Both the position numbers and the translations under genes were made by a program. Source: an uncultured Sphingobacteriaceae bacterium (GTDB taxonomy: Bacteria > Bacteroidota > Bacteroidia > Sphingobacteriales > Sphingobacteriaceae). Taken from it: a stretch of DNA of 37,901 nucleotides. The notes under the pieces were generated by a model. It made no database searches and was not told the origin of the DNA. It saw only the letters and a list, made by a program, of their open reading frames with translations. Positions within the stretch are counted from its first letter, which is position 1. Each line of letters starts with the position of its first letter. Where the stretch lies: assembly GCA_937875035.1 (NCBI GenBank), contig CALNCF010000328.1, positions 1 through 37,901 of the forward strand. The letters are read 5' to 3'. Positions 1 to 37,901 of this stretch are shown piece by piece.

Positions 1-1
1 C

Positions 2-493
2 CGCCGCGTGCTGAGCGGTGAGTTCATCATTGTGAACAAGCACCTGCTGAAAGACCTGGTAGAGCTGGACCTGTGGAACAACGACATGAAGAACCAGATC
101 ATCGCGGCCAATGGCTCGATCCAGGAGATCGATGCGATCCCGCTGCACATCAAGGAGCTGTACAAGACCGTATGGGAGATCAAGCAGCGTAACCTGATCG
201 ACATGGCTGCCGACCGCGGCGCCTATATCTGCCAGTCGCAGTCGCTGAACCTGTTCATCGACAGCCCGAGCTCGGCCAAACTGACCTCGATGCATTTCTA
301 CGGATGGAAGAAGGGACTGAAAACAGGCATGTATTACCTGCGTACCCAGGCCGCTACGCAAGCCGTACAGTTTACGGTAGAAAAGCAAGGGGGGAAAAGC
401 ATGGAACCGGTGATCCCGGTGGCGGCAGGCGAAGAAGAAATGATGGGACAGAGCTGCAGCATGGAAGAAGGCTGTGTAACCTGCAGCGCATAA
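2..493 (+). CDS. nrdA: Ribonucleoside-diphosphate reductase alpha subunit, C-terminal fragment (5' end lies outside the window)
   Basis: The frame is open from the window edge. It contains the conserved class I RNR tail ...[28 protein letters not shown] and a terminal Cys pair (GCVTCSA), typical of the C-terminal redox shuttle. Confidence 0.9.
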
Positions 494-511
494 CCTATTA
501 ACCAACGCTGA

Positions 512-730
512 ATGGCGAATCACGAACCGAAGCTATGCGAACGCTGCCAGCGCAGGTTCGAATGTAAGTCGGGCTCGGTGCTGCAATGCCAGTGCAACGG
601 TATACTGCTCAACGAAGAAGCAAAACGCTTTATCGAAGCGCGGTATACCGACTGCCTTTGCCGCGACTGCCTGATCGCCGTTCAGCGTTATATATCACCC
701 ACTGACCCTACCCAATATTTTAGCTCATGA
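512..730 (+). CDS. Small cysteine-rich protein (Cys_rich_CWC-like)
   Basis: 72 aa with the pattern CxxC-x5-C-x8-CxC ... CxCxxC (CERCQRRFEC...CQCNG...CLCRDCL). Its stop overlaps the next start (ATGA at 727-730). Confidence 0.6.
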   Translation: MANHEPKLCERCQRRFECKSGSVLQCQCNGILLNEEAKRFIEARYTDCLCRDCLIAVQRYISPTDPTQYFSS

Positions 731-1110
731 ATATAGAAGAACGCATCCGCCTGTCGGAAACCCGCATCTTTAAAGCCGTATTCCCGAATACCACGAATCA
801 CTACGATACCCTGTTCGGCGGAACCGCCATGCACCTGATGGACGAAGTAGCCTTTATCACTGCCACCCGTTTCAGCAGGCAGCGCATGGTAACCGTATCT
901 TCCGACCGCATCGACTTTAAAAGACCCATCCCCCATGGTACCATTATCGAGCTGGTGGGACGCGTAACCTACCTGGGTAACACCAGCTTAAAGGTACGTG
1001 TAGACATCTATATCGAGCAGATGTACAGCGAAGGCCGGGAGAAAGCCATTACCGGCGACTTCACCTTTGTAGCCATCAACGAAGAGAAAAAACCGGTCAA
1101 AATCTCCTGA
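727..1110 (+). CDS. Acyl-CoA thioesterase (hotdog fold, YciA-like)
   Basis: 127 aa. The stretch FPNTTNHYDTLFGGTAMHLMDEVAFITATRF...VTVSSDRIDFKRPI is characteristic of the 4HBT/acyl-CoA thioesterase family. Confidence 0.85.
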   Translation: MNIEERIRLSETRIFKAVFPNTTNHYDTLFGGTAMHLMDEVAFITATRFSRQRMVTVSSDRIDFKRPIPHGTIIELVGRVTYLGNTSLKVRVDIYIEQMYSEGREKAITGDFTFVAINEEKKPVKIS

Positions 1111-1239
1111 TCATTTGGATTTAAAGGATAAATCTCCGCTTTTATTACGCAAACCTGATCTATATCATATTTTTATCCTTCACAAGGGACTATGTTTGAT
1201 CTGCACTGTACGGAACAGTGTGCAAGCATTTAAACACTT

Positions 1240-2158
1240 GTGGTCGTATTGTTCATATCCGTACTGGAACTGTTCACCACGACGCATAATAAAGCAGGCT
1301 CGGCACTCGACAGCCTTCAGCACATCGAAGACCTCGACTCGCTGGCCCTGTTCAGCTTCGCTGTAATGGGCGATAACCAGGGGCAGGAAGCCAGGGATAA
1401 CCTGCGCATGGCCCGTATGACCAAATGGATCGATGACAGCGGAGACGCTTTTGTGATCGGCACCGGCGACCATATTTCCGACGCGCACGGGAACGGGGTC
1501 CTCAGCTTTATCCGGCAGCAGGACTGGTGGCGCCGCCATTTCTACCCCATCGTAAGCGATGCCGAAAACGATTATTACGGCACAGGCCAGGACGACTGGG
1601 GCGCCGGGCGATGCCTGTTCGATGAGATCGACCTGCGCGAGCGCCCGGGGATCAGCTTCCATCACAACGATGTGGAATATTATGCGCCGATCAGCATCAA
1701 AGGATACATCATTCATTTCATCGCCCTGCATTACCCCGACCAGCCCGAAGAGGAACATCGCCAAGGGCAGCAAGGATATTATTATCGCGGCAGCGCATTC
1801 GCGCTGGGGCTTCTGGTACGATTACCTTTCCGAACGGCAGAAGAAGATCGTTAATGAAAAATGCGACCTCGTGCTTTCGGGTACCACCCATTGCTACGCG
1901 CGCGAAGTCCTTACCGGGCTCGAGCATTCCGGTCCGCTGATCCTCAACGCGGGCTCTCCCACCCTCGCGCGTTTCGGCTCACCCAACGGCTACCTCCAGG
2001 TACATGTGCTGGAAAACCCGCTCACCCTCGTGGTGCAATACCATGATGTGGACCAGGAACGCCGCACGTTGAACAACCCACCCTATGCCTTTTTCAAAGT
2101 AGTGAGCGGAAGCATCCAGGAAGCCATGCTCCACACCCCGGACCAGGGAGGGATCTGA
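1240..2158 (+). pseudogene. Metallophosphoesterase split across two frames (frameshift near 1745-1760)
   Basis: ORF 1240..1854 carries the N-terminal motifs (FAVMGDNQG, GTGDHISD). ORF 1559..2158 carries the continuation (IIIAAAHSRWGF...LVLSGTTHCY). The two frames join sensibly at ...ALHYPDQPEE / NIAKGSKDIII. Only a GTG start is available and there is no signal peptide. Confidence 0.65.
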
Positions 2159-2471
2159 TGGCAGGGCTCGACCTTTCCGTTTTCCGGCGAAAGCCGCTGC
2201 GGGGTATATTCCAGGGTCGTTGCTTTTGTAATATTTATGATGAACAAGGACGCCGGCCGACCCTTACCCTGCCTGCTGTTTCCTGCCTTCCGTTTGCAAT
2301 ACCCTCTCTGCTTTCCTTGCTATACAAGGGTTTGAGCTGACCCTTCATTCCGTGTTTCTCCTGCGGACCGGCATTATATACCAAATTTTTTACGTTCGGG
2401 GTTGATAAAGCATCCTGCTTAATTATTTATCATTGATCATACTTAATTGAAAAACATAATCATTCCCCCGT

Positions 2472-4910
2472 ATGAAAATGAGATCAATCTTTCTTGCGCT
2501 GCTTTGTGCGCTTTTCCTGCCCATGCTTGTACAGGCACAAAGCGGCAGGACCTATACGATCAAAGGCAGCTTGGCCGACTCGGTACAGTCAGCACCCGTG
2601 ATCTACGCCACCGTCAGCATCAAACTCGACAAGCAATCGGTACGCAGCGCGCTGAGCCGTGAAGACGGAAGCTTCATAATGGAAAAGATCGCTCCGGGCA
2701 CCTACGAATTATCGGTAGCCGCGGTAGGCTACCAGAGCTTTAGCCGGGAGCTTGTGATCGACAGCACATCGAAAAGTACCATTGACCTGGGAAAGATCCT
2801 GGTGGGCAGCCAGAACACACAGCTGAACGCTGTAGAAGTAACGGTAGACCGTCCGCTGGTGAAGCAGGAGATCGACAGGATCTCGTATGATGTACAGGCC
2901 GACCCGGAAAGCAAGATCCAGACCGCGCTGGACATGCTACGCAAGGTACCGCTGGTTACCGTAGACGGCGACGATAATATCCAGGTAAAGGGAAGCACGA
3001 ATTTCAAGGTGCTGATCAACGGCCGCCCTTCAGCCCTCGTGGCCAGGAGTCCGAAGGATGTATTCAAGTCGATGCCCGCGAGCAGCATCGTGAAGATCGA
3101 GGTGATCACCACGCCCCCGGCGAAGTATGACAGCGAAGGTCTGGCAGGGATCATCAACGTGATCACCACGCAAAAAATGGAATCGGGCTATAACGGTTCC
3201 ATCGGCATGCGGTATCACAATCCCTGGGGACCGGGTATAAACGCCTCCCTCACCCTGAAACATAAGAAGATCGCGCTGAGCGCATACTACGGGAACGGCT
3301 TTCAGAATATGCCCAGCACCGGGTTCTCCAGGAACCGCACAGGACTGAACCCGCAGACGCGGCTGGAACAGTACGGAAGCACCAAGAACGAATGGAACTG
3401 GCATTACATGCAGGCAGAGCTCAGCTACGAGATCGACACGCTGAACCTGGTCACTGCTGAGTTCGGGTATAACCCGGGCGACGGAAGCATGGTGGGCACC
3501 CAGTCCTCGGCGCTGTACAATGCTTCGGAAGTGATCGACCAGTCGTACGACCAGTATTCCAATAACAAGACCTCCTGGTCGGGGCTCGACCTGGGGCTGA
3601 ACTACCAGCACAGCTTCAAAAGAAATAAGGAACAGATCCTGACCCTTTCGTACAAGAACGCGAACAATTACGACGACGGGCTGAACAGCATGAGCCTCCA
3701 CAATGTATACAACTACAACGCGAAGGACTTCCGCCAGTACAACAAATCAGGCAGCCATGAGCAGACCTACCAGGTCGACTATATTCACCCGGTAAAAAAG
3801 GTAGACATTGAAGGCGGCATGAAAGCCATTATGCGGAATAATTTCAGTGAGTATCATTTTGATAATCTCGATCCGCTCAATGGCGAGTACGTAACAGATC
3901 CCGCGCAGACCAATGAGTTCAATTACCAGCAGGATGTGTACAGCGTATATAACTCCTACAATATCAAGCTGAAGACCTGGGGATTCAAAGCCGGGGCCCG
4001 GATCGAGAAGACAATAGTGGATGCCAATTTCCTGACAACCTCCACCACGGTAAAGCAGGATTATATGAACATCGTTCCTTCGCTTTCCATCCAGAAAAAA
4101 TTCAAGGAAGTACACAGCGTAACGGCAGGCTATACCCAACGGATCGCACGCCCCAGCATCTGGGAGCTGAACCCTTATGTAGACCGCTCCACGCCGAACT
4201 TCGAGAACTCGGGGAACCCGAACCTCGACGCGGTGATCAACCATAGCTTTGAAATGAATTACAGCACCTTTAAAAAGGGATCGCTGACACTGGGAAGCAG
4301 CTACTCCTTTGCCAATAATACCATTGAGAATGTGACCCGGCTCGAAGCCGATACCGTGAGCCGCACCACCTACGAGAATATAGGGCACGATCAGAGGCTT
4401 GGCTTCAACATGAGCGTGAACTACCCTTTCAACAGCAAGCTGAGCGTGACCATGAATTCTTCGCTCTCCTATGTATGGCTGAAAGGAACCTATAACGGGC
4501 TCGCTTACCAGAACGAAGGCGTGCAGGGCAATGCCTATGCCTTCGCGAGCTACACGCTTCCGAAAGAAGTGAAAGTAAGGCTCAACGCCGGATATTATAG
4601 TCCATGGCTGATGCTGCAAGGCGAATCGAGTCATTATGTGTACACCTCGTTCAGTGTATCGAGAGAATTCTTCGACAAGAAATTATCGGTTACCGCCAAT
4701 ATCAGCAACCCCTGGAACCGCTACCGCTACTGGGAACAGGACCTGAACACCAGCGATTTTGTGCAGCACATGCGCTACCAGCAATTGTACCGCTCGTATG
4801 GTATACGTGTTGCTTACCAGTTCGGCAAGCTCAGCGATTCGATCAGGAAGAACCAGCGTGGCATCAACAACGATGACGTGAAGGGCAAAAGCGGCGGCGG
4901 CGGACAATAG
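2472..4910 (+). CDS. Outer-membrane beta-barrel protein with an N-terminal carboxypeptidase-regulatory-like domain (TonB-dependent-receptor-like)
   Basis: 812 aa with signal peptide MKMRSIFLALLCALFLPMLVQAQ. It has a CarbopepD_reg-like segment (YTIKGSLADS...PGTYELSVAAVGYQS) and a plug-like segment (ISYDVQADPE...LRKVPLVTVDG). The rest is long and rich in aromatic/Gly/Asn residues, ending ...YGIRVAYQFG. Confidence 0.85.
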   Translation: MKMRSIFLALLCALFLPMLVQAQSGRTYTIKGSLADSVQSAPVIYATVSIKLDKQSVRSALSREDGSFIMEKIAPGTYELSVAAVGYQSFSRELVIDSTSKSTIDLGKILVGSQNTQLNAVEVTVDRPLVKQEIDRISYDVQADPESKIQTALDMLRKVPLVTVDGDDNIQVKGSTNFKVLINGRPSALVARSPKDVFKSMPASSIVKIEVITTPPAKYDSEGLAGIINVITTQKMESGYNGSIGMRYHNPWGPGINASLTLKHKKIALSAYYGNGFQNMPSTGFSRNRTGLNPQTRLEQYGSTKNEWNWHYMQAELSYEIDTLNLVTAEFGYNPGDGSMVGTQSSALYNASEVIDQSYDQYSNNKTSWSGLDLGLNYQHSFKRNKEQILTLSYKNANNYDDGLNSMSLHNVYNYNAKDFRQYNKSGSHEQTYQVDYIHPVKKVDIEGGMKAIMRNNFSEYHFDNLDPLNGEYVTDPAQTNEFNYQQDVYSVYNSYNIKLKTWGFKAGARIEKTIVDANFLTTSTTVKQDYMNIVPSLSIQKKFKEVHSVTAGYTQRIARPSIWELNPYVDRSTPNFENSGNPNLDAVINHSFEMNYSTFKKGSLTLGSSYSFANNTIENVTRLEADTVSRTTYENIGHDQRLGFNMSVNYPFNSKLSVTMNSSLSYVWLKGTYNGLAYQNEGVQGNAYAFASYTLPKEVKVRLNAGYYSPWLMLQGESSHYVYTSFSVSREFFDKKLSVTANISNPWNRYRYWEQDLNTSDFVQHMRYQQLYRSYGIRVAYQFGKLSDSIRKNQRGINNDDVKGKSGGGGQ

Positions 4911-4930
4911 TACCCGGCTCTGCATCTACC

Positions 4931-4963
4931 GGAGGGGTATCCTGGATAACAAGGTACCCCTCC
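4931..4963 (+). terminator. Stem-loop downstream of the OM barrel gene
   Basis: A 9-bp stem, ggaggggta (4931-4939) / tacccctcc (4955-4963), lies 21 nt after the stop. The trailing T tract is weak. Confidence 0.4.
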
Positions 4964-4996
4964 ATCCGTTTATGCGCTTTCCTCTCAGCGGAAATG

Positions 4997-5004
4997 TATA
5001 TTTG
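4997..5004 (+). promoter_or_regulatory. Bacteroidetes-type -7 promoter element (TAnnTTTG)
   Basis: TATATTTG is an exact match to the TAnnTTTG consensus. It sits about 50 nt upstream of the ATG at 5056. Confidence 0.3.
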
Positions 5005-5055
5005 CATACACGGCTCCGCCGGGAACCTGATTGTTGATACTTAATATAAAAACCT

Positions 5056-5400
5056 ATGGATGTATACGGAATACCTAACTGCGACACGGTAAAGAAAGCG
5101 CTGAATTTCCTGAAAGCGAATAACGCGGCCTATACCTTTCACGATTTTAAAAAAGAAGGGGTGAGCAGGGAACAACTGGAAAAATGGGCGAAGCAGCTGG
5201 GCTGGGAAACACTATTGAATAAGCGGGGCACCACCTGGCGCAAGCTGAGCCCGGAAGTGCAGGCCAGCGTACATACACAAGCCGATGCCATCCGCCTGAT
5301 GCAGGAACACAGCAGCCTGATCAAACGACCTGTAGTGGAAAAGGGGAATACCCTGAGCGCAGGCTTCGACGAAGCCCTGTTCCGGGAGAAATACCTGTAA
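5056..5400 (+). CDS. ArsC/Spx-family protein (YffB-like reductase)
   Basis: 114 aa. The N-terminal YGIPNCDTVKKA motif and LLNKRGTTWRKL are hallmarks of the ArsC/Spx/YffB thioredoxin-fold family. Confidence 0.85.
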   Translation: MDVYGIPNCDTVKKALNFLKANNAAYTFHDFKKEGVSREQLEKWAKQLGWETLLNKRGTTWRKLSPEVQASVHTQADAIRLMQEHSSLIKRPVVEKGNTLSAGFDEALFREKYL

Positions 5401-5452
5401 GCGTTTCTTGACCGGCCTGAGCCCCGCCGGGGCCACTAACATTGAATTCGAA

Positions 5453-5490
5453 ATGCCCTTCCTCATATCAGGAAGGGCATTTTTGTTTTT
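5453..5490 (+). terminator. Rho-independent terminator
   Basis: A 10-bp perfect stem, atgcccttcc (5453-5462) / ggaagggcat (5471-5480), is followed by tttttgttttt. Confidence 0.8.
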
Positions 5491-5811
5491 AAGGAAGTCG
5501 ATTTAGTAAAAAGGGCGGTAAAAGAAACACCCTTCTCACAGAATTTTGAAATATCGAAAGAGGTTTCTACCTTGTATTCATTCGGCGATACCCTGCGCCT
5601 TACCCAACAGTATTAAATTTAATAGTTCGATATAGCTTCCGAGTTCTGGGGGTGAATAAATTCATGAGTGAGATTTCGTGAGATGGATTGGATATGGTTC
5701 GAGCCCGAGTAGGGCTACGACTATATGGACAAGGAAGTATCGGGAAGGTAGAAAAAAAGGGCTGAGAAGGGTGGGTTGGTAAAGAGTTATAAAATCTACA
5801 ATAGGAAAACG

Positions 5812-6813
5812 ATGTTAGTATTATCTGAAAATTTACTGCAATCTGACCCGAATACCATCGAGTTACATTATTGGTTTCATGACGAAACACATTTGATGGA
5901 CGCTTTAATTCAGAACAGATGTGAATACGAATTTTTAGGCATCCTAAAAGAAATAGCTTCAACCTTTAAGGTTGAAATAACAATTGAAACGGAACCTCTT
6001 GCAAACGGGGGATTGAAAAGACTTTTTAAAATTGCGAGTAAAGATGTAAACAAGAATACAATCATAGTCACACTAATAACATCACTTTTAGCCGCAATAA
6101 TCGTAACACCGATAGCAACCTCAATTAGTAAAACAACCGAAATTCTTATTCAAAAACTTTTTGAAGATTCAGAATTAAAGGAGTTAGAAAAAGAAAAATT
6201 AAAGCTTGAAATTGAAAAATTGAAGCAGGAAACGCGGAGCAATATTTTAAAATTGGATAGTAGTAATGTAGTCAAAAAGAAGAGGTCAAATTTCTATGAA
6301 TCACTCGACAATTATCCAAAAATTGAAAAAGTAACTTTTATTGCTTCCGGTGAGAATCAAGCTTCATTGCTGGAAGAACAAACTGTTTTCAGGGCTGAAT
6401 TTAAGCAATTTATTCTTGTTACTGATGACCTAGAACCAAGTGAGGAGGATAATGCGATTATTGAGATAATTTCACCAGTACTGAAGAAAGGAGCGTATAA
6501 ATGGATGGGGATATATAATGGTGAAAATGTTTCTTTTAGTATGAAATCGAAGGAGTTTAAGAACTTAATTCAGACCGGCCAAGTACAATTCAAAAATGGA
6601 ACTTCAATTAACTGCCTGTTAACAATCAAGAAAAAAATTGACAATGAAGGCATTGAAAAAATAATCTCAATCGAAGTACCTAGAGTAAATCACTATTTTG
6701 AAAATGACAAACCAGTAGAAACATCGGAAGGGAAGAAGCATCGGCGTAAGAAAGAATACGAAAGATCACAAACAGAACTCTTTAGTAGTAATCAAGATAG
6801 TACAGAACTTTAA
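5812..6813 (+). CDS. Hypothetical membrane-anchored protein (N-domain, one TM helix, K/E coiled coil, beta-rich C-domain)
   Basis: The ORF track starts at TTG 5776 and the first ATG is at 5812 (MLVLSENLL). The hydrophobic segment TIIVTLITSLLAAIIVTPIATSI maps to about 6058-6126. The heptad-like EDSELKELEKEKLKLEIEKLKQE maps to about 6157-6243. I recognise no catalytic motif. Confidence 0.7.
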   Translation: MLVLSENLLQSDPNTIELHYWFHDETHLMDALIQNRCEYEFLGILKEIASTFKVEITIETEPLANGGLKRLFKIASKDVNKNTIIVTLITSLLAAIIVTPIATSISKTTEILIQKLFEDSELKELEKEKLKLEIEKLKQETRSNILKLDSSNVVKKKRSNFYESLDNYPKIEKVTFIASGENQASLLEEQTVFRAEFKQFILVTDDLEPSEEDNAIIEIISPVLKKGAYKWMGIYNGENVSFSMKSKEFKNLIQTGQVQFKNGTSINCLLTIKKKIDNEGIEKIISIEVPRVNHYFENDKPVETSEGKKHRRKKEYERSQTELFSSNQDSTEL

Positions 6814-6834
6814 AATAATTTTAAAAAAATAATT

Positions 6835-7413
6835 ATGGGATTAATGGTTCATAGCCTGGACGGTATACCGGAAGAACACCACAGGGATTATTTCATCTAT
6901 TTGCTTGATTACGGTTGGAGTGAACCATTAAGTGATGCCCTAAGAAACAATTTCGGGAAAATGGCAACTCTTGCTTCGGAAAGGAAAAACGCAGTTGTTA
7001 TAATGCGAACAGATGCTGGTGTACATTTTAGCGATGAAGTATTATCGTGGCACAATTTCAATGGGGAGGAAGTAGAAAAAGAACAACTATTACCCGCAAT
7101 TCTAGTGACTAATAGGCATCCTGCCGAATTTCGTAAGCGAGCGTTAAGAGAAGAGTGCGAGGCTGAGATTAATTTAAAAATGATTCTTTTTCCTCTTAAG
7201 AAATATTGTCAAAGCACAACTGATGTTGTAGCTCTTATACAAAAGATATTTACCAGTATTAAACTTGAGAGGGATTTGGATGATTTTGGAATTGTCAGAG
7301 AAAGGAAGAAAGGAATAAAAGGTGCAATAGCCAGTTCGATTTTATTAGAACCTAATTTTGGTGGATTAGGTTTTAGCTTTAATAAGTTAATTGAATATTT
7401 CAAAGAAGAATAA
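6835..7413 (+). CDS. Hypothetical protein (192 aa), second gene of the island operon
   Basis: The ATG lies 22 nt after the upstream stop. There is no TM segment, P-loop or nuclease motif that I recognise. Codon usage matches the neighbouring AT-rich genes. Confidence 0.7.
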   Translation: MGLMVHSLDGIPEEHHRDYFIYLLDYGWSEPLSDALRNNFGKMATLASERKNAVVIMRTDAGVHFSDEVLSWHNFNGEEVEKEQLLPAILVTNRHPAEFRKRALREECEAEINLKMILFPLKKYCQSTTDVVALIQKIFTSIKLERDLDDFGIVRERKKGIKGAIASSILLEPNFGGLGFSFNKLIEYFKEE

Positions 7414-8196
7414 ATGGAACAAAATGCTATAAATAATGAATTGAATTCTGAAGAATATAAACGCGAATGGCGAAGACTTATAGAAATGCGAAAATCTATT
7501 ATAGCATGTCTGGCATTTTGCTATATGAATTCAGCTAGGGATGGAAGCAGTGGTGGTCGAAATTTTTTCCTGCGTATGATCGATGATATCATTCAATCAA
7601 TCATATCAATAGAAATAAATGCTAATAACGGAATAGTAAATACTTGTAGAAGGGAGGCTCGTTATTTAGTAGAGTTGTCAATTAAGAGTTATTTTATTGT
7701 AACAAATAATACTAAAATAACATTTGAACAGCAAATAGATGAATATGAAAAACTATTAGATTCATCAAATATAAATCCTATTAACACTTTAAGTTTTCAT
7801 TATTTAACCGGTCATGAAGAAGAATTTAAAATGTATGTTAAGAGGTTATATGGTTACTTATGTATGTATTCTCACTCTAGCTCCTATCAAATTCGTGAAC
7901 GTTTGACCAGAGCCGAAGCGGGTAGAACTATCGGCTTTGAAGGAGTGCAAGAACTTCACAAATTGAATAATGATATTGAGAAAGTATTTTCTACTGTTAT
8001 TGTAATGATCTTTCATTCTGTTGCGCCTTATGTCACTGCTGATTTTTTGGTTGAACCTAACGGAGAAACGATAGATTGGTACTTCAATAAGTCAAAGTTT
8101 ATATGTTTGATAGATCAACAATTTGATTATAAATCAGAGCGACAATCAATATTGGCTGATTTGAATATCAGGAGAACAAATCGCGTAACATTTTAA
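7414..8196 (+). CDS. Hypothetical, apparently all-alpha protein (260 aa), third gene of the island operon
   Basis: The ATG directly abuts the upstream TAA (7411-7413), which suggests translational coupling. The segments CRREARYLVELSIKSYF and LYGYLCMYSHSSS loosely recall the AbiV/DUF5677-type helical families, but this is unverified. Confidence 0.7.
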   Translation: MEQNAINNELNSEEYKREWRRLIEMRKSIIACLAFCYMNSARDGSSGGRNFFLRMIDDIIQSIISIEINANNGIVNTCRREARYLVELSIKSYFIVTNNTKITFEQQIDEYEKLLDSSNINPINTLSFHYLTGHEEEFKMYVKRLYGYLCMYSHSSSYQIRERLTRAEAGRTIGFEGVQELHKLNNDIEKVFSTVIVMIFHSVAPYVTADFLVEPNGETIDWYFNKSKFICLIDQQFDYKSERQSILADLNIRRTNRVTF

Positions 8197-8213
8197 TGTT
8201 TCGTAGATATTCT

Positions 8214-8474
8214 TTATACTTTCGTATTACCAGAGTAATTCCATACCCCACTCTGCCCAATAATAATATGATCCAAAACTTTTACACCTATAAACTCTCC
8301 GAGTAATTCTAATCGCTTTGCAAGTATAATATCATTTGCACTTGGCAGAAGATTGCCGGAAGGGTGATTGTGAGCCATGATAACACTTGATGCGTTTACT
8401 TTCAATGCAACCTGGAAGATCAATAAAGGATCAACTGAGGTAGAGCTGAGACCACCGGAACTAAAACTTGACCG
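8214..8474 (-). pseudogene. 5'-truncated RadC-like JAB/MPN domain gene fragment
   Basis: It translates to SSGGLSSTSVDPLLIFQVALKVNASSVIMAHNHPSGNLLPSANDIILAKRLELLGEF...SGVWNYSG. This is paralogous to residues about 73-151 of the intact copy at 9107..9562. An in-frame stop lies at 8475-8477 and no ATG precedes the domain. Confidence 0.7.
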
Positions 8475-8795
8475 TTATGTCATGTAAACAATTAGCAGTA
8501 ATAGTAGTTCAATGGGAACTTGAATTCCATGTAAGAAGATTCAATTGCTTATATCTATAAAATAGATTTACCTTTTAAAGGGTCAATTTATAATTGAACG
8601 GAAAACAAAATGTGCCAAATTGACAATTACAGCCAAATGGCACATAAGTTGATGTTGCCATATACCAAATAATTAATGGATTAAAACTGTTTGGGAATGG
8701 GTTGTCACTGTTGACGCTACGAATATATAAAGATAACTCTACTATTAAAGAATCTGTGGGTTCGTACAATACGAATAAAACAAAACCAAATTGAT

Positions 8796-9077
8796 ATGGC
8801 AGAGAACATACAAATTTCCTGTATCAACAAAGATGATCGTTACAGTGCTTATGAGCGAATAAAATATGTAGGAGGAGTTCATAATGGTTTAAGATGGAAG
8901 CTTCCATTAAATGACGCAATACGCGGAATTGAAAATGGAACTTATACATTTTATACTAATGTAAATGGTCATGTAAGGCGGGTTGTTATAGCAACGAGAA
9001 GTGGTGTTAAATACCTAAAAACCGAAGCTGATAATGACACGCCTGACAATTTGCTTAGCTTGGCTGAGTGTCCTTAA
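8796..9077 (+). CDS. DUF3892 domain protein
   Basis: 93 aa. ...ERIKYVGG...WKLPLNDAIRGIENGTYTFYT...GVKYLKTEADNDTPDNLLSLAEC matches my recollection of the DUF3892 pattern. Confidence 0.75.
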   Translation: MAENIQISCINKDDRYSAYERIKYVGGVHNGLRWKLPLNDAIRGIENGTYTFYTNVNGHVRRVVIATRSGVKYLKTEADNDTPDNLLSLAECP

Positions 9078-9106
9078 AATAAGTGCCCATTTTGGGCACT
9101 TATTTT
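9076..9106. terminator. Bidirectional stem-loop between convergent genes
   Basis: A 14-bp stem, aaaataagtgccca (9076-9089) / tgggcacttatttt (9093-9106), has A/T runs on both sides. It sits between the DUF3892 gene (+) and radC-like gene (-). Confidence 0.8.
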
Positions 9107-9365
9107 TTATTTTCCTGAATAGTTCCATATTCCACTTTGCCCAATTATAATATGATCCAGTACCTTCACATATAAAAACTCTCCCAATAGTTCTAATCTT
9201 TTTGCAAGCACCATATCATTCGCACTTGGAAGTAGATTGCCGGATGGATGATTGTGAGCCATAATAATGCTTGAAGCATTGACCTTCAAAGCTACCTGAA
9301 ATATGAGCAAAGGGTCTACTGCAGTGGAACTGATGCCGCCGGAACTGACTCCATAATATCCTAAT
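9107..9365 (-). repeat. Diverged direct repeat with 8214..8474 (the two radC-like copies)
   Basis: By-eye nucleotide alignment of the two segments shows extended colinear similarity with many substitutions. The encoded peptides differ at only a handful of positions. Confidence 0.7.
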
Positions 9366-9562
9366 ACTCTTCCTGCCCTATTCATATAAATTGCGATCAT
9401 TTCTTCGCGGTGATTTAAGCTACCAGGTTTCCAAATAGCTTTCAGGAGTTCGTGGACTTGATCCGGATTTGTAATTACCGGATGATCCTCAATCGGATCT
9501 TTGTAAATGTATGACAACTCAATTTCCGGAGGGCGAGAAAGTCTGAACTTCTTCTTTGGCAT
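9107..9562 (-). CDS. RadC-like JAB/MPN domain protein (DUF2466 family)
   Basis: 151 aa with the JAMM-type motif HNHPSGNLLPSANDMVLAKRL preceded by SSGGISSTAVDPLLIF. Confidence 0.85.
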   Translation of the reverse strand: MPKKKFRLSRPPEIELSYIYKDPIEDHPVITNPDQVHELLKAIWKPGSLNHREEMIAIYMNRAGRVLGYYGVSSGGISSTAVDPLLIFQVALKVNASSIIMAHNHPSGNLLPSANDMVLAKRLELLGEFLYVKVLDHIIIGQSGIWNYSGK

Positions 9563-9694
9563 CAGCGATAAGTCTTATGGCCGTCGAAAGTTACCCAGAG
9601 TTATACAGTATTGATAACGCCCCCGCAGGAACAACATCTTGACACTTTCATATAATTACCTGATATTGTATTGATTAACCAATAGAAGGCCTGT

Positions 9695-12600
9695 ATGAAA
9701 ACCCACATACTTACGCTGATCGCGATCATACTCCTCCCCCTGTATGCTTTCGCGCAACACATTGAAACCGTTAACGGAACCTCTGCGCTTCAGCCCATCT
9801 CCACCCTTGGCACGGTATCCATCCCGGAAAAGGGCGGGCGGTACCTGCTCTTTTCGTTTGAGAAGATCCCCGGGGAAAACGAAATAGCGATACTCCGTGA
9901 AAAGGGTATGGAGCTCACCGGCTTCGTTCCCCCCTCCGCCTATATCGCCCGGCTGGAACGCTGGGATGTAGGCCTTCGACAGGAGGTGCAACGCATCTTC
10001 AACGCCTATGGTGAGATCCCCGTACAGCTCAGGCTCGCGCCTGATCTTTTCAACGCTTTATCCGGAGAAGGCATTCATTTCCCGCAGGAGTTTATCCTCT
10101 CCGTGTATGAAGCCGGGGAGCTGGAAACGCTTCGCGGTTTACTCACTGCTCAGAACATCCCTCACTATACCACTTCCCGCACAGGTACTCACAGCCTGAT
10201 CGCCGGGCTGGGCGACCTGCCGCAGCTACAATGGGTATTGGCCCTGCAAAGCCTGGAATCGGTTGCCAGGTATTACCCGGAGATGACTGAGCAGTCTACC
10301 AATAACAGCATGCAGGCCAACCAGATCCATTACCTCAATTACAACCGGGTCGGACCAACCGGGAAGAATACTTATTTCGCCAATATAGAAGCCTTCGGAG
10401 GGAACAACCTGTTCAGGCTGAACGCTACAGGCAGGAATCACCCGGTATACGGCATGCATTATGCCGACGGACTGAATGCGGGTGCGGGCTCGCACGGCAC
10501 CACCGTAGGGCTGTATGCGGCCGCGGCTAATAATTACAATGAGTATGAAGACCGGGGCATGGCAGAAGGCGCCACCTATGTGTTCATGCCCTCCTATTCC
10601 GACATCGAAAAGCTGTATACTGATTACAACCTCCGGCCGCTTACCCTGAATGTATCCGCAGGACAGGGTGGCCCGACCGTTGCCTATAACGCGCAGGCCC
10701 GGGAGTTCGACCGGATCACCCGTTCGCTCGGAAGCTTTATGCTCTGCATGGCCGCAGGCAACAGCGGGAACACCACCAATACCACGCTCTCCTATGGACC
10801 GGGATGGGCCACTATCGTCGCAGAAGAACGGACCAGCAAAAATAACTTCACCGTACACGCCGGGGCTAATCCCGGCGAACATTACGAATGGGCCAGCAAG
10901 GGCCCGACACGCGACGGGCGGCTGAAACCCGACATCAGCCCCGAAGGCTTTGCAGGAACTTCCAACGCCTCACCCAATATGGCAGGCATGGTGAATGTGC
11001 TGTTCGAATCTTACCAGGACTCTTACCATACCGCTCCGCGCAGCGACGTGGTGAAAGCCGTGGTGCTGAACACCGCGATCGATGCAGACAAGAAGGGCAT
11101 CGATTTCAAGACCGGCTTCGGAACCCTCAACCCGATCCGGGCGCACCGCGCCATCCAGCAGCAGCATATTTTTACCGGCAGCATGCCCCAGGGATCATCC
11201 GGCAGCGTACAATATACCCTCAATATCCCGGCAGGTACCCGGCTGGCCAAGATCCTGCTATACTGGCATGACTACCCGGGAACGGTAGGTGCTGCCAAAG
11301 CGCTGGTGAACGACCTCGATATCAGGGTAAGCACACCATCCGGGCAAACATTCCTGCCCTGGGTACTCGACCCTAAACCGGGCAGGCATTACGATCTCCC
11401 GGTACGCAAGACCGACAACCTGAACAACGTGGAGCAGGTAACGATCGACGATCCGCAGGCCGGCATCTACACCATCACCATAAGCGGAAGCTATGTGCCC
11501 TTCGGTCCGCAGCCATTCGTAGTGACCTACGACCTGCTCCCGTACCATATCGAGATCACCTCGCCGGTAGCAGGCTTCCGTACCGCACGCGGCAAGCAGA
11601 TCCTCTTTACCTGGAATGCCGCCCTTGCCACAGGCAACCAGGTCGAACTGATCCTGCAAAAGCAAACCGGGCAGAGCTCCGTAATCGCCACTCTTCCCGA
11701 TACACAGCTCTACTACAAATACACCATACCTGCCGACTTCCCGAACAGCTCAACGGCACGCCTCATTGTCAGGCAGAAGAACACCTTTTATGCCGATACC
11801 AGCGAATATTTTCATGTGATGGAAAGTCCTTCGGGATTGTCGTTCAGATCGATCTGCAGCGACAGGATCCGGCTGCAATGGAACAACCTGAATATCCCGG
11901 GCACCCAATACATCCTATACCGGCTCGGCGAAAAATATATGGAAGAGGTAGGGCGCGTGGATTACCCTGCCACCTCCCTCTTGCTGGAAGCCTCCGCCTT
12001 ACCCGGAGCCAGCCAGGGCTTTAAGCGGGAAGAATGGTTCGCCATTGCGGCGAAGCACCCGAACGGAGCCCAGAGCCTCCGCTCCCTCCCGGTCTGCAAT
12101 TCCCAGGTACCCCCGCTGAGCCTGCCCATGCCTTTTCAGAAAGAATACACCCTGTGCTTCGGCGATTCGGCGGTGGTCCGGGCGCACGAGCTGGAACGCG
12201 ACAGCATCCGCTGGTACCGCAACGGCAGTATGATCGCGGGCGCTTCCTCCTCCGCCATGACCTTCCGTGCCAGCGATCCGGGGGATTATTTCTACCGGGA
12301 ATTCCAGCAGGGCTGCGTGTATACCAGCGACACATTCCGCATCAATGCCTTTCTTCATATCAGCGACACCTCGGTGTACGGCGACCGTTCCTGGAATGTC
12401 TATGTGCTGAAGAACGACGACCCCGGCCAGTACTATGGCCGCGTAGTGATCCCGGCCCTCTCTATAAACTCTACCAAATATTACCGCGACCTCGACGGGC
12501 AGATCAACGATGCGCCGGGCTATATCGGGTGTCGCCCCGGCCAGTTCTACACACTCCTGTATAAACGCAAAGGCTTCGCTAAAGGCTATTACAAAATGAC

Positions 12601-13735
12601 GCTCGACTATATCCAGCTCCAGGCAAGCATCTTTATCAACGGGCAGTTAGTGTACACGAGCCCGCAGAATGTGATCAACCAGGGTGTGGTATGGCAGGGC
12701 TACCTGGATGAAGAAAGCACCGTACGGATCGTGCAGCCGGGCCGCGTGCATACGATCATGAGGCTGGACATCCAGGCATCCGGGTATGCCACTCCCGGGC
12801 ATACCGCACAGGCTCCCGCCTTATGGCTCAAAGGGGACAAGGCCGTCAGCGACAGCTCGGGACTCGTAAGATCATGGCGGGATGTCAACCCCTATGGCGT
12901 CAGGAACAGCGCTACATCCGGAGCCGGGATCCAAGTCAGCCCCGCAGGGATCAACAACAATCCCAGCCTTATTTTCGGGAACCAGGGAGGAATTCATGGA
13001 AAGATATCTTCCGGAACGGAGAATGAAGGATACACCTACGCCGTGTTCAACATGCAGGAAGTATCCCGCAGCAGAGCGCGGGTGCTTGGGTTTTCCCTCA
13101 ACCCCTACAGCGACGACCAGTACAACTTCAGCTATACGCCGTTTTGCAGGAAAGACAGCAGCGCGCAGATCGGCGTGTACCGGAATGCCTTCAGCCTGTT
13201 CCCGGCCATACCGCTCACCGGGCAATGGAACCTGCTGCAGACCGGCATGAAGCAGGGCGAATGCTTCATCTCTTCATCCGGCACCCCGATCGCACAGGGT
13301 ATCCCTACTTCCCCGGGTCTGCTCTACGATTCCTATAATATCGGCTCACGCTACGATTCGCTCCCGGGCGAAGGACGATTCAGCGGAGAGATCGCCGAGA
13401 TCATCCATTATACTTCACCGCTCAGCCCGGGCGAAAACCGCCGGGTACATACATACCTGGCCCTGAAATACGGCTTCAGCCTGCCCTATCCTTACCTGGG
13501 TGGCAGCGGCCGCGAAATCTATACGGCAGGCAGCTACAGCCGGCAGATCGCAGGCATCGCCCGCGAAGATGCGCAGGACCTGATGCAAAAGCAATCACGC
13601 AGCAACGAGACGATCCCCGATGTGTTTACGGGTAGCCTGGGCGCCATAGCTTCCTCGAACGCGCAGAACAGCGCACCGTTCGCCATAACGGAGCGCCTGC
13701 CCTGTATACCGAACCATGGGCCGATTCCTCTATAA
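9695..13735 (+). CDS. Secreted S8-family (subtilisin-like) peptidase, large multidomain; appears to lack its own C-terminus (see 13996..14808)
   Basis: Signal peptide MKTHILTLIAIILLPLYAFAQ. The His motif is GSHGTTVG (H at 10493-10495), the oxyanion-region motif is AAGNSG, and the Ser motif is GTSNASPNMAG (S at 10961-10963). The protein is 1346 aa and ends abruptly at 13735. Confidence 0.85.
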   Translation: MKTHILTLIAIILLPLYAFAQHIETVNGTSALQPISTLGTVSIPEKGGRYLLFSFEKIPGENEIAILREKGMELTGFVPPSAYIARLERWDVGLRQEVQRIFNAYGEIPVQLRLAPDLFNALSGEGIHFPQEFILSVYEAGELETLRGLLTAQNIPHYTTSRTGTHSLIAGLGDLPQLQWVLALQSLESVARYYPEMTEQSTNNSMQANQIHYLNYNRVGPTGKNTYFANIEAFGGNNLFRLNATGRNHPVYGMHYADGLNAGAGSHGTTVGLYAAAANNYNEYEDRGMAEGATYVFMPSYSDIEKLYTDYNLRPLTLNVSAGQGGPTVAYNAQAREFDRITRSLGSFMLCMAAGNSGNTTNTTLSYGPGWATIVAEERTSKNNFTVHAGANPGEHYEWASKGPTRDGRLKPDISPEGFAGTSNASPNMAGMVNVLFESYQDSYHTAPRSDVVKAVVLNTAIDADKKGIDFKTGFGTLNPIRAHRAIQQQHIFTGSMPQGSSGSVQYTLNIPAGTRLAKILLYWHDYPGTVGAAKALVNDLDIRVSTPSGQTFLPWVLDPKPGRHYDLPVRKTDNLNNVEQVTIDDPQAGIYTITISGSYVPFGPQPFVVTYDLLPYHIEITSPVAGFRTARGKQILFTWNAALATGNQVELILQKQTGQSSVIATLPDTQLYYKYTIPADFPNSSTARLIVRQKNTFYADTSEYFHVMESPSGLSFRSICSDRIRLQWNNLNIPGTQYILYRLGEKYMEEVGRVDYPATSLLLEASALPGASQGFKREEWFAIAAKHPNGAQSLRSLPVCNSQVPPLSLPMPFQKEYTLCFGDSAVVRAHELERDSIRWYRNGSMIAGASSSAMTFRASDPGDYFYREFQQGCVYTSDTFRINAFLHISDTSVYGDRSWNVYVLKNDDPGQYYGRVVIPALSINSTKYYRDLDGQINDAPGYIGCRPGQFYTLLYKRKGFAKGYYKMTLDYIQLQASIFINGQLVYTSPQNVINQGVVWQGYLDEESTVRIVQPGRVHTIMRLDIQASGYATPGHTAQAPALWLKGDKAVSDSSGLVRSWRDVNPYGVRNSATSGAGIQVSPAGINNNPSLIFGNQGGIHGKISSGTENEGYTYAVFNMQEVSRSRARVLGFSLNPYSDDQYNFSYTPFCRKDSSAQIGVYRNAFSLFPAIPLTGQWNLLQTGMKQGECFISSSGTPIAQGIPTSPGLLYDSYNIGSRYDSLPGEGRFSGEIAEIIHYTSPLSPGENRRVHTYLALKYGFSLPYPYLGGSGREIYTAGSYSRQIAGIAREDAQDLMQKQSRSNETIPDVFTGSLGAIASSNAQNSAPFAITERLPCIPNHGPIPL

Positions 13736-13995
13736 AGCTGCAACGCACCTGGAAGCTGCAGCATACCGGTAAGGCCGGGAGCTTCCGCTTTAATTTTGAT
13801 GATTCCCTGAACCCTCCTTCGCTTTCCTGCGAAGCATACAAGCTCCTGCTTGGCCCTGACCTTTCGCAGCCTGCCAACGCCCGCCTGTATGAGCTGTATA
13901 GCTATACCGCTGCCGATGGGAAGACCTATGCTTACGCGGATGTAAGCTTCCTGTCGGATACTGTTCTTTATTTTTCGCTGATCCGGGAACAGCGT

Positions 13996-14808
13996 GTGCT
14001 CACCAGCCAGGCATTGCCAGCGCAAAGTGCTGCCTCGGCTACCTGCATCGTACAGGACGCCCTAGTACTCATCGACAGCTCCGGGCAATACCAGGTCGCG
14101 CAGGTCATCTTCCCTCCGGCTTCGGCAGCGCAAACCAACCTGCTTATGTTGCGGACAGACCATGCGGAAAATTCACTGGCAGCCTGCAACGATACCACAC
14201 GCCTGAGCGTGCTGAATCGCTTATTACATGTTGACTTTAGTCCCGACAGCGGGACGATCGGGGTACGCCTGTTCCTGCTGCCGGAAGACTCGCTGAACGC
14301 CCTGCACAACCCCACGCTTACCGGCTGCGAACCATTCCGTTATCCGTTGCACTGGTTCCTGGAAGAAGATGAGGATAGCCTGGCCGCAAAGATCAGGAAC
14401 GCGCAGGCGCTCTCCTGGATCCCTGACCAGGAGCTGCAATTAACCAATGATTCTTCCGGGCTTTATATTGATATCAGGAATCTGCCGATTCGCAGCTTCA
14501 TTCTCGGCGCCGCACTGTACGATACCACGATGAAGCCGCCTCCGGTGATCCTTTCCACCGCGCTTGATCCGGCTGAGGATATCTCCGTTTATCCCAACCC
14601 GGTACGGAACGAGCTCAGCGTGGAAGGCATGCAGCCCGGCAGCGTCATCAGCCTGTACAATGTATACGGACAATGCCTGTACCGGTCAACAGCCACCGAA
14701 GCGATCACCAGGATCGCCATGCCCTATGCCCCGGGTATGTATATGATCGCGGTTGAAGGAACGGACGGTTCCGTATATAAGCAAAAGGTGATCAAGGCCG
14801 CGGAGTAG
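13996..14808 (+). CDS. T9SS C-terminal sorting domain protein; probably the displaced C-terminal part of the S8 peptidase gene
   Basis: The C-terminus ISVYPNPVRNELSVEG...LYNVYGQCLY...APGMYMIAVEGTDGSVYKQKVIK is a Por/T9SS CTD. There is no signal peptide and only a GTG start. The same frame is open upstream back to 13636. Confidence 0.8.
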   Translation: MLTSQALPAQSAASATCIVQDALVLIDSSGQYQVAQVIFPPASAAQTNLLMLRTDHAENSLAACNDTTRLSVLNRLLHVDFSPDSGTIGVRLFLLPEDSLNALHNPTLTGCEPFRYPLHWFLEEDEDSLAAKIRNAQALSWIPDQELQLTNDSSGLYIDIRNLPIRSFILGAALYDTTMKPPPVILSTALDPAEDISVYPNPVRNELSVEGMQPGSVISLYNVYGQCLYRSTATEAITRIAMPYAPGMYMIAVEGTDGSVYKQKVIKAAE

Positions 14809-14814
14809 ACATAA

Positions 14815-14853
14815 AAAAGAGGATGCTGGTTTTTCAGCATCCTCTTCTCTTTT
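14815..14853. terminator. Rho-independent terminator between convergent genes
   Basis: The stem aagaggatgctg / cagcatcctctt has a gttttt loop, with an A run before it and ctctttt after it. Confidence 0.8.
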
Positions 14854-14896
14854 AGCAGCGCCCCGTGGCGGGACGATGATATATATCTTAGATGAA

Positions 14897-15244
14897 TTAA
14901 ACCTTCTTTACAAATTCAGATTTCAGGGCCATGGAACCGAAGCCATCGATCTTACAGGAGATATTATGATCCCCATCGACCAGGCGGATGTTCTTTACTT
15001 TGGTTCCCGACTTTAATGGCTTGGGAGCACCCTTCACCGAGAGGTCCTTGATCACCATCACCGTATCACCATTCTGTAATTCATTTCCATGCGCGTCCAT
15101 CACACGTCCCTCGGCATTCCCCGCTTCCTCCGCAGACTCTGTTCCGGGTATCCACTCATGGAAACATTGGGAACATACCATCATCTCCTGGTTAGGATAA
15201 GTCAGATCGGAATGGCATAAAGGGCAGTGTACAGTAGCGCTCAT
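14897..15244 (-). CDS. yjdM: Zinc-ribbon protein YjdM/PhnA
   Basis: An N-terminal CPLC...CSQC zinc ribbon, then [15 protein letters not shown]...[39 protein letters not shown] chose the ATG at 15244 ([10 protein letters not shown]) rather than the longer ORF-track start. Confidence 0.85.
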
Positions 15245-15433
15245 TTTATTTGGGTATAAGAGATTTGAAGGTCCTGAGGACAGGGATTTGTTCCCTGACA
15301 ACCGAATAGGATACTCAGGGGTAAAGGTAGGAAATTATTGGGATAAAACTATTGAAGATGAGTTCTGTAAGATATTGAAACTATTAATAGGCTCCTTAAA
15401 TATTCACACAAAGAATAAAAAGCATTTACCAAT

Positions 15434-15811
15434 CTATTTTTCAACCCAATACGCAAATGATTGAGGTGGTGATAAATTAAAATCATCTTTTAAACATTTT
15501 GGTCTTTTGTACTTTCTCGTTTTTTTAATCTTTATTGCAAAACCTTCATTTTTGTTAGCGAAATACTCGTAGTAGAATTCTTTACTAATACCCGAATATT
15601 CTTGTGTTAAGTCCCAAAGTGTAGATAAATCATAATTTAGAACTTCATCTATTTCAAATTCTCCTATTACTTGTTGAACAGGAGATGATGCATAAACAAT
15701 TATTGATTTTATATTTTCATTCTTAAAAATTGACTTTCTAAATTCAAATTTTTTTGTACCATCAAATATCTTAAATGCGAACTCTGGTTTGATTGATAAT
15801 ATTACCTTCAT
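15434..15811 (-). CDS. Stand-alone ASCH domain protein (COG4933-like)
   Basis: MKVILSIKPEFAFKIFDGTKKFEFRKSIFK...IIVYASSPVQQVIGEFEI...GFAIKIKKTRKYKRP...PPQSFAYW matches the COG4933-type ASCH pattern as I recall it. The ATG at 15811 lies 4 nt after the upstream stop (15816-15818). Confidence 0.8.
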   Translation of the reverse strand: MKVILSIKPEFAFKIFDGTKKFEFRKSIFKNENIKSIIVYASSPVQQVIGEFEIDEVLNYDLSTLWDLTQEYSGISKEFYYEYFANKNEGFAIKIKKTRKYKRPKCLKDDFNLSPPQSFAYWVEK

Positions 15812-15815
15812 CTTG

Positions 15816-17339
15816 TTATTTCTTATTATATGCAAACTTAATTAAATCCTCGAACTGGTCGTTAGTCAATTTAGCAAAACCTTTCGGTAAGCTCATTGGA
15901 TCTGCGAATATTTTTAACTCGATCAAGTCATTAAGAGTTGGCTTAGGCGTTGGTAACGAGTGAGCATATAGAAAGTTAATTACAAAAGGTCTATATTTTG
16001 GAAACTTATCCCACCATTTTGTTTTTAAATTCTCTTTAGAGATCATCGTCCGTCTATTACAAGCATTAAAAAAATCGTCGAAATCCTTAAAGTCATTTTT
16101 AACACTCTCTACAATACAAATTGTTGTAACTGTACTGGAATACTTTTTAGGACTTGTTTCACCAATTCTATATATCAAGATAACATCCCCAGATTTTAAG
16201 TGTCGATCAGATGAATGAGAAATATAAACTTTACTAATTCTGTTTCTGTGTGGTTCATTCTCTGTATACTTGTCTTTGTCTTCTTTTGTATTTATACTAT
16301 CTGGGAACAACTCGGTGTGATATTGAGGCTCTATCTTAATCAGATATTTATTAGTTTGTCTTGAAAAGAATGGAAAGGTAAGTTTAGGGTTTTCAATATT
16401 TACAGGATTTTTTTTATTAAAATCTCTCACATAAACTAACTCATCTCCATTTTGAGTTGTTTTAATCCCATGCCTTGTAAAGCCCCACTCTTCAAGCATC
16501 TCAATTAGTTGTTCTTGTTCAGGTCTTTTGTCGAAAATTGTAACATAAATTTCTTCAACTTTAAAAAGTAAAGCATTGTCAAATATCGTTTTCAGGAATC
16601 GTTCACCGATTTTGTAACCATTACCCGTTACTTTTAATGTTCCAATCTTCAATCTTTTTTTAGGTTTGAAAACGGGGGTTATTTCAGAATAGCTCTCTTC
16701 TCCAGCCTTTTCAATTTTTATGAAGAGGAATGCGGTTAGTTGATTATCATTATAACATACATAGCATGGCTGCTCGGATTTACGATTAAACCATGTATCA
16801 AATTCCTCATAATCACTTCTAAAACTGTCAAAAAAACTATCTTTCAAATTAACTTCGGCAAAATCAACTTTTTTGACAGCCAAAACCTTATGCGTAACCA
16901 AGTCTGGATTTTGTGCTATAGCTTTTTCTAAAAAACTTTGGATACGAAATACCTTATCGCCAATTCCTAAAATATTTGCCTTTGCATGAATTTTTTTGTC
17001 CTCTGAAATTAGGATATCTACCCTATCTTCAAATACTTCATTTAATATTTGAGTATCATTAATATCATTCTGTAAGCGATCATATTGTTGACTTACTTGT
17101 TTGATTTTATCACCTAATGGGGCTTGATATTTTAATTGATTGTAACTCTCAATTTTTACATTCATTGTGCTTAAAGAATCTTGATCCTTATATCTTTTTA
17201 ACTCTTCTATTGTCAAGGGATGAATATATTTATCATATTTGAGTTTATCCAGCCAATTGAAAAGTTGTCCGATGCCAAGATTGTGGGCCTTATTGGCTTC
17301 CCGATGTATGATGATATTTGTATCAAGTAAGACTTTCAT
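15816..17339 (-). CDS. Three-domain fusion protein: N-terminal PIN nuclease, central GNAT-like acetyltransferase, C-terminal PUA-like (EVE/ASCH-type) domain
   Basis: PIN: VLLDTNIII (D6), IEELK, NDINDTQIL, ILISEDKK. GNAT-like (about aa 155-305): AFLFIKIEK...LKIGTLKVTGNGYKIGERFLKTIFDNAL...IYVTIF...LIEMLEEWGF. PUA-like (about aa 325-505): KYLIKIEPQY...LKSGDVILIYR...TTICIVESV...LPKGFAKLTNDQFEDLIK. Confidence 0.7.
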   Translation of the reverse strand: MKVLLDTNIIIHREANKAHNLGIGQLFNWLDKLKYDKYIHPLTIEELKRYKDQDSLSTMNVKIESYNQLKYQAPLGDKIKQVSQQYDRLQNDINDTQILNEVFEDRVDILISEDKKIHAKANILGIGDKVFRIQSFLEKAIAQNPDLVTHKVLAVKKVDFAEVNLKDSFFDSFRSDYEEFDTWFNRKSEQPCYVCYNDNQLTAFLFIKIEKAGEESYSEITPVFKPKKRLKIGTLKVTGNGYKIGERFLKTIFDNALLFKVEEIYVTIFDKRPEQEQLIEMLEEWGFTRHGIKTTQNGDELVYVRDFNKKNPVNIENPKLTFPFFSRQTNKYLIKIEPQYHTELFPDSINTKEDKDKYTENEPHRNRISKVYISHSSDRHLKSGDVILIYRIGETSPKKYSSTVTTICIVESVKNDFKDFDDFFNACNRRTMISKENLKTKWWDKFPKYRPFVINFLYAHSLPTPKPTLNDLIELKIFADPMSLPKGFAKLTNDQFEDLIKFAYNKK

Positions 17340-17542
17340 TGATTGTTATTCATTTAGTATAACTCATAATTAAAGCAATGGCCCATTGAATACATCCAGC
17401 CAAAAATTGGACAATACAAAACTTTAGATAACTAATAGTTACAAGCAACAGATATACTGATAAAAGACAATGAAATCAAATTTAATTTCAAAAATTGATC
17501 ACCAACCAGTTTTTCACGACTTTTTACTAAATTAACATCTGT

Positions 17543-17583
17543 AAAAGCAAAAGCCCTCCTCATTCGAGAAGGGCTTTTGCTTT
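17543..17583 (-). terminator. Rho-independent terminator downstream of lon
   Basis: A long stem, gcaaaagccct (17547-17557) / agggcttttgc (17570-17580), is extendable by flanking A/T pairs. A T run follows on the minus strand. Confidence 0.8.
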
Positions 17584-17613
17584 ATATGATCAGATTTCCC
17601 TTAGCGGAAATGC

Positions 17614-20100
17614 TTAATTAGGCAATTGCTTCGGCTGGGCTTTCGGGAGCTCGAGGTTGAGGGCGTTCTTCACCTTTTGCTTCATCAGCGCGATGTCGAT
17701 CACTTCCTGCATCTCCGATACATAGTGGAATTTCATATCTCTGATGTAATCGGCCTTGATCTCTTCAATGTCCTTACGGTTCTTCTCGCAGAGGATCACT
17801 TCCGAAATGTTGGCGCGCTTAGCCGCCAGGATCTTTTCCTTGATCCCTCCTACCGGCAATACCTTGCCTCTCAGGGTGATCTCACCCGTCATGGCCAGCT
17901 TCGGCTTTACCCTGCGCTGCGTAAAGGCAGAGGTCAGGGCGGTGAGCATGGTGATCCCTGCCGACGGGCCATCCTTCGGAACGGCTCCGGCCGGTACGTG
18001 CACATGCACATCCCACTGGTCGAACAGCTGGTAATCGATATTGAACTTCGCGGCATTTGCCCGCAGGGATGCCAGGGCAATCACGGCAGATTCCTTCATC
18101 ACATCGCCGAGGTTACCGGTCAGGGTAAGCTTGCCCTTACCGGGACTTAAGCTGGCTTCGATAAAGAGGATGTCGCCCCCGACCGATGTCCAGGCCAGGC
18201 CGGTCACCACACCAGCCGTATCGTTGTTCTGGTAAATATCCTTGTCGTATTCAGGCGCGCCGAGGATGCGTTCCACTTCCTTGCGGGATACGTTCTTGTC
18301 GTACGCTTCTTCCAGGGCTACATGCTTGGCCACACCCCTGATGAGGGTCGCGATCTTTTTTTCCAGTCCGCGCACACCCGATTCCCGGGTATAATCCTCG
18401 ATCACCTTTTCGATGATCTCCGGCTTTATGCTGATGTCTTTAGGCTTCAGCCCGTGCGCTTCGCGTTGCTTAGGGATGAGGTAGGTCTTCGCGATCTCTA
18501 CCTTTTCTTCAATAGTATAACCGTTCACCTCGATGATCTCCATCCGGTCGCGCAGGGCGGGATGGATCGAGCTGAGGGAGTTCGCAGTAGCGATGAACAT
18601 CACATTCGACAGGTCGAAATCCAGCTCTACATAATGATCGTAAAAGGCGTTGTTCTGTTCCGGGTCGAGCACTTCGAGCAGGGCTGAAGAGGGGTCGCCA
18701 CGGAAGTCGTTGCCTACCTTGTCGATCTCGTCGAGCACGAATACAGGATTCGCCGAGTTCGCCTTTTTCAGCGACTGGATGATGCGCCCGGGCATCGCCC
18801 CGATATAGGTCTTACGGTGCCCGCGGATATCCGCTTCATCGCGGATGCCTCCCAGCGCCATGCGTACGTATTTACGCCCCACTGCCTTGGCAATAGATTT
18901 CCCCAGAGAAGTTTTACCCACTCCCGGAGGGCCTACCAGGCAAAGGATCGGGGCTTTCATGTTGTGTTTCAGCTTGAGCACGGCCAGGTATTCGAGAATA
19001 CGGCTCTTCACTTTTTCCAGTCCGAAGTGATCCTTGTCCAATACCTTTTCGGCACGTTTCAGGTCGAAGTTATCCTGTGTGAACTCATTCCATGGAAGCT
19101 CGAGCAATAGCTCTACATAATTCATCACCACCGAATACTCGGCAGCAGCCGGGTTCATGCGCTGCATCTTATCCACTTCCTTGTTGAAGGCATCGTTCAC
19201 CTCCTTGCTCCACTTCTTGCTCTTGGCCTTCTCACGCAGGTTCTGGATCTCGAGGTCAGGATTGTCTCCACCCAGCTCTTCCTGGATGGTCTTCAACTGC
19301 TGATGCAGGAAATATTCACGCTGCTGGCGGTCAATGTCGACCCGCACTTTCGACTGGATCTGGTTCTTGAGCTCCAGCATCTGCAATTCGCGGGTGAGAT
19401 GCTCAAGCACGAGCTGCGCCCGCTGCTTGAGATCGGCCACTTCGAGCATACGCTGCTTTTCCGATACATCCGCATTCATGTTCGAGCAGATGAAATTGAT
19501 CAGGAAGGACGAGCTTTCTATATTCTTTAATGCAAAGGAAGCCTCCGAAGGGATGTTCGGCGACAACTGGATGATCTGGTTGGATAATTCGCGCAGGGAA
19601 GAGATCAGGGCAGTAAACTCCTTGTCTTTTTTCACCAGCGGGATCTCCGCGAAGGGGCTGATCCTTGCCTTGAAATAGGGCTCGGACTGGATCTGCTCTT
19701 CGAGGTTAAAGCGTTTCTTACCCTGGATGATCACGGTGGTATTGCCATCAGGCATTTGCAGCATCTTGATGATATAGGCTACGGTACCCACACGGTTCAG
19801 GTCTTCGAATACGGGGTCTTCGATAGACACATCGGTCTGTGCCACCACCCCGATGATCTTGTTGCCTTTATAGGCCTCACGGATCAGCTTAATGGATTTA
19901 TCGCGGCCTACGGTGATCGGAATGACCACACCCGGAAATAAAACGGTATTCCTTAACGGAAGAATTGACAAAACTTCAGGCATTTCTTCCGAATTCATGA
20001 CTTCCTCGTCTTCGGTTGTCAGTAGGGGAAAAAACTCTGTATCGTCGTTCATAAAGCTTGAATTCAATTGATTGATGTCAAACGGATCAAAAATGCTCAT
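17614..20100 (-). CDS. lon: ATP-dependent Lon protease
   Basis: Walker [10 protein letters not shown], catalytic-Ser context [11 protein letters not shown], and a LON N-domain ([20 protein letters not shown]). I chose the ATG at 20100 (MSIFDPF) over the 16-codon longer ORF start. Confidence 0.95.
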
Positions 20101-20210
20101 ATCGGTCCCGGTTTCTAAAAAAGTCAAAATGTCATAAAAGCAACGCATTTAAGCGGCTTTATGGTATCAGCCATATATGTTTCAAGCGCTGTGCCAAAAG
20201 AAAAGCGGGG

Positions 20211-20699
20211 TTACCAGCGAACCTGCTGCGCGGGACTTCCGGCACGGAAAACGAGGGTCTGGCGCCGGGTATCGTCGATCACATTCACCAGGTTCACCTG
20301 GGTATCGAACTGTTCTGTGAGGCATAGCTGGGAGATCCGGGCCTGGTGCAAGCCCTCGGGAAAGGATGCCTCCAGATAGATCACGGCCATGTCTTTCTGT
20401 AATTCCACCCCGACCATATGCAGGCTCCGGGCCTTGTTTTTCGCATTGCTAAGCCTAAAATACTGCTCCAGGTATTTCAGCGATACGGCTTCGATATCCT
20501 TGTCGTCCATCCGTATCTTTTTGCCCGTAAAATTACTCAACGCACTTTCCCAGTCGTCCCAGAATACCCGCATCATAATCTCAGCCGACTTTGTCTGCAG
20601 GTTGTATTCCAGTTGGGTAATGGATGTATAGAATTTGTGCGAACGCCCGGCGGGAAGAAAGGCTAAAAAACATACGATCAGGAGCAGCAGCTTTTTCAT
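20211..20699 (-). CDS. Exported DUF6702-like protein
   Basis: Signal peptide MKKLLLLIVCFLAFL, then HKFYTSITQLEYN. I recall this family lying beside M1 peptidase and HupE genes in Bacteroidota. Confidence 0.6.
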   Translation of the reverse strand: MKKLLLLIVCFLAFLPAGRSHKFYTSITQLEYNLQTKSAEIMMRVFWDDWESALSNFTGKKIRMDDKDIEAVSLKYLEQYFRLSNAKNKARSLHMVGVELQKDMAVIYLEASFPEGLHQARISQLCLTEQFDTQVNLVNVIDDTRRQTLVFRAGSPAQQVRW

Positions 20700-20711
20700 G
20701 GATCCGTGTTT

Positions 20712-23018
20712 CTATAATTTACCCTCTTTCTTCAGCTGCATGAGGTTCGGCTCACGCTGCCGCTGATCCTTGTACAGCTGGAACTGCGAGCTTAGCGGCT
20801 TTGGCGGGAAGCTGTTGTTCTTCAGGTTGATGTCGGCTGTTTCCTGGAAGGGATCGATGGTGAACTGCTTCACTGTTTTTTCTGTGATGATGAGCTTGGA
20901 AACCTTCACATTATTCTTCCGCCAGATCTCTGCCGGTATACGCATCAGCTCTTTCTGCCCGTCGGTAAATTCCATTTCAACAATCACCGGCATGATCAGC
21001 CCGCCTACGTTCTCCAGGTCGAGGATATAATAATTCATGCCCGGCTCCAGTATCTTTTTCTCCGCAGAGGAAAGCTGCCCGTAATAGCTCTTGTACTTTT
21101 CCTTATCGTAAGCTGTTACGTCGGAAGCATCGTATTCATTATAGAAATCGTTCAGCTCCGGGTAGGTATCCACCCGGTAATTCTTAATGGAGGTTTTGTT
21201 ACGCTGTTCGGAGAGGGAAAGGGCTTCTTTGCTCTTCGCTTCCCGTTTCCGCGCCTTCTCGATCTCGGGGTTGCCCGAATCGGCGGTATAGAGCGTTACA
21301 TTGGTTAAGGCAATATCGCAGGGATCCGTCCCGTAGAACCAGCCCCTCCAGAACCAGTCGAGGTCTACGCCCGAGGCATCTTCCATCGTGCGGAAGAAGT
21401 CGGCAGGCTGCGGGTGCTTAAAAGCCCAGCGCTCCGCATATTGCTTAAAGGCATAATCGAAGAGCTCGCGCCCCATCACCGTTTCGCGCAGGATATTCAG
21501 CGCGGTCGCGGGCTTGCCATAGGCATTGTTGCCGAACTGGAGGATGGATTCGGAATTGGTCATGATGGGTTCGAGCATGGCCTTATCTCCGGCCATGTAA
21601 TTTACAATATTGCGGGGCTCTCCGCGCGTGGAAGGGTAGTTCTCTTCCCACTCCTGCTCGGTGAGGTACTGGCAGAAGGTATTCAGCCCTTCATCCATCC
21701 AGCTCCACTGGCGCTCGTCGGAGTTGATGATCATAGGGAAAAAATTATGCCCTACTTCATGAATGATCACGGTGATCAGTCCATACTTGGTGCGCTGGGA
21801 ATAGGTGCCGTCCTTTTCGGGGCGGGCGCCGTTAAAGCTGATCATCGGGTATTCCATGCCGCCCACCGGACCATTCACCGATTGTGCTACCGGGTAGGGA
21901 TAATTCACCGTATAGCGGGAATAGGTAATGAGTGTCTGGGCAATGGCATGGGTGGAATACTTGGCCCATAGCGGGTTCGCTTCCTTAGGGTAGAACGACA
22001 TGGCCATCACGTCCTGGTTTCCTACCCGCACATTCATCGCATCCCAGATATATTTACGGGAAGCAGCCCAGGCAAAATCACGTACATTTTCGGCATGGAA
22101 GATCCAGGTCCGTTTGGCAGCTGAGCGGCTGCTCTCGTTCTTCTTAGCTTCATCAGGAGTGATGATGAATACCGGCTTATCGGCTTTCTTCGCCTGGTCG
22201 AGACGGGAACGCTGTGCCGCGCTCAGCACCTCTCCGGGGTTTTGCAGCAAACCGGTAGCTGCTACCTGCATGTCCGCAGGCAGGGTGATCTTCACCTTAT
22301 AATCTCCAAATTCCAGGGCGAACTCTCCGCTGCCCAGGAACTGCTTGTTCTGCCATCCGTTCACATCATCATATACGCAAAGGCGGGGAAACCATTGCGC
22401 CATTTCGTAGATGTAATTCTTATCTTCTGCAAAATATTCGTAGCCACAACGGCCGCCATTGGTTTTGGAATTGTTGATGAGGTTATTCCAGTCGACCCGG
22501 AACACGAAAGACTGCCCGGGCTTTAAAGGCTGCGGCAGGTCGACGCGCATCATGGTGTTGTTGATGGTATATTTCAGGTCGGCGCCGGAAGCTTCTTTTA
22601 CCAGGGTGATCTGGTAGCCGCCCTGGAACCGGTTGCGCTGTAAATTATTAAAGGCATCGAAGCTGAGGTTATCGATCTTATCCCGGGTTTCCGTGAGATA
22701 GGTCATGGAGTTGGGCTTGAAGATATTCTGATCGAGCTGCAGCCAGAGGTACGTAAGTGCGTCGGGCGAATTGTTATAGTATGTGATCTGCTCACTGCCG
22801 TTCACACTTTGCTTTTCATCATTCAGCTCTATACTGATCTCGTAATCGACCTTTTGCTGCCAGTACTGGTGCCCTGGAGCGCCGGATCCGGTACGGTAGG
22901 TATTCGGGGTCGGCCAAAGCTCATCCATCTGGTGGAACTTGCTTTTGTTATAGCTCTCCTGGGCAAAGATGGTAAGGCCCGGCAGACAAATGCAGAGCAG
23001 GAAAATAATTTTTTTCAT
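20712..23018 (-). CDS. M1-family zinc metallopeptidase (aminopeptidase N-like), secreted
   Basis: HEVGHNFFPMIINSDERQWSWMDEGLNTF gives HExxH plus an E 18 residues downstream. Signal peptide MKKIIFLLCICLPGLTIFAQ. Confidence 0.9.
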   Translation of the reverse strand: MKKIIFLLCICLPGLTIFAQESYNKSKFHQMDELWPTPNTYRTGSGAPGHQYWQQKVDYEISIELNDEKQSVNGSEQITYYNNSPDALTYLWLQLDQNIFKPNSMTYLTETRDKIDNLSFDAFNNLQRNRFQGGYQITLVKEASGADLKYTINNTMMRVDLPQPLKPGQSFVFRVDWNNLINNSKTNGGRCGYEYFAEDKNYIYEMAQWFPRLCVYDDVNGWQNKQFLGSGEFALEFGDYKVKITLPADMQVAATGLLQNPGEVLSAAQRSRLDQAKKADKPVFIITPDEAKKNESSRSAAKRTWIFHAENVRDFAWAASRKYIWDAMNVRVGNQDVMAMSFYPKEANPLWAKYSTHAIAQTLITYSRYTVNYPYPVAQSVNGPVGGMEYPMISFNGARPEKDGTYSQRTKYGLITVIIHEVGHNFFPMIINSDERQWSWMDEGLNTFCQYLTEQEWEENYPSTRGEPRNIVNYMAGDKAMLEPIMTNSESILQFGNNAYGKPATALNILRETVMGRELFDYAFKQYAERWAFKHPQPADFFRTMEDASGVDLDWFWRGWFYGTDPCDIALTNVTLYTADSGNPEIEKARKREAKSKEALSLSEQRNKTSIKNYRVDTYPELNDFYNEYDASDVTAYDKEKYKSYYGQLSSAEKKILEPGMNYYILDLENVGGLIMPVIVEMEFTDGQKELMRIPAEIWRKNNVKVSKLIITEKTVKQFTIDPFQETADINLKNNSFPPKPLSSQFQLYKDQRQREPNLMQLKKEGKL

Positions 23019-23072
23019 TATAAAAATCAGGACAATACCGTTAAAGGTAAAAACTCAGTGTGATAAAAAGAA

Positions 23073-23648
23073 CTATCTGAAGATATTCCGCTCGTACAGC
23101 CAGTACAGCGCGCAGATCAGCACCGGTACAGAAAGCAGGTAGTTCACCTGCCGCGCATTTAGCCGGGTGTATTTATTCAGGATAAAGATGAGGCCGATAA
23201 CCATACTCACGATGATCACCTGTCCTGCTTCCAGCCCGATATTAAAGGGCAGCAGGGTGCTCCATACATCGAACTCCATGCCTGTGAACAATTCTTTCAG
23301 GAGGCGTGAGAAGCCCATGCCGTGGATCAGCCCGAACATCCCGGATATGATCACCCGGTAACGATCGAGGCTGCGGAAGAAGAGGTTTTCGGCAGCGGTA
23401 AAAAAGATGGAAAAGGCAATGAGGAATTCCACGAGACCCGCATCTATATTCACCATGTCGAGCGCACAAAGCGCAAGAGTCACCGAATGCGCAATGGTGA
23501 AGGAGGTAATGATCCATAGCACCCGCTTCCAGTCCTTATAGCTGTAAATGGCACAGATGGCAAGCAGGAACAGCACATGATCCAGACCCTGCGGGTCAAG
23601 GATGTGTGTAAAGCCCTGTTCAAGAAAAACTAAAAAACGTTCGGTCAT
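23073..23648 (-). CDS. HupE/UreJ-family membrane protein
   Basis: 191 aa and polytopic, with motifs GFTHILDPQGLDHVLFLL and FTIAHSVTLAL, plus GLIHGMGF. Confidence 0.8.
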   Translation of the reverse strand: MTERFLVFLEQGFTHILDPQGLDHVLFLLAICAIYSYKDWKRVLWIITSFTIAHSVTLALCALDMVNIDAGLVEFLIAFSIFFTAAENLFFRSLDRYRVIISGMFGLIHGMGFSRLLKELFTGMEFDVWSTLLPFNIGLEAGQVIIVSMVIGLIFILNKYTRLNARQVNYLLSVPVLICALYWLYERNIFR

Positions 23649-23653
23649 ACCAT

Positions 23654-23684
23654 AAAAAAGCCTGCCTCCTTCCGGAAGCAGGCT
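23654..23684 (-). terminator. Stem-loop terminator after the M4 peptidase gene
   Basis: The stem agcctgc (23659-23665) / gcaggct (23678-23684) is followed on the minus strand by TTTTTT (23654-23659). Confidence 0.6.
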
Positions 23685-23701
23685 TCATTCAGATCAGTTA
23701 A

Positions 23702-26344
23702 TTATTCTTTTACTAATTTCTGTACAGATTCCTGTCCGTCGGCCTGTACTTTCACCGCATACAATCCTTTCGGAAGCGATGATACATCGAGCGATTCTCC
23801 GTTCACCAGGTCTTTCGTTAATACTACTCTTCCCATCACATCCATCACCGAAACACGGAAAGCAGAAACCGTTGCTACTTTAAAGCTTACGGTGTGCTGC
23901 GCCGGATTCGGGAACAGGCTGAACAAGGTTTGTTTCTGTGTGTTCACTCCCACAAAGTTGTTGGTTACGTACACCACGTAATCTTCGATCTGCCCGTTCT
24001 TTACCGGAGAGCAGGGATCAGAAGGCGTATTACCCGATGCACGTGATGAAACCCCACGCATACGCAAAGGCTGGTCGAGCACGGCATCCGCAGGAGCGGT
24101 AATCGTGCCCGCGTGTGTTCCCTTTAAGCCGTCGGTGCTGAAGGCCAGCTCGTTCGAGGTAAAGAAGCCGTCGTTATTGTAATCGATCCATACGCGGGAA
24201 TACTGCGCAACGGACGTATTGGTTGTAATAGTGATCGGATAAGGCTTGGACGGGTTGATGTACGCGCGCGCGCAGGTAAAATCCTGGTAACCGTCTTCAA
24301 AGCCAGAGCCCAGCGATGACTGATCGATCGCGCCGAACTGCACACGGAGGATACCCACTACTCCCTGCGGAACTGTAGTGCTTGCCGCGCAAGATGTGCT
24401 CTTAGGCTGCTCATTATAGATATTAATGATATTAGTACGTACCAGGGTATCCGAGCCGCTTGCGTTCTTGGTGATGAGCGTTACAGTGTACATACCTGTA
24501 TTGGCATAGGCATGTGTCGGGTTCATGGCATTCGAGGTGGCGCCATCTCCGAAATCCCATGAATAGCTTCTTGCGTTGCCGCTCTGGCTCACAAAACGAA
24601 CAACCTTATTTGGCTGGCATACGAAATTATCTATATAGAAATCGCTTATCGGCAGCATTGAGTACGGACGACCCACTCCTACCGCGTGCCATGCATTCTG
24701 TACGGCTTCATTTTCAGGTGATAATTCTCCGTATAGTTCGATCGCCGATTCGATCGAGAAGAAACGCGCATCCTTATAGTTCGAGTTCGGGGTAAGGTAT
24801 TCGCTCAGGTTACGGTAAGCGATCTCAGCCGCTTTGTCGATACCGATACCAGTCACCTGGTACGATTCGCCAAGATCATTTGTTCCCGATCCGCCCACGC
24901 TCAGCAGGTAGAACCAGAAGTTCTGCACACCGCTGTTGTTATGTACGCCGCAGTAATCGTTATTCTGATCCGGCACACAGCCGTCTGTCTTTGTCCAGTT
25001 CATCCCGCCATAGGTATCCGGGTTACCGAAGGCATTCGGATCAGCCATGTCGCGCAGGCGGAAATTTCCAACCCCTACTTCCCATGAAGGGTTATTCAGC
25101 TTGCTGAATTCGATCGCGGTACCAAAGATGTCGCTGAACGATTCGTTCAGTGCCCCCGATTCGCTCCTGTAAGTAAGTCCTGCGGTGTATTGGGTTACGG
25201 CATGTGTAAACTCATGGCCCACCACATCGACAGAGGTTAAAGGCTGCCCGTTACCATCGCCGAACACGGTATAGCTTCCGTTCCAGAACGCGTTGAAATA
25301 ATTGACATCGTAGTGGAGGTACATCAGCATCTTAGATCCATTATCGTCGAAGCTGCTCCGGCTGAACTTATCCCAGTAGTAATCGAAGGTTGCCTCAGCG
25401 CCGAGATAAGCGTCGGTAGCTGCTTCATCCCGCTGTGGGTTCACATTATTCCAGATATTGTCGGTATCTGTAAAGCTGGTCGAGTTGAACTCATCCTGCC
25501 GCTTACAGTTACGCGCTTCGATCGCGATGCCCAATCCCCTGCGGTCGTTCTGGCGAAGCACATAATTCGCCGGGGCCACGCTGTCTGTGGTAATGCTGTG
25601 CGTGCCATGGTATTTCGTTACGGCAGTTCCCGGTACATCGGTCGCACAGATCTTACCGATCTTTTCGATCAGGGCGCCTGTTTGCGCATCGGTGTATACA
25701 TCCCAGCGGTCTTCTTTCGGAAGACTGGCATAAATGTCTGTTCTGTAAGCATATTTAAAAACGGTCTGGCCTTCTGCCTGAACAGGCATTACCACCAGCT
25801 GAGTGGTCGGCTCGAAAGAAAAGTCCTCATTGCCCAGGTGCTTTTTCAGCATTGCTTCACCAGCTTTGTTCTCCCATTTATATTGCTGCGCGCCTACATG
25901 CTTTTTAGCCCATGCAATAGCATCGGCCGGCGACATGGTCGCGGTATTGATCACGCGCATTTCCGAATGGATATCGCCATTCAGGGAAACGATTCTCCCG
26001 TCCTTTTCATGTACGTTGAGGATTGCCCATTCTACAGGAACCCCGTTATAGGTCTGCTGGTAACGGTGCTTGACCATGCCCAGCACATCCGGCTTATTGG
26101 TCGAAAGCAGGCTGACCGATTCATTGTCTGCCATTTTCATGTTCAGGCGTAACCAGGTAGCAAGATCCTGTACCTGAGGCTGCTGCTCTGTTCTGAATTG
26201 TACATAGGCAGGTGTATTGGTACGTTCATTATAGTATACTGTACGGGCCGCGTTCACTTTTTCGGCAGCGGCTGTTCCCCGGTATGACTGGGCAAAAACA
26301 CCAATAGGTAACCCTATGATTATCAGGGTAAATAGTTTTTTCAT
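23702..26344 (-). CDS. Secreted M4 (thermolysin-like) metallopeptidase with PKD, GEVED-like and T9SS C-terminal sorting domains
   Basis: VVGHEFTHAVTQ...GALNESFSDIFG (HExxH plus the downstream E). PKD signature WDFGDGATS...HAYANTGMYTVTL. GQIEDYVVYV. The CTD is FSLFPNPAQHTVSFKV...LPKGLYAVKVQADGQ. Signal peptide MKKLFTLIIIGLPIGVFAQ. Confidence 0.9.
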   Translation of the reverse strand: MKKLFTLIIIGLPIGVFAQSYRGTAAAEKVNAARTVYYNERTNTPAYVQFRTEQQPQVQDLATWLRLNMKMADNESVSLLSTNKPDVLGMVKHRYQQTYNGVPVEWAILNVHEKDGRIVSLNGDIHSEMRVINTATMSPADAIAWAKKHVGAQQYKWENKAGEAMLKKHLGNEDFSFEPTTQLVVMPVQAEGQTVFKYAYRTDIYASLPKEDRWDVYTDAQTGALIEKIGKICATDVPGTAVTKYHGTHSITTDSVAPANYVLRQNDRRGLGIAIEARNCKRQDEFNSTSFTDTDNIWNNVNPQRDEAATDAYLGAEATFDYYWDKFSRSSFDDNGSKMLMYLHYDVNYFNAFWNGSYTVFGDGNGQPLTSVDVVGHEFTHAVTQYTAGLTYRSESGALNESFSDIFGTAIEFSKLNNPSWEVGVGNFRLRDMADPNAFGNPDTYGGMNWTKTDGCVPDQNNDYCGVHNNSGVQNFWFYLLSVGGSGTNDLGESYQVTGIGIDKAAEIAYRNLSEYLTPNSNYKDARFFSIESAIELYGELSPENEAVQNAWHAVGVGRPYSMLPISDFYIDNFVCQPNKVVRFVSQSGNARSYSWDFGDGATSNAMNPTHAYANTGMYTVTLITKNASGSDTLVRTNIINIYNEQPKSTSCAASTTVPQGVVGILRVQFGAIDQSSLGSGFEDGYQDFTCARAYINPSKPYPITITTNTSVAQYSRVWIDYNNDGFFTSNELAFSTDGLKGTHAGTITAPADAVLDQPLRMRGVSSRASGNTPSDPCSPVKNGQIEDYVVYVTNNFVGVNTQKQTLFSLFPNPAQHTVSFKVATVSAFRVSVMDVMGRVVLTKDLVNGESLDVSSLPKGLYAVKVQADGQESVQKLVKE

Positions 26345-26422
26345 ATAGCTATTGAGAAAATAATAAAATGCAATTTAATTAAACTTTGAGATTTACAACA
26401 ATCTTCTTTGAGCCCATATAAG

Positions 26423-26449
26423 CGAAAATGGGGCCATAATGGCCCCATT
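26423..26449 (-). terminator. Stem-loop terminator after clpB
   Basis: A 9-bp stem, aatggggcc (26427-26435) / ggccccatt (26441-26449). A TTTT follows on the minus strand. Confidence 0.6.
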
Positions 26450-26473
26450 CCGTACTATAACCCTATTTATTAT

Positions 26474-29062
26474 TTATGAATTCTGAAAAACGAGCTGGTT
26501 CTTATCGTCCAGCACCAGTAAAATATTCGAGTCGCGGGCCACAGTTCCGGCCAGGATTTGCTTCGAAAGCTCGTTCAGGATCTTCTTCTGCATCACCCTT
26601 TTCAGCGGGCGGGCTCCGAACTGAGGATCATAACCCAATTGTCCGAGCCAGTCGAGCGCCTCTTCCGTCGCGCTCAGGCTGATACCCATTTCTTCCAGCG
26701 AACGCTGTATGCCCTTGAATTGCAGGAGCACGATCTCCCGGATCTCTTCGCGGCTCAGCGGGGTGAACATGATCACCTCATCGATCCGGTTCAGGAATTC
26801 CGGCCGTATCGATTTCTTCAGCAGATCGAACACTTCATTTTTAGTCTTCGCCAGCACCTCATCACGGTTAAAATCATTCAGCTCCGCAAAGTTCTCCTGG
26901 ATGAGATGAGCGCCGGTGTTGGAGGTCATGATGATGATCGTATTCTTGAAGTTCACCACCCGCCCTTTATTGTCGGTCAGACGCCCGTCGTCCAGCACCT
27001 GCAAGAGAATGTTGAACACATCGGGATGAGCCTTTTCTATTTCATCCAGCAGGATGACCGAGTATGGCCGGCGACGCACGGCTTCGGTCAGCTGTCCGCC
27101 TTCATCATAACCCACGTATCCCGGAGGCGCGCCGATGAGGCGTGAAACCGCATGCCGTTCCTGGTATTCCGACATGTCGATCCGGGTCATGGCATTCTCA
27201 TCATTGAATAAGAAATCGGCCAGGGCCTTGGCCAGCTCGGTCTTACCCACCCCGGTGGTACCGAGGAAGATGAAGGAGCCGATCGGGCGCTTCTTATCCT
27301 GCAGGCCTGCACGGCTGCGGCGTACCGCATCGGCAATAGCCTCGATGGCTTCGCGCTGTCCGACCACACGCTGGTGCAGCTCTTCTTCGAGATGCAGCAG
27401 CTTTTCGCGTTCGCTCTCGATCATCTTGGTGATCGGGATTCCTGTCCAACGGGAGACCACACCCGCGATATCTTCGGCGGTCACTTCCTGTTTCAATATC
27501 CGGCCGGAAGATTCGTCGAGCTTCGTTTTCAGCTCTTCGACCCTTGTTTCGGCATCTTTGATCTTGCCATAGCGAAGCTCGGCCACTTTCCCGTAATCGC
27601 TCGCGCGTTCGGCCTGCTCGGCTTCGATCTTATACTGTTCGATCTGGTCGAGGTTATCCTGGATCTCATCCACGATGTCTTTCTCGGCCTGCCATTTCGC
27701 ACGGAAGGAATTCCGGTCTTCACTCAGGTTCGCGATCTCTTCGTTCAGCTCATTGAGCTTCTTCTCATCACCTTCCCGTTTGATCGCTTCGCGTTCGATC
27801 TCTAACTGCATGATCCGGCGTTCGATCTCATCCAGCGCTTCAGGTAACGAATCCATCTCGAGGCGCAGCTTCGAAGCCGCTTCGTCCATCAGGTCGATCG
27901 CCTTGTCGGGCAGGAAACGGTCGGCAATGTAACGCTGCGACAGCTCTACCGAAGCAATGATCGCCTCATCCCTGATCCGCACCTTATGGTGGTTCTCATA
28001 TTTCTCTTTCAGACCCCGCAGGATGGAGATCGCGTCCTGGGTATCCGGCTCATCGACCATCACTTTCTGGAAACGGCGCTCGAGCGCCTTATCTTTTTCT
28101 AAATACTTCTGGTACTCATTGAGCGTAGTGGCGCCGATCGCGCGAAGCTCACCACGTGCCAGGGCTGGCTTAAGGATGTTCGCCGCGTCCATTGCTCCTT
28201 CCGAAGCACCGGCTCCGACCAGGGTATGGATCTCATCAATGAACAGGATGATCTCCCCGTCGCTATCGGTTACTTCCTTCACAACCGCTTTCAGACGCTC
28301 TTCAAACTCTCCTTTGTATTTGGCGCCGGCAATGAGCGAACCCATATCCAGTGAATACACAGTCTTTGTTTTGAGGTTTTCCGGTACGTCGCCTTTAATG
28401 ATCCGGTGGGCGATGCCCTCGGCGATCGCGGTCTTACCAACACCCGGCTCACCGATCAGGATCGGGTTGTTCTTTGTTCTCCGCGAGAGAATCTGGATCA
28501 CACGACGGATCTCCTCATCACGCCCGATCACCGGGTCGAGACGGCCGGATTCTGCCAGGTCGTTCAGGTTCTTCGCGTATTTATTGAGGGAATTATAGGT
28601 CGCTTCCGCGTTCTGGTCGGTGACCTTTTGGTTGCCTCTTAATTCTTTAATGGCTGCTTTCAGGTCTTTTTCGGTCACCCCTGCATCCTTGAGGATCGTG
28701 GCAGCCTTGTCCTTCCCGGCAAACACACCTAAAAGGAGGTGCTCCAGCGATACAAATTCGTCTTTGTATTCTTTCGTGACAGAAAGCGCCTTTTGCAGGG
28801 CAGTATTGGTATCTGAAGATAAATAAGGATTGCTTCCGCTTACTTTAGGAAAGGACTGGATCACGGAGTCCAGCACTTCGGTGATCCGGGCAGGATTCAC
28901 CTGGAGCTTTTTGAGGATGAAAGGGATGATACTATCGTCGACAGACAGCATGCCTTTCAGCAGATGCGCAGGTTCTATCGCCTGCTGCTGGTTTGCAGTA
29001 GCGATCTCCACCGCTTTGTTAACAGCTTCCTGTGACTTGATGGTATATTGGTTGAAGTTCAT
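26474..29062 (-). CDS. clpB: ATP-dependent chaperone ClpB
   Basis: 862 aa with two AAA+ modules (GEPGVGKTA and GTTGVGKTE), a long middle coiled coil, and a Clp N-domain. Confidence 0.95.
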
Positions 29063-29205
29063 ACTTATAAATTTTACAGGTATGCTTCAAATCCATTGCC
29101 AGCCGTAAACCGGAGCTTACATCCGGAATTAATGTCGTCAAAAAGCGAAACGCGCGTGACGATTTTTCCGAAAGCGGACGATTTTACAGGAAAAGGATGA
29201 TTACT

Positions 29206-29610
29206 TTAAGAAGCACTGAGGATCTCCTGCAGCTTTTCCGCCTGGAAGTTTGCCAGCTTCTGAAGCGGCGACATGGCCATCATCTTGATAAAGGGATTCA
29301 GGTCGGCATTGATGATCATCTTCGCTGTGGAAGAATCTCCGTTTGCGATGATCTCCCATTTCAGGTTCAGGGGAAAAGGAACTTCGCCCTTAGGAACAAT
29401 GGTAATGGAAGTATCAGCCACACGCTCTCCCACCTTCAGCTCCAGCTTCGCCATGTTCTGAATGGTGAACTTACACTCGTCTTCGGTAGAGGACCAGTTA
29501 TAAATGGAATCTGGCATGAGCTGCTGATGGTTGTTCAGGTTCGCGAGGAAACCGTATACCACCGAAGCCGGCTTATTCACCTGGATACTGTTGCTTTCGA
29601 TCGTTGTCAT
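29206..29610 (-). CDS. SRPBCC-superfamily protein (START/polyketide-cyclase-like fold)
   Basis: 134 aa. The N-terminus ...IQVNKPASVVYGFLANLNNHQQLMP is typical of SRPBCC. Its start abuts the pyrE stop with no intergenic bases. Confidence 0.65.
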   Translation of the reverse strand: MTTIESNSIQVNKPASVVYGFLANLNNHQQLMPDSIYNWSSTEDECKFTIQNMAKLELKVGERVADTSITIVPKGEVPFPLNLKWEIIANGDSSTAKMIINADLNPFIKMMAMSPLQKLANFQAEKLQEILSAS

Positions 29611-30264
29611 TTATACTTCTTCTTTAATGCCCCAACCTTCCGGGTTCTCTCTCCAGGCTTGCAGTTGCTCTACATCTTTCTCGCTGATAAAGCCGGAAAC
29701 CAGTGCCTGTTCGATCAGGAACGAATAATCACTTAATGATACCAGGCGGCAATTCGCCTTCTTAAAGTTTTCGTCTGCGGCATTGAAACCGTAGGTGAAG
29801 ACCGAAACCATTCCCACCACTTCACAACCGGCAGCACGTAAGGCTTCCACTGCTTTCAGACTGCTTTTACCGGTAGAGACCAGATCTTCTACCACCACCA
29901 CACGTTGCCCTTCCTTTACTTCTCCTTCGATCATGTTGTTCATGCCATGATCTTTCGGAGCCGAACGCACATAGGCGAATGGCAGACCCAAATCCTGGGC
30001 CACTAATACACCCTGTGGAATTCCTGCTGTAGCTACACCCGCGATGAGGCTTACCGCGCCAAATTCTTCGGTAATAACTTCCGACAAACGCTGACGGATA
30101 AATGTGCGTACAGGAGGGAATGATAAGGTAATGCGGTTGTCGCAATAAATAGGCGATTTCCAACCAGATGCCCATGTAAATGGCTGCTTAGGCTGCAGTT
30201 TTATGGCTTTGACTTGTAACAAAAATTCTGCTACTTTTAACGCTGTATCCTTCTTATTAACCAT
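29611..30264 (-). CDS. pyrE: Orotate phosphoribosyltransferase
   Basis: PRPP-binding motif RVVVVEDLVSTGKSSL and N-terminal FTWASGWKSPIYCDNR. Confidence 0.9.
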   Translation of the reverse strand: MVNKKDTALKVAEFLLQVKAIKLQPKQPFTWASGWKSPIYCDNRITLSFPPVRTFIRQRLSEVITEEFGAVSLIAGVATAGIPQGVLVAQDLGLPFAYVRSAPKDHGMNNMIEGEVKEGQRVVVVEDLVSTGKSSLKAVEALRAAGCEVVGMVSVFTYGFNAADENFKKANCRLVSLSDYSFLIEQALVSGFISEKDVEQLQAWRENPEGWGIKEEV

Positions 30265-30271
30265 ACCGCAA

Positions 30272-30830
30272 ATGTATAAAATTTATACCAACGAAAAGGA
30301 ACTGATCTTTGCAAAGCCAGCAGAAAAATCGGCCATAACGACAAACAAAGGGCCAATCAACTATAAATCAATCAGTTCAAAAAAGGAACTTTTGAGCGAA
30401 ATAAACGGAAACAACGACCTTATTTTTTTTTCAGATGACCCGGAACAGGCGCTGAATGATTTTTCGAAGGATTATATACGGATCGTATTTATTCATCTTC
30501 CGGAGAGGGAAATGGGATCTGCCCAAGGGTAAGCTCGATCCGGGAGAAACGATCGAAGAGGCTGCCGTACGGGAGGTACAGGAGGAATGTGGAATCCATC
30601 ACCTGCAATTGGGGAAAAAGCTCTGCGAAACCTTCCATATCTACTACGAGAAGAAGAAGCAATACCTGAAGCACAGCTATTGGTTCGCCATGCAGACGGA
30701 GGAACGGAAGCTTGCCCCACAGACCGAGGAAGACATTACGGATATCCGCTGGATCGCCAAGGAAGATTTTGCCCTGGTAAAAGCCAATACCTTTCCCTCC
30801 ATTCTCGATGTTCTTATATTTGCCTCATGA
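30272..30830 (+). pseudogene. NUDIX hydrolase, apparently disrupted (frameshift and probable short internal deletion at about 30470-30500)
   Basis: The N-terminal part (MYKIYTNEKELIF...DFSKDYIRIV) is in one frame. The Nudix box (GKWDLPKGKLDPGETIEEAAVREVQEECG) is in another frame, starting ...YLFIFRRGKW. The two ORFs overlap at 30456-30532. Confidence 0.6.
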
Positions 30831-31225
30831 TGAAACTGAGCATCCCTCTTATGACCATATTCCTGGCCGCAGGACTTTGTGCGTGCAGCATAAAAGAAGA
30901 AGAAAAAACAGAGCTGCGTGAATGCGCCATTGTACGGACAAACATGCCCGACAGCTTAAAGCTCGGCAACCAGCTGAACCTGAAAATGGTGTACGCCATT
31001 GCCAACGGCTGCGGAAAATATCATCACACGGAAACACAGGATGGAGATCGTTCGGTGACCACACGTGTATACGCCGAATACCCGACCGGGAATGTGCCAT
31101 GCAGCATGCAGCTTAAATACGACAGCCTGTACGTCAACATCTTCCCGAAACTGAAAGGAATCTATGAAGTAAAAACAGGTGATGGAGCCGGCGGACTAAG
31201 CACTGATACACTCGTTATTTATTAG
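30827..31225 (+). CDS. Small putative lipoprotein
   Basis: MMKLSIPLMTIFLAAGLCACS is a signal peptide with a lipobox-like Cys. The ATG overlaps the NUDIX stop (ATGA at 30827-30830). Confidence 0.6.
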   Translation: MMKLSIPLMTIFLAAGLCACSIKEEEKTELRECAIVRTNMPDSLKLGNQLNLKMVYAIANGCGKYHHTETQDGDRSVTTRVYAEYPTGNVPCSMQLKYDSLYVNIFPKLKGIYEVKTGDGAGGLSTDTLVIY

Positions 31226-31691
31226 CCTGCTTCAGAATTTCGGCCACGGCTTTGGGAACAAACTGGTCAATATTTCCGCCATTGCGCAGGATGTCGCGTA
31301 CAATGGTCGAGCTGATAGCCGAGAAGCCCGGCTTGCTGAGAATAATGATGCTCTCGATATCGGGATGCATGGCGTGATTCATCTGGGCGATCGCTTTCTC
31401 GTATTCGAAGTCGAGCGTGGAACGGATCCCTCGGATCATATACTGCGCGCCGATCTGCTTGCAGTAATCCACTGTCAGTCCCTGGTAAGCCGCTACCTTT
31501 ACCTTGGGTACATCCTTATACACCAGCCTGACCATCTCTTCGCGCTGTTCGGCAGAGAGAAAAGATTGCTTAGTGCTGTTCAGCCCGATACCGACCACAA
31601 CTTCATCAAACAAGGGTAATGCACGTTGCAGGATGTCGACATGCGCTAAAGTGATCGGATCGAATGATCCCGGGAACAAGGCCTTTTTCAT
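31215..31691 (-). CDS. coaD: Pantetheine-phosphate adenylyltransferase
   Basis: MKKALFPGSFDPITLAHVDIL, with 158 aa typical of CoaD. Confidence 0.9.
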   Translation of the reverse strand: MKKALFPGSFDPITLAHVDILQRALPLFDEVVVGIGLNSTKQSFLSAEQREEMVRLVYKDVPKVKVAAYQGLTVDYCKQIGAQYMIRGIRSTLDFEYEKAIAQMNHAMHPDIESIIILSKPGFSAISSTIVRDILRNGGNIDQFVPKAVAEILKQANK

Positions 31692-31694
31692 GGA

Positions 31695-32231
31695 TTACGC
31701 GTGTATAAAAAAGCTGAACGCCGACTGTCCGTACGTTCGCTGCTGGTCAAAATTAGGTAAATTATCCAGTTTACGCAGTGCCGGATGCTCAACGATGAGC
31801 ATCCCTCCCGCTTTCAGCAATTCTTTTTGAAAAACAATGCCGGGAATCTCGGTCAGGCGAGGCAAGTCGTACGGCGGATCGGCAAAGATCAGGTCGTACG
31901 GCTCATTCTCGATGTCGAGGAATTTGAACACATCCGATTTCATCACATTCACCCCTTCGAGCTTCAGCGAAGCGGCCGTTTCTTTGATAAAGCGCGCGCA
32001 GTTAAAATGCGCGTCCACTGCCGTAACCTGCGGACAGCCCCTGGATGCAAACTCGTAGGTCATGTTCCCGGTGCCGGCGAAAAGATCGAGCACGGTGGTT
32101 TCATCAAAATCGACCATGTGCTGCAATATATTGAAGAGCGCTTCTTTGGAAAGATCGGTAGTGGGGCGTACCGGTAAGTTACGCGGCGGGTTGATCCGGA
32201 TACCTTTCAGCTTTCCGCTTATGATCCGCAT
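31695..32231 (-). CDS. rsmD: 16S rRNA (guanine966-N2)-methyltransferase RsmD
   Basis: MRIISGKLKGIRI..., SAM motif VLDLFAGTGNM, and the FADPPY motif. I chose the start at ATG 32231 because the longer ORF-track start would overlap the upstream gene. Confidence 0.85.
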   Translation of the reverse strand: MRIISGKLKGIRINPPRNLPVRPTTDLSKEALFNILQHMVDFDETTVLDLFAGTGNMTYEFASRGCPQVTAVDAHFNCARFIKETAASLKLEGVNVMKSDVFKFLDIENEPYDLIFADPPYDLPRLTEIPGIVFQKELLKAGGMLIVEHPALRKLDNLPNFDQQRTYGQSAFSFFIHA

Positions 32232-33115
32232 AGTTCCAGGCTGTAAAGATGAAAGAAGCGATGCGCGTCGTGCTCCTCCAAACGGTAAGAGTACGACAGG
32301 CCGTCCAGGCGCGGCACAAAATCCACATGCCTGAAATAACGGTAGATCATCTGGTAATGCGGTGAGCTCTTGCCGATGTCTCCCATTAAAAATAATTCCA
32401 GTTGTTCCGGATTCAGCCCGAGCTGCTCGCATACAAACAGAGGGTAATAAATAAAGTCTTCGGAATTCTGGTATGCGAAACGGTTGTAGAACTTCAATTG
32501 ACCTTCATCCGCCAAAACAATCTCTATATAATCAGGTCCGGTATAAATATACATACGGACACCCTGTTGATTTTTACTGATCCTCATCACGGCTTCGATC
32601 AGCGCGCTGCCGGAGTGAATGAACTGCACCGTATTAAAACGCGAGCGCATGAGGCTCATTTCGGTAGCACGCAGCGCGAAGACCATATACGCATTCGCTA
32701 CCTCCAGGTGATTGGAGAATACGAAATGATCCGGCGCCACATTATTGCTGAATGAGAGGTATTCCTCTTCCCGCCCTTTTTCGAAGAGCTCTTCGGGAAT
32801 AAGGGTAAACACCGGTGTGATCACACGGTAACGTACCGTTTGAAAGTCTTTCTGGAAGATGTCGGTCTTCTCCAGCACTTCGCGCAGCGAATGCTGCATA
32901 TCCTCATGCTCGAACTCAGCCTGCAGGACGAACTTTTCGCGCTCATTGTTATAAACTACGGCGCGAAGCATATTACCATAGCTCTCCAGCCCCAGGTTGA
33001 ACGTCGTCTTCGTATCGAAATGATAGCTCTCGTCGATGCGTTCTTTTTTACGGATGGAAGCTAAAATGGTTGGGCTCATTGCTACAAAAATATTATTTTT
33101 CCCGAGTATCTGCAT
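32219..33115 (-). CDS. DUF3822-family protein
   Basis: The call rests on the conserved position upstream of rsmD-coaD in Bacteroidota and on the protein's size. The start could instead be the ATG at 33079. Confidence 0.6.
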   Translation of the reverse strand: MQILGKNNIFVAMSPTILASIRKKERIDESYHFDTKTTFNLGLESYGNMLRAVVYNNEREKFVLQAEFEHEDMQHSLREVLEKTDIFQKDFQTVRYRVITPVFTLIPEELFEKGREEEYLSFSNNVAPDHFVFSNHLEVANAYMVFALRATEMSLMRSRFNTVQFIHSGSALIEAVMRISKNQQGVRMYIYTGPDYIEIVLADEGQLKFYNRFAYQNSEDFIYYPLFVCEQLGLNPEQLELFLMGDIGKSSPHYQMIYRYFRHVDFVPRLDGLSYSYRLEEHDAHRFFHLYSLELCGS

Positions 33116-33175
33116 ACCCTGTTCCCGGGAAGCAGGAACCAGGATAGCCTTTAAGTATTAAAAGCCCTTGCAAAA

Positions 33176-34429
33176 TTACCTTGTTAACCTGGATAAATAA
33201 GGTAATAAGACACCCTGGCCTATGATCGTGAACAATACCACGGCTGTAGTGATATAAATAATATCGCTTTTTAATAAGAAAGCATTTCCATTCGCCATTA
33301 CAGATGGTAACCCGATCGCTAAAGCAAGAGAAATGATCCCTCTCATGCCCGACCAGCTGATCATGATGCCATCCTGCAAGGTAAGCAAGATGGACTCCGG
33401 GATCCGGCGGTTCGCAAATCTCGGGTGCGTACTGTGAAACGCTTTATCGAGCCTTTTACGATGGCTGAAAACGGTTATCATACGTAGTAATAGGGCTATC
33501 AATGTAATGATAAACGCATAAACCGTATAGGAAACAAGCACACTATCGGGTAATTCCTTCAATACAATAGGCAGCTCCAGGCCGATCAGAATAAAAATGA
33601 GCCCGTTCAGTAGAAACGTGATCATATCCCAGATGGTTTCGGAGTCTTTCTTCCATTTATCAGAAAAATGCGTCGTGCTTAGCCTCGATATGCTTAACGC
33701 TAATGTAACTACTGCAATGATCCCGGAGGTATGGAAATATTCAGCGATCAGATAGGTAACAAAAGGCGAAAGCAAAATAAGGCTTAACACGGCTATGTTG
33801 TTCTTTCGAACATATACAAGCAGCAGCTGGAGCAGCTTTGCCGTCATAAAACCAACAAGAAAGCCGCCGGCCAGCAGGATCACGAAGGATAAGGAAGCCT
33901 GCCACAATACGAACGTAGCTCCGCCAAGAGCAGCTAAAGCAAATTTAAAAGCCACCAGGGCCGAAGCGTCATTAATGAGACTTTCACCTTCTAAAATGGT
34001 ATTGGCAGTAGACGAAAGGTTCATGCCTTTGGTAATGTTGATTGCCGACACGGCATCTGTTGGCGCCAGGATAGCGCCTAATATAAAGGCTGAGGGCCAG
34101 TTCATGCCCGGAATTAAAAAATAGGCCGTAGCCGCTATACCAAGTGTTGTAATAAATACCAATGAAAACGCCAGCCTGGAAATAATAGCAAAATTGGCCC
34201 TGAACTCCTTGGGATTAATTTTGAAAGCAGCGTCGTATAATAAGGGTGGCAGAAACAGCAGGAATACCATTTCAGATCCAATTTCCATTACGGGGATACC
34301 CGGAATAAAGCCGATCGCTATTCCGGCAATAACTAAAAATATAGGAACGGGTACTTTTAAGTTTTCCGCGAAAACAGTCAGGAGCACCATGGCGCCCAGC
34401 AAAATTAATACGATCGTATAATTCTCCAT
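33176..34429 (-). CDS. Na+/H+ (cation:proton) antiporter, CPA1/NhaP-like
   Basis: 417 aa and highly hydrophobic with multiple TM segments. Motifs include LGAILAPTDAV and EGESLINDASALV. Confidence 0.85.
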   Translation of the reverse strand: MENYTIVLILLGAMVLLTVFAENLKVPVPIFLVIAGIAIGFIPGIPVMEIGSEMVFLLFLPPLLYDAAFKINPKEFRANFAIISRLAFSLVFITTLGIAATAYFLIPGMNWPSAFILGAILAPTDAVSAINITKGMNLSSTANTILEGESLINDASALVAFKFALAALGGATFVLWQASLSFVILLAGGFLVGFMTAKLLQLLLVYVRKNNIAVLSLILLSPFVTYLIAEYFHTSGIIAVVTLALSISRLSTTHFSDKWKKDSETIWDMITFLLNGLIFILIGLELPIVLKELPDSVLVSYTVYAFIITLIALLLRMITVFSHRKRLDKAFHSTHPRFANRRIPESILLTLQDGIMISWSGMRGIISLALAIGLPSVMANGNAFLLKSDIIYITTAVVLFTIIGQGVLLPYLSRLTR

Positions 34430-34645
34430 ACGTAAACTCTTTTATTGATCTTCAAAACTGAACCATAAGGCTTACTCCTTCCGTCGGGACATACCAGGGC
34501 CTTCATGCTTATTCAATTATATCAAAGTAATTTTAATTAAATGTATGGATTTGAAAAAATGAAAGGATGTGATCCGGTAATCTTCTTCCACATTTTACCC
34601 ATACCTCGTTATACGTACGATTGAGTATCTTTACGGCCAAGCATC

Positions 34646-36070
34646 ATGCACGCTCCAGAATTACTTACCAGATACCTCGGACATTCTCCTACCGCCGAAC
34701 AGCAAAAGCTGTTCGTGATGCTGGATACATTCCTGCAATCCGATCAGCCCTGGTCGGCCTTTGTATTAAAGGGCTATGCGGGTACCGGAAAGACCACGGC
34801 TATTTCGGCCCTGGTTAAGATGCTGGCCGGGTATAAGCTGAAATCTGTGCTGCTGGCTCCTACCGGGAGAGCCGCCAAGGTGCTGGCCGGGTATTCGGGC
34901 AGGCAGGCCTATACCATTCATAAAAAGATCTACCGGAAGAAATCGGCCACCGATTTCGGATCGGCTTTCGTGCTGGCCGAGAACAAGCATAAGGGAACCA
35001 TTTTCATTGTGGATGAGGCCTCGATGATCACCGACCAGCGCAACGATACCGACCTTGGACCGAAGCAGTCGGGCGGACTGCTGCACGACCTGGTACGTTA
35101 TGTATACGAAACCGATACGAACTGCCGCATTATCTTCGTCGGGGATACGGCCCAGCTCCCGCCGGTAGGCTCGCAGGAAAGCCCCGCGCTGTCGGAAGCG
35201 CTGCTGAAACAGGAGTATGACCTGGAGGTGCATTCCATCGAGCTGAAAGAAGTGCTGCGACAGGATAAATCATCGGGGATCCTTGAAAATGCGACGGCTG
35301 TACGCGACCTGATCTCTTCGGAAGACATCAAGGCACCCCGTTTCCAGACCAAGGGCTTTCCTGATTTTTACCGCATCAACGGGGAGCGCCTGCTCGACGG
35401 GCTGAACTATGCCTATGATAAATACGGGGTAGAGAACACCCTGGTGGTGTGCCGTTCCAATAAGTCGGCGAACCTGTATAACCAGCATATCCGTGCGCAG
35501 ATCCTGTACCGGGAAGAAGAGATCACCGGGGGCGATCATATCATGATCGTGAAGAACAATTATTTCTGGCTTCCGGAAGAATCGGAAAGTGCCTTTATCG
35601 CGAATGGCGACATCGCTAAAGTGATCCGCATCCGGGCCGAGCAGGAAATTCATGGCTTCCGGTTCTGCGAAGCTACGCTCCAGATGATCGACATTCCCGG
35701 TGAGCCCATCATTACGGCCAAGATCATGCTGGATACCCTGAGCTCGGAAAGCCCGAACCTTGCCTACGATCAGCAGAAGTCTTTATACGATTCCGTTCTA
35801 AAAGATTACGAATGGATCAAAACAAAGAAGGAGCGGATGGAGAAGATCAGGAACGATCCCTTTTATAATGCCTTGCAGATCAAGTTCGCTTATGCCGTTA
35901 CCTGCCATAAGTCGCAGGGCGGGCAATGGCCCTGTGTGTTTATTGACCAGGGGTATTTAACAGAAGAGATGCTGAATAAGGATTTCCTGAGATGGCTGTA
36001 CACGGCGATCACCCGTGCCAGCAAGGAAGTATTCCTGGTGAACTTCAACGGGATGTTCTTCGGTCAGTAA
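34646..36070 (+). CDS. RecD-like SF1 ATP-dependent DNA helicase
   Basis: Walker A GYAGTGKTT, Walker B IFIVDEASMI, IFVGDTAQLPPV, and C-terminal YAVTCHKSQGGQW. Confidence 0.85.
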   Translation: MHAPELLTRYLGHSPTAEQQKLFVMLDTFLQSDQPWSAFVLKGYAGTGKTTAISALVKMLAGYKLKSVLLAPTGRAAKVLAGYSGRQAYTIHKKIYRKKSATDFGSAFVLAENKHKGTIFIVDEASMITDQRNDTDLGPKQSGGLLHDLVRYVYETDTNCRIIFVGDTAQLPPVGSQESPALSEALLKQEYDLEVHSIELKEVLRQDKSSGILENATAVRDLISSEDIKAPRFQTKGFPDFYRINGERLLDGLNYAYDKYGVENTLVVCRSNKSANLYNQHIRAQILYREEEITGGDHIMIVKNNYFWLPEESESAFIANGDIAKVIRIRAEQEIHGFRFCEATLQMIDIPGEPIITAKIMLDTLSSESPNLAYDQQKSLYDSVLKDYEWIKTKKERMEKIRNDPFYNALQIKFAYAVTCHKSQGGQWPCVFIDQGYLTEEMLNKDFLRWLYTAITRASKEVFLVNFNGMFFGQ

Positions 36071-36468
36071 TCCGGACGCCGGCTCTGCTTACGTTCCGAC
36101 CGCTGCTTCTTTTCACTGAGCCTTTTCTCTACCGATGATCTTGTAGGACGAGTCGCTTTGCGGGGGTTATCCCTGTGTAAGGCCCGCTGCAGCACCTGCA
36201 CCAGCTTCTGTATGGCTTTTTCCTTGTTCAGGTACTGCGATCGCTCCTCTTCGCAGGTAACATGCACCGCTCCGTCTTTATTCAGGTAGCGGCCCAGGCG
36301 ACTGCTCAGCAATGCCTTCTCCTCTTCGTCAAATAAAGCCGATGCCGTAAAATCGAAGATCAGCTCCACTTTCGATGACACTTTGTTCACATGCTGCCCA
36401 CCTTTACCCCCGCTCCGGGAAGTCTTATAATGCAACTCTTTCCTGAGATCATCCACCGGTATATTCAT
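36064..36468 (-). CDS. arfB: Alternative ribosome-rescue factor ArfB (peptidyl-tRNA hydrolase)
   Basis: GGQ motif (SGGKGGQHVNKVSSKV) and a basic C-terminal tail (KKQRSERKQSRRP). Confidence 0.85.
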   Translation of the reverse strand: MNIPVDDLRKELHYKTSRSGGKGGQHVNKVSSKVELIFDFTASALFDEEEKALLSSRLGRYLNKDGAVHVTCEEERSQYLNKEKAIQKLVQVLQRALHRDNPRKATRPTRSSVEKRLSEKKQRSERKQSRRPDY

Positions 36469-36539
36469 GGGGTAAAAATAGATAATCTCTAAAAATAATT
36501 ACCTTCGCTTTGCGTTTAGAGCGCAGCTAATACCCTTTT

Positions 36540-37592
36540 ATGCGAAATACCTTACTTTCTGTACTGTTCATTCTAACATCCGGCCTTACCGGAACGGCAT
36601 TCGCACAGAACGGGGGATTAACGGCGTACCGCTTCCTGGGTCTGCCCCCTTCGGCCCGGACCACCGCGCTTGGCGGGAACCTGATCCCGGTCATGGACGA
36701 TGACCTGAACAACGCAGTACAGAACCCGGCGCTGCTTAACCAAAGCATGCATAACCAGATCGTGGCCAATACGGCTAACTTCCTGTCGGATATCCGCTAT
36801 GGGTATGTAGCCTACGCACATCACATCAGGAACGCCGGAACCTTTTCGGCAGGCATTCAGCGTATTAATTACGGCGACTTTAACGAAACCAACGAAAACG
36901 GGGATGTGCTCGGCAGCTTTACGGCCCGTGAAAACATGTTCCATCTGTCGTACGCCAACCAATACCACCAGTTCTCTTACGGTACCAGCATGAAATATGT
37001 CGGAGGCTCGTACGAGAGCTATCATTCGGGCGCCCTGCTCTTCGATCTTGGCGGTACTTATTTCGACACAGTTTCGAATTTCACAGCATCCTTTGTATTG
37101 AAAAATATAGGCTGGCAGGTACAAAGCCTGTACGGGGAGAAAGAAGCCATGCCTTTCGAGGCCCAGTTCGGCCTTTCCAAAAGGCTGAAGCATGCTCCTT
37201 TCCGCTTCTCGCTGATCGCCCATAACCTCCAGAAGTTCGACCTGACCTATTACGACCCCAACGATCCTGACCAGGAAATAGACCTGGCAACAGGCTTACC
37301 GATCAGGAAGAAATACAATCTTGCCGATAAATTCGCGCGCCACCTCATCATCGGTACCGAGGTAATCTTCTCTAAAAACTTCCAGGTGCGGGTGGGCTAC
37401 GACCACCAGCGCAGAAAAGAGCTGGCATTGAAAAGCCGCGCTTCTACCGCCGGTTTTTCCTGGGGCTTCGGCTTAAAAATCAAGAAGGTGGGCTTTAGCT
37501 ACGGAAGCGCCCGTTATCACCTGGCCGGATCGACCAATATGTTCAGTATCAGCGTAAATCCGAACGATTTTCTGTCGCGCAAAAAATCCTGA
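36540..37592 (+). CDS. porQ: Type IX secretion system protein PorQ
   Basis: Signal peptide, then GGLTAYRFLGLPPSARTTALGGN. It looks like a beta-barrel and sits immediately upstream of cmk, as I recall is typical for porQ. Confidence 0.75.
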   Translation: MRNTLLSVLFILTSGLTGTAFAQNGGLTAYRFLGLPPSARTTALGGNLIPVMDDDLNNAVQNPALLNQSMHNQIVANTANFLSDIRYGYVAYAHHIRNAGTFSAGIQRINYGDFNETNENGDVLGSFTARENMFHLSYANQYHQFSYGTSMKYVGGSYESYHSGALLFDLGGTYFDTVSNFTASFVLKNIGWQVQSLYGEKEAMPFEAQFGLSKRLKHAPFRFSLIAHNLQKFDLTYYDPNDPDQEIDLATGLPIRKKYNLADKFARHLIIGTEVIFSKNFQVRVGYDHQRRKELALKSRASTAGFSWGFGLKIKKVGFSYGSARYHLAGSTNMFSISVNPNDFLSRKKS

Positions 37593-37626
37593 AACGCATC
37601 TTATTTTTAGTTACCTTTGGCCTCGT

Positions 37627-37901
37627 ATGCCTCAAACTATTCGCATAGCCATCGACGGGTATTCTTCCTGCGGAAAAAGTACGCTGGCCAAAGCTTTGGC
37701 AAAACGAATCGATTTCACCTATATCGATTCGGGAGCGATGTATCGTTGCGTTACCCTGTACATGCTGGAGCATGCTATCGACACCGATGATCATGCCGCC
37801 GTCAGCGAAGCGCTGGAGCATATCCACATCGATATGAAGAAAGGACGTTTCTTCCTGAACGACGCAGATGTATCTGAAGCGATCCGTAATATGGTTATTT
37901 C
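37627..37901 (+). CDS. cmk: (d)CMP kinase, N-terminal fragment (runs off the window)
   Basis: This ORF is not in the track because it has no stop. The ATG at 37627 gives MPQTIRIAIDGYSSCGKSTLAKALAKRIDFTYIDSGAMYR, which contains the P-loop and the Cmk signature. Confidence 0.85.
   Translation, partial: MPQTIRIAIDGYSSCGKSTLAKALAKRIDFTYIDSGAMYRCVTLYMLEHAIDTDDHAAVSEALEHIHIDMKKGRFFLNDADVSEAIRNMVI

Follow-up and report, generated by a model that had tools for sequence, protein, structure and literature searches.

Three tightly packed genes in an AT-rich island: a probable mosaic of independently mobile defence cargo

Three genes, here called A, B and C, are stacked head to tail in a small AT-rich island of the window (the whole stretch of DNA that was analysed, 37,901 nt). 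With a probability of about 0.65, we consider them to form a small, horizontally acquired mosaic defence islet made up of three independently mobile cargo genes, not one dedicated system, since at every other sampled place each gene is found separately from the other two. According to this reading, A, B and C would have been stacked as separate cargo. A, a membrane protein of the PDC-S42 family, would most likely work by itself, anchored in the membrane, in abortive infection or exclusion. B would be a non-catalytic domain with a sensing, regulatory or adaptor role; in other lineages it appears to be linked to toxic effectors of immunity, either within one fused protein (SEFIR/TIR, PNP, REase-like) or by way of a common adaptor. 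C would most likely be a self-contained effector or enzyme that is usually found on its own in defence or mobile islands.

The preliminary description of this locus had proposed a single defence or conflict operon. The idea of defence cargo is sustained, as all three families bear defence hallmarks: the family of A was predicted as a candidate from its embedding in restriction systems, relatives of B carry fused effector domains (SEFIR/TIR, PNP and nuclease-like), and homologs of C stand among Gabija-like, Mrr, HNH, RES, SymE and NERD genes. The part that found no support is that the three genes make up one coupled system.

The island and the arrangement of its genes

The composition profile showed a GC content of 0.32-0.36 over positions ~5500-9500 compared to 0.50-0.58 on either side, and the island as a whole has ~33% GC compared to ~53% for the genome, which bears out the foreign, AT-rich composition first noted. 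The features of the island are as follows.

5450-5483, plus strand: terminator-like hairpin with a T run after its 14-bp stem (inverted repeat I5)
5490-9600, no strand: AT-rich island flanked by genes for an ArsC-family protein and an S8 peptidase (composition profile; Pfam on the flanks)
5812-6813, plus strand: gene A, 333 aa, PADLOC family PDLC05016, 591 homologs, conserved hydrophobic segment
6835-7413, plus strand: gene B, 192 aa, soluble alpha/beta protein, 393 homologs in 252 representative clusters
7414-8196, plus strand: gene C, 260 aa, all-alpha, related to DUF5677 (PF18928) as a sister or borderline member
8214-8462 (also given as 8214-8423), minus strand: truncated fragment of a RadC-like JAB gene, convergent with C
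8796-9077, plus strand: DUF3892 gene, 93 aa (Pfam PF13031, E = 8.5e-15)
9076-9106, no strand: perfect 14-bp inverted repeat (I9) with T runs, terminator-like (repeat and terminator scans)
9107-9562, minus strand: full-length RadC-like JAB gene, 151 aa (Pfam RadC, E = 7e-31)

The hairpin at 5450-5483 marks both the end of the upstream ArsC-family gene and the left edge of the island, while the full-length radC gene forms the right edge. Pfam matches substantiate the RadC-like and DUF3892 neighbours named in the preliminary description. The RadC fragment covers profile positions 55-113 only (Pfam RadC, E = 1.5e-21) and shares 78% DNA identity with the 3' portion of the complete radC gene, at 9111-9346 (direct repeat D1). 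The inverted repeat at 9076-9106 lies where the DUF3892 and radC genes converge. The island contains no integrase-sized ORF and no integrase, relaxase or transposase, a repeat search found no flanking direct repeats at its borders, and no tRNA that could mark a border was found in the window. A sigma-70 promoter scan returned 21 sites, which is no better than shuffled sequence (17.3 +/- 3.2).

An independent gene caller applied to the source record gave the same three plus-strand products of 333, 192 and 260 aa as the ORF analysis, in agreement with the positions first described. The length of A is counted from ATG, and an upstream TTG at 5776 is a possible alternative start. Between the A stop codon (TAA, 6811-6813) and the B ATG at 6835 we measured a gap of 21 nt, one less than the 22 nt originally given. 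The ATG of C at 7414 follows the B stop codon (TAA, 7411-7413) with a gap of 0 nt, giving a TAAATG junction at 7411-7416, as had been reported. Scanning the plus strand revealed no terminator-like site between or within the three genes, and the sole terminator-like match inside the trio is on the minus strand, within A. Because the gaps are 21 nt and 0 nt, no terminator-like site intervenes and the genes have one common composition, A, B and C very probably lie on one transcript. The TAAATG junction suggests translational coupling, and B and C are probably both co-transcribed and translationally coupled. That all three genes are real follows from their conserved homologs, which run to hundreds for A and B (591 and 393) and to dozens for C (54).

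Occurrence of the three families at other loci

Searches by tblastn detected neither B nor C in any of 80 genomic loci carrying A homologs, and neither A nor C in any of 80 metagenomic loci carrying B homologs. A profile of the C family had no match at E <= 10 among all 1,343 ORFs called in these A and B loci. Conversely, in the seven places examined for C, in which six C homologs are encoded, neither A nor B was found beside them. All-against-all clustering of neighbours revealed no recurrent partner family for A or for B. Even the nearest relatives, at 68-70% identity for A, 82% for B and 73% for C, occur without the other two genes. The complete trio is known from the source MAG and one further sample only, and this second sample is not independent since it represents the same organism, with proteins that are 100% identical.

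The preliminary description, in arguing for one coupled trio, had itself named homologs that never co-occur outside this genome as evidence that would count against it, and this is the pattern that the A, B and C loci display. For genome scanning, the lesson is that tight packing in foreign DNA does not suffice as evidence of a multi-gene system. Once co-occurrence was tested, this apparent operon came apart into what are probably three separate cargo genes.

A PADLOC scan of A, B and C gave no component HMM matches to named multi-gene systems (Zorya, Kiwa, Gabija, Thoeris, Septu, Lamassu and others), and to that extent the earlier statement that the locus matches no named system is correct. 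The statement is too broad for A, whose match to the catalogued PADLOC candidate PDC-S42 was the sole strong one in the scan; B gave one weak match only and C none. Similarly, the view of the three proteins as unrecognisable fails for A (PDC-S42) and is qualified for C (borderline DUF5677); B has no Pfam or NCBIfam family match. Family profiles of A, B and C searched against PDB sequences gave nothing below E = 0.07.

Homologs of both A and B are present on Vibrio chromids, which raised the idea of integron-cassette mobility. This was rejected, as the two genes lie 570 kb apart and are not flanked by attC-like repeats. With its tight packing and one composition, the trio would also be compatible, as far as the comparative data go, with a lineage-specific functional combination.

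Genes B and C

Aligned with 36 divergent members of its family (26-53% identity), and likewise with the family's profile hits, the B protein of the window matches over its whole length. These members define a domain of ~190 aa with a conserved 'MGL' start and the motifs YxYLLDYGW, (D/N)EVLSWH and LLPA(I/L)L, all of which are present in window B. At this level of divergence nearly all conserved positions are hydrophobic or structural, H73 being the sole one with catalytic-type chemistry. B is probably a non-catalytic sensor or regulator. It has no hydrophobic segment like that of A, and against PADLOC it gives a weak partial match to PDC-M12B (E = 5e-4). The AF2 model of B is mediocre (pLDDT 69), and a Foldseek search of the PDB gave no significant match, only weak thioredoxin-like ones (E >= 0.15, TM <= 0.37). 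For these reasons, no fold was assigned to B.

Further insight into B comes from its relatives, some of which are fused to effector domains. Fusions to PNP_UDP_1 (P0315, P0318, P0320 and P0326) and to TIR_2/SEFIR (P0317) score above Pfam cutoffs. When compared with PADLOC models, the extensions match bSEFIR (1.2e-38), a PN-superfamily effector (5.7e-22) and the REase-like PDC-M58A (3e-7); an HEPN-like fusion was recognised by eye only. In having C-terminal SEFIR/TIR, PNP or REase-like domains, the B relatives resemble modular immune proteins of the bSEFIR and PNP-effector type. However, they match the SEFIR part of bSEFIR only (profile positions 27-195 of 412), the B domain itself matches no Pfam or NCBIfam family, and window B is unfused, with an adjoining C that has no recognised toxic domain.

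Effector-associated adaptor domains have reportedly been described by Kaur, Burroughs, Iyer and Aravind. A similar arrangement is seen at one B locus (L160), where the B gene and an adjoining PNP-like gene have in common a homotypic C-terminal domain of ~75 aa with 55% identity. Among the 47 B loci with enough flanking sequence, 20 have a same-strand neighbour within 30 nt, and in five of these 20 the B gene is itself longer and fused. The remaining 27 have no such tightly linked neighbour, which argues that B is not obligately dependent on an adjacent partner. The separate partners vary, and their Pfam matches are sub-threshold: one to TIR_2 (E = 0.0046) and one to HEPN pEK499_p136 (E = 0.053), the latter in a protein with an RNAIAH motif.

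C is a confidently modelled DUF5677-like protein (AF2, pLDDT 90.6). It is all-helical, and Foldseek found no counterpart to its fold among solved structures (PDB) or in BFVD at E <= 0.001. Residues 191-213 marginally pass the hydrophobicity threshold and correspond to buried helices in the model. C itself matches DUF5677 over 57 residues with 19.9 bits (E = 8e-4), below the Pfam gathering cutoff of 27.1 bits. Matches at E <= 0.1 were obtained for 42 of 43 relatives (best E = 1.9e-8), and one of these, P0293, passes the cutoff with 28.8 bits. Since its own score is below the cutoff and relatives reach it, we regard C as a sister or borderline member of DUF5677.

Homologs of C are found in the company of Gabija-like OLD-TOPRIM and UvrD genes, SymE, RES, Mrr_cat, HNH_5, NERD and integrases, some of them standing beside integrases, transposases, SymE or RES toxins. 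Like Abi genes, they stand alone in defence islands. One homolog is named 'HEPN AbiU2-like' by UniRef, and C shares an all-helical build with HEPN-type domains. We nevertheless rejected an HEPN assignment for C: no arginine lies 4-6 residues before the invariant H154, so that there is no Rx4-6H motif; no HEPN_AbiU2 Pfam match was obtained at E <= 10, and faint HEPN matches appeared in only 2 of 43 relatives; and no HEPN chain was among the Foldseek matches (best E = 0.85). A DUF5677 ORF tried in Enterococcus was not among the ORFs protective against six phages (PMC12632615).

An alternative to the mosaic islet, which we regard as doubtful, is a module of two genes, B as sensor and C as effector, with A as an unrelated neighbour. 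B would then sense infection or restrain the effector, the DUF5677 protein C would be the toxic effector, and the pair would be the operon-linked counterpart of the B-effector fusions found elsewhere. The TAAATG junction, the fused relatives and the adaptor-linked PNP gene are all in keeping with such a module, as are the 20 of 47 B loci with a tight same-strand gene, whose variable partners include the weak TIR_2 and HEPN matches. C also has many invariant polar residues, as expected for an enzyme (R42, D43, R54, D57, D58, R80, E81, R83, H154, Q159 and E162). However, a C-family protein lies beside B in none of the 80 B loci, even at the permissive profile threshold, and B never precedes C homologs in the seven places, which indicates that C functions without B elsewhere. 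Moreover, most B genes with enough flank lack a tight neighbour, and the Pfam support for separate partners is sub-threshold. Functional dependence between B and C is possible.

Whatever its partner here, B represents an uncharacterised domain that, judging by its fusions, probably serves immunity as a sensor or regulator. It could, as a tentative proposal, be an undescribed non-catalytic immunity domain that is plugged into many effectors (SEFIR/TIR, PNP, REase-like, HEPN-like) by fusion, homotypic adaptor or operon, and is coupled in this island to DUF5677 as a new effector class. If B controls C, the pair would combine a new sensor with a new effector.

Gene A and the nature of the cargo

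A matches the PDC-S42 model (PDLC05016) end to end, with residues 12-325 aligned to profile positions 7-318 of 320 (E = 2.4e-110, 366.9 bits). The protein is laid out as an N-terminal domain, one TM helix (~83-105), a coiled-coil-like stretch and a C-terminal domain. Residues 84-102 are strongly hydrophobic (Kyte-Doolittle 2.51 in a 19-residue window), this segment is kept in 16 of 16 aligned relatives, and a heptad-like, E/K/L-rich stretch follows it. This agrees with the membrane anchor and coiled coil of the preliminary description.

PDC models go back to genes that were found inside BREX, DISARM or type I restriction-modification (RM) systems (Payne et al., bioRxiv 10.1101/2024.01.29.577857), and PDCs are unvalidated candidates (PMC12988326). 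A literature text search found the name PDC-S42 in no paper. The defence role of this family, like those of the B and C families, is a predicted one. Relatives of A show the context that defines PDC-S42, lying in or beside type I and type III RM operons: RM genes (HsdM, HsdS, HsdR or type III Mod) occur within three genes of the A homolog in 17 of 78 loci and on both sides of it in four, and in L005, L007, L010 and L019 the homolog is a single gene between hsdS and hsdR. Immediate neighbours include Methylase_S (9), PLDc_2 (9), ResIII, RhuM, AbiH and Fic, and A loci often hold relaxase, integrase, Fic or RhuM genes. A distant homolog from Parabacteroides (30% identity) lies in an ordinary metabolic context. 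In contrast to the RM-embedded relatives, window A is outside any RM, BREX or DISARM system and heads a stack with two unrelated genes, and thus provides a new example of this unvalidated candidate outside a restriction operon.

PrrC is an example of an abortive-infection gene embedded in RM operons. It is almost exclusively a type I RM-embedded system (bioRxiv 10.1101/2024.01.29.577857). In the A family, too, a single gene is slotted into an RM operon, and by analogy A might act as a guard of a restriction system. A differs from PrrC in being a single-pass membrane protein that has no sequence relationship to it and no ATPase or anticodon-nuclease motifs.

We also considered A as a phage structural protein (NCBIfam NF053583, LAPAL_fam) and rejected this, as the match of 53.6 bits (E = 2.2e-14) is below the cutoff of 60. 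None of A, B and C was found among 50,697 GenBank phage genomes, and the matching IMG/VR viral contigs numbered two for A, one for B and none for C; a phage origin of A was rejected on these counts.

It is unlikely that the three genes are not antiviral at all, being instead addiction, toxin-antitoxin or selfish cargo of a decayed element, or unrelated cellular genes travelling with RadC and DUF3892. RadC and DUF3892 genes do flank the trio, and the incomplete radC copy is a sign of recombination or decay. The mobility and toxin genes around A and C homologs and the metabolic neighbourhood of the distant A homolog would suit this reading, and antiphage activity has been reported for no family member (PMC12632615, PMC12988326). 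Against it, relatives of A lie within type I RM operons, the fusions of B relatives match the PADLOC bSEFIR and PN-superfamily effector models, Gabija-like genes are among the defence-island neighbours of C, and the island is devoid of integrase, relaxase and transposase.

Finally, it is very improbable that A, B and C constitute a lineage-specific three-component defence system, with A as membrane effector and B and C as soluble sensor and effector: the tight packing on a single strand, the uniform composition, the lack of an intervening terminator-like site and the identical arrangement in the second sample are what such a system would predict, but against it stand the zero co-occurrence in 160 homolog loci and the seven C places, the closest relatives that do without the other two genes, the origin of the second sample in the same organism and the cataloguing of the A family as a single-gene candidate.

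Organization of the AT-rich island

Genes A, B and C (the trio) lie in an AT-rich island at about 5490-9600, between an ArsC-family gene and an S8 peptidase gene. The features of this region are as follows.

5450-5483, terminator-like hairpin closing the upstream ArsC-family gene (terminator scan)
5812-6813, plus strand, gene A, 333 aa (ORF call)
6835-7413, plus strand, gene B, 192 aa (ORF call)
7414-8196, plus strand, gene C, 260 aa (ORF call)
8214-8423, minus strand, truncated RadC fragment downstream of the trio (Pfam)
8796-9077, plus strand, DUF3892 gene downstream of the trio (Pfam)
9107-9562, minus strand, complete RadC gene downstream of the trio (Pfam)

GC content is 0.32-0.36 across about 5500-9500, compared with 0.50-0.58 in both flanks. 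Between the TAA stop codon of A (6811-6813) and the ATG of B lie 21 nt, one base fewer than the 22 nt of the preliminary description, and the TAA of B is directly abutted by the ATG of C. Otherwise the arrangement proposed there (three same-strand ORFs, the second stop abutting the third start, foreign composition, RadC-like and DUF3892 neighbours) agrees with the ORF call, the base composition and Pfam. The terminator scan recorded nothing terminator-like on the strand of A, B and C, either inside these genes or in their junctions; its lone match in the trio falls on the minus strand, within A. No tRNA was detected across the window and no integrase in the island. The trio was also present, with identical proteins and the same arrangement, in one other sample.

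The truncated radC copy directly follows gene C, with the opposite orientation, and its DNA at 8227-8462 is 78% identical to the 3' portion of the complete radC (9111-9346). This copy suggests either the joining of two radC-ended cassettes or a recombination scar. A second AT-rich island (about 15000-17500, GC 0.30-0.35) is bounded by a PhnA/YjdM gene and lon, and carries on the minus strand a 507-aa ORF without a Pfam match (15816-17339) and an overlapping ASCH-domain ORF (15434-15835).

Co-occurrence of A, B and C homologs

A has 591 conserved homologs, B has 393 and C has 54; because each has many, the three are real genes. Using tblastn, no match to B or C was found in 80 A loci (38-70% identity, one genome per GTDB species scanned, 7 kb flanks where available), and none to A or C in 80 B loci (42-82% identity, from a metagenome scan). 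Run at E ≤ 10 on the full set of 1,343 ORFs called across the 160 loci, a C-family profile recovered nothing. A and B were absent from all seven places examined that encode six C homologs (in Spirosoma, Paenibacillus, Taibaiella, Aquirufa, Imperialibacter and other assemblies), and all-against-all clustering of neighbours revealed no partner family that recurs beside A or B. A, B and C are independent modules. Because homologs of the trio never co-occur elsewhere in the A, B or C loci sampled, the earlier proposal of one conserved three-gene defence or conflict operon is not upheld. On the 1.3-Mb Vibrio aquimaris replicon NZ_CP045351.1, an A homolog (L174, 32% identity) and a B homolog (L175, 44%) lie about 570 kb apart, with no flanking attC-like repeats.

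We favour, with a probability of about 0.65, the reading of the region as a mosaic defence islet. A, B and C would be independently mobile cargo genes stacked into one islet, where they are probably co-transcribed. Four readings were rated independently, and their ratings are not shares of one total. It is doubtful that B and C form a sensor-effector pair to which A is unrelated: the abutting B stop and C start and the B-effector architectures of relatives speak for such a pair, but B-C pairs are wholly absent elsewhere in our sample and both families occur solo. Less likely still, the genes could be non-defence selfish cargo or toxin-antitoxin genes; no member of the three families is known to have an experimental phenotype. 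A three-component system, with local packing as the sole point in its favour, is very improbable.

Taken as a whole, the island is of an ordinary kind; A adds a member to a candidate family already catalogued but uncharacterised, and C belongs to, or is sister to, a DUF. The new lead comes from the B domain, for which no name was found in Pfam, NCBIfam or PADLOC, and from the way it is wired to immune effectors.

Genes A and C

Gene A matches, along its full length, the PADLOC phage defence candidate (PDC) family PDC-S42 (E 2.4e-110). The preliminary view that these proteins resemble nothing recognisable or named thus fails for A. B has no match in Pfam, NCBIfam or PHROG. PDC models derive from genes that lie within BREX, DISARM or type I RM systems (bioRxiv 10.1101/2024.01.29.577857) and are unvalidated candidates (bioRxiv 10.1101/2024.01.29.577857; PMC12988326); a text search found the name PDC-S42 in no paper. 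HsdM, HsdS, HsdR or type III Mod families occur within three genes of A in 17 of 78 A loci, four of which have RM genes on both sides, typically as hsdS-A-hsdR, the genes separated by a few bases. The A loci sampled here reproduce the RM embedding that defines the PDC set, and A is like RM-embedded genes such as PrrC in genomic habit, though not in sequence. Its immediate neighbours include Methylase_S (9), PLDc_2 (9), ResIII, TaqI_C, RhuM, AbiH, Fic and Eco57I/MmeI methylases.

The A protein comprises a conserved N-terminal domain of about 75 aa (D24, H27, D30, N35, C37 and an ETEP..GGL motif), a single hydrophobic helix conserved family-wide, a heptad-like stretch rich in E, K and L, and a conserved C-terminal domain; the helix and heptad-like stretch accord with its earlier portrayal as membrane-anchored with a coiled coil. 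In the mechanism we infer, A most likely acts alone, as a membrane-anchored protein of abortive infection or exclusion. The NCBIfam label "putative phage structural protein" was rejected, scoring 53.6 bits against a cutoff of 60 and finding no backing in the distribution: A homologs were absent from 50,697 phage genomes, and two IMG/VR contigs only matched A. A distant homolog (30% identity) on Parabacteroides distasonis plasmid 3 (L176, 5974-6942) directly follows KamA-family and DUF2148 genes, apparently a metabolic context and not a defence island; because of this neighbourhood, the wider A superfamily is not exclusively defence-linked.

Gene C scores 19.9 bits against DUF5677 (PF18928), under the gathering score of 27.1. 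This family is matched by 42 of 43 C relatives (best E 1.9e-8), at least one over the cutoff, and C thus counts as a borderline member or a sister of the family. An Enterococcus DUF5677 ORF has been tested and fell outside the set protective against six phages (PMC12632615). One C homolog bears the UniRef name "HEPN AbiU2-like"; a HEPN relationship of C was not confirmed, with no HEPN_AbiU2 match at E ≤ 10, no invariant Rx4-6H motif and no HEPN chain by Foldseek. AlphaFold and Foldseek analysis of the type proposed in the preliminary description gave significant structural matches for neither of the two soluble proteins. The AF2 model of C is confident and all-helical (pLDDT 90.6, pTM 0.90), with nothing in PDB or BFVD at E ≤ 0.001; that of B is alpha/beta and mediocre (pLDDT 69), with thioredoxin-like similarities only, all insignificant. 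The invariant polar residues of the C family (R42, D43, R54, D57, D58, R80, E81, R83, H154, Q159, E162) are such as would be expected of an enzyme.

C homologs lie in defence or mobile islands, with these contexts: Mrr_cat / HNH_5 / Mrr_cat adjoining an integrase and transposase; SymE / HTH_3 modules and a Gabija-like OLD-TOPRIM with UvrD; RES, Hypoth_Ymh, DUF3800 and Peptidase_M78; an integrase; and NERD with AAA_15/AAA_21. In a Taibaiella MAG (L168, 1932-5807), a module of SymE toxin (minus strand), HTH_3 (plus) and a third gene (plus) is present twice, the third gene encoding a KilA-N protein in one copy and a C homolog in the other; the Gabija-like OLD-TOPRIM ATPase and UvrD helicase lie just downstream.

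The B domain and its fusions

The sole PADLOC match of B, to PDC-M12B, was weak and partial (E 5e-4). Exhaustive searching of 1.84 billion representatives with HMMER yielded 252 B-family clusters, mostly of about 190 aa; in longer proteins, the B domain is N-terminal and other domains follow. PNP_UDP_1 is fused to B in P0315, P0318, P0320 and P0326 (54-62 bits; cutoff 25), and TIR_2/SEFIR in P0317 (41 and 37 bits, over cutoffs). PADLOC models bore out the nature of these extensions, which matched bSEFIR (E 1.2e-38), a PN-superfamily effector (E 5.7e-22) and PDC-M60C, and those of 340-500 aa forms matched the REase-like PDC-M58A (E 3e-7). The extensions of P0299 and P0305 carry an RNxxLH motif and appear HEPN-like, by eye only.

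Locus L160 is the most telling case: a PNP-like gene (5150-5995) stops shortly before a B gene (6001-6855), the gap being reported as 2 nt, and the two products have in common, at 55% identity, a C-terminal domain of about 75 aa (motif WxRAGGDxSIL...NGGGGK). The effector-associated domains of Kaur et al. are said to be homotypic adaptors that pair effectors with controllers; by analogy, the shared L160 domain looks like a homotypic adaptor that would link the effector to the B protein. Among B members at 26-53% identity, nearly all conserved positions are hydrophobic or structural, H73 being the lone one with catalytic-type chemistry, and the N-terminal MGL (residues 1-3, window 6835-6843) is kept in 32-35 of 36. 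On the fusions, the shared L160 domain, this conservation and the AF2 model together, we argue for a non-catalytic role of B, as a sensor, regulator or adaptor domain controlling toxic effectors. This lead rests on relatives, the B protein of the window being unfused.

As a caveat to this role, a same-strand neighbour within 30 nt was absent in 27 of the 47 B loci with enough flank, and separate neighbours gave sub-threshold Pfam matches only. B neighbourhoods are mixed, with housekeeping as well as defence or mobile genes (Abi_C, Abi_2, Fic, DpnII, methylases). At L143, L144 and L156, a conserved 184-aa gene (family f69) lies 3-8 nt upstream of the B-REase-like fusions of about 500 aa and may be a further component of this variant.

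Follow-up and report, generated by a model that had tools for sequence, protein, structure and literature searches.

The operonic linkage of a large GNAT-containing protein with a small ASCH protein is itself not new, having been described in 2013, 2017, and 2020. The operon type, (PIN)-GNAT-EVE/PUA plus ASCH, corresponds to the PIN_17 family (Matelska 2017, PMC5499597), was also reported by Bell et al. 2020 (PMC7641849), and is catalogued by PADLOC as PDC-M11, a candidate phage-defence system (Payne 2024 preprint). According to the 2017 and 2020 papers, acetylation of nucleic acids was the function that Iyer et al. 2013 predicted for proteins with this domain arrangement. In the PIN_17 description, the acetyl-CoA motif A was found to be degenerate and the domain was predicted to be inactive (PMC5499597). 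The role of the ASCH partner was termed "unclear" by the earlier comparative papers, a role of the target-specificity type was proposed for it in 2020, and fusions of ASCH to HsdS in Methanohalophilus and to HTH in alpha-proteobacteria were described (PMC7641849).

In the coliphage GenBank record PV340567.1, homologues of the two proteins carry the names "GevT toxin" and "GevA antitoxin". These are database labels only, and a literature search for "GevT", "GevTA", and "PhiR47" did not find a paper describing the named system; likewise, no experiment on the PDC-M11 family or its mechanism was found in the literature searched. In a Tn-seq study of Dickeya (D. dadantii 3937), a prophage ASCH homologue was essential, while the adjacent PDC-M11A (GNAT) gene, which encodes 365 aa, was not listed as such. 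The authors of that study read the essential ASCH differently, and call the protein an endoribonuclease.

Several better-known two-gene systems resemble this family in part. TacT, AtaT, ItaT, and KacT share with it a GNAT-fold (proposed) toxin, a small adjacent gene, and tRNA or translation as the probable target class. Each of these toxins is about 170 aa long, consists of one domain, has a canonical acetyl-CoA motif, and acetylates aminoacyl-tRNA. Their antitoxins are DNA-binding RHH/HTH proteins that bind the toxin and are usually encoded upstream. In DarT/DarG, an anti-phage system, the toxin is an ADP-ribosyl transferase and the antitoxin a macrodomain hydrolase.

A minimal PDC-M11 locus on a low-GC island

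The pair studied here was identified in a stretch of 37,901 nt from an uncultured Sphingobacteriaceae bacterium (contig CALNCF010000328.1), referred to as the window. Gene A encodes a large protein with a PIN, a GNAT-like, and a PUA-like domain, and gene B a stand-alone ASCH protein (Table 1). The pair is an ordinary member, one more copy, of the already catalogued PDC-M11/"GevTA" family: by HMM, both proteins are the same from end to end, as are gene order, strand, and the tight junction. The gene A product matched PDC-M11A (PDLC04422) with an E-value of 9.8e-207, residues 1-505 aligning to positions 1-494 of the 501 in the profile, and the gene B product matched PDC-M11B (PDLC04425) with an E-value of 6.9e-52 over residues 1-123 of 125. 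Relatives may have an additional AAA_17 gene, lack the dispensable PIN domain, or be carried by prophages, plasmids, or restriction-modification (RM) systems. The window pair shows no essential difference from the family. The window copy is a minimal two-gene version, in which the PIN domain is present, an AAA_17 gene and an HTH on the ASCH protein are absent, and which lies outside an RM system. In contrast to the TacT group, its GNAT domain is joined to a PIN and a PUA-like domain and has a degenerate motif A, and its partner gene, located downstream, encodes an ASCH protein.

Table 1. Features of the two-gene locus and its flanks, in window coordinates.
Feature	Start	End	Strand	Remarks
phnA/yjdM	14897	15301		One flank of the island
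Low-GC island	15302	17553	.	GC 0.30; holds only genes A and B; between phnA/yjdM and the lon terminator
Gene B (PDC-M11B/GevA-type), stand-alone ASCH	15434	15811	-	125 aa; stop codon included
ASCH octapeptide G18-T-K20-K-F-E23-F-R25	15737	15760	-	G-x-K-x-x-E-x-R, Glu type; homologue conservation
Spacer caag between A stop and B start	15812	15815	-	4 nt; ORF layout; fits translational coupling
Gene A (PDC-M11A/GevT-type with added PIN)	15816	17339	-	507 aa; stop codon included
C-terminal PUA-like (ASCH/EVE-like) domain	15819	16367	-	aa 325-507; Foldseek; without G-x-K-x-x-E-x-R
GNAT-like domain	16404	16892	-	aa 150-312; Foldseek; invariable core of the family
PIN nuclease domain	16905	17339	-	aa 1-145; PIN_3/PIN_4/PIN_12 HMM matches
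AT-rich non-coding leader 5' of gene A	17340	17553	-	Holds one candidate box, listed in the next row
Candidate Bacteroidetes-type -7 box TAAATTTG	17484	17477	-	In the gene A leader
lon terminator	17554	17572		Other flank of the island

Gene A ends in a TAA at 15818-15816, and gene B runs from an ATG at 15811-15809 to a stop codon at 15436-15434, an ORF layout that bears out the original prediction that the ASCH gene starts 4 nt past the stop of the fusion gene. The predicted tight coupling of the two genes is also real. In 29 of 77 related genome loci, the A stop and the B ATG overlapped as ATGA (a distance of -4 nt). Another 35 had a distance of +1 to +9 nt, and 2 had one of -23 nt. As such short distances recur among these loci, the tight junction is not a product of chance. 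A mechanical ORF list gave gene B a longer form starting at a TTG at 15835, which was rejected. The homologues all begin at the MKV... encoded from the ATG at 15811, showing that the start assigned at the outset was the right one.

The island is about 2.2 kb long, and its GC content compares with 0.52 for lon and 0.485 for the window as a whole. DNA homology to 40 other genomes covered precisely the two ORFs (positions 17340-15446) and nothing beyond them. A scan for sigma-70 promoters gave no excess over shuffled sequences, the sigma-70 model being unsuited to Bacteroidota. Public sequencing runs had only 5-7% of words in common with the region.

Domains of the gene A product

When the three segments of the gene A product were compared with Pfam separately, only PIN matches were obtained, and none for the GNAT or the PUA-like segment; a fold search was therefore needed. 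Neither the sequence nor the profile of the whole protein found a match in the PDB. An AlphaFold (AF2) model of the protein had a pLDDT of 89 and a pTM of 0.79. Together, the PIN HMM matches, this model, and Foldseek upheld the domain order PIN-GNAT-PUA that had been read from the sequence, the second and third domains being GNAT-like and PUA-like.

The PIN_3, PIN_4, and PIN_12 matches were weak (E-values of 2e-4 to 4e-3, no better than the gathering scores), and the isolated domain scored 22.5 bits against PIN_3 (cut-off 27) and 21.4 bits against PIN_4 (cut-off 21.9). Four acidic residues, D6, E46, D95, and D114, were invariant in 74 subfamily members, and judging from their position in the sequence these are probably the four PIN catalytic acidic positions. 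An N-terminal PIN domain with four conserved acidic residues recalls VapBC. The window pair, however, lacks a VapB-type antitoxin, and its PIN domain is an optional add-on to the GNAT-PUA core rather than the defining toxin. The domain is missing or replaced in many relatives.

The GNAT-like domain showed structural similarity in Foldseek to 8osp, 5icw (Naa60), 1tiq (PaiA), and about 90 others, with E-values of ~2e-5 to 1e-3 and TM-scores of ~0.6. At the sequence level the similarity was weaker: a family profile of the domain found PaiA and Naa50 in the PDB at E-values of only 0.03-0.05. Pfam Acetyltransf_1 was matched by 10 of 23 relatives (best E-value 3.7e-6), and the domain in the window matched no GNAT model or any other family in Pfam. 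Motif A reads N240-G-Y-K243-I-G245 where R/Q-x-x-G-x-G/A is expected, so that only the last Gly is kept. Invariant positions in the domain are Y177, W183, E210, K231, Y265, T267, and E300, among which K231 and T267 align with the catalytic residues Tyr73 and His112 of Naa50.

For the C-terminal domain, termed EVE in an earlier paper (PMC7641849), Foldseek found ZmASCH (5y6c) with an E-value of 4e-5 and a TM-score of 0.74. An hhalign comparison of this domain with the gene B product was colinear but weak (E-value 0.013, probability 3%), and is regarded only as compatible with the Foldseek result. The C-terminal domain is the most variable one of A, with a mean pairwise identity of 0.58.

The gene B product is a Glu-type ASCH protein

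The gene B product matched Pfam ASCH with an E-value of 3.5e-5 and 24.9 bits, above the gathering score of 21.2. Its sequence identity is 47% to the phage "GevA antitoxin" and 52% to the ASCH protein of the Dickeya prophage. Its octapeptide is strongly conserved. Among 76 close homologues and 15 distant ones, the most divergent at 29% identity, K20, E23, and R25 were invariant and G18 nearly so. The G-x-K-x-x-E-x-R pattern is also kept in a fusion of B to a kinase and in a natural A-B fusion. The COG4933 label originally given to the protein agrees with the JGI homologue name "predicted transcriptional regulator" and with the PIN_17 description (PMC5499597). Transcription factor was rejected as an identity for the gene B product itself, which holds an ASCH domain only and no HTH.

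The original prediction drew on E. coli YqfB, an ac4C amidohydrolase (PMC6972931). The gene B product is not YqfB-like: it has Glu23 in place of the Thr nucleophile of the YqfB-type G-x-K-x-x-T-x-R, and its nearest solved relative is ZmASCH (5GUS/5GUQ; E-value 4e-11, whole-length alignment). With YqfB, TthASCH, EOLA1, TRIP4-ASCH, and ZmASCH it shares the ASCH beta-barrel and the Lys and Arg of the octapeptide. It is of the Glu type (GKER) like TthASCH, EOLA1, and ZmASCH, and unlike the Thr-type YqfB. All five are stand-alone or eukaryotic proteins and, unlike B, have no GNAT-PUA partner gene.

All 19 ASCH proteins assayed, including ZmASCH, removed tRNA ac4C in vitro, with the Lys and Glu being essential; the essentiality of these two octapeptide residues for tRNA ac4C de-acetylation was reported for TthASCH, EOLA1, and TRIP4. 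ZmASCH is reported to be an ssRNA RNase, and in vitro it accepts tRNA ac4C but not free ac4C as a substrate; in vivo, it did not lower ac4C. Of its three functional residues, Tyr47 and Ser128 correspond to Y40 and S118 of the gene B product, while Lys53 is replaced by Gln. In some genomes, ribosomal protein L22 is fused to the same ASCH subfamily.

The two genes are inherited as a pair

The PDC-M11/"GevTA" family is very common. At least 4257 homologues of the gene A product and about 3500 of the gene B product were found, and 570 genome loci were retrieved for PDC-M11 on the basis of an alignment of 17 sequences. Gene B lay directly downstream of gene A on the same strand in 77/77 assessable genome loci, and adjoined gene A in all 77 assessable viral loci, 75 of which have the arrangement seen in the window and 2 a convergent one. 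The conserved linkage of the two families, on which the original prediction hinged, holds in both sets. Gene A was never found without B, while B was an orphan in 5 of 80 viral cases. The pairing is retained in every divergent architecture sampled: where A lacks the PIN domain, has an ASCH-PIN form, or has an alternative N-terminus, and in the B-kinase and A-B fusions. What stays constant in the module is the GNAT-like/PUA-like core together with B; accessory to it are the PIN domain, additional ASCH domains, and a P-loop gene of the AAA_17 type. These observations support A and B as an obligate, co-inherited pair.

B is the more conserved partner, with a mean identity of 0.69 versus 0.58 for the PUA-like domain of A. 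The divergence of the two proteins correlates only moderately (r 0.48 overall, and 0.25 with the C-terminal domain of A). At one locus, A has 86% identity, yet B only 45%.

Relatives of the pair occur in 275 of 5426 complete E. coli genomes (5%), at the rexAB position of lambdoid phages and prophages, on plasmids, including those of rhizobia, and in one case inside a type I RM operon. Plasmid homologues are annotated as GNAT and HTH proteins. Whether the phylum, a prophage, or a plasmid is considered, the two genes are inherited together. As hsdM was found near only 1 of 80 close loci, in an insensitive test (tblastn with a single hsdM/hsdR/hsdS set), a defence-island context is not claimed for the close subfamily. 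The neighbours of the window copy are ordinary genes, as are those of at least one of its close relatives, and a defence role is not evident from the genomic context at the window locus.

Possible roles of the ASCH partner

Given these data, the ASCH gene is probably the obligate second part of a horizontally acquired, two-gene conflict module of the toxin-antitoxin-like kind. This retains one half of the original prediction, which saw in the two genes a toxin-antitoxin-like pair for acetylation and de-acetylation. Its toxin-antitoxin logic is supported by the linkage, by the finding that A never occurs alone and B sometimes does, by the GevT/GevA label, and by the essentiality of the ASCH gene in Dickeya; its acetyl chemistry, though attractive as an idea, is not supported, motif A being degenerate.

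Several modes of action of B on A are conceivable. In a scheme similar to DarTG, the GNAT domain would use acetyl-CoA to acetylate the N4 of cytidine, or a different amine, in a tRNA, RNA, or DNA chosen by the PUA-like domain, and the ASCH protein, as an amidohydrolase, would take off exactly that mark. We regard this as possible rather than probable. We are equally tentative about the corresponding role for B, that of an enzymatic (type IV-like) antitoxin erasing an N-acyl mark (ac4C, N-acetyl-aminoacyl-tRNA, or DNA) set by A. As in DarT/DarG, a transferase would mark a nucleic acid and the neighbouring hydrolase erase it, and both are mobile two-gene modules, but the chemistry would hypothetically be acetylation instead of ADP-ribosylation, and neither A nor B showed homology to DarT/DarG in the PADLOC scan, where both list only PDC-M11 models. 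The modelled GNAT fold, K231 and T267 at the Naa50 catalytic positions, the invariant Lys/Glu/Arg motif in B homologues, and the interchangeability of B alleles are in line with such chemistry, as are YqfB and the other ASCH proteins that erase ac4C and the prediction of Iyer et al. 2013 as relayed by later authors. It is harder to reconcile with a motif A reduced to its last Gly in a domain without a Pfam GNAT match, with the Glu type of B, and with the A-B fusion, which would be a futile cycle unless regulated; moreover, no acetylated product is known. If true, PDC-M11/"GevTA" would be the first toxin-antitoxin or anti-phage system to write and erase acetyl marks on nucleic acids, orphan ASCH genes carried by phages would be anti-defence erasers, and nucleic-acid acetylation would join the reactions employed in bacterial immunity and by toxin-antitoxin systems. 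Even if false, the pair would still be a clean model of how a PUA-like reader controls a PIN/GNAT effector. Since ASCH proteins of the same Glu type de-acetylate tRNA, the role of the partner has become a question that can be addressed directly with point mutants.

B could also be a non-catalytic reader or sensor of modified DNA or RNA, such as hypermodified phage bases, that regulates the expression or activity of A or gives it target specificity. PUA, ASCH, EVE, and YTH domains are established readers of modified bases, and the ASCH-HsdS and ASCH-HTH fusions, the plasmid homologues annotated as GNAT and HTH proteins, and the relative inside a type I RM operon are suggestive of this role. We nonetheless consider it rather unlikely: B in the window lacks an HTH, its catalytic-type residues are invariant, and of the two partners it is the more conserved, whereas a protein tracking variable phage marks should be the less conserved one. 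Furthermore, B of Dickeya is essential without phage infection, which requires more than sensing. A classical type II-like antitoxin, binding A (for example through the homologous PUA-like domain) without any enzymology, would account for the ATGA-type overlaps and 1-9 nt spacers that favour equimolar co-translation, for the natural A-B fusion, for the fold that the modelled C-terminal domain of A appears to have in common with B, and for A never occurring without B. The co-variation of A and B is weak (r 0.25-0.6), though, and at one locus the B allele has been exchanged. Antitoxins are typically labile, whereas B is structured and strongly conserved. Orphan B proteins in unrelated phages, moreover, would have to bind a foreign A. 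We hold binding alone to be fairly improbable. Finally, we think it very improbable that B is a ribonuclease effector like ZmASCH with A as its regulator or targeter, or that the pair is a housekeeping unit for RNA modification or repair. ZmASCH does cleave ssRNA and two of its functional residues are kept as Y40 and S118, the same subfamily occurs in L22 fusions, and the Dickeya authors chose the name endoribonuclease; yet Lys53 has become Gln, an effector toxin is not expected to appear as an essential gene in Tn-seq, and a housekeeping role is made less likely by the low-GC island, the patchy spread across phyla, and the carriage by prophages, plasmids, and an RM operon.

If the pair is indeed a toxin-antitoxin-like module, A would be the growth-inhibiting effector, with its PUA-like domain directing it to RNA; tRNA or some other modified RNA is the most plausible target. 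A would act through the GNAT-like pocket and, in the version found in the window, the PIN RNase. B would restrain this effect in uninfected cells, and A would be set free when B is lost or swamped, for instance when a phage infects the cell or the element disappears from it. In this module, B would most likely be catalytic, with an amidohydrolase-type site formed by Lys20, Glu23, and Arg25 that reverses or pre-empts the nucleic-acid modification made by A, rather than binding A tightly. The invariance of K20, E23, and R25, the removal of ac4C by other ASCH proteins, the conservation of B, the moderate A-B correlation, and the locus at which B is far more divergent than A speak for a catalytic B. 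Against it, ZmASCH did not lower ac4C in vivo, and the K/E/R motif, which ASCH domains have in common, could be used for binding instead. A physical complex would explain the natural A-B fusion and the tightness of the translational coupling no less well than enzymatic antagonism would.

Layout of the gene pair

Gene A, which encodes a PIN-GNAT-like-PUA-like protein, is followed on the same strand by gene B, which encodes a stand-alone ASCH protein (Table). The coordinates and the 4-nt spacing given in the original prediction are borne out by the ORF layout and by the start of B, which is the methionine of MKV... in all small-protein homologues compared. An upstream TTG start, present in a mechanical ORF list, was ruled out by the same homologues. 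Together, the two genes occupy a 2.25-kb island with a GC content of 0.30, against 0.485 for the window, bounded by the lon terminator and phnA/yjdM. Similarity at the DNA level to 40 other genomes starts and stops exactly at the two ORFs (17340-15446). The window and one close relative both have ordinary flanking genes, and no defence-island context is claimed for the window copy.

Table. Coordinates of the gene pair, of other features in the window, and of features at related loci (L-numbers)
Feature	Location	Strand	Remarks
Gene A	17339 to 15816	minus	507-aa ORF; TAA at 15818-15816
A/B spacer		minus	four bases, caag, between A stop and B ATG
Gene B	ATG at 15811, end at 15434	minus	125-aa ORF
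345-aa gene	5776-6813		PADLOC candidate PDC-S42, E 2.7e-110
DUF3892 gene	8796-9077
RadC-like JAB gene	9107-9562	minus
Inserted 308-aa gene	L033 7515-8441		also L047, L048, L053-L056, L070, L075
Orphan B-type genes	L102 4001-4375		viral contigs; also L103, L104, L107, L118
D. dadantii ASCH gene	CP002038.1 916651-917031		locus L253 (CP002038.1 912651-921031); next to integrase, left end of prophage
Type I RM operon	L081 1219-11084
psiM100 A relative	AF301375.1 8233-9465		Methanothermobacter phage

Domain composition of the two proteins

At the sequence level, A gave only weak matches, all to PIN domains, and a sequence search of the PDB gave no match. A confident AlphaFold model (72-sequence alignment; pLDDT 89, pTM 0.79) resembled many GNAT acetyltransferases in its middle domain (Foldseek matches to 8osp, Naa60, PaiA, and others; E about 2e-5, TM about 0.6) and ZmASCH in its C-terminal domain (E 4e-5, TM 0.74). 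These matches, along with the weak PIN matches, confirm the PIN-GNAT-PUA architecture proposed earlier. Both proteins match the PADLOC candidate phage-defence system PDC-M11 end to end (E 9.8e-207 for A, 6.9e-52 for B).

The PIN residues D6, E46, D95, and D114 are invariant within the close subfamily, which suggests that this domain is probably an active nuclease. The C-terminal PUA-like domain does not carry the motif G-x-K-x-x-E-x-R and looks like a binding module. Invariant positions in A are proportionally most frequent in the GNAT-like domain, whose invariant K231 and T267 align with the catalytic Tyr73 and His112 of Naa50; some kind of functional pocket seems likely on these grounds. Acetylation by this domain, the writer half of the acetylation and de-acetylation pair originally proposed, is doubtful, since its motif A is degenerate (N-G-Y-K-I-G against R-G-I-G-I-G in Naa50, the last glycine alone being kept), no Pfam GNAT model matched the domain in the window, and the domain was predicted to be inactive in a published analysis (Matelska et al. 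2017, PMC5499597). Pfam GNAT models were matched by 10 of 23 relatives of A.

B consists of an ASCH domain, matched by Pfam PF04266 at 24.9 bits (cut-off 21.2). Its closest solved relative, Zymomonas ZmASCH (5GUS/5GUQ), aligns along the full length with E 4e-11. In its octapeptide, G18-x-K20-x-x-E23-x-R25, the residues K20, E23, and R25 are invariant and G18 nearly so across 76 close and 15 distant homologues (to 29% identity), and the motif is also retained in a B-kinase fusion, an A-B fusion, and one orphan phage copy. B does not resemble the N4-acetylcytidine amidohydrolase YqfB, because it carries Glu in place of the Thr nucleophile. ZmASCH was first described as an RNase acting on single-stranded RNA, and two of its three functional residues are kept in B (Tyr47 as Y40 and Ser128 as S118, with Lys53 replaced by Gln). 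In a 2026 preprint, all 19 ASCH proteins tested, including Glu-type proteins and ZmASCH, removed ac4C from tRNA in vitro, and the Lys and Glu of the motif were essential for this. Given this activity and the invariant K/E/R motif, the eraser half, in which B would remove an acetyl mark, is plausible.

The ASCH subfamily of B also forms the C-terminal half of the "50S ribosomal protein L22/unknown domain fusion protein" (NCBIfam PRK12279, E 1.2e-15), and the stand-alone 122-aa homologues of one cluster bear the same name, which hints at a ribosome or rRNA connection.

Linkage, variants, and spread

A scan of species-representative genomes yielded 570 relatives of A. The best 80 of these loci (53-88% identity) were mostly from Bacteroidota, the others being single loci from MAGs labelled Limnohabitans, Pontiellaceae, Ignavibacteria, and Proteobacteria. 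A B homologue lay downstream of A on the same strand in 77 of the 80; in the remaining 3, the contig ended 8-827 nt past A, 2 of them carrying the start of an inserted gene known from other loci. Among 80 IMG/VR viral contigs found with A, B was downstream in 75 and adjacent but convergent in 2, while 3 contigs ended too soon. Linkage of the two families is thus firmly conserved, with B beside A in 77 of 80 loci in either set and contig ends accounting for the rest. In the 77 genome loci, the distance from the A stop to the B ATG was -4 nt (ATGA overlap) in 29, +1 to +9 nt in 35, -23 nt in 2, 96-182 nt in 4, and about 950-985 nt in 7.

Between A and B, 9 of the 80 loci contain a gene for a 308-aa protein with a hydrophobic C-terminal tail (Table). 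It had no Pfam, PADLOC, or PHROG match, and could represent either a third member of the system or a gene "embedded" in it.

The system is very widespread. A search of 1.8 billion representative proteins returned 1,759 relatives of A in several architectures. In a sample of divergent forms, B accompanied a PIN-less A of about 360 aa, a 621-aa A with an extra N-terminal ASCH domain ahead of PIN (B downstream), and 596-aa and 462-aa forms with other N-termini; it was fused to an AAA_17-type P-loop domain beside a PIN-less A between hsdS and hsdR of a type I RM operon, and to A itself in a single chain of 632 aa. As the partner persists across these variants, the invariable unit is GNAT-like + PUA-like + ASCH(B), to which the PIN domain, the kinase-like protein, and extra ASCH domains are added as accessories. 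In 30 of the 80 close loci, though not in the window, A is immediately preceded by an AAA_17-like gene. The type I RM operon (L081) additionally nests an HTH/M78 peptidase gene and a DUF3368 (PIN-like) gene, a multi-layer embedded arrangement.

Relatives were found on 33 plasmids and in 16 phage records. Eight of these phage records are of Escherichia phages, with the relatives positioned between cI and kil; the rest include SopEPhi, Lj965, and psiM100. Of 5,426 complete E. coli genomes, 275 carry the coliphage version at ≥99% identity. In psiM100, a PIN-containing relative of A lies within a feature annotated "inserted fragment IFa", so that the cassette has entered archaeal viruses as a separate insertion.

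This type of operon has been described repeatedly, so that the window pair is a typical member of an already known family, and its novelty is low. PIN_17 was defined as [quoted passage not shown], with a dispensable PIN, extra ATPase genes in Bacteroidetes, and GNAT motif A missing (Matelska et al. 2017, PMC5499597). The (PIN)-GNAT-EVE operons were reported to contain an ASCH protein in "almost all" cases and AAA_17 often, and were tied to type I RM systems and prophages, with a predicted toxin-antitoxin or defence role, though no firm role was assigned to the ASCH protein (Bell et al. 2020, PMC7641849). Both papers cite Iyer et al. 2013 as proposing nucleic-acid acetylation for this architecture, and PDC-M11 is among the 145 candidate systems listed by Payne et al.

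Probable antagonism between A and B

We consider it fairly likely that the pair is a toxin-antitoxin-like module in which B antagonizes A, on three indirect lines of evidence. The occurrence of the genes is asymmetric: A was never found without B in assessable loci, while B is sometimes alone. In GenBank, a coliphage pair matching the same PADLOC models (PV340567.1; 36% and 47% identical to window A and B) is labelled "GevT toxin" and "GevA antitoxin"; literature searches found no paper describing the name. Lastly, a 2026 Tn-seq study of Dickeya dadantii 3937 lists the "ASCH domain-containing protein" Dda3937_01763, which we equate with the gene in the Table by position and description, among only four essential genes of prophage 1. 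Its product is 52% identical to window B and matches PDC-M11B, the PADLOC model for B; the overlapping upstream gene encodes a 365-aa PDC-M11A protein (E 1.3e-136) and does not appear in the essential set. The combination of an essential small gene with a dispensable large neighbour is the usual antitoxin signature. The authors of that study instead read the ASCH protein as an endoribonuclease blocking virion production; antitoxin behaviour is a simpler reading. The original prediction is upheld in part, in its conserved pairing and toxin-antitoxin logic, with the reservation on acetylation by A.

Within such a module, enzymatic reversal ranks first among the modes of action considered for B, albeit tentatively; a reader or regulator role comes after it as rather unlikely, as does simple binding. 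B shows higher conservation than A (0.69 versus 0.63 in mean pairwise identity, and 0.58 for the PUA-like domain of A), and the divergences of A and B correlate only moderately (r 0.48 overall, 0.25 for the C-terminal domain of A). At one Reichenbachiella locus (L005), A is 86% identical to window A and B only 45% to window B (L005 7529-7900, compared with window 15434-15735). DNA similarity is lost at window position 15735, about 75 nt after the start of B, suggesting that recombination has replaced the B allele. Together with this mismatch, the higher conservation and the moderate correlation fit an enzyme that works on a shared substrate better than they fit a binding partner co-adapted with A.

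Of 80 IMG/VR contigs found with B, 75 carried an A-type gene directly upstream and 5 an orphan B, 4 of these 5 coming from a single metagenome, so that they may not be independent. The orphans have an intact G-x-K-x-x-E-x-R and no A nearby, and may act as antitoxin mimics carried by the phage or as anti-defence genes.

Other features of the window

A second low-GC island (5500-9600, GC 0.32-0.34) lies about 6 kb from the A/B island and also holds two ORFs with weak matches only. With the PDC-S42 match in this island (Table), the window carries two separate imported islands, both of which hold a "phage defence candidate". Between the islands (9695-14808) are two ORFs, of 1346 aa and 270 aa; the C-terminus of the 270-aa one, judged by eye from the translation, resembles a type IX secretion sorting tail, fitting a Bacteroidota host.

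Follow-up and report, generated by a model that had tools for sequence, protein, structure and literature searches.

The locus lies in a 37.9-kb stretch of DNA (37,901 nt, hereafter the window) from a Bacteroidota-like metagenome-assembled genome. An AT-rich island of ~2.2 kb, with a GC content of 0.30-0.32 against ~0.53-0.57 in the adjacent DNA, is located between the genes lon and yjdM and carries a cassette of two genes, A and B (Table 1), whose GC content was 0.306 compared with 0.493 elsewhere in the window. A sequence-only reading had reported a 507-aa ORF in such an island, and the ORF of gene A was found exactly as claimed, in an island of 31% GC, with its stop codon at 15816-15818; a gene caller run independently on the source contig returned the same ORF. 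The ATG of gene B is at 15811, 4 nt past the stop codon of A, and its 125-aa product was likewise the one returned by the gene caller.

Table 1. Features of the two-gene cassette and its borders (positions in the window)
Feature	Position	Strand	Evidence
Gene A, PIN-GNAT-EVE-like protein (PDC-M11A; GevT-like with an added PIN domain)	15816..17339	-	ORF, PDC-M11A profile match
PIN-like domain of A (aa 1-148)	16896..17339	-	Sub-threshold Pfam PIN_3/PIN_4 matches; D6, E46, D95, and D114 present
GNAT-fold acetyltransferase domain of A (aa 149-312)	16404..16895	-	Foldseek, conservation
PUA-like (EVE/ASCH-type) beta-barrel of A, C-terminal (aa 313-507)	15819..16403	-	AF2, Foldseek
Gene B, 125-aa ASCH protein (PDC-M11B; GevA-like)	15434..15811	-	Pfam ASCH, PDC-M11B, gene caller
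Upstream AT-rich intergenic region, presumed promoter location	17340..17543	-	Sequence
Terminator hairpin of the upstream lon gene, left island edge	17544..17583	-	Inverted repeat and T-run
Downstream AT-rich spacer between gene B and yjdM/phnA, right island edge	15302..15433	-	Sequence

At the island edge, the lon terminator is formed by an inverted repeat of 18 nt with 94% complementarity and a T-run behind it. A scan for sigma-70-type promoters gave 13 matches against 12 expected, and Bacteroidota promoters deviate from this consensus. No terminator-like hairpin was present on the minus strand of the downstream spacer. RM, BREX, and CRISPR genes were absent from the window; matches to BrxL, DolB, and PDC-M16 were probably cross-matches of housekeeping AAA+ proteins (Lon, ClpB). 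Of possible signs of mobility, no tRNA gene, integrase, convincing flanking direct repeats, or Rfam RNA was found, and a CsrB match of 19.5 bits, far under the gathering score, was dismissed as chance.

Gene A encodes a fusion of a PIN domain, an acetyltransferase, and a PUA-like domain. The three domain assignments made from the sequence were all right, as judged from profile, Foldseek, and AF2 evidence, and the motifs quoted for them were all in place, with TGNGYKIGERFL at aa 238-249, LKSGDVILIYR at aa 381-391, and LPKGFAKLTNDQFEDLIK at aa 484-501. A single-sequence search of A against the PDB gave no match. At E<=1e-3, 4257 homologues were retrieved, and the family comprised 1759 clusters at 50% identity, indicating that the fusion architecture is far beyond chance. 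An AF2 model of the full-length protein, derived from 35 close homologues, was of poor quality (pLDDT 64) and adequate for the GNAT assignment alone.

In the N-terminal part, the Pfam profiles PIN_3 and PIN_4 aligned over their whole length (aa 2-116 with profile positions 1-115 of 115) with E 2e-3 to 4e-3, under the gathering score, whereas PIN_3 matched 17 of 96 diverse relatives of A with a best E of 9e-7. A PIN profile gave weak matches alone against the PDB (1o4w, E 0.06; Utp24, E ~1), and the full-length model provided no structural confirmation of this part. D6, D95, and D114, which the sequence-only reading had named as expected acidic residues, were invariant across the 35 close homologues; the conserved Glu is E46 instead of the E45 it had given. 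Judged from these residues, the acidic site of the PIN domain of A is intact. In the wider family, D6, D95, and D114 were retained in ~75% of 73 PIN-bearing representatives, the Asp triad was degenerate in 25 of the 73, and the whole domain was absent from 23 of the 96 sampled representatives, so that PIN is an optional part of the family.

For the central domain, A itself had no Pfam GNAT match. When the AF2 model was searched with Foldseek, all 50 of the top 50 matches were GNAT acetyltransferases (prob 1.0, target TM 0.5-0.64), and Acetyltransf_1 matched 9 of the 96 relatives with a best E of 4e-6. This is the most conserved part of the A family: among the 96 diverse members, Y177, W183, E210, Y265, and F287 were 100% conserved, and K231, T267, and E300 at least 97%. 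The TGNGYKIGERFL loop lies between beta4 and alpha3, the place for the acetyl-CoA pyrophosphate loop, which bears out the position of the acetyl-CoA-loop-like motif recognized earlier. Its agreement with the canonical Q/R-x-x-G-x-G/A is partial: G241 and G245 were each 89% conserved, and K/R stands in place of the central Gly. The loop was badly modelled, with pLDDT <50 at aa 234-247.

The C-terminal 195 aa were modelled with a pLDDT of 93.9. The best Foldseek match of this barrel was the Zymomonas ASCH protein (prob 1.0, target TM 0.73), further matches were MJECL36, YqfB, the McrB N-terminal domain, and YTH domains, and Pfam EVE matches in relatives mapped to the same domain. In hhalign, the barrel was related to the B family (E 3e-4), while the GxKxxExR octapeptide of B was unmatched in A, and the ASCH catalytic octapeptide was not found in the barrel. 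P323 was 100% and K370 98% conserved. GNAT-EVE is thus the invariant core of the family, and conservation of the GNAT residues at 97-100% and of K370 at 98%, against a PIN domain that is missing or degenerate in many members, points to GNAT as the core effector.

The earlier reading had treated A as a single-polypeptide system and had overlooked the downstream ASCH gene, to which A is tied. Gene B matched Pfam ASCH (E 4e-5) and PDC-M11B (E 8e-52), both matches beginning at residue 9 of the mechanical ORF, and a B-like gene was immediately downstream of the A homologue in all 39 of 39 related loci. Single-chain fusions also occur in relatives, with the orders PIN-GNAT-EVE-ASCH (P0124, B-HMM E 1e-30) and ASCH-PIN-GNAT-EVE, and the A homologues of at least 13 plasmids have a gene for ASCH or HTH-ASCH as an immediate neighbor, the HTH-ASCH partners being present on alpha-proteobacterial plasmids. 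Together with the 4-nt spacing, these results indicate that B is translationally coupled to A. A separate gene for a small kinase-like P-loop protein, the AAA_17 ATPase (E 2e-15), lies upstream in 20 of 40 related loci. It was absent from the window by tblastn, and since AAA_17 is optional in the class described below, its absence is compatible with membership.

The B family profile aligned over its full length with the ZmASCH structure (E 3e-18), and the GKER octapeptide is present in B (G18-K20-E23-R25), with conservation of its residues at 95% or more among 39 orthologues. In ASCH erasers of ac4C, the Lys and the Glu/Thr of the octapeptide G-x-K-x-x-E/T-x-R are catalytic, and deacetylation of tRNA ac4C by TthASCH, EOLA1, and TRIP4 requires the Lys and Glu of the GKER motif (preprint 10.64898/2026.02.27.708502). 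B therefore has both the ASCH fold and the octapeptide by which an ASCH amidohydrolase is recognized, and the retained Lys/Glu dyad suggests that A and B may be a writer/eraser pair. The activities reported for ASCH proteins conflict, being ssRNA RNase in one case and weak ac4C removal from tRNA in the other. ZmASCH, the nearest relative of B with a studied activity, was first reported as an ssRNA RNase; it did not hydrolyse free ac4C and caused no significant in-vivo drop in tRNA ac4C, whereas ac4C34 was removed from purified tRNA in vitro by all ASCH proteins tested.

The pair represents a known system, one that has been described computationally and listed as a phage-defence candidate. Bell, Wolf & Koonin (2020, BMC Biol; PMC7641849) described an operon class of '(PIN)-GNAT-EVE' with ASCH (and AAA_17), credited it to Iyer et al. 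(2013, NAR 41:7635), predicted it to be a toxin-antitoxin or defence element, and stated that none of the modules had been experimentally characterised. The domain order PIN-GNAT-EVE and the ASCH partner are as in our locus, which differs in being without AAA_17, without an adjacent type I RM system, and in a Bacteroidota-like genome. In PADLOC, A and B both matched the PDC-M11A/B HMMs across their full length, A with E 1e-206 over aa 1-505. The definition of PDC-M11 rests on its location inside type I RM, BREX, or DISARM systems, and PDC systems are untested candidates (Payne et al. 2024, bioRxiv 10.1101/2024.01.29.577857). Unlike those guilt-by-embedding nominations, the pair here is outside any defence system; embedding in RM, BREX, or DISARM is a property of some instances and not of every member.

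A third point of comparison is a lambdoid coliphage (GenBank PV340567.1), in which a PIN-less relative is annotated as GevT toxin and its partner as GevA antitoxin. GevT was 36% identical to aa 160-503 of A (E 3e-63) and GevA 47% identical to B (E 2e-43), with gene order, tight coupling, and PADLOC families in common. Unlike A, GevT has 357 aa, lacks PIN, and is prophage-borne. The labels 'toxin' and 'antitoxin' come from that GenBank annotation and from analogy, and are unverified. Considering the full-length PADLOC matches, the domain folds, the operon class of Bell et al., and the similarity to GevT/GevA, the cassette belongs almost certainly to the (PIN)-GNAT-EVE + ASCH class, that is, to PDC-M11. 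The author of the sequence-only reading knew of no characterised system with this architecture. The class has in fact been described and named (Bell et al. 2020, PDC-M11, GevT/GevA), although it does not amount to a biochemically characterised enzyme family: our literature search returned no experimental paper on GNAT-EVE proteins and no publication on GevT/GevA.

Bell et al. (2020; PMC7641849) also offered a counter-toxin scheme, in which phage GNAT-EVE proteins damage the host by acetylating aminoacyl-tRNAs and host PIN-GNAT-EVE proteins recognize and degrade the acetylated tRNAs, so that PIN would be the working part and GNAT-EVE a recognition scaffold. This is consistent with the distribution of the two forms, in which phages (lambdoid, Lactobacillus, and others) have the PIN-less one and chromosomes or plasmids the one with PIN, and with the invariant PIN acidic residues in the subfamily of A. 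However, the GNAT core residues were equally strongly conserved in PIN-bearing and PIN-less proteins, which is unexpected for a mere scaffold. In addition, one third of the PIN-bearing representatives are without the Asp triad, and the phage pair, although it has no PIN domain, already bears the annotation of a full toxin and antitoxin. We give this scheme only a slim chance of being correct.

The cassette is mobile and AT-rich, as the earlier reading of foreign DNA had held. In related loci, the cassette had a GC content of 27-35% in hosts of 30-49% GC, copies from different Bacteroidota families were 85-88% identical, relatives were found on phages and plasmids, and the insertion sites were scattered across genomes. 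One related copy (L038) looked disrupted. Horizontal acquisition is most likely. Among 146 non-redundant neighbors of related loci, defence genes were scattered only, the others being mostly housekeeping genes. In the lambdoid phage, the GevT/GevA pair sits just after cI. In phage lambda, this slot is that of rexAB.

These features bear on two readings without a conflict role. According to one, A and B would be ordinary housekeeping enzymes that add and remove an RNA modification, such as a tRNA acetyltransferase carrying its own PUA-type RNA-binding domain alongside a recycling amidohydrolase. PUA-like domains are indeed common in RNA-modifying enzymes, and ASCH proteins take ac4C off tRNA. 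Against it are the patchy distribution and foreign base composition, the near-identical copies in distant hosts, the carriage by phages and plasmids, the lack of a TmcA/NAT10-type helicase/ATPase domain in A, and the frequency of PIN toxin-like domains in the family, making a housekeeping role extremely improbable. According to the other, the cassette would be a selfish addiction module with no defence role, persisting by post-segregational killing or by drift on mobile DNA. A solitary small island amid housekeeping genes, the lack of defence neighbors in the window, the scattered insertion sites, and the disrupted appearance of L038 would all suit such a module. However, the family is recurrently embedded in RM, BREX, and DISARM and found near defence genes, the prophage slot is typical of superinfection-exclusion genes, and the sequence is strongly conserved; pure selfishness is very unlikely in our judgment.

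Instead, we propose that the cassette is probably a toxin-antitoxin-like conflict module, acting in abortive infection or defence. This role is suggested by the GC content, the near-identical copies across families, the occurrence on phages and plasmids, the site after cI, the nearby defence genes, and the embedding of PDC-M11. Points against it are that this copy is outside RM, BREX, and CRISPR and that the neighbors of relatives are mostly housekeeping genes. The modification-sensing effector targeting nucleic acid that had been suggested for A agrees with the comparative-genomics predictions for the class.

In the mechanism that we envisage for this module, GNAT would be the universal effector, transferring the acetyl group of acetyl-CoA to an amine on a nucleic-acid-linked substrate, which may be the aminoacyl group of a charged tRNA or an exocyclic base amine such as cytosine N4. 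The EVE-like barrel would direct the enzyme to a nucleotide that is modified or otherwise specific, and PIN would add RNA cleavage in the subfamily of A. In uninfected cells, the ASCH partner would hold the system back, whether by hydrolysing the acetyl mark with the Lys20/Glu23 dyad, by occupying the same substrate, or by binding A. The fusion of A to ASCH in some relatives speaks against a labile protein antitoxin of the classical kind. The balance would be tipped, and translation arrested, when a phage infects the cell or the cassette is lost. These biochemical details are tentative and more likely wrong than right; the non-canonical acetyl-CoA loop and the inactivity of ZmASCH on free ac4C speak against them.

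A more specific version, by analogy with DarT/DarG but with acetylation, is a writer-reader-eraser toxin-antitoxin system acting on nucleic-acid acetylation. Here, GNAT would write an N-acetyl mark on RNA or DNA, for instance N4-acetylcytidine or another acyl-base of this kind, the EVE-like barrel would read this mark or a neighboring modification, PIN would cut the marked RNA, and ASCH would be a dedicated amidohydrolase erasing the mark via Lys20/Glu23. That all four steps hold jointly is unlikely. If true, reversible base acetylation would for the first time be the basis of a toxin-antitoxin or defence system, and the widespread GKER-type ASCH proteins would have a natural cognate writer.

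The substrate might also be DNA. In a proposal of Iyer et al. (2013), as reported by Bell et al. (2020; PMC7641849), GNAT would acetylate a DNA base, either for self-marking of the host or on a phage base that is aminated or hypermodified; modified DNA would be read by the EVE-like and ASCH domains, and PIN or associated nucleases would act on unmarked or marked nucleic acid with an RM-like logic. According to Bell et al. (2020; PMC7641849), PIN-GNAT-EVE proteins are associated with type I RM, HsdS of Methanohalophilus carries a fused ASCH domain, and HTH-ASCH fusions, which are frequent, suggest DNA binding. We confirmed HTH-ASCH partners on alpha-proteobacterial plasmids, and the barrel of A resembles the McrB N-terminal and YTH-type readers of modified bases. 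On the other hand, a PIN domain of the type in A is usually an RNase, the B family is nearest to an ASCH protein that binds and cleaves ssRNA, the window holds no RM partner, and the fusion of a B-like ASCH domain to ribosomal protein L22 points to RNA or the ribosome. DNA-base acetylation has a low probability.

Comparison with characterised systems placed the cassette outside several known groups. Type II GNAT toxins (TacT, AtaT, ItaT, KacT) have the GNAT fold in common with A, and aminoacyl-tRNA acetylation is plausible as the toxic act of A by analogy. However, TacT-type toxins are single-domain proteins of ~160-180 aa that are neutralised by a DNA-binding RHH/DUF1778 antitoxin, whereas the GNAT of A is within a 507-aa three-domain protein whose partner is ASCH and not RHH, and membership was rejected. 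VapC toxins have a PIN domain with an acidic triad like that of A but are single-domain and paired with VapB. In A, PIN is fused to GNAT-EVE, and upstream there is no small gene but a 200-nt AT-rich spacer to the lon terminator, so VapBC was also rejected. Type IV restriction enzymes with EVE or PUA domains fuse a modified-base reader to an effector as A does; their effectors are HNH or PD-(D/E)xK DNases without GNAT, while PIN is the sole nuclease-like domain of A and GNAT stands between it and the reader. A is not a member of TmcA/NAT10 either, since it lacks the DUF699-type helicase/ATPase domain (membership also needs a tRNA-binding domain). DarT/DarG combines a transferase toxin with a partner removing the mark, the logic proposed here for A/B, but is without homology to them, DarT being an ADP-ribosyltransferase of ssDNA and DarG a macrodomain protein.

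The ASCH relatives of B include ZmASCH (PDB 5GUQ/5GUS), TthASCH, YqfB, EOLA1, and TRIP4-ASCH. Y40 and S118 of B correspond to Y47 and S128 of ZmASCH and the GKER octapeptide is also kept in B, whereas K53 of ZmASCH is replaced by Q46. Although the plasmid genes beside A homologues resemble ZmASCH, the ZmASCH gene, unlike B, is not beside any GNAT-EVE gene. The 375-aa gene upstream of it in Zymomonas had no similarity to A or GevT, indicating that ZmASCH is a solo relative and not a cognate partner.

For this window, the result is modest: the cassette belongs to a catalogued class, and B is to be annotated together with A. The interest lies in the family, which is large (the 1759 clusters span bacteria, archaea, phages, and plasmids) and has repeatedly been nominated for defence or toxin-antitoxin roles. 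With a working model, both an EVE-like reader and a very common clade of ASCH proteins would gain a function, and nucleic-acid acetylation could turn out to be an immune or toxin chemistry.

Gene A, encoding the PIN-GNAT-EVE-like protein, was returned by an independent gene caller as the identical ORF, and its position (15816-17339, minus strand), product length (507 aa), and location inside an AT-rich island agreed with the sequence-only reading. The island covers ~2.2 kb and has a GC content of 0.30-0.32, compared with ~0.53-0.57 in the flanking DNA. We looked for a tRNA gene, an integrase, a flanking repeat, and an Rfam RNA at the gene A/B island, and none was found. A CsrB candidate at 14809-15152 of the window (minus strand) scored 19.5 bits in Rfam against a gathering score of 71 and overlapped the yjdM coding region, and was regarded as a chance match. 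Separately, another AT-rich island (window 5500-9600, GC ~0.33) carries a further PADLOC candidate, PDC-S42, and resembles a second small islet of foreign or defence genes.

Features of the two AT-rich islands and their borders in the window
Feature	Position	Strand	Remarks
PDC-S42	5776-6813	+	first AT-rich island; PADLOC E 3e-110
ORF	6835-7413		no family match
ORF	7414-8196		no family match; weak DUF5677 match
DUF3892 protein	8796-9077		first AT-rich island
RadC-like JAB protein	9107-9562	-	first AT-rich island
Gene B	15434-15811	-	125 aa; ATG at 15811, 4 nt past the stop codon of gene A; Pfam ASCH E 4e-5
Gene A	15816-17339	-	507 aa
lon terminator hairpin	17544-17583		one border of the gene A/B island
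yjdM/phnA			opposite border of the gene A/B island

For the PIN domain, Pfam PIN_3/PIN_4 aligned end to end with gene A (aa 2-116 on profile positions 1-115 of 115), yet remained below threshold; PIN_3 matched 17 of 96 diverse family members, with a best E value of 9e-7. The acidic residues had been proposed as D6, E45, D95, and D114. In the family alignment D6, D95, and D114 held, whereas the conserved glutamate was E46 rather than E45; D6, E46, D95, and D114 are all present in gene A and were invariant in 35 close homologues. A full-length AF2 model computed from an alignment of close homologues reached only mediocre overall quality (pLDDT 64); its top 50 Foldseek matches in the PDB were all GNAT acetyltransferases (probability 1.0, target TM 0.5-0.64), among them Naa50/NatC, PaiA, RimI, phosphinothricin acetyltransferase, and SpeG. 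The TGNGYKIGERFL motif (aa 238-249), previously called acetyl-CoA-loop-like, does occupy the loop between beta4 and alpha3, which in GNATs binds the acetyl-CoA pyrophosphate, and fits the canonical GNAT motif only in part. The C-terminal 195 aa, folded separately with a diverse 70-sequence alignment (pLDDT 93.9), superposed on ZmASCH, the crystallised Zymomonas ASCH protein (Foldseek probability 1.0, target TM 0.73), with weaker matches to MJECL36, YqfB, the McrB N-terminal domain, YTH domains, and PH1033; Pfam EVE matches in relatives fell on the equivalent domain. The PIN, GNAT, and PUA-like calls are therefore all supported, confirming the original observation and its domain reading.

Gene A is translationally coupled to gene B, an ASCH partner that had gone unnoticed in the sequence-only reading. 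PADLOC assigned gene A to PDC-M11A (E 1e-206, full length) and gene B to PDC-M11B (E 8e-52), both phage-defence candidate families. Among 40 related loci from reference genomes, gene B directly followed gene A in all 39 with downstream sequence. The canonical ASCH octapeptide is present in gene B (G18-x-K20-x-x-E23-x-R25), with at least 95% conservation across 39 orthologues and the catalytic dyad kept. The Lys and Glu of this octapeptide are essential for N4-acetylcytidine (ac4C) removal from tRNA by TthASCH, EOLA1, and TRIP4 (2026 preprint, 10.64898/2026.02.27.708502). One main rival reading of A and B is that they are paired housekeeping enzymes for RNA modification. The PUA-like barrel of gene A is only distantly related to gene B (hhalign E 3e-4) and, in comparison with the B family, lacks the octapeptide, which suggests a reader and not a hydrolase.

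The B-family profile matched ZmASCH over the full length (E 3e-18), and the invariant Y40 and S118 of gene B correspond to its Y47 and S128. ZmASCH was published as a Mg-dependent ssRNA RNase. In the 2026 preprint it showed no activity on free ac4C and no significant in-vivo effect, although every protein tested there cleared ac4C34 from purified tRNA in vitro (10.64898/2026.02.27.708502). On at least 13 plasmids, a ZmASCH-like gene, often HTH-fused, directly adjoins the gene A homologue. The ZmASCH gene itself has no such homologue beside it: the 375-aa protein encoded 48 nt upstream on the same strand (Zymomonas mobilis, L044:3825-4952) has no Pfam match and no GNAT-EVE similarity, is unrelated to gene A or its phage relative GevT, and may be a different partner for the ZmASCH-type clade. 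Gene B also matched the C-terminal 'unknown domain' (profile positions 190-309, E 1e-15) of NCBIfam NF008917, a '50S ribosomal protein L22/unknown domain fusion protein'; some organisms thus encode L22 joined to a B-like ASCH, a hint of a ribosomal or RNA connection.

The sequence-only reading knew of no characterised system with such an architecture; the class has in fact been described, named, and catalogued (PMC7641849; PDC-M11; GevT/GevA). Bell, Wolf & Koonin 2020 described exactly this architecture as the (PIN)-GNAT-EVE class, with an ASCH protein encoded in almost all operons and often an AAA_17 ATPase; PIN-bearing forms show an association with type I RM and other defence loci, PIN-less forms are found in prophages, and none of the modules had been characterised experimentally (PMC7641849). 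In their account, Iyer et al. 2013 gave the first description and proposed DNA-base acetylation. Two further main rivals are a self/non-self system based on DNA acetylation, attributed to that work, and the counter-toxin scenario of Bell et al. PDC-M11 is one of 145 untested candidates put forward because they occur embedded within RM type I, BREX, or DISARM systems (Payne et al. 2024, 10.1101/2024.01.29.577857); no RM, BREX, or CRISPR system was found in the window. The phage collection contains PIN-less homologues from lambdoid coliphages, from Lactobacillus and Methanothermobacter phages, and from others. GenBank PV340567.1 labels one such pair, directly after cI, 'GevT toxin' and 'GevA antitoxin'; identity is 36% between GevT and gene A (over aa 160-503) and 47% between GevA and gene B, and both match the PDC-M11 HMMs. 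Our literature search turned up neither a publication on Gev nor any experimental work on GNAT-EVE. The window cassette is one more member of this catalogued class, in its minimal two-gene form.

An exhaustive search for the gene A family yielded 1759 clusters at 50% identity with three main architectures: GNAT-EVE only (~350 aa), PIN-GNAT-EVE (~500 aa), and forms of ~620 aa with an additional N-terminal ASCH. In the last (P0138-type), an ASCH domain other than B-type precedes PIN-GNAT-EVE, whereas representative P0124 (632 aa) carries a B-type ASCH after it (B-HMM E 1e-30). These single-chain fusions confirm that ASCH and the large protein work jointly, and argue against a simple labile antitoxin. 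Constraint across the domains was very uneven in the family alignment. GNAT residues Y177, W183, E210, Y265, and F287 were invariant, K231, T267, and E300 at least 97% conserved, and K370 of the EVE-like domain 98% conserved, whereas the PIN Asp triad was degenerate in 25 of 73 PIN-bearing representatives (about a third), one coherent lineage having G-I-x-N at the positions of D6-E46-D95-D114 (alignment A3). This pattern argues that GNAT-EVE is the functional core and PIN an accessory, and degeneracy suggests a repurposed, non-catalytic module. Gene A's own subfamily retains an intact PIN site, and gene A combines this site with a GNAT core under strong constraint and a PUA-like reader in one three-domain protein.

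The A/B cassette is mobile. Its GC content was 27-35% in every locus regardless of that of the host (30-49%), and copies 85-88% identical occurred in Chitinophagales, Cytophagaceae, Cyclobacteriaceae, Aureispira, and one Melainabacteria-labelled bin. A purely selfish addiction module is the remaining main rival. This bin (L037, DUDU01000096.1, labelled Candidatus Melainabacteria) is assigned to another phylum and carries 88%-identical copies of A and B; either the cassette crossed between phyla recently or the contig was wrongly binned. One Flavobacterium MAG copy of gene A (L038:1035-2506) is split over two reading frames near aa 320, being either a pseudogene or an assembly error. The surroundings vary by lineage and consist largely of housekeeping genes, among which defence genes (for example, AbiE, HerA, Old, PycC, and SspA) turn up now and then. 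In 20 of the 40 loci, gene A is overlapped at its start by a gene for a ~172-aa AAA_17 (P-loop) ATPase (E 2e-15; for example, L017:9483-10001 and L005:7514-8047) whose Walker A motif is GGIHGVGKGT; the window has no such gene. Two loci (L039:8805-9851, L006:8937-10001) encode an extra ~350-aa protein between AAA_17 and gene A, with no Pfam or PADLOC match; judged by eye, its C-terminal stretch is hydrophobic and possibly membrane-spanning, and a role as a further effector or sensor is conceivable.

As for mechanism, the GNAT domain would acetylate an amine linked to nucleic acid, either on aminoacyl-tRNA, as TacT-type toxins do, or on a base. The EVE-like barrel would recognize the target, PIN would add RNA cleavage in the window's subfamily, and the ASCH partner would restrain the system, perhaps through removal of the acetyl mark. 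By analogy with the writer/eraser logic of DarT/DarG, A and B might then form an acetyl writer/eraser toxin-antitoxin pair, a reading we put forward as a long shot.
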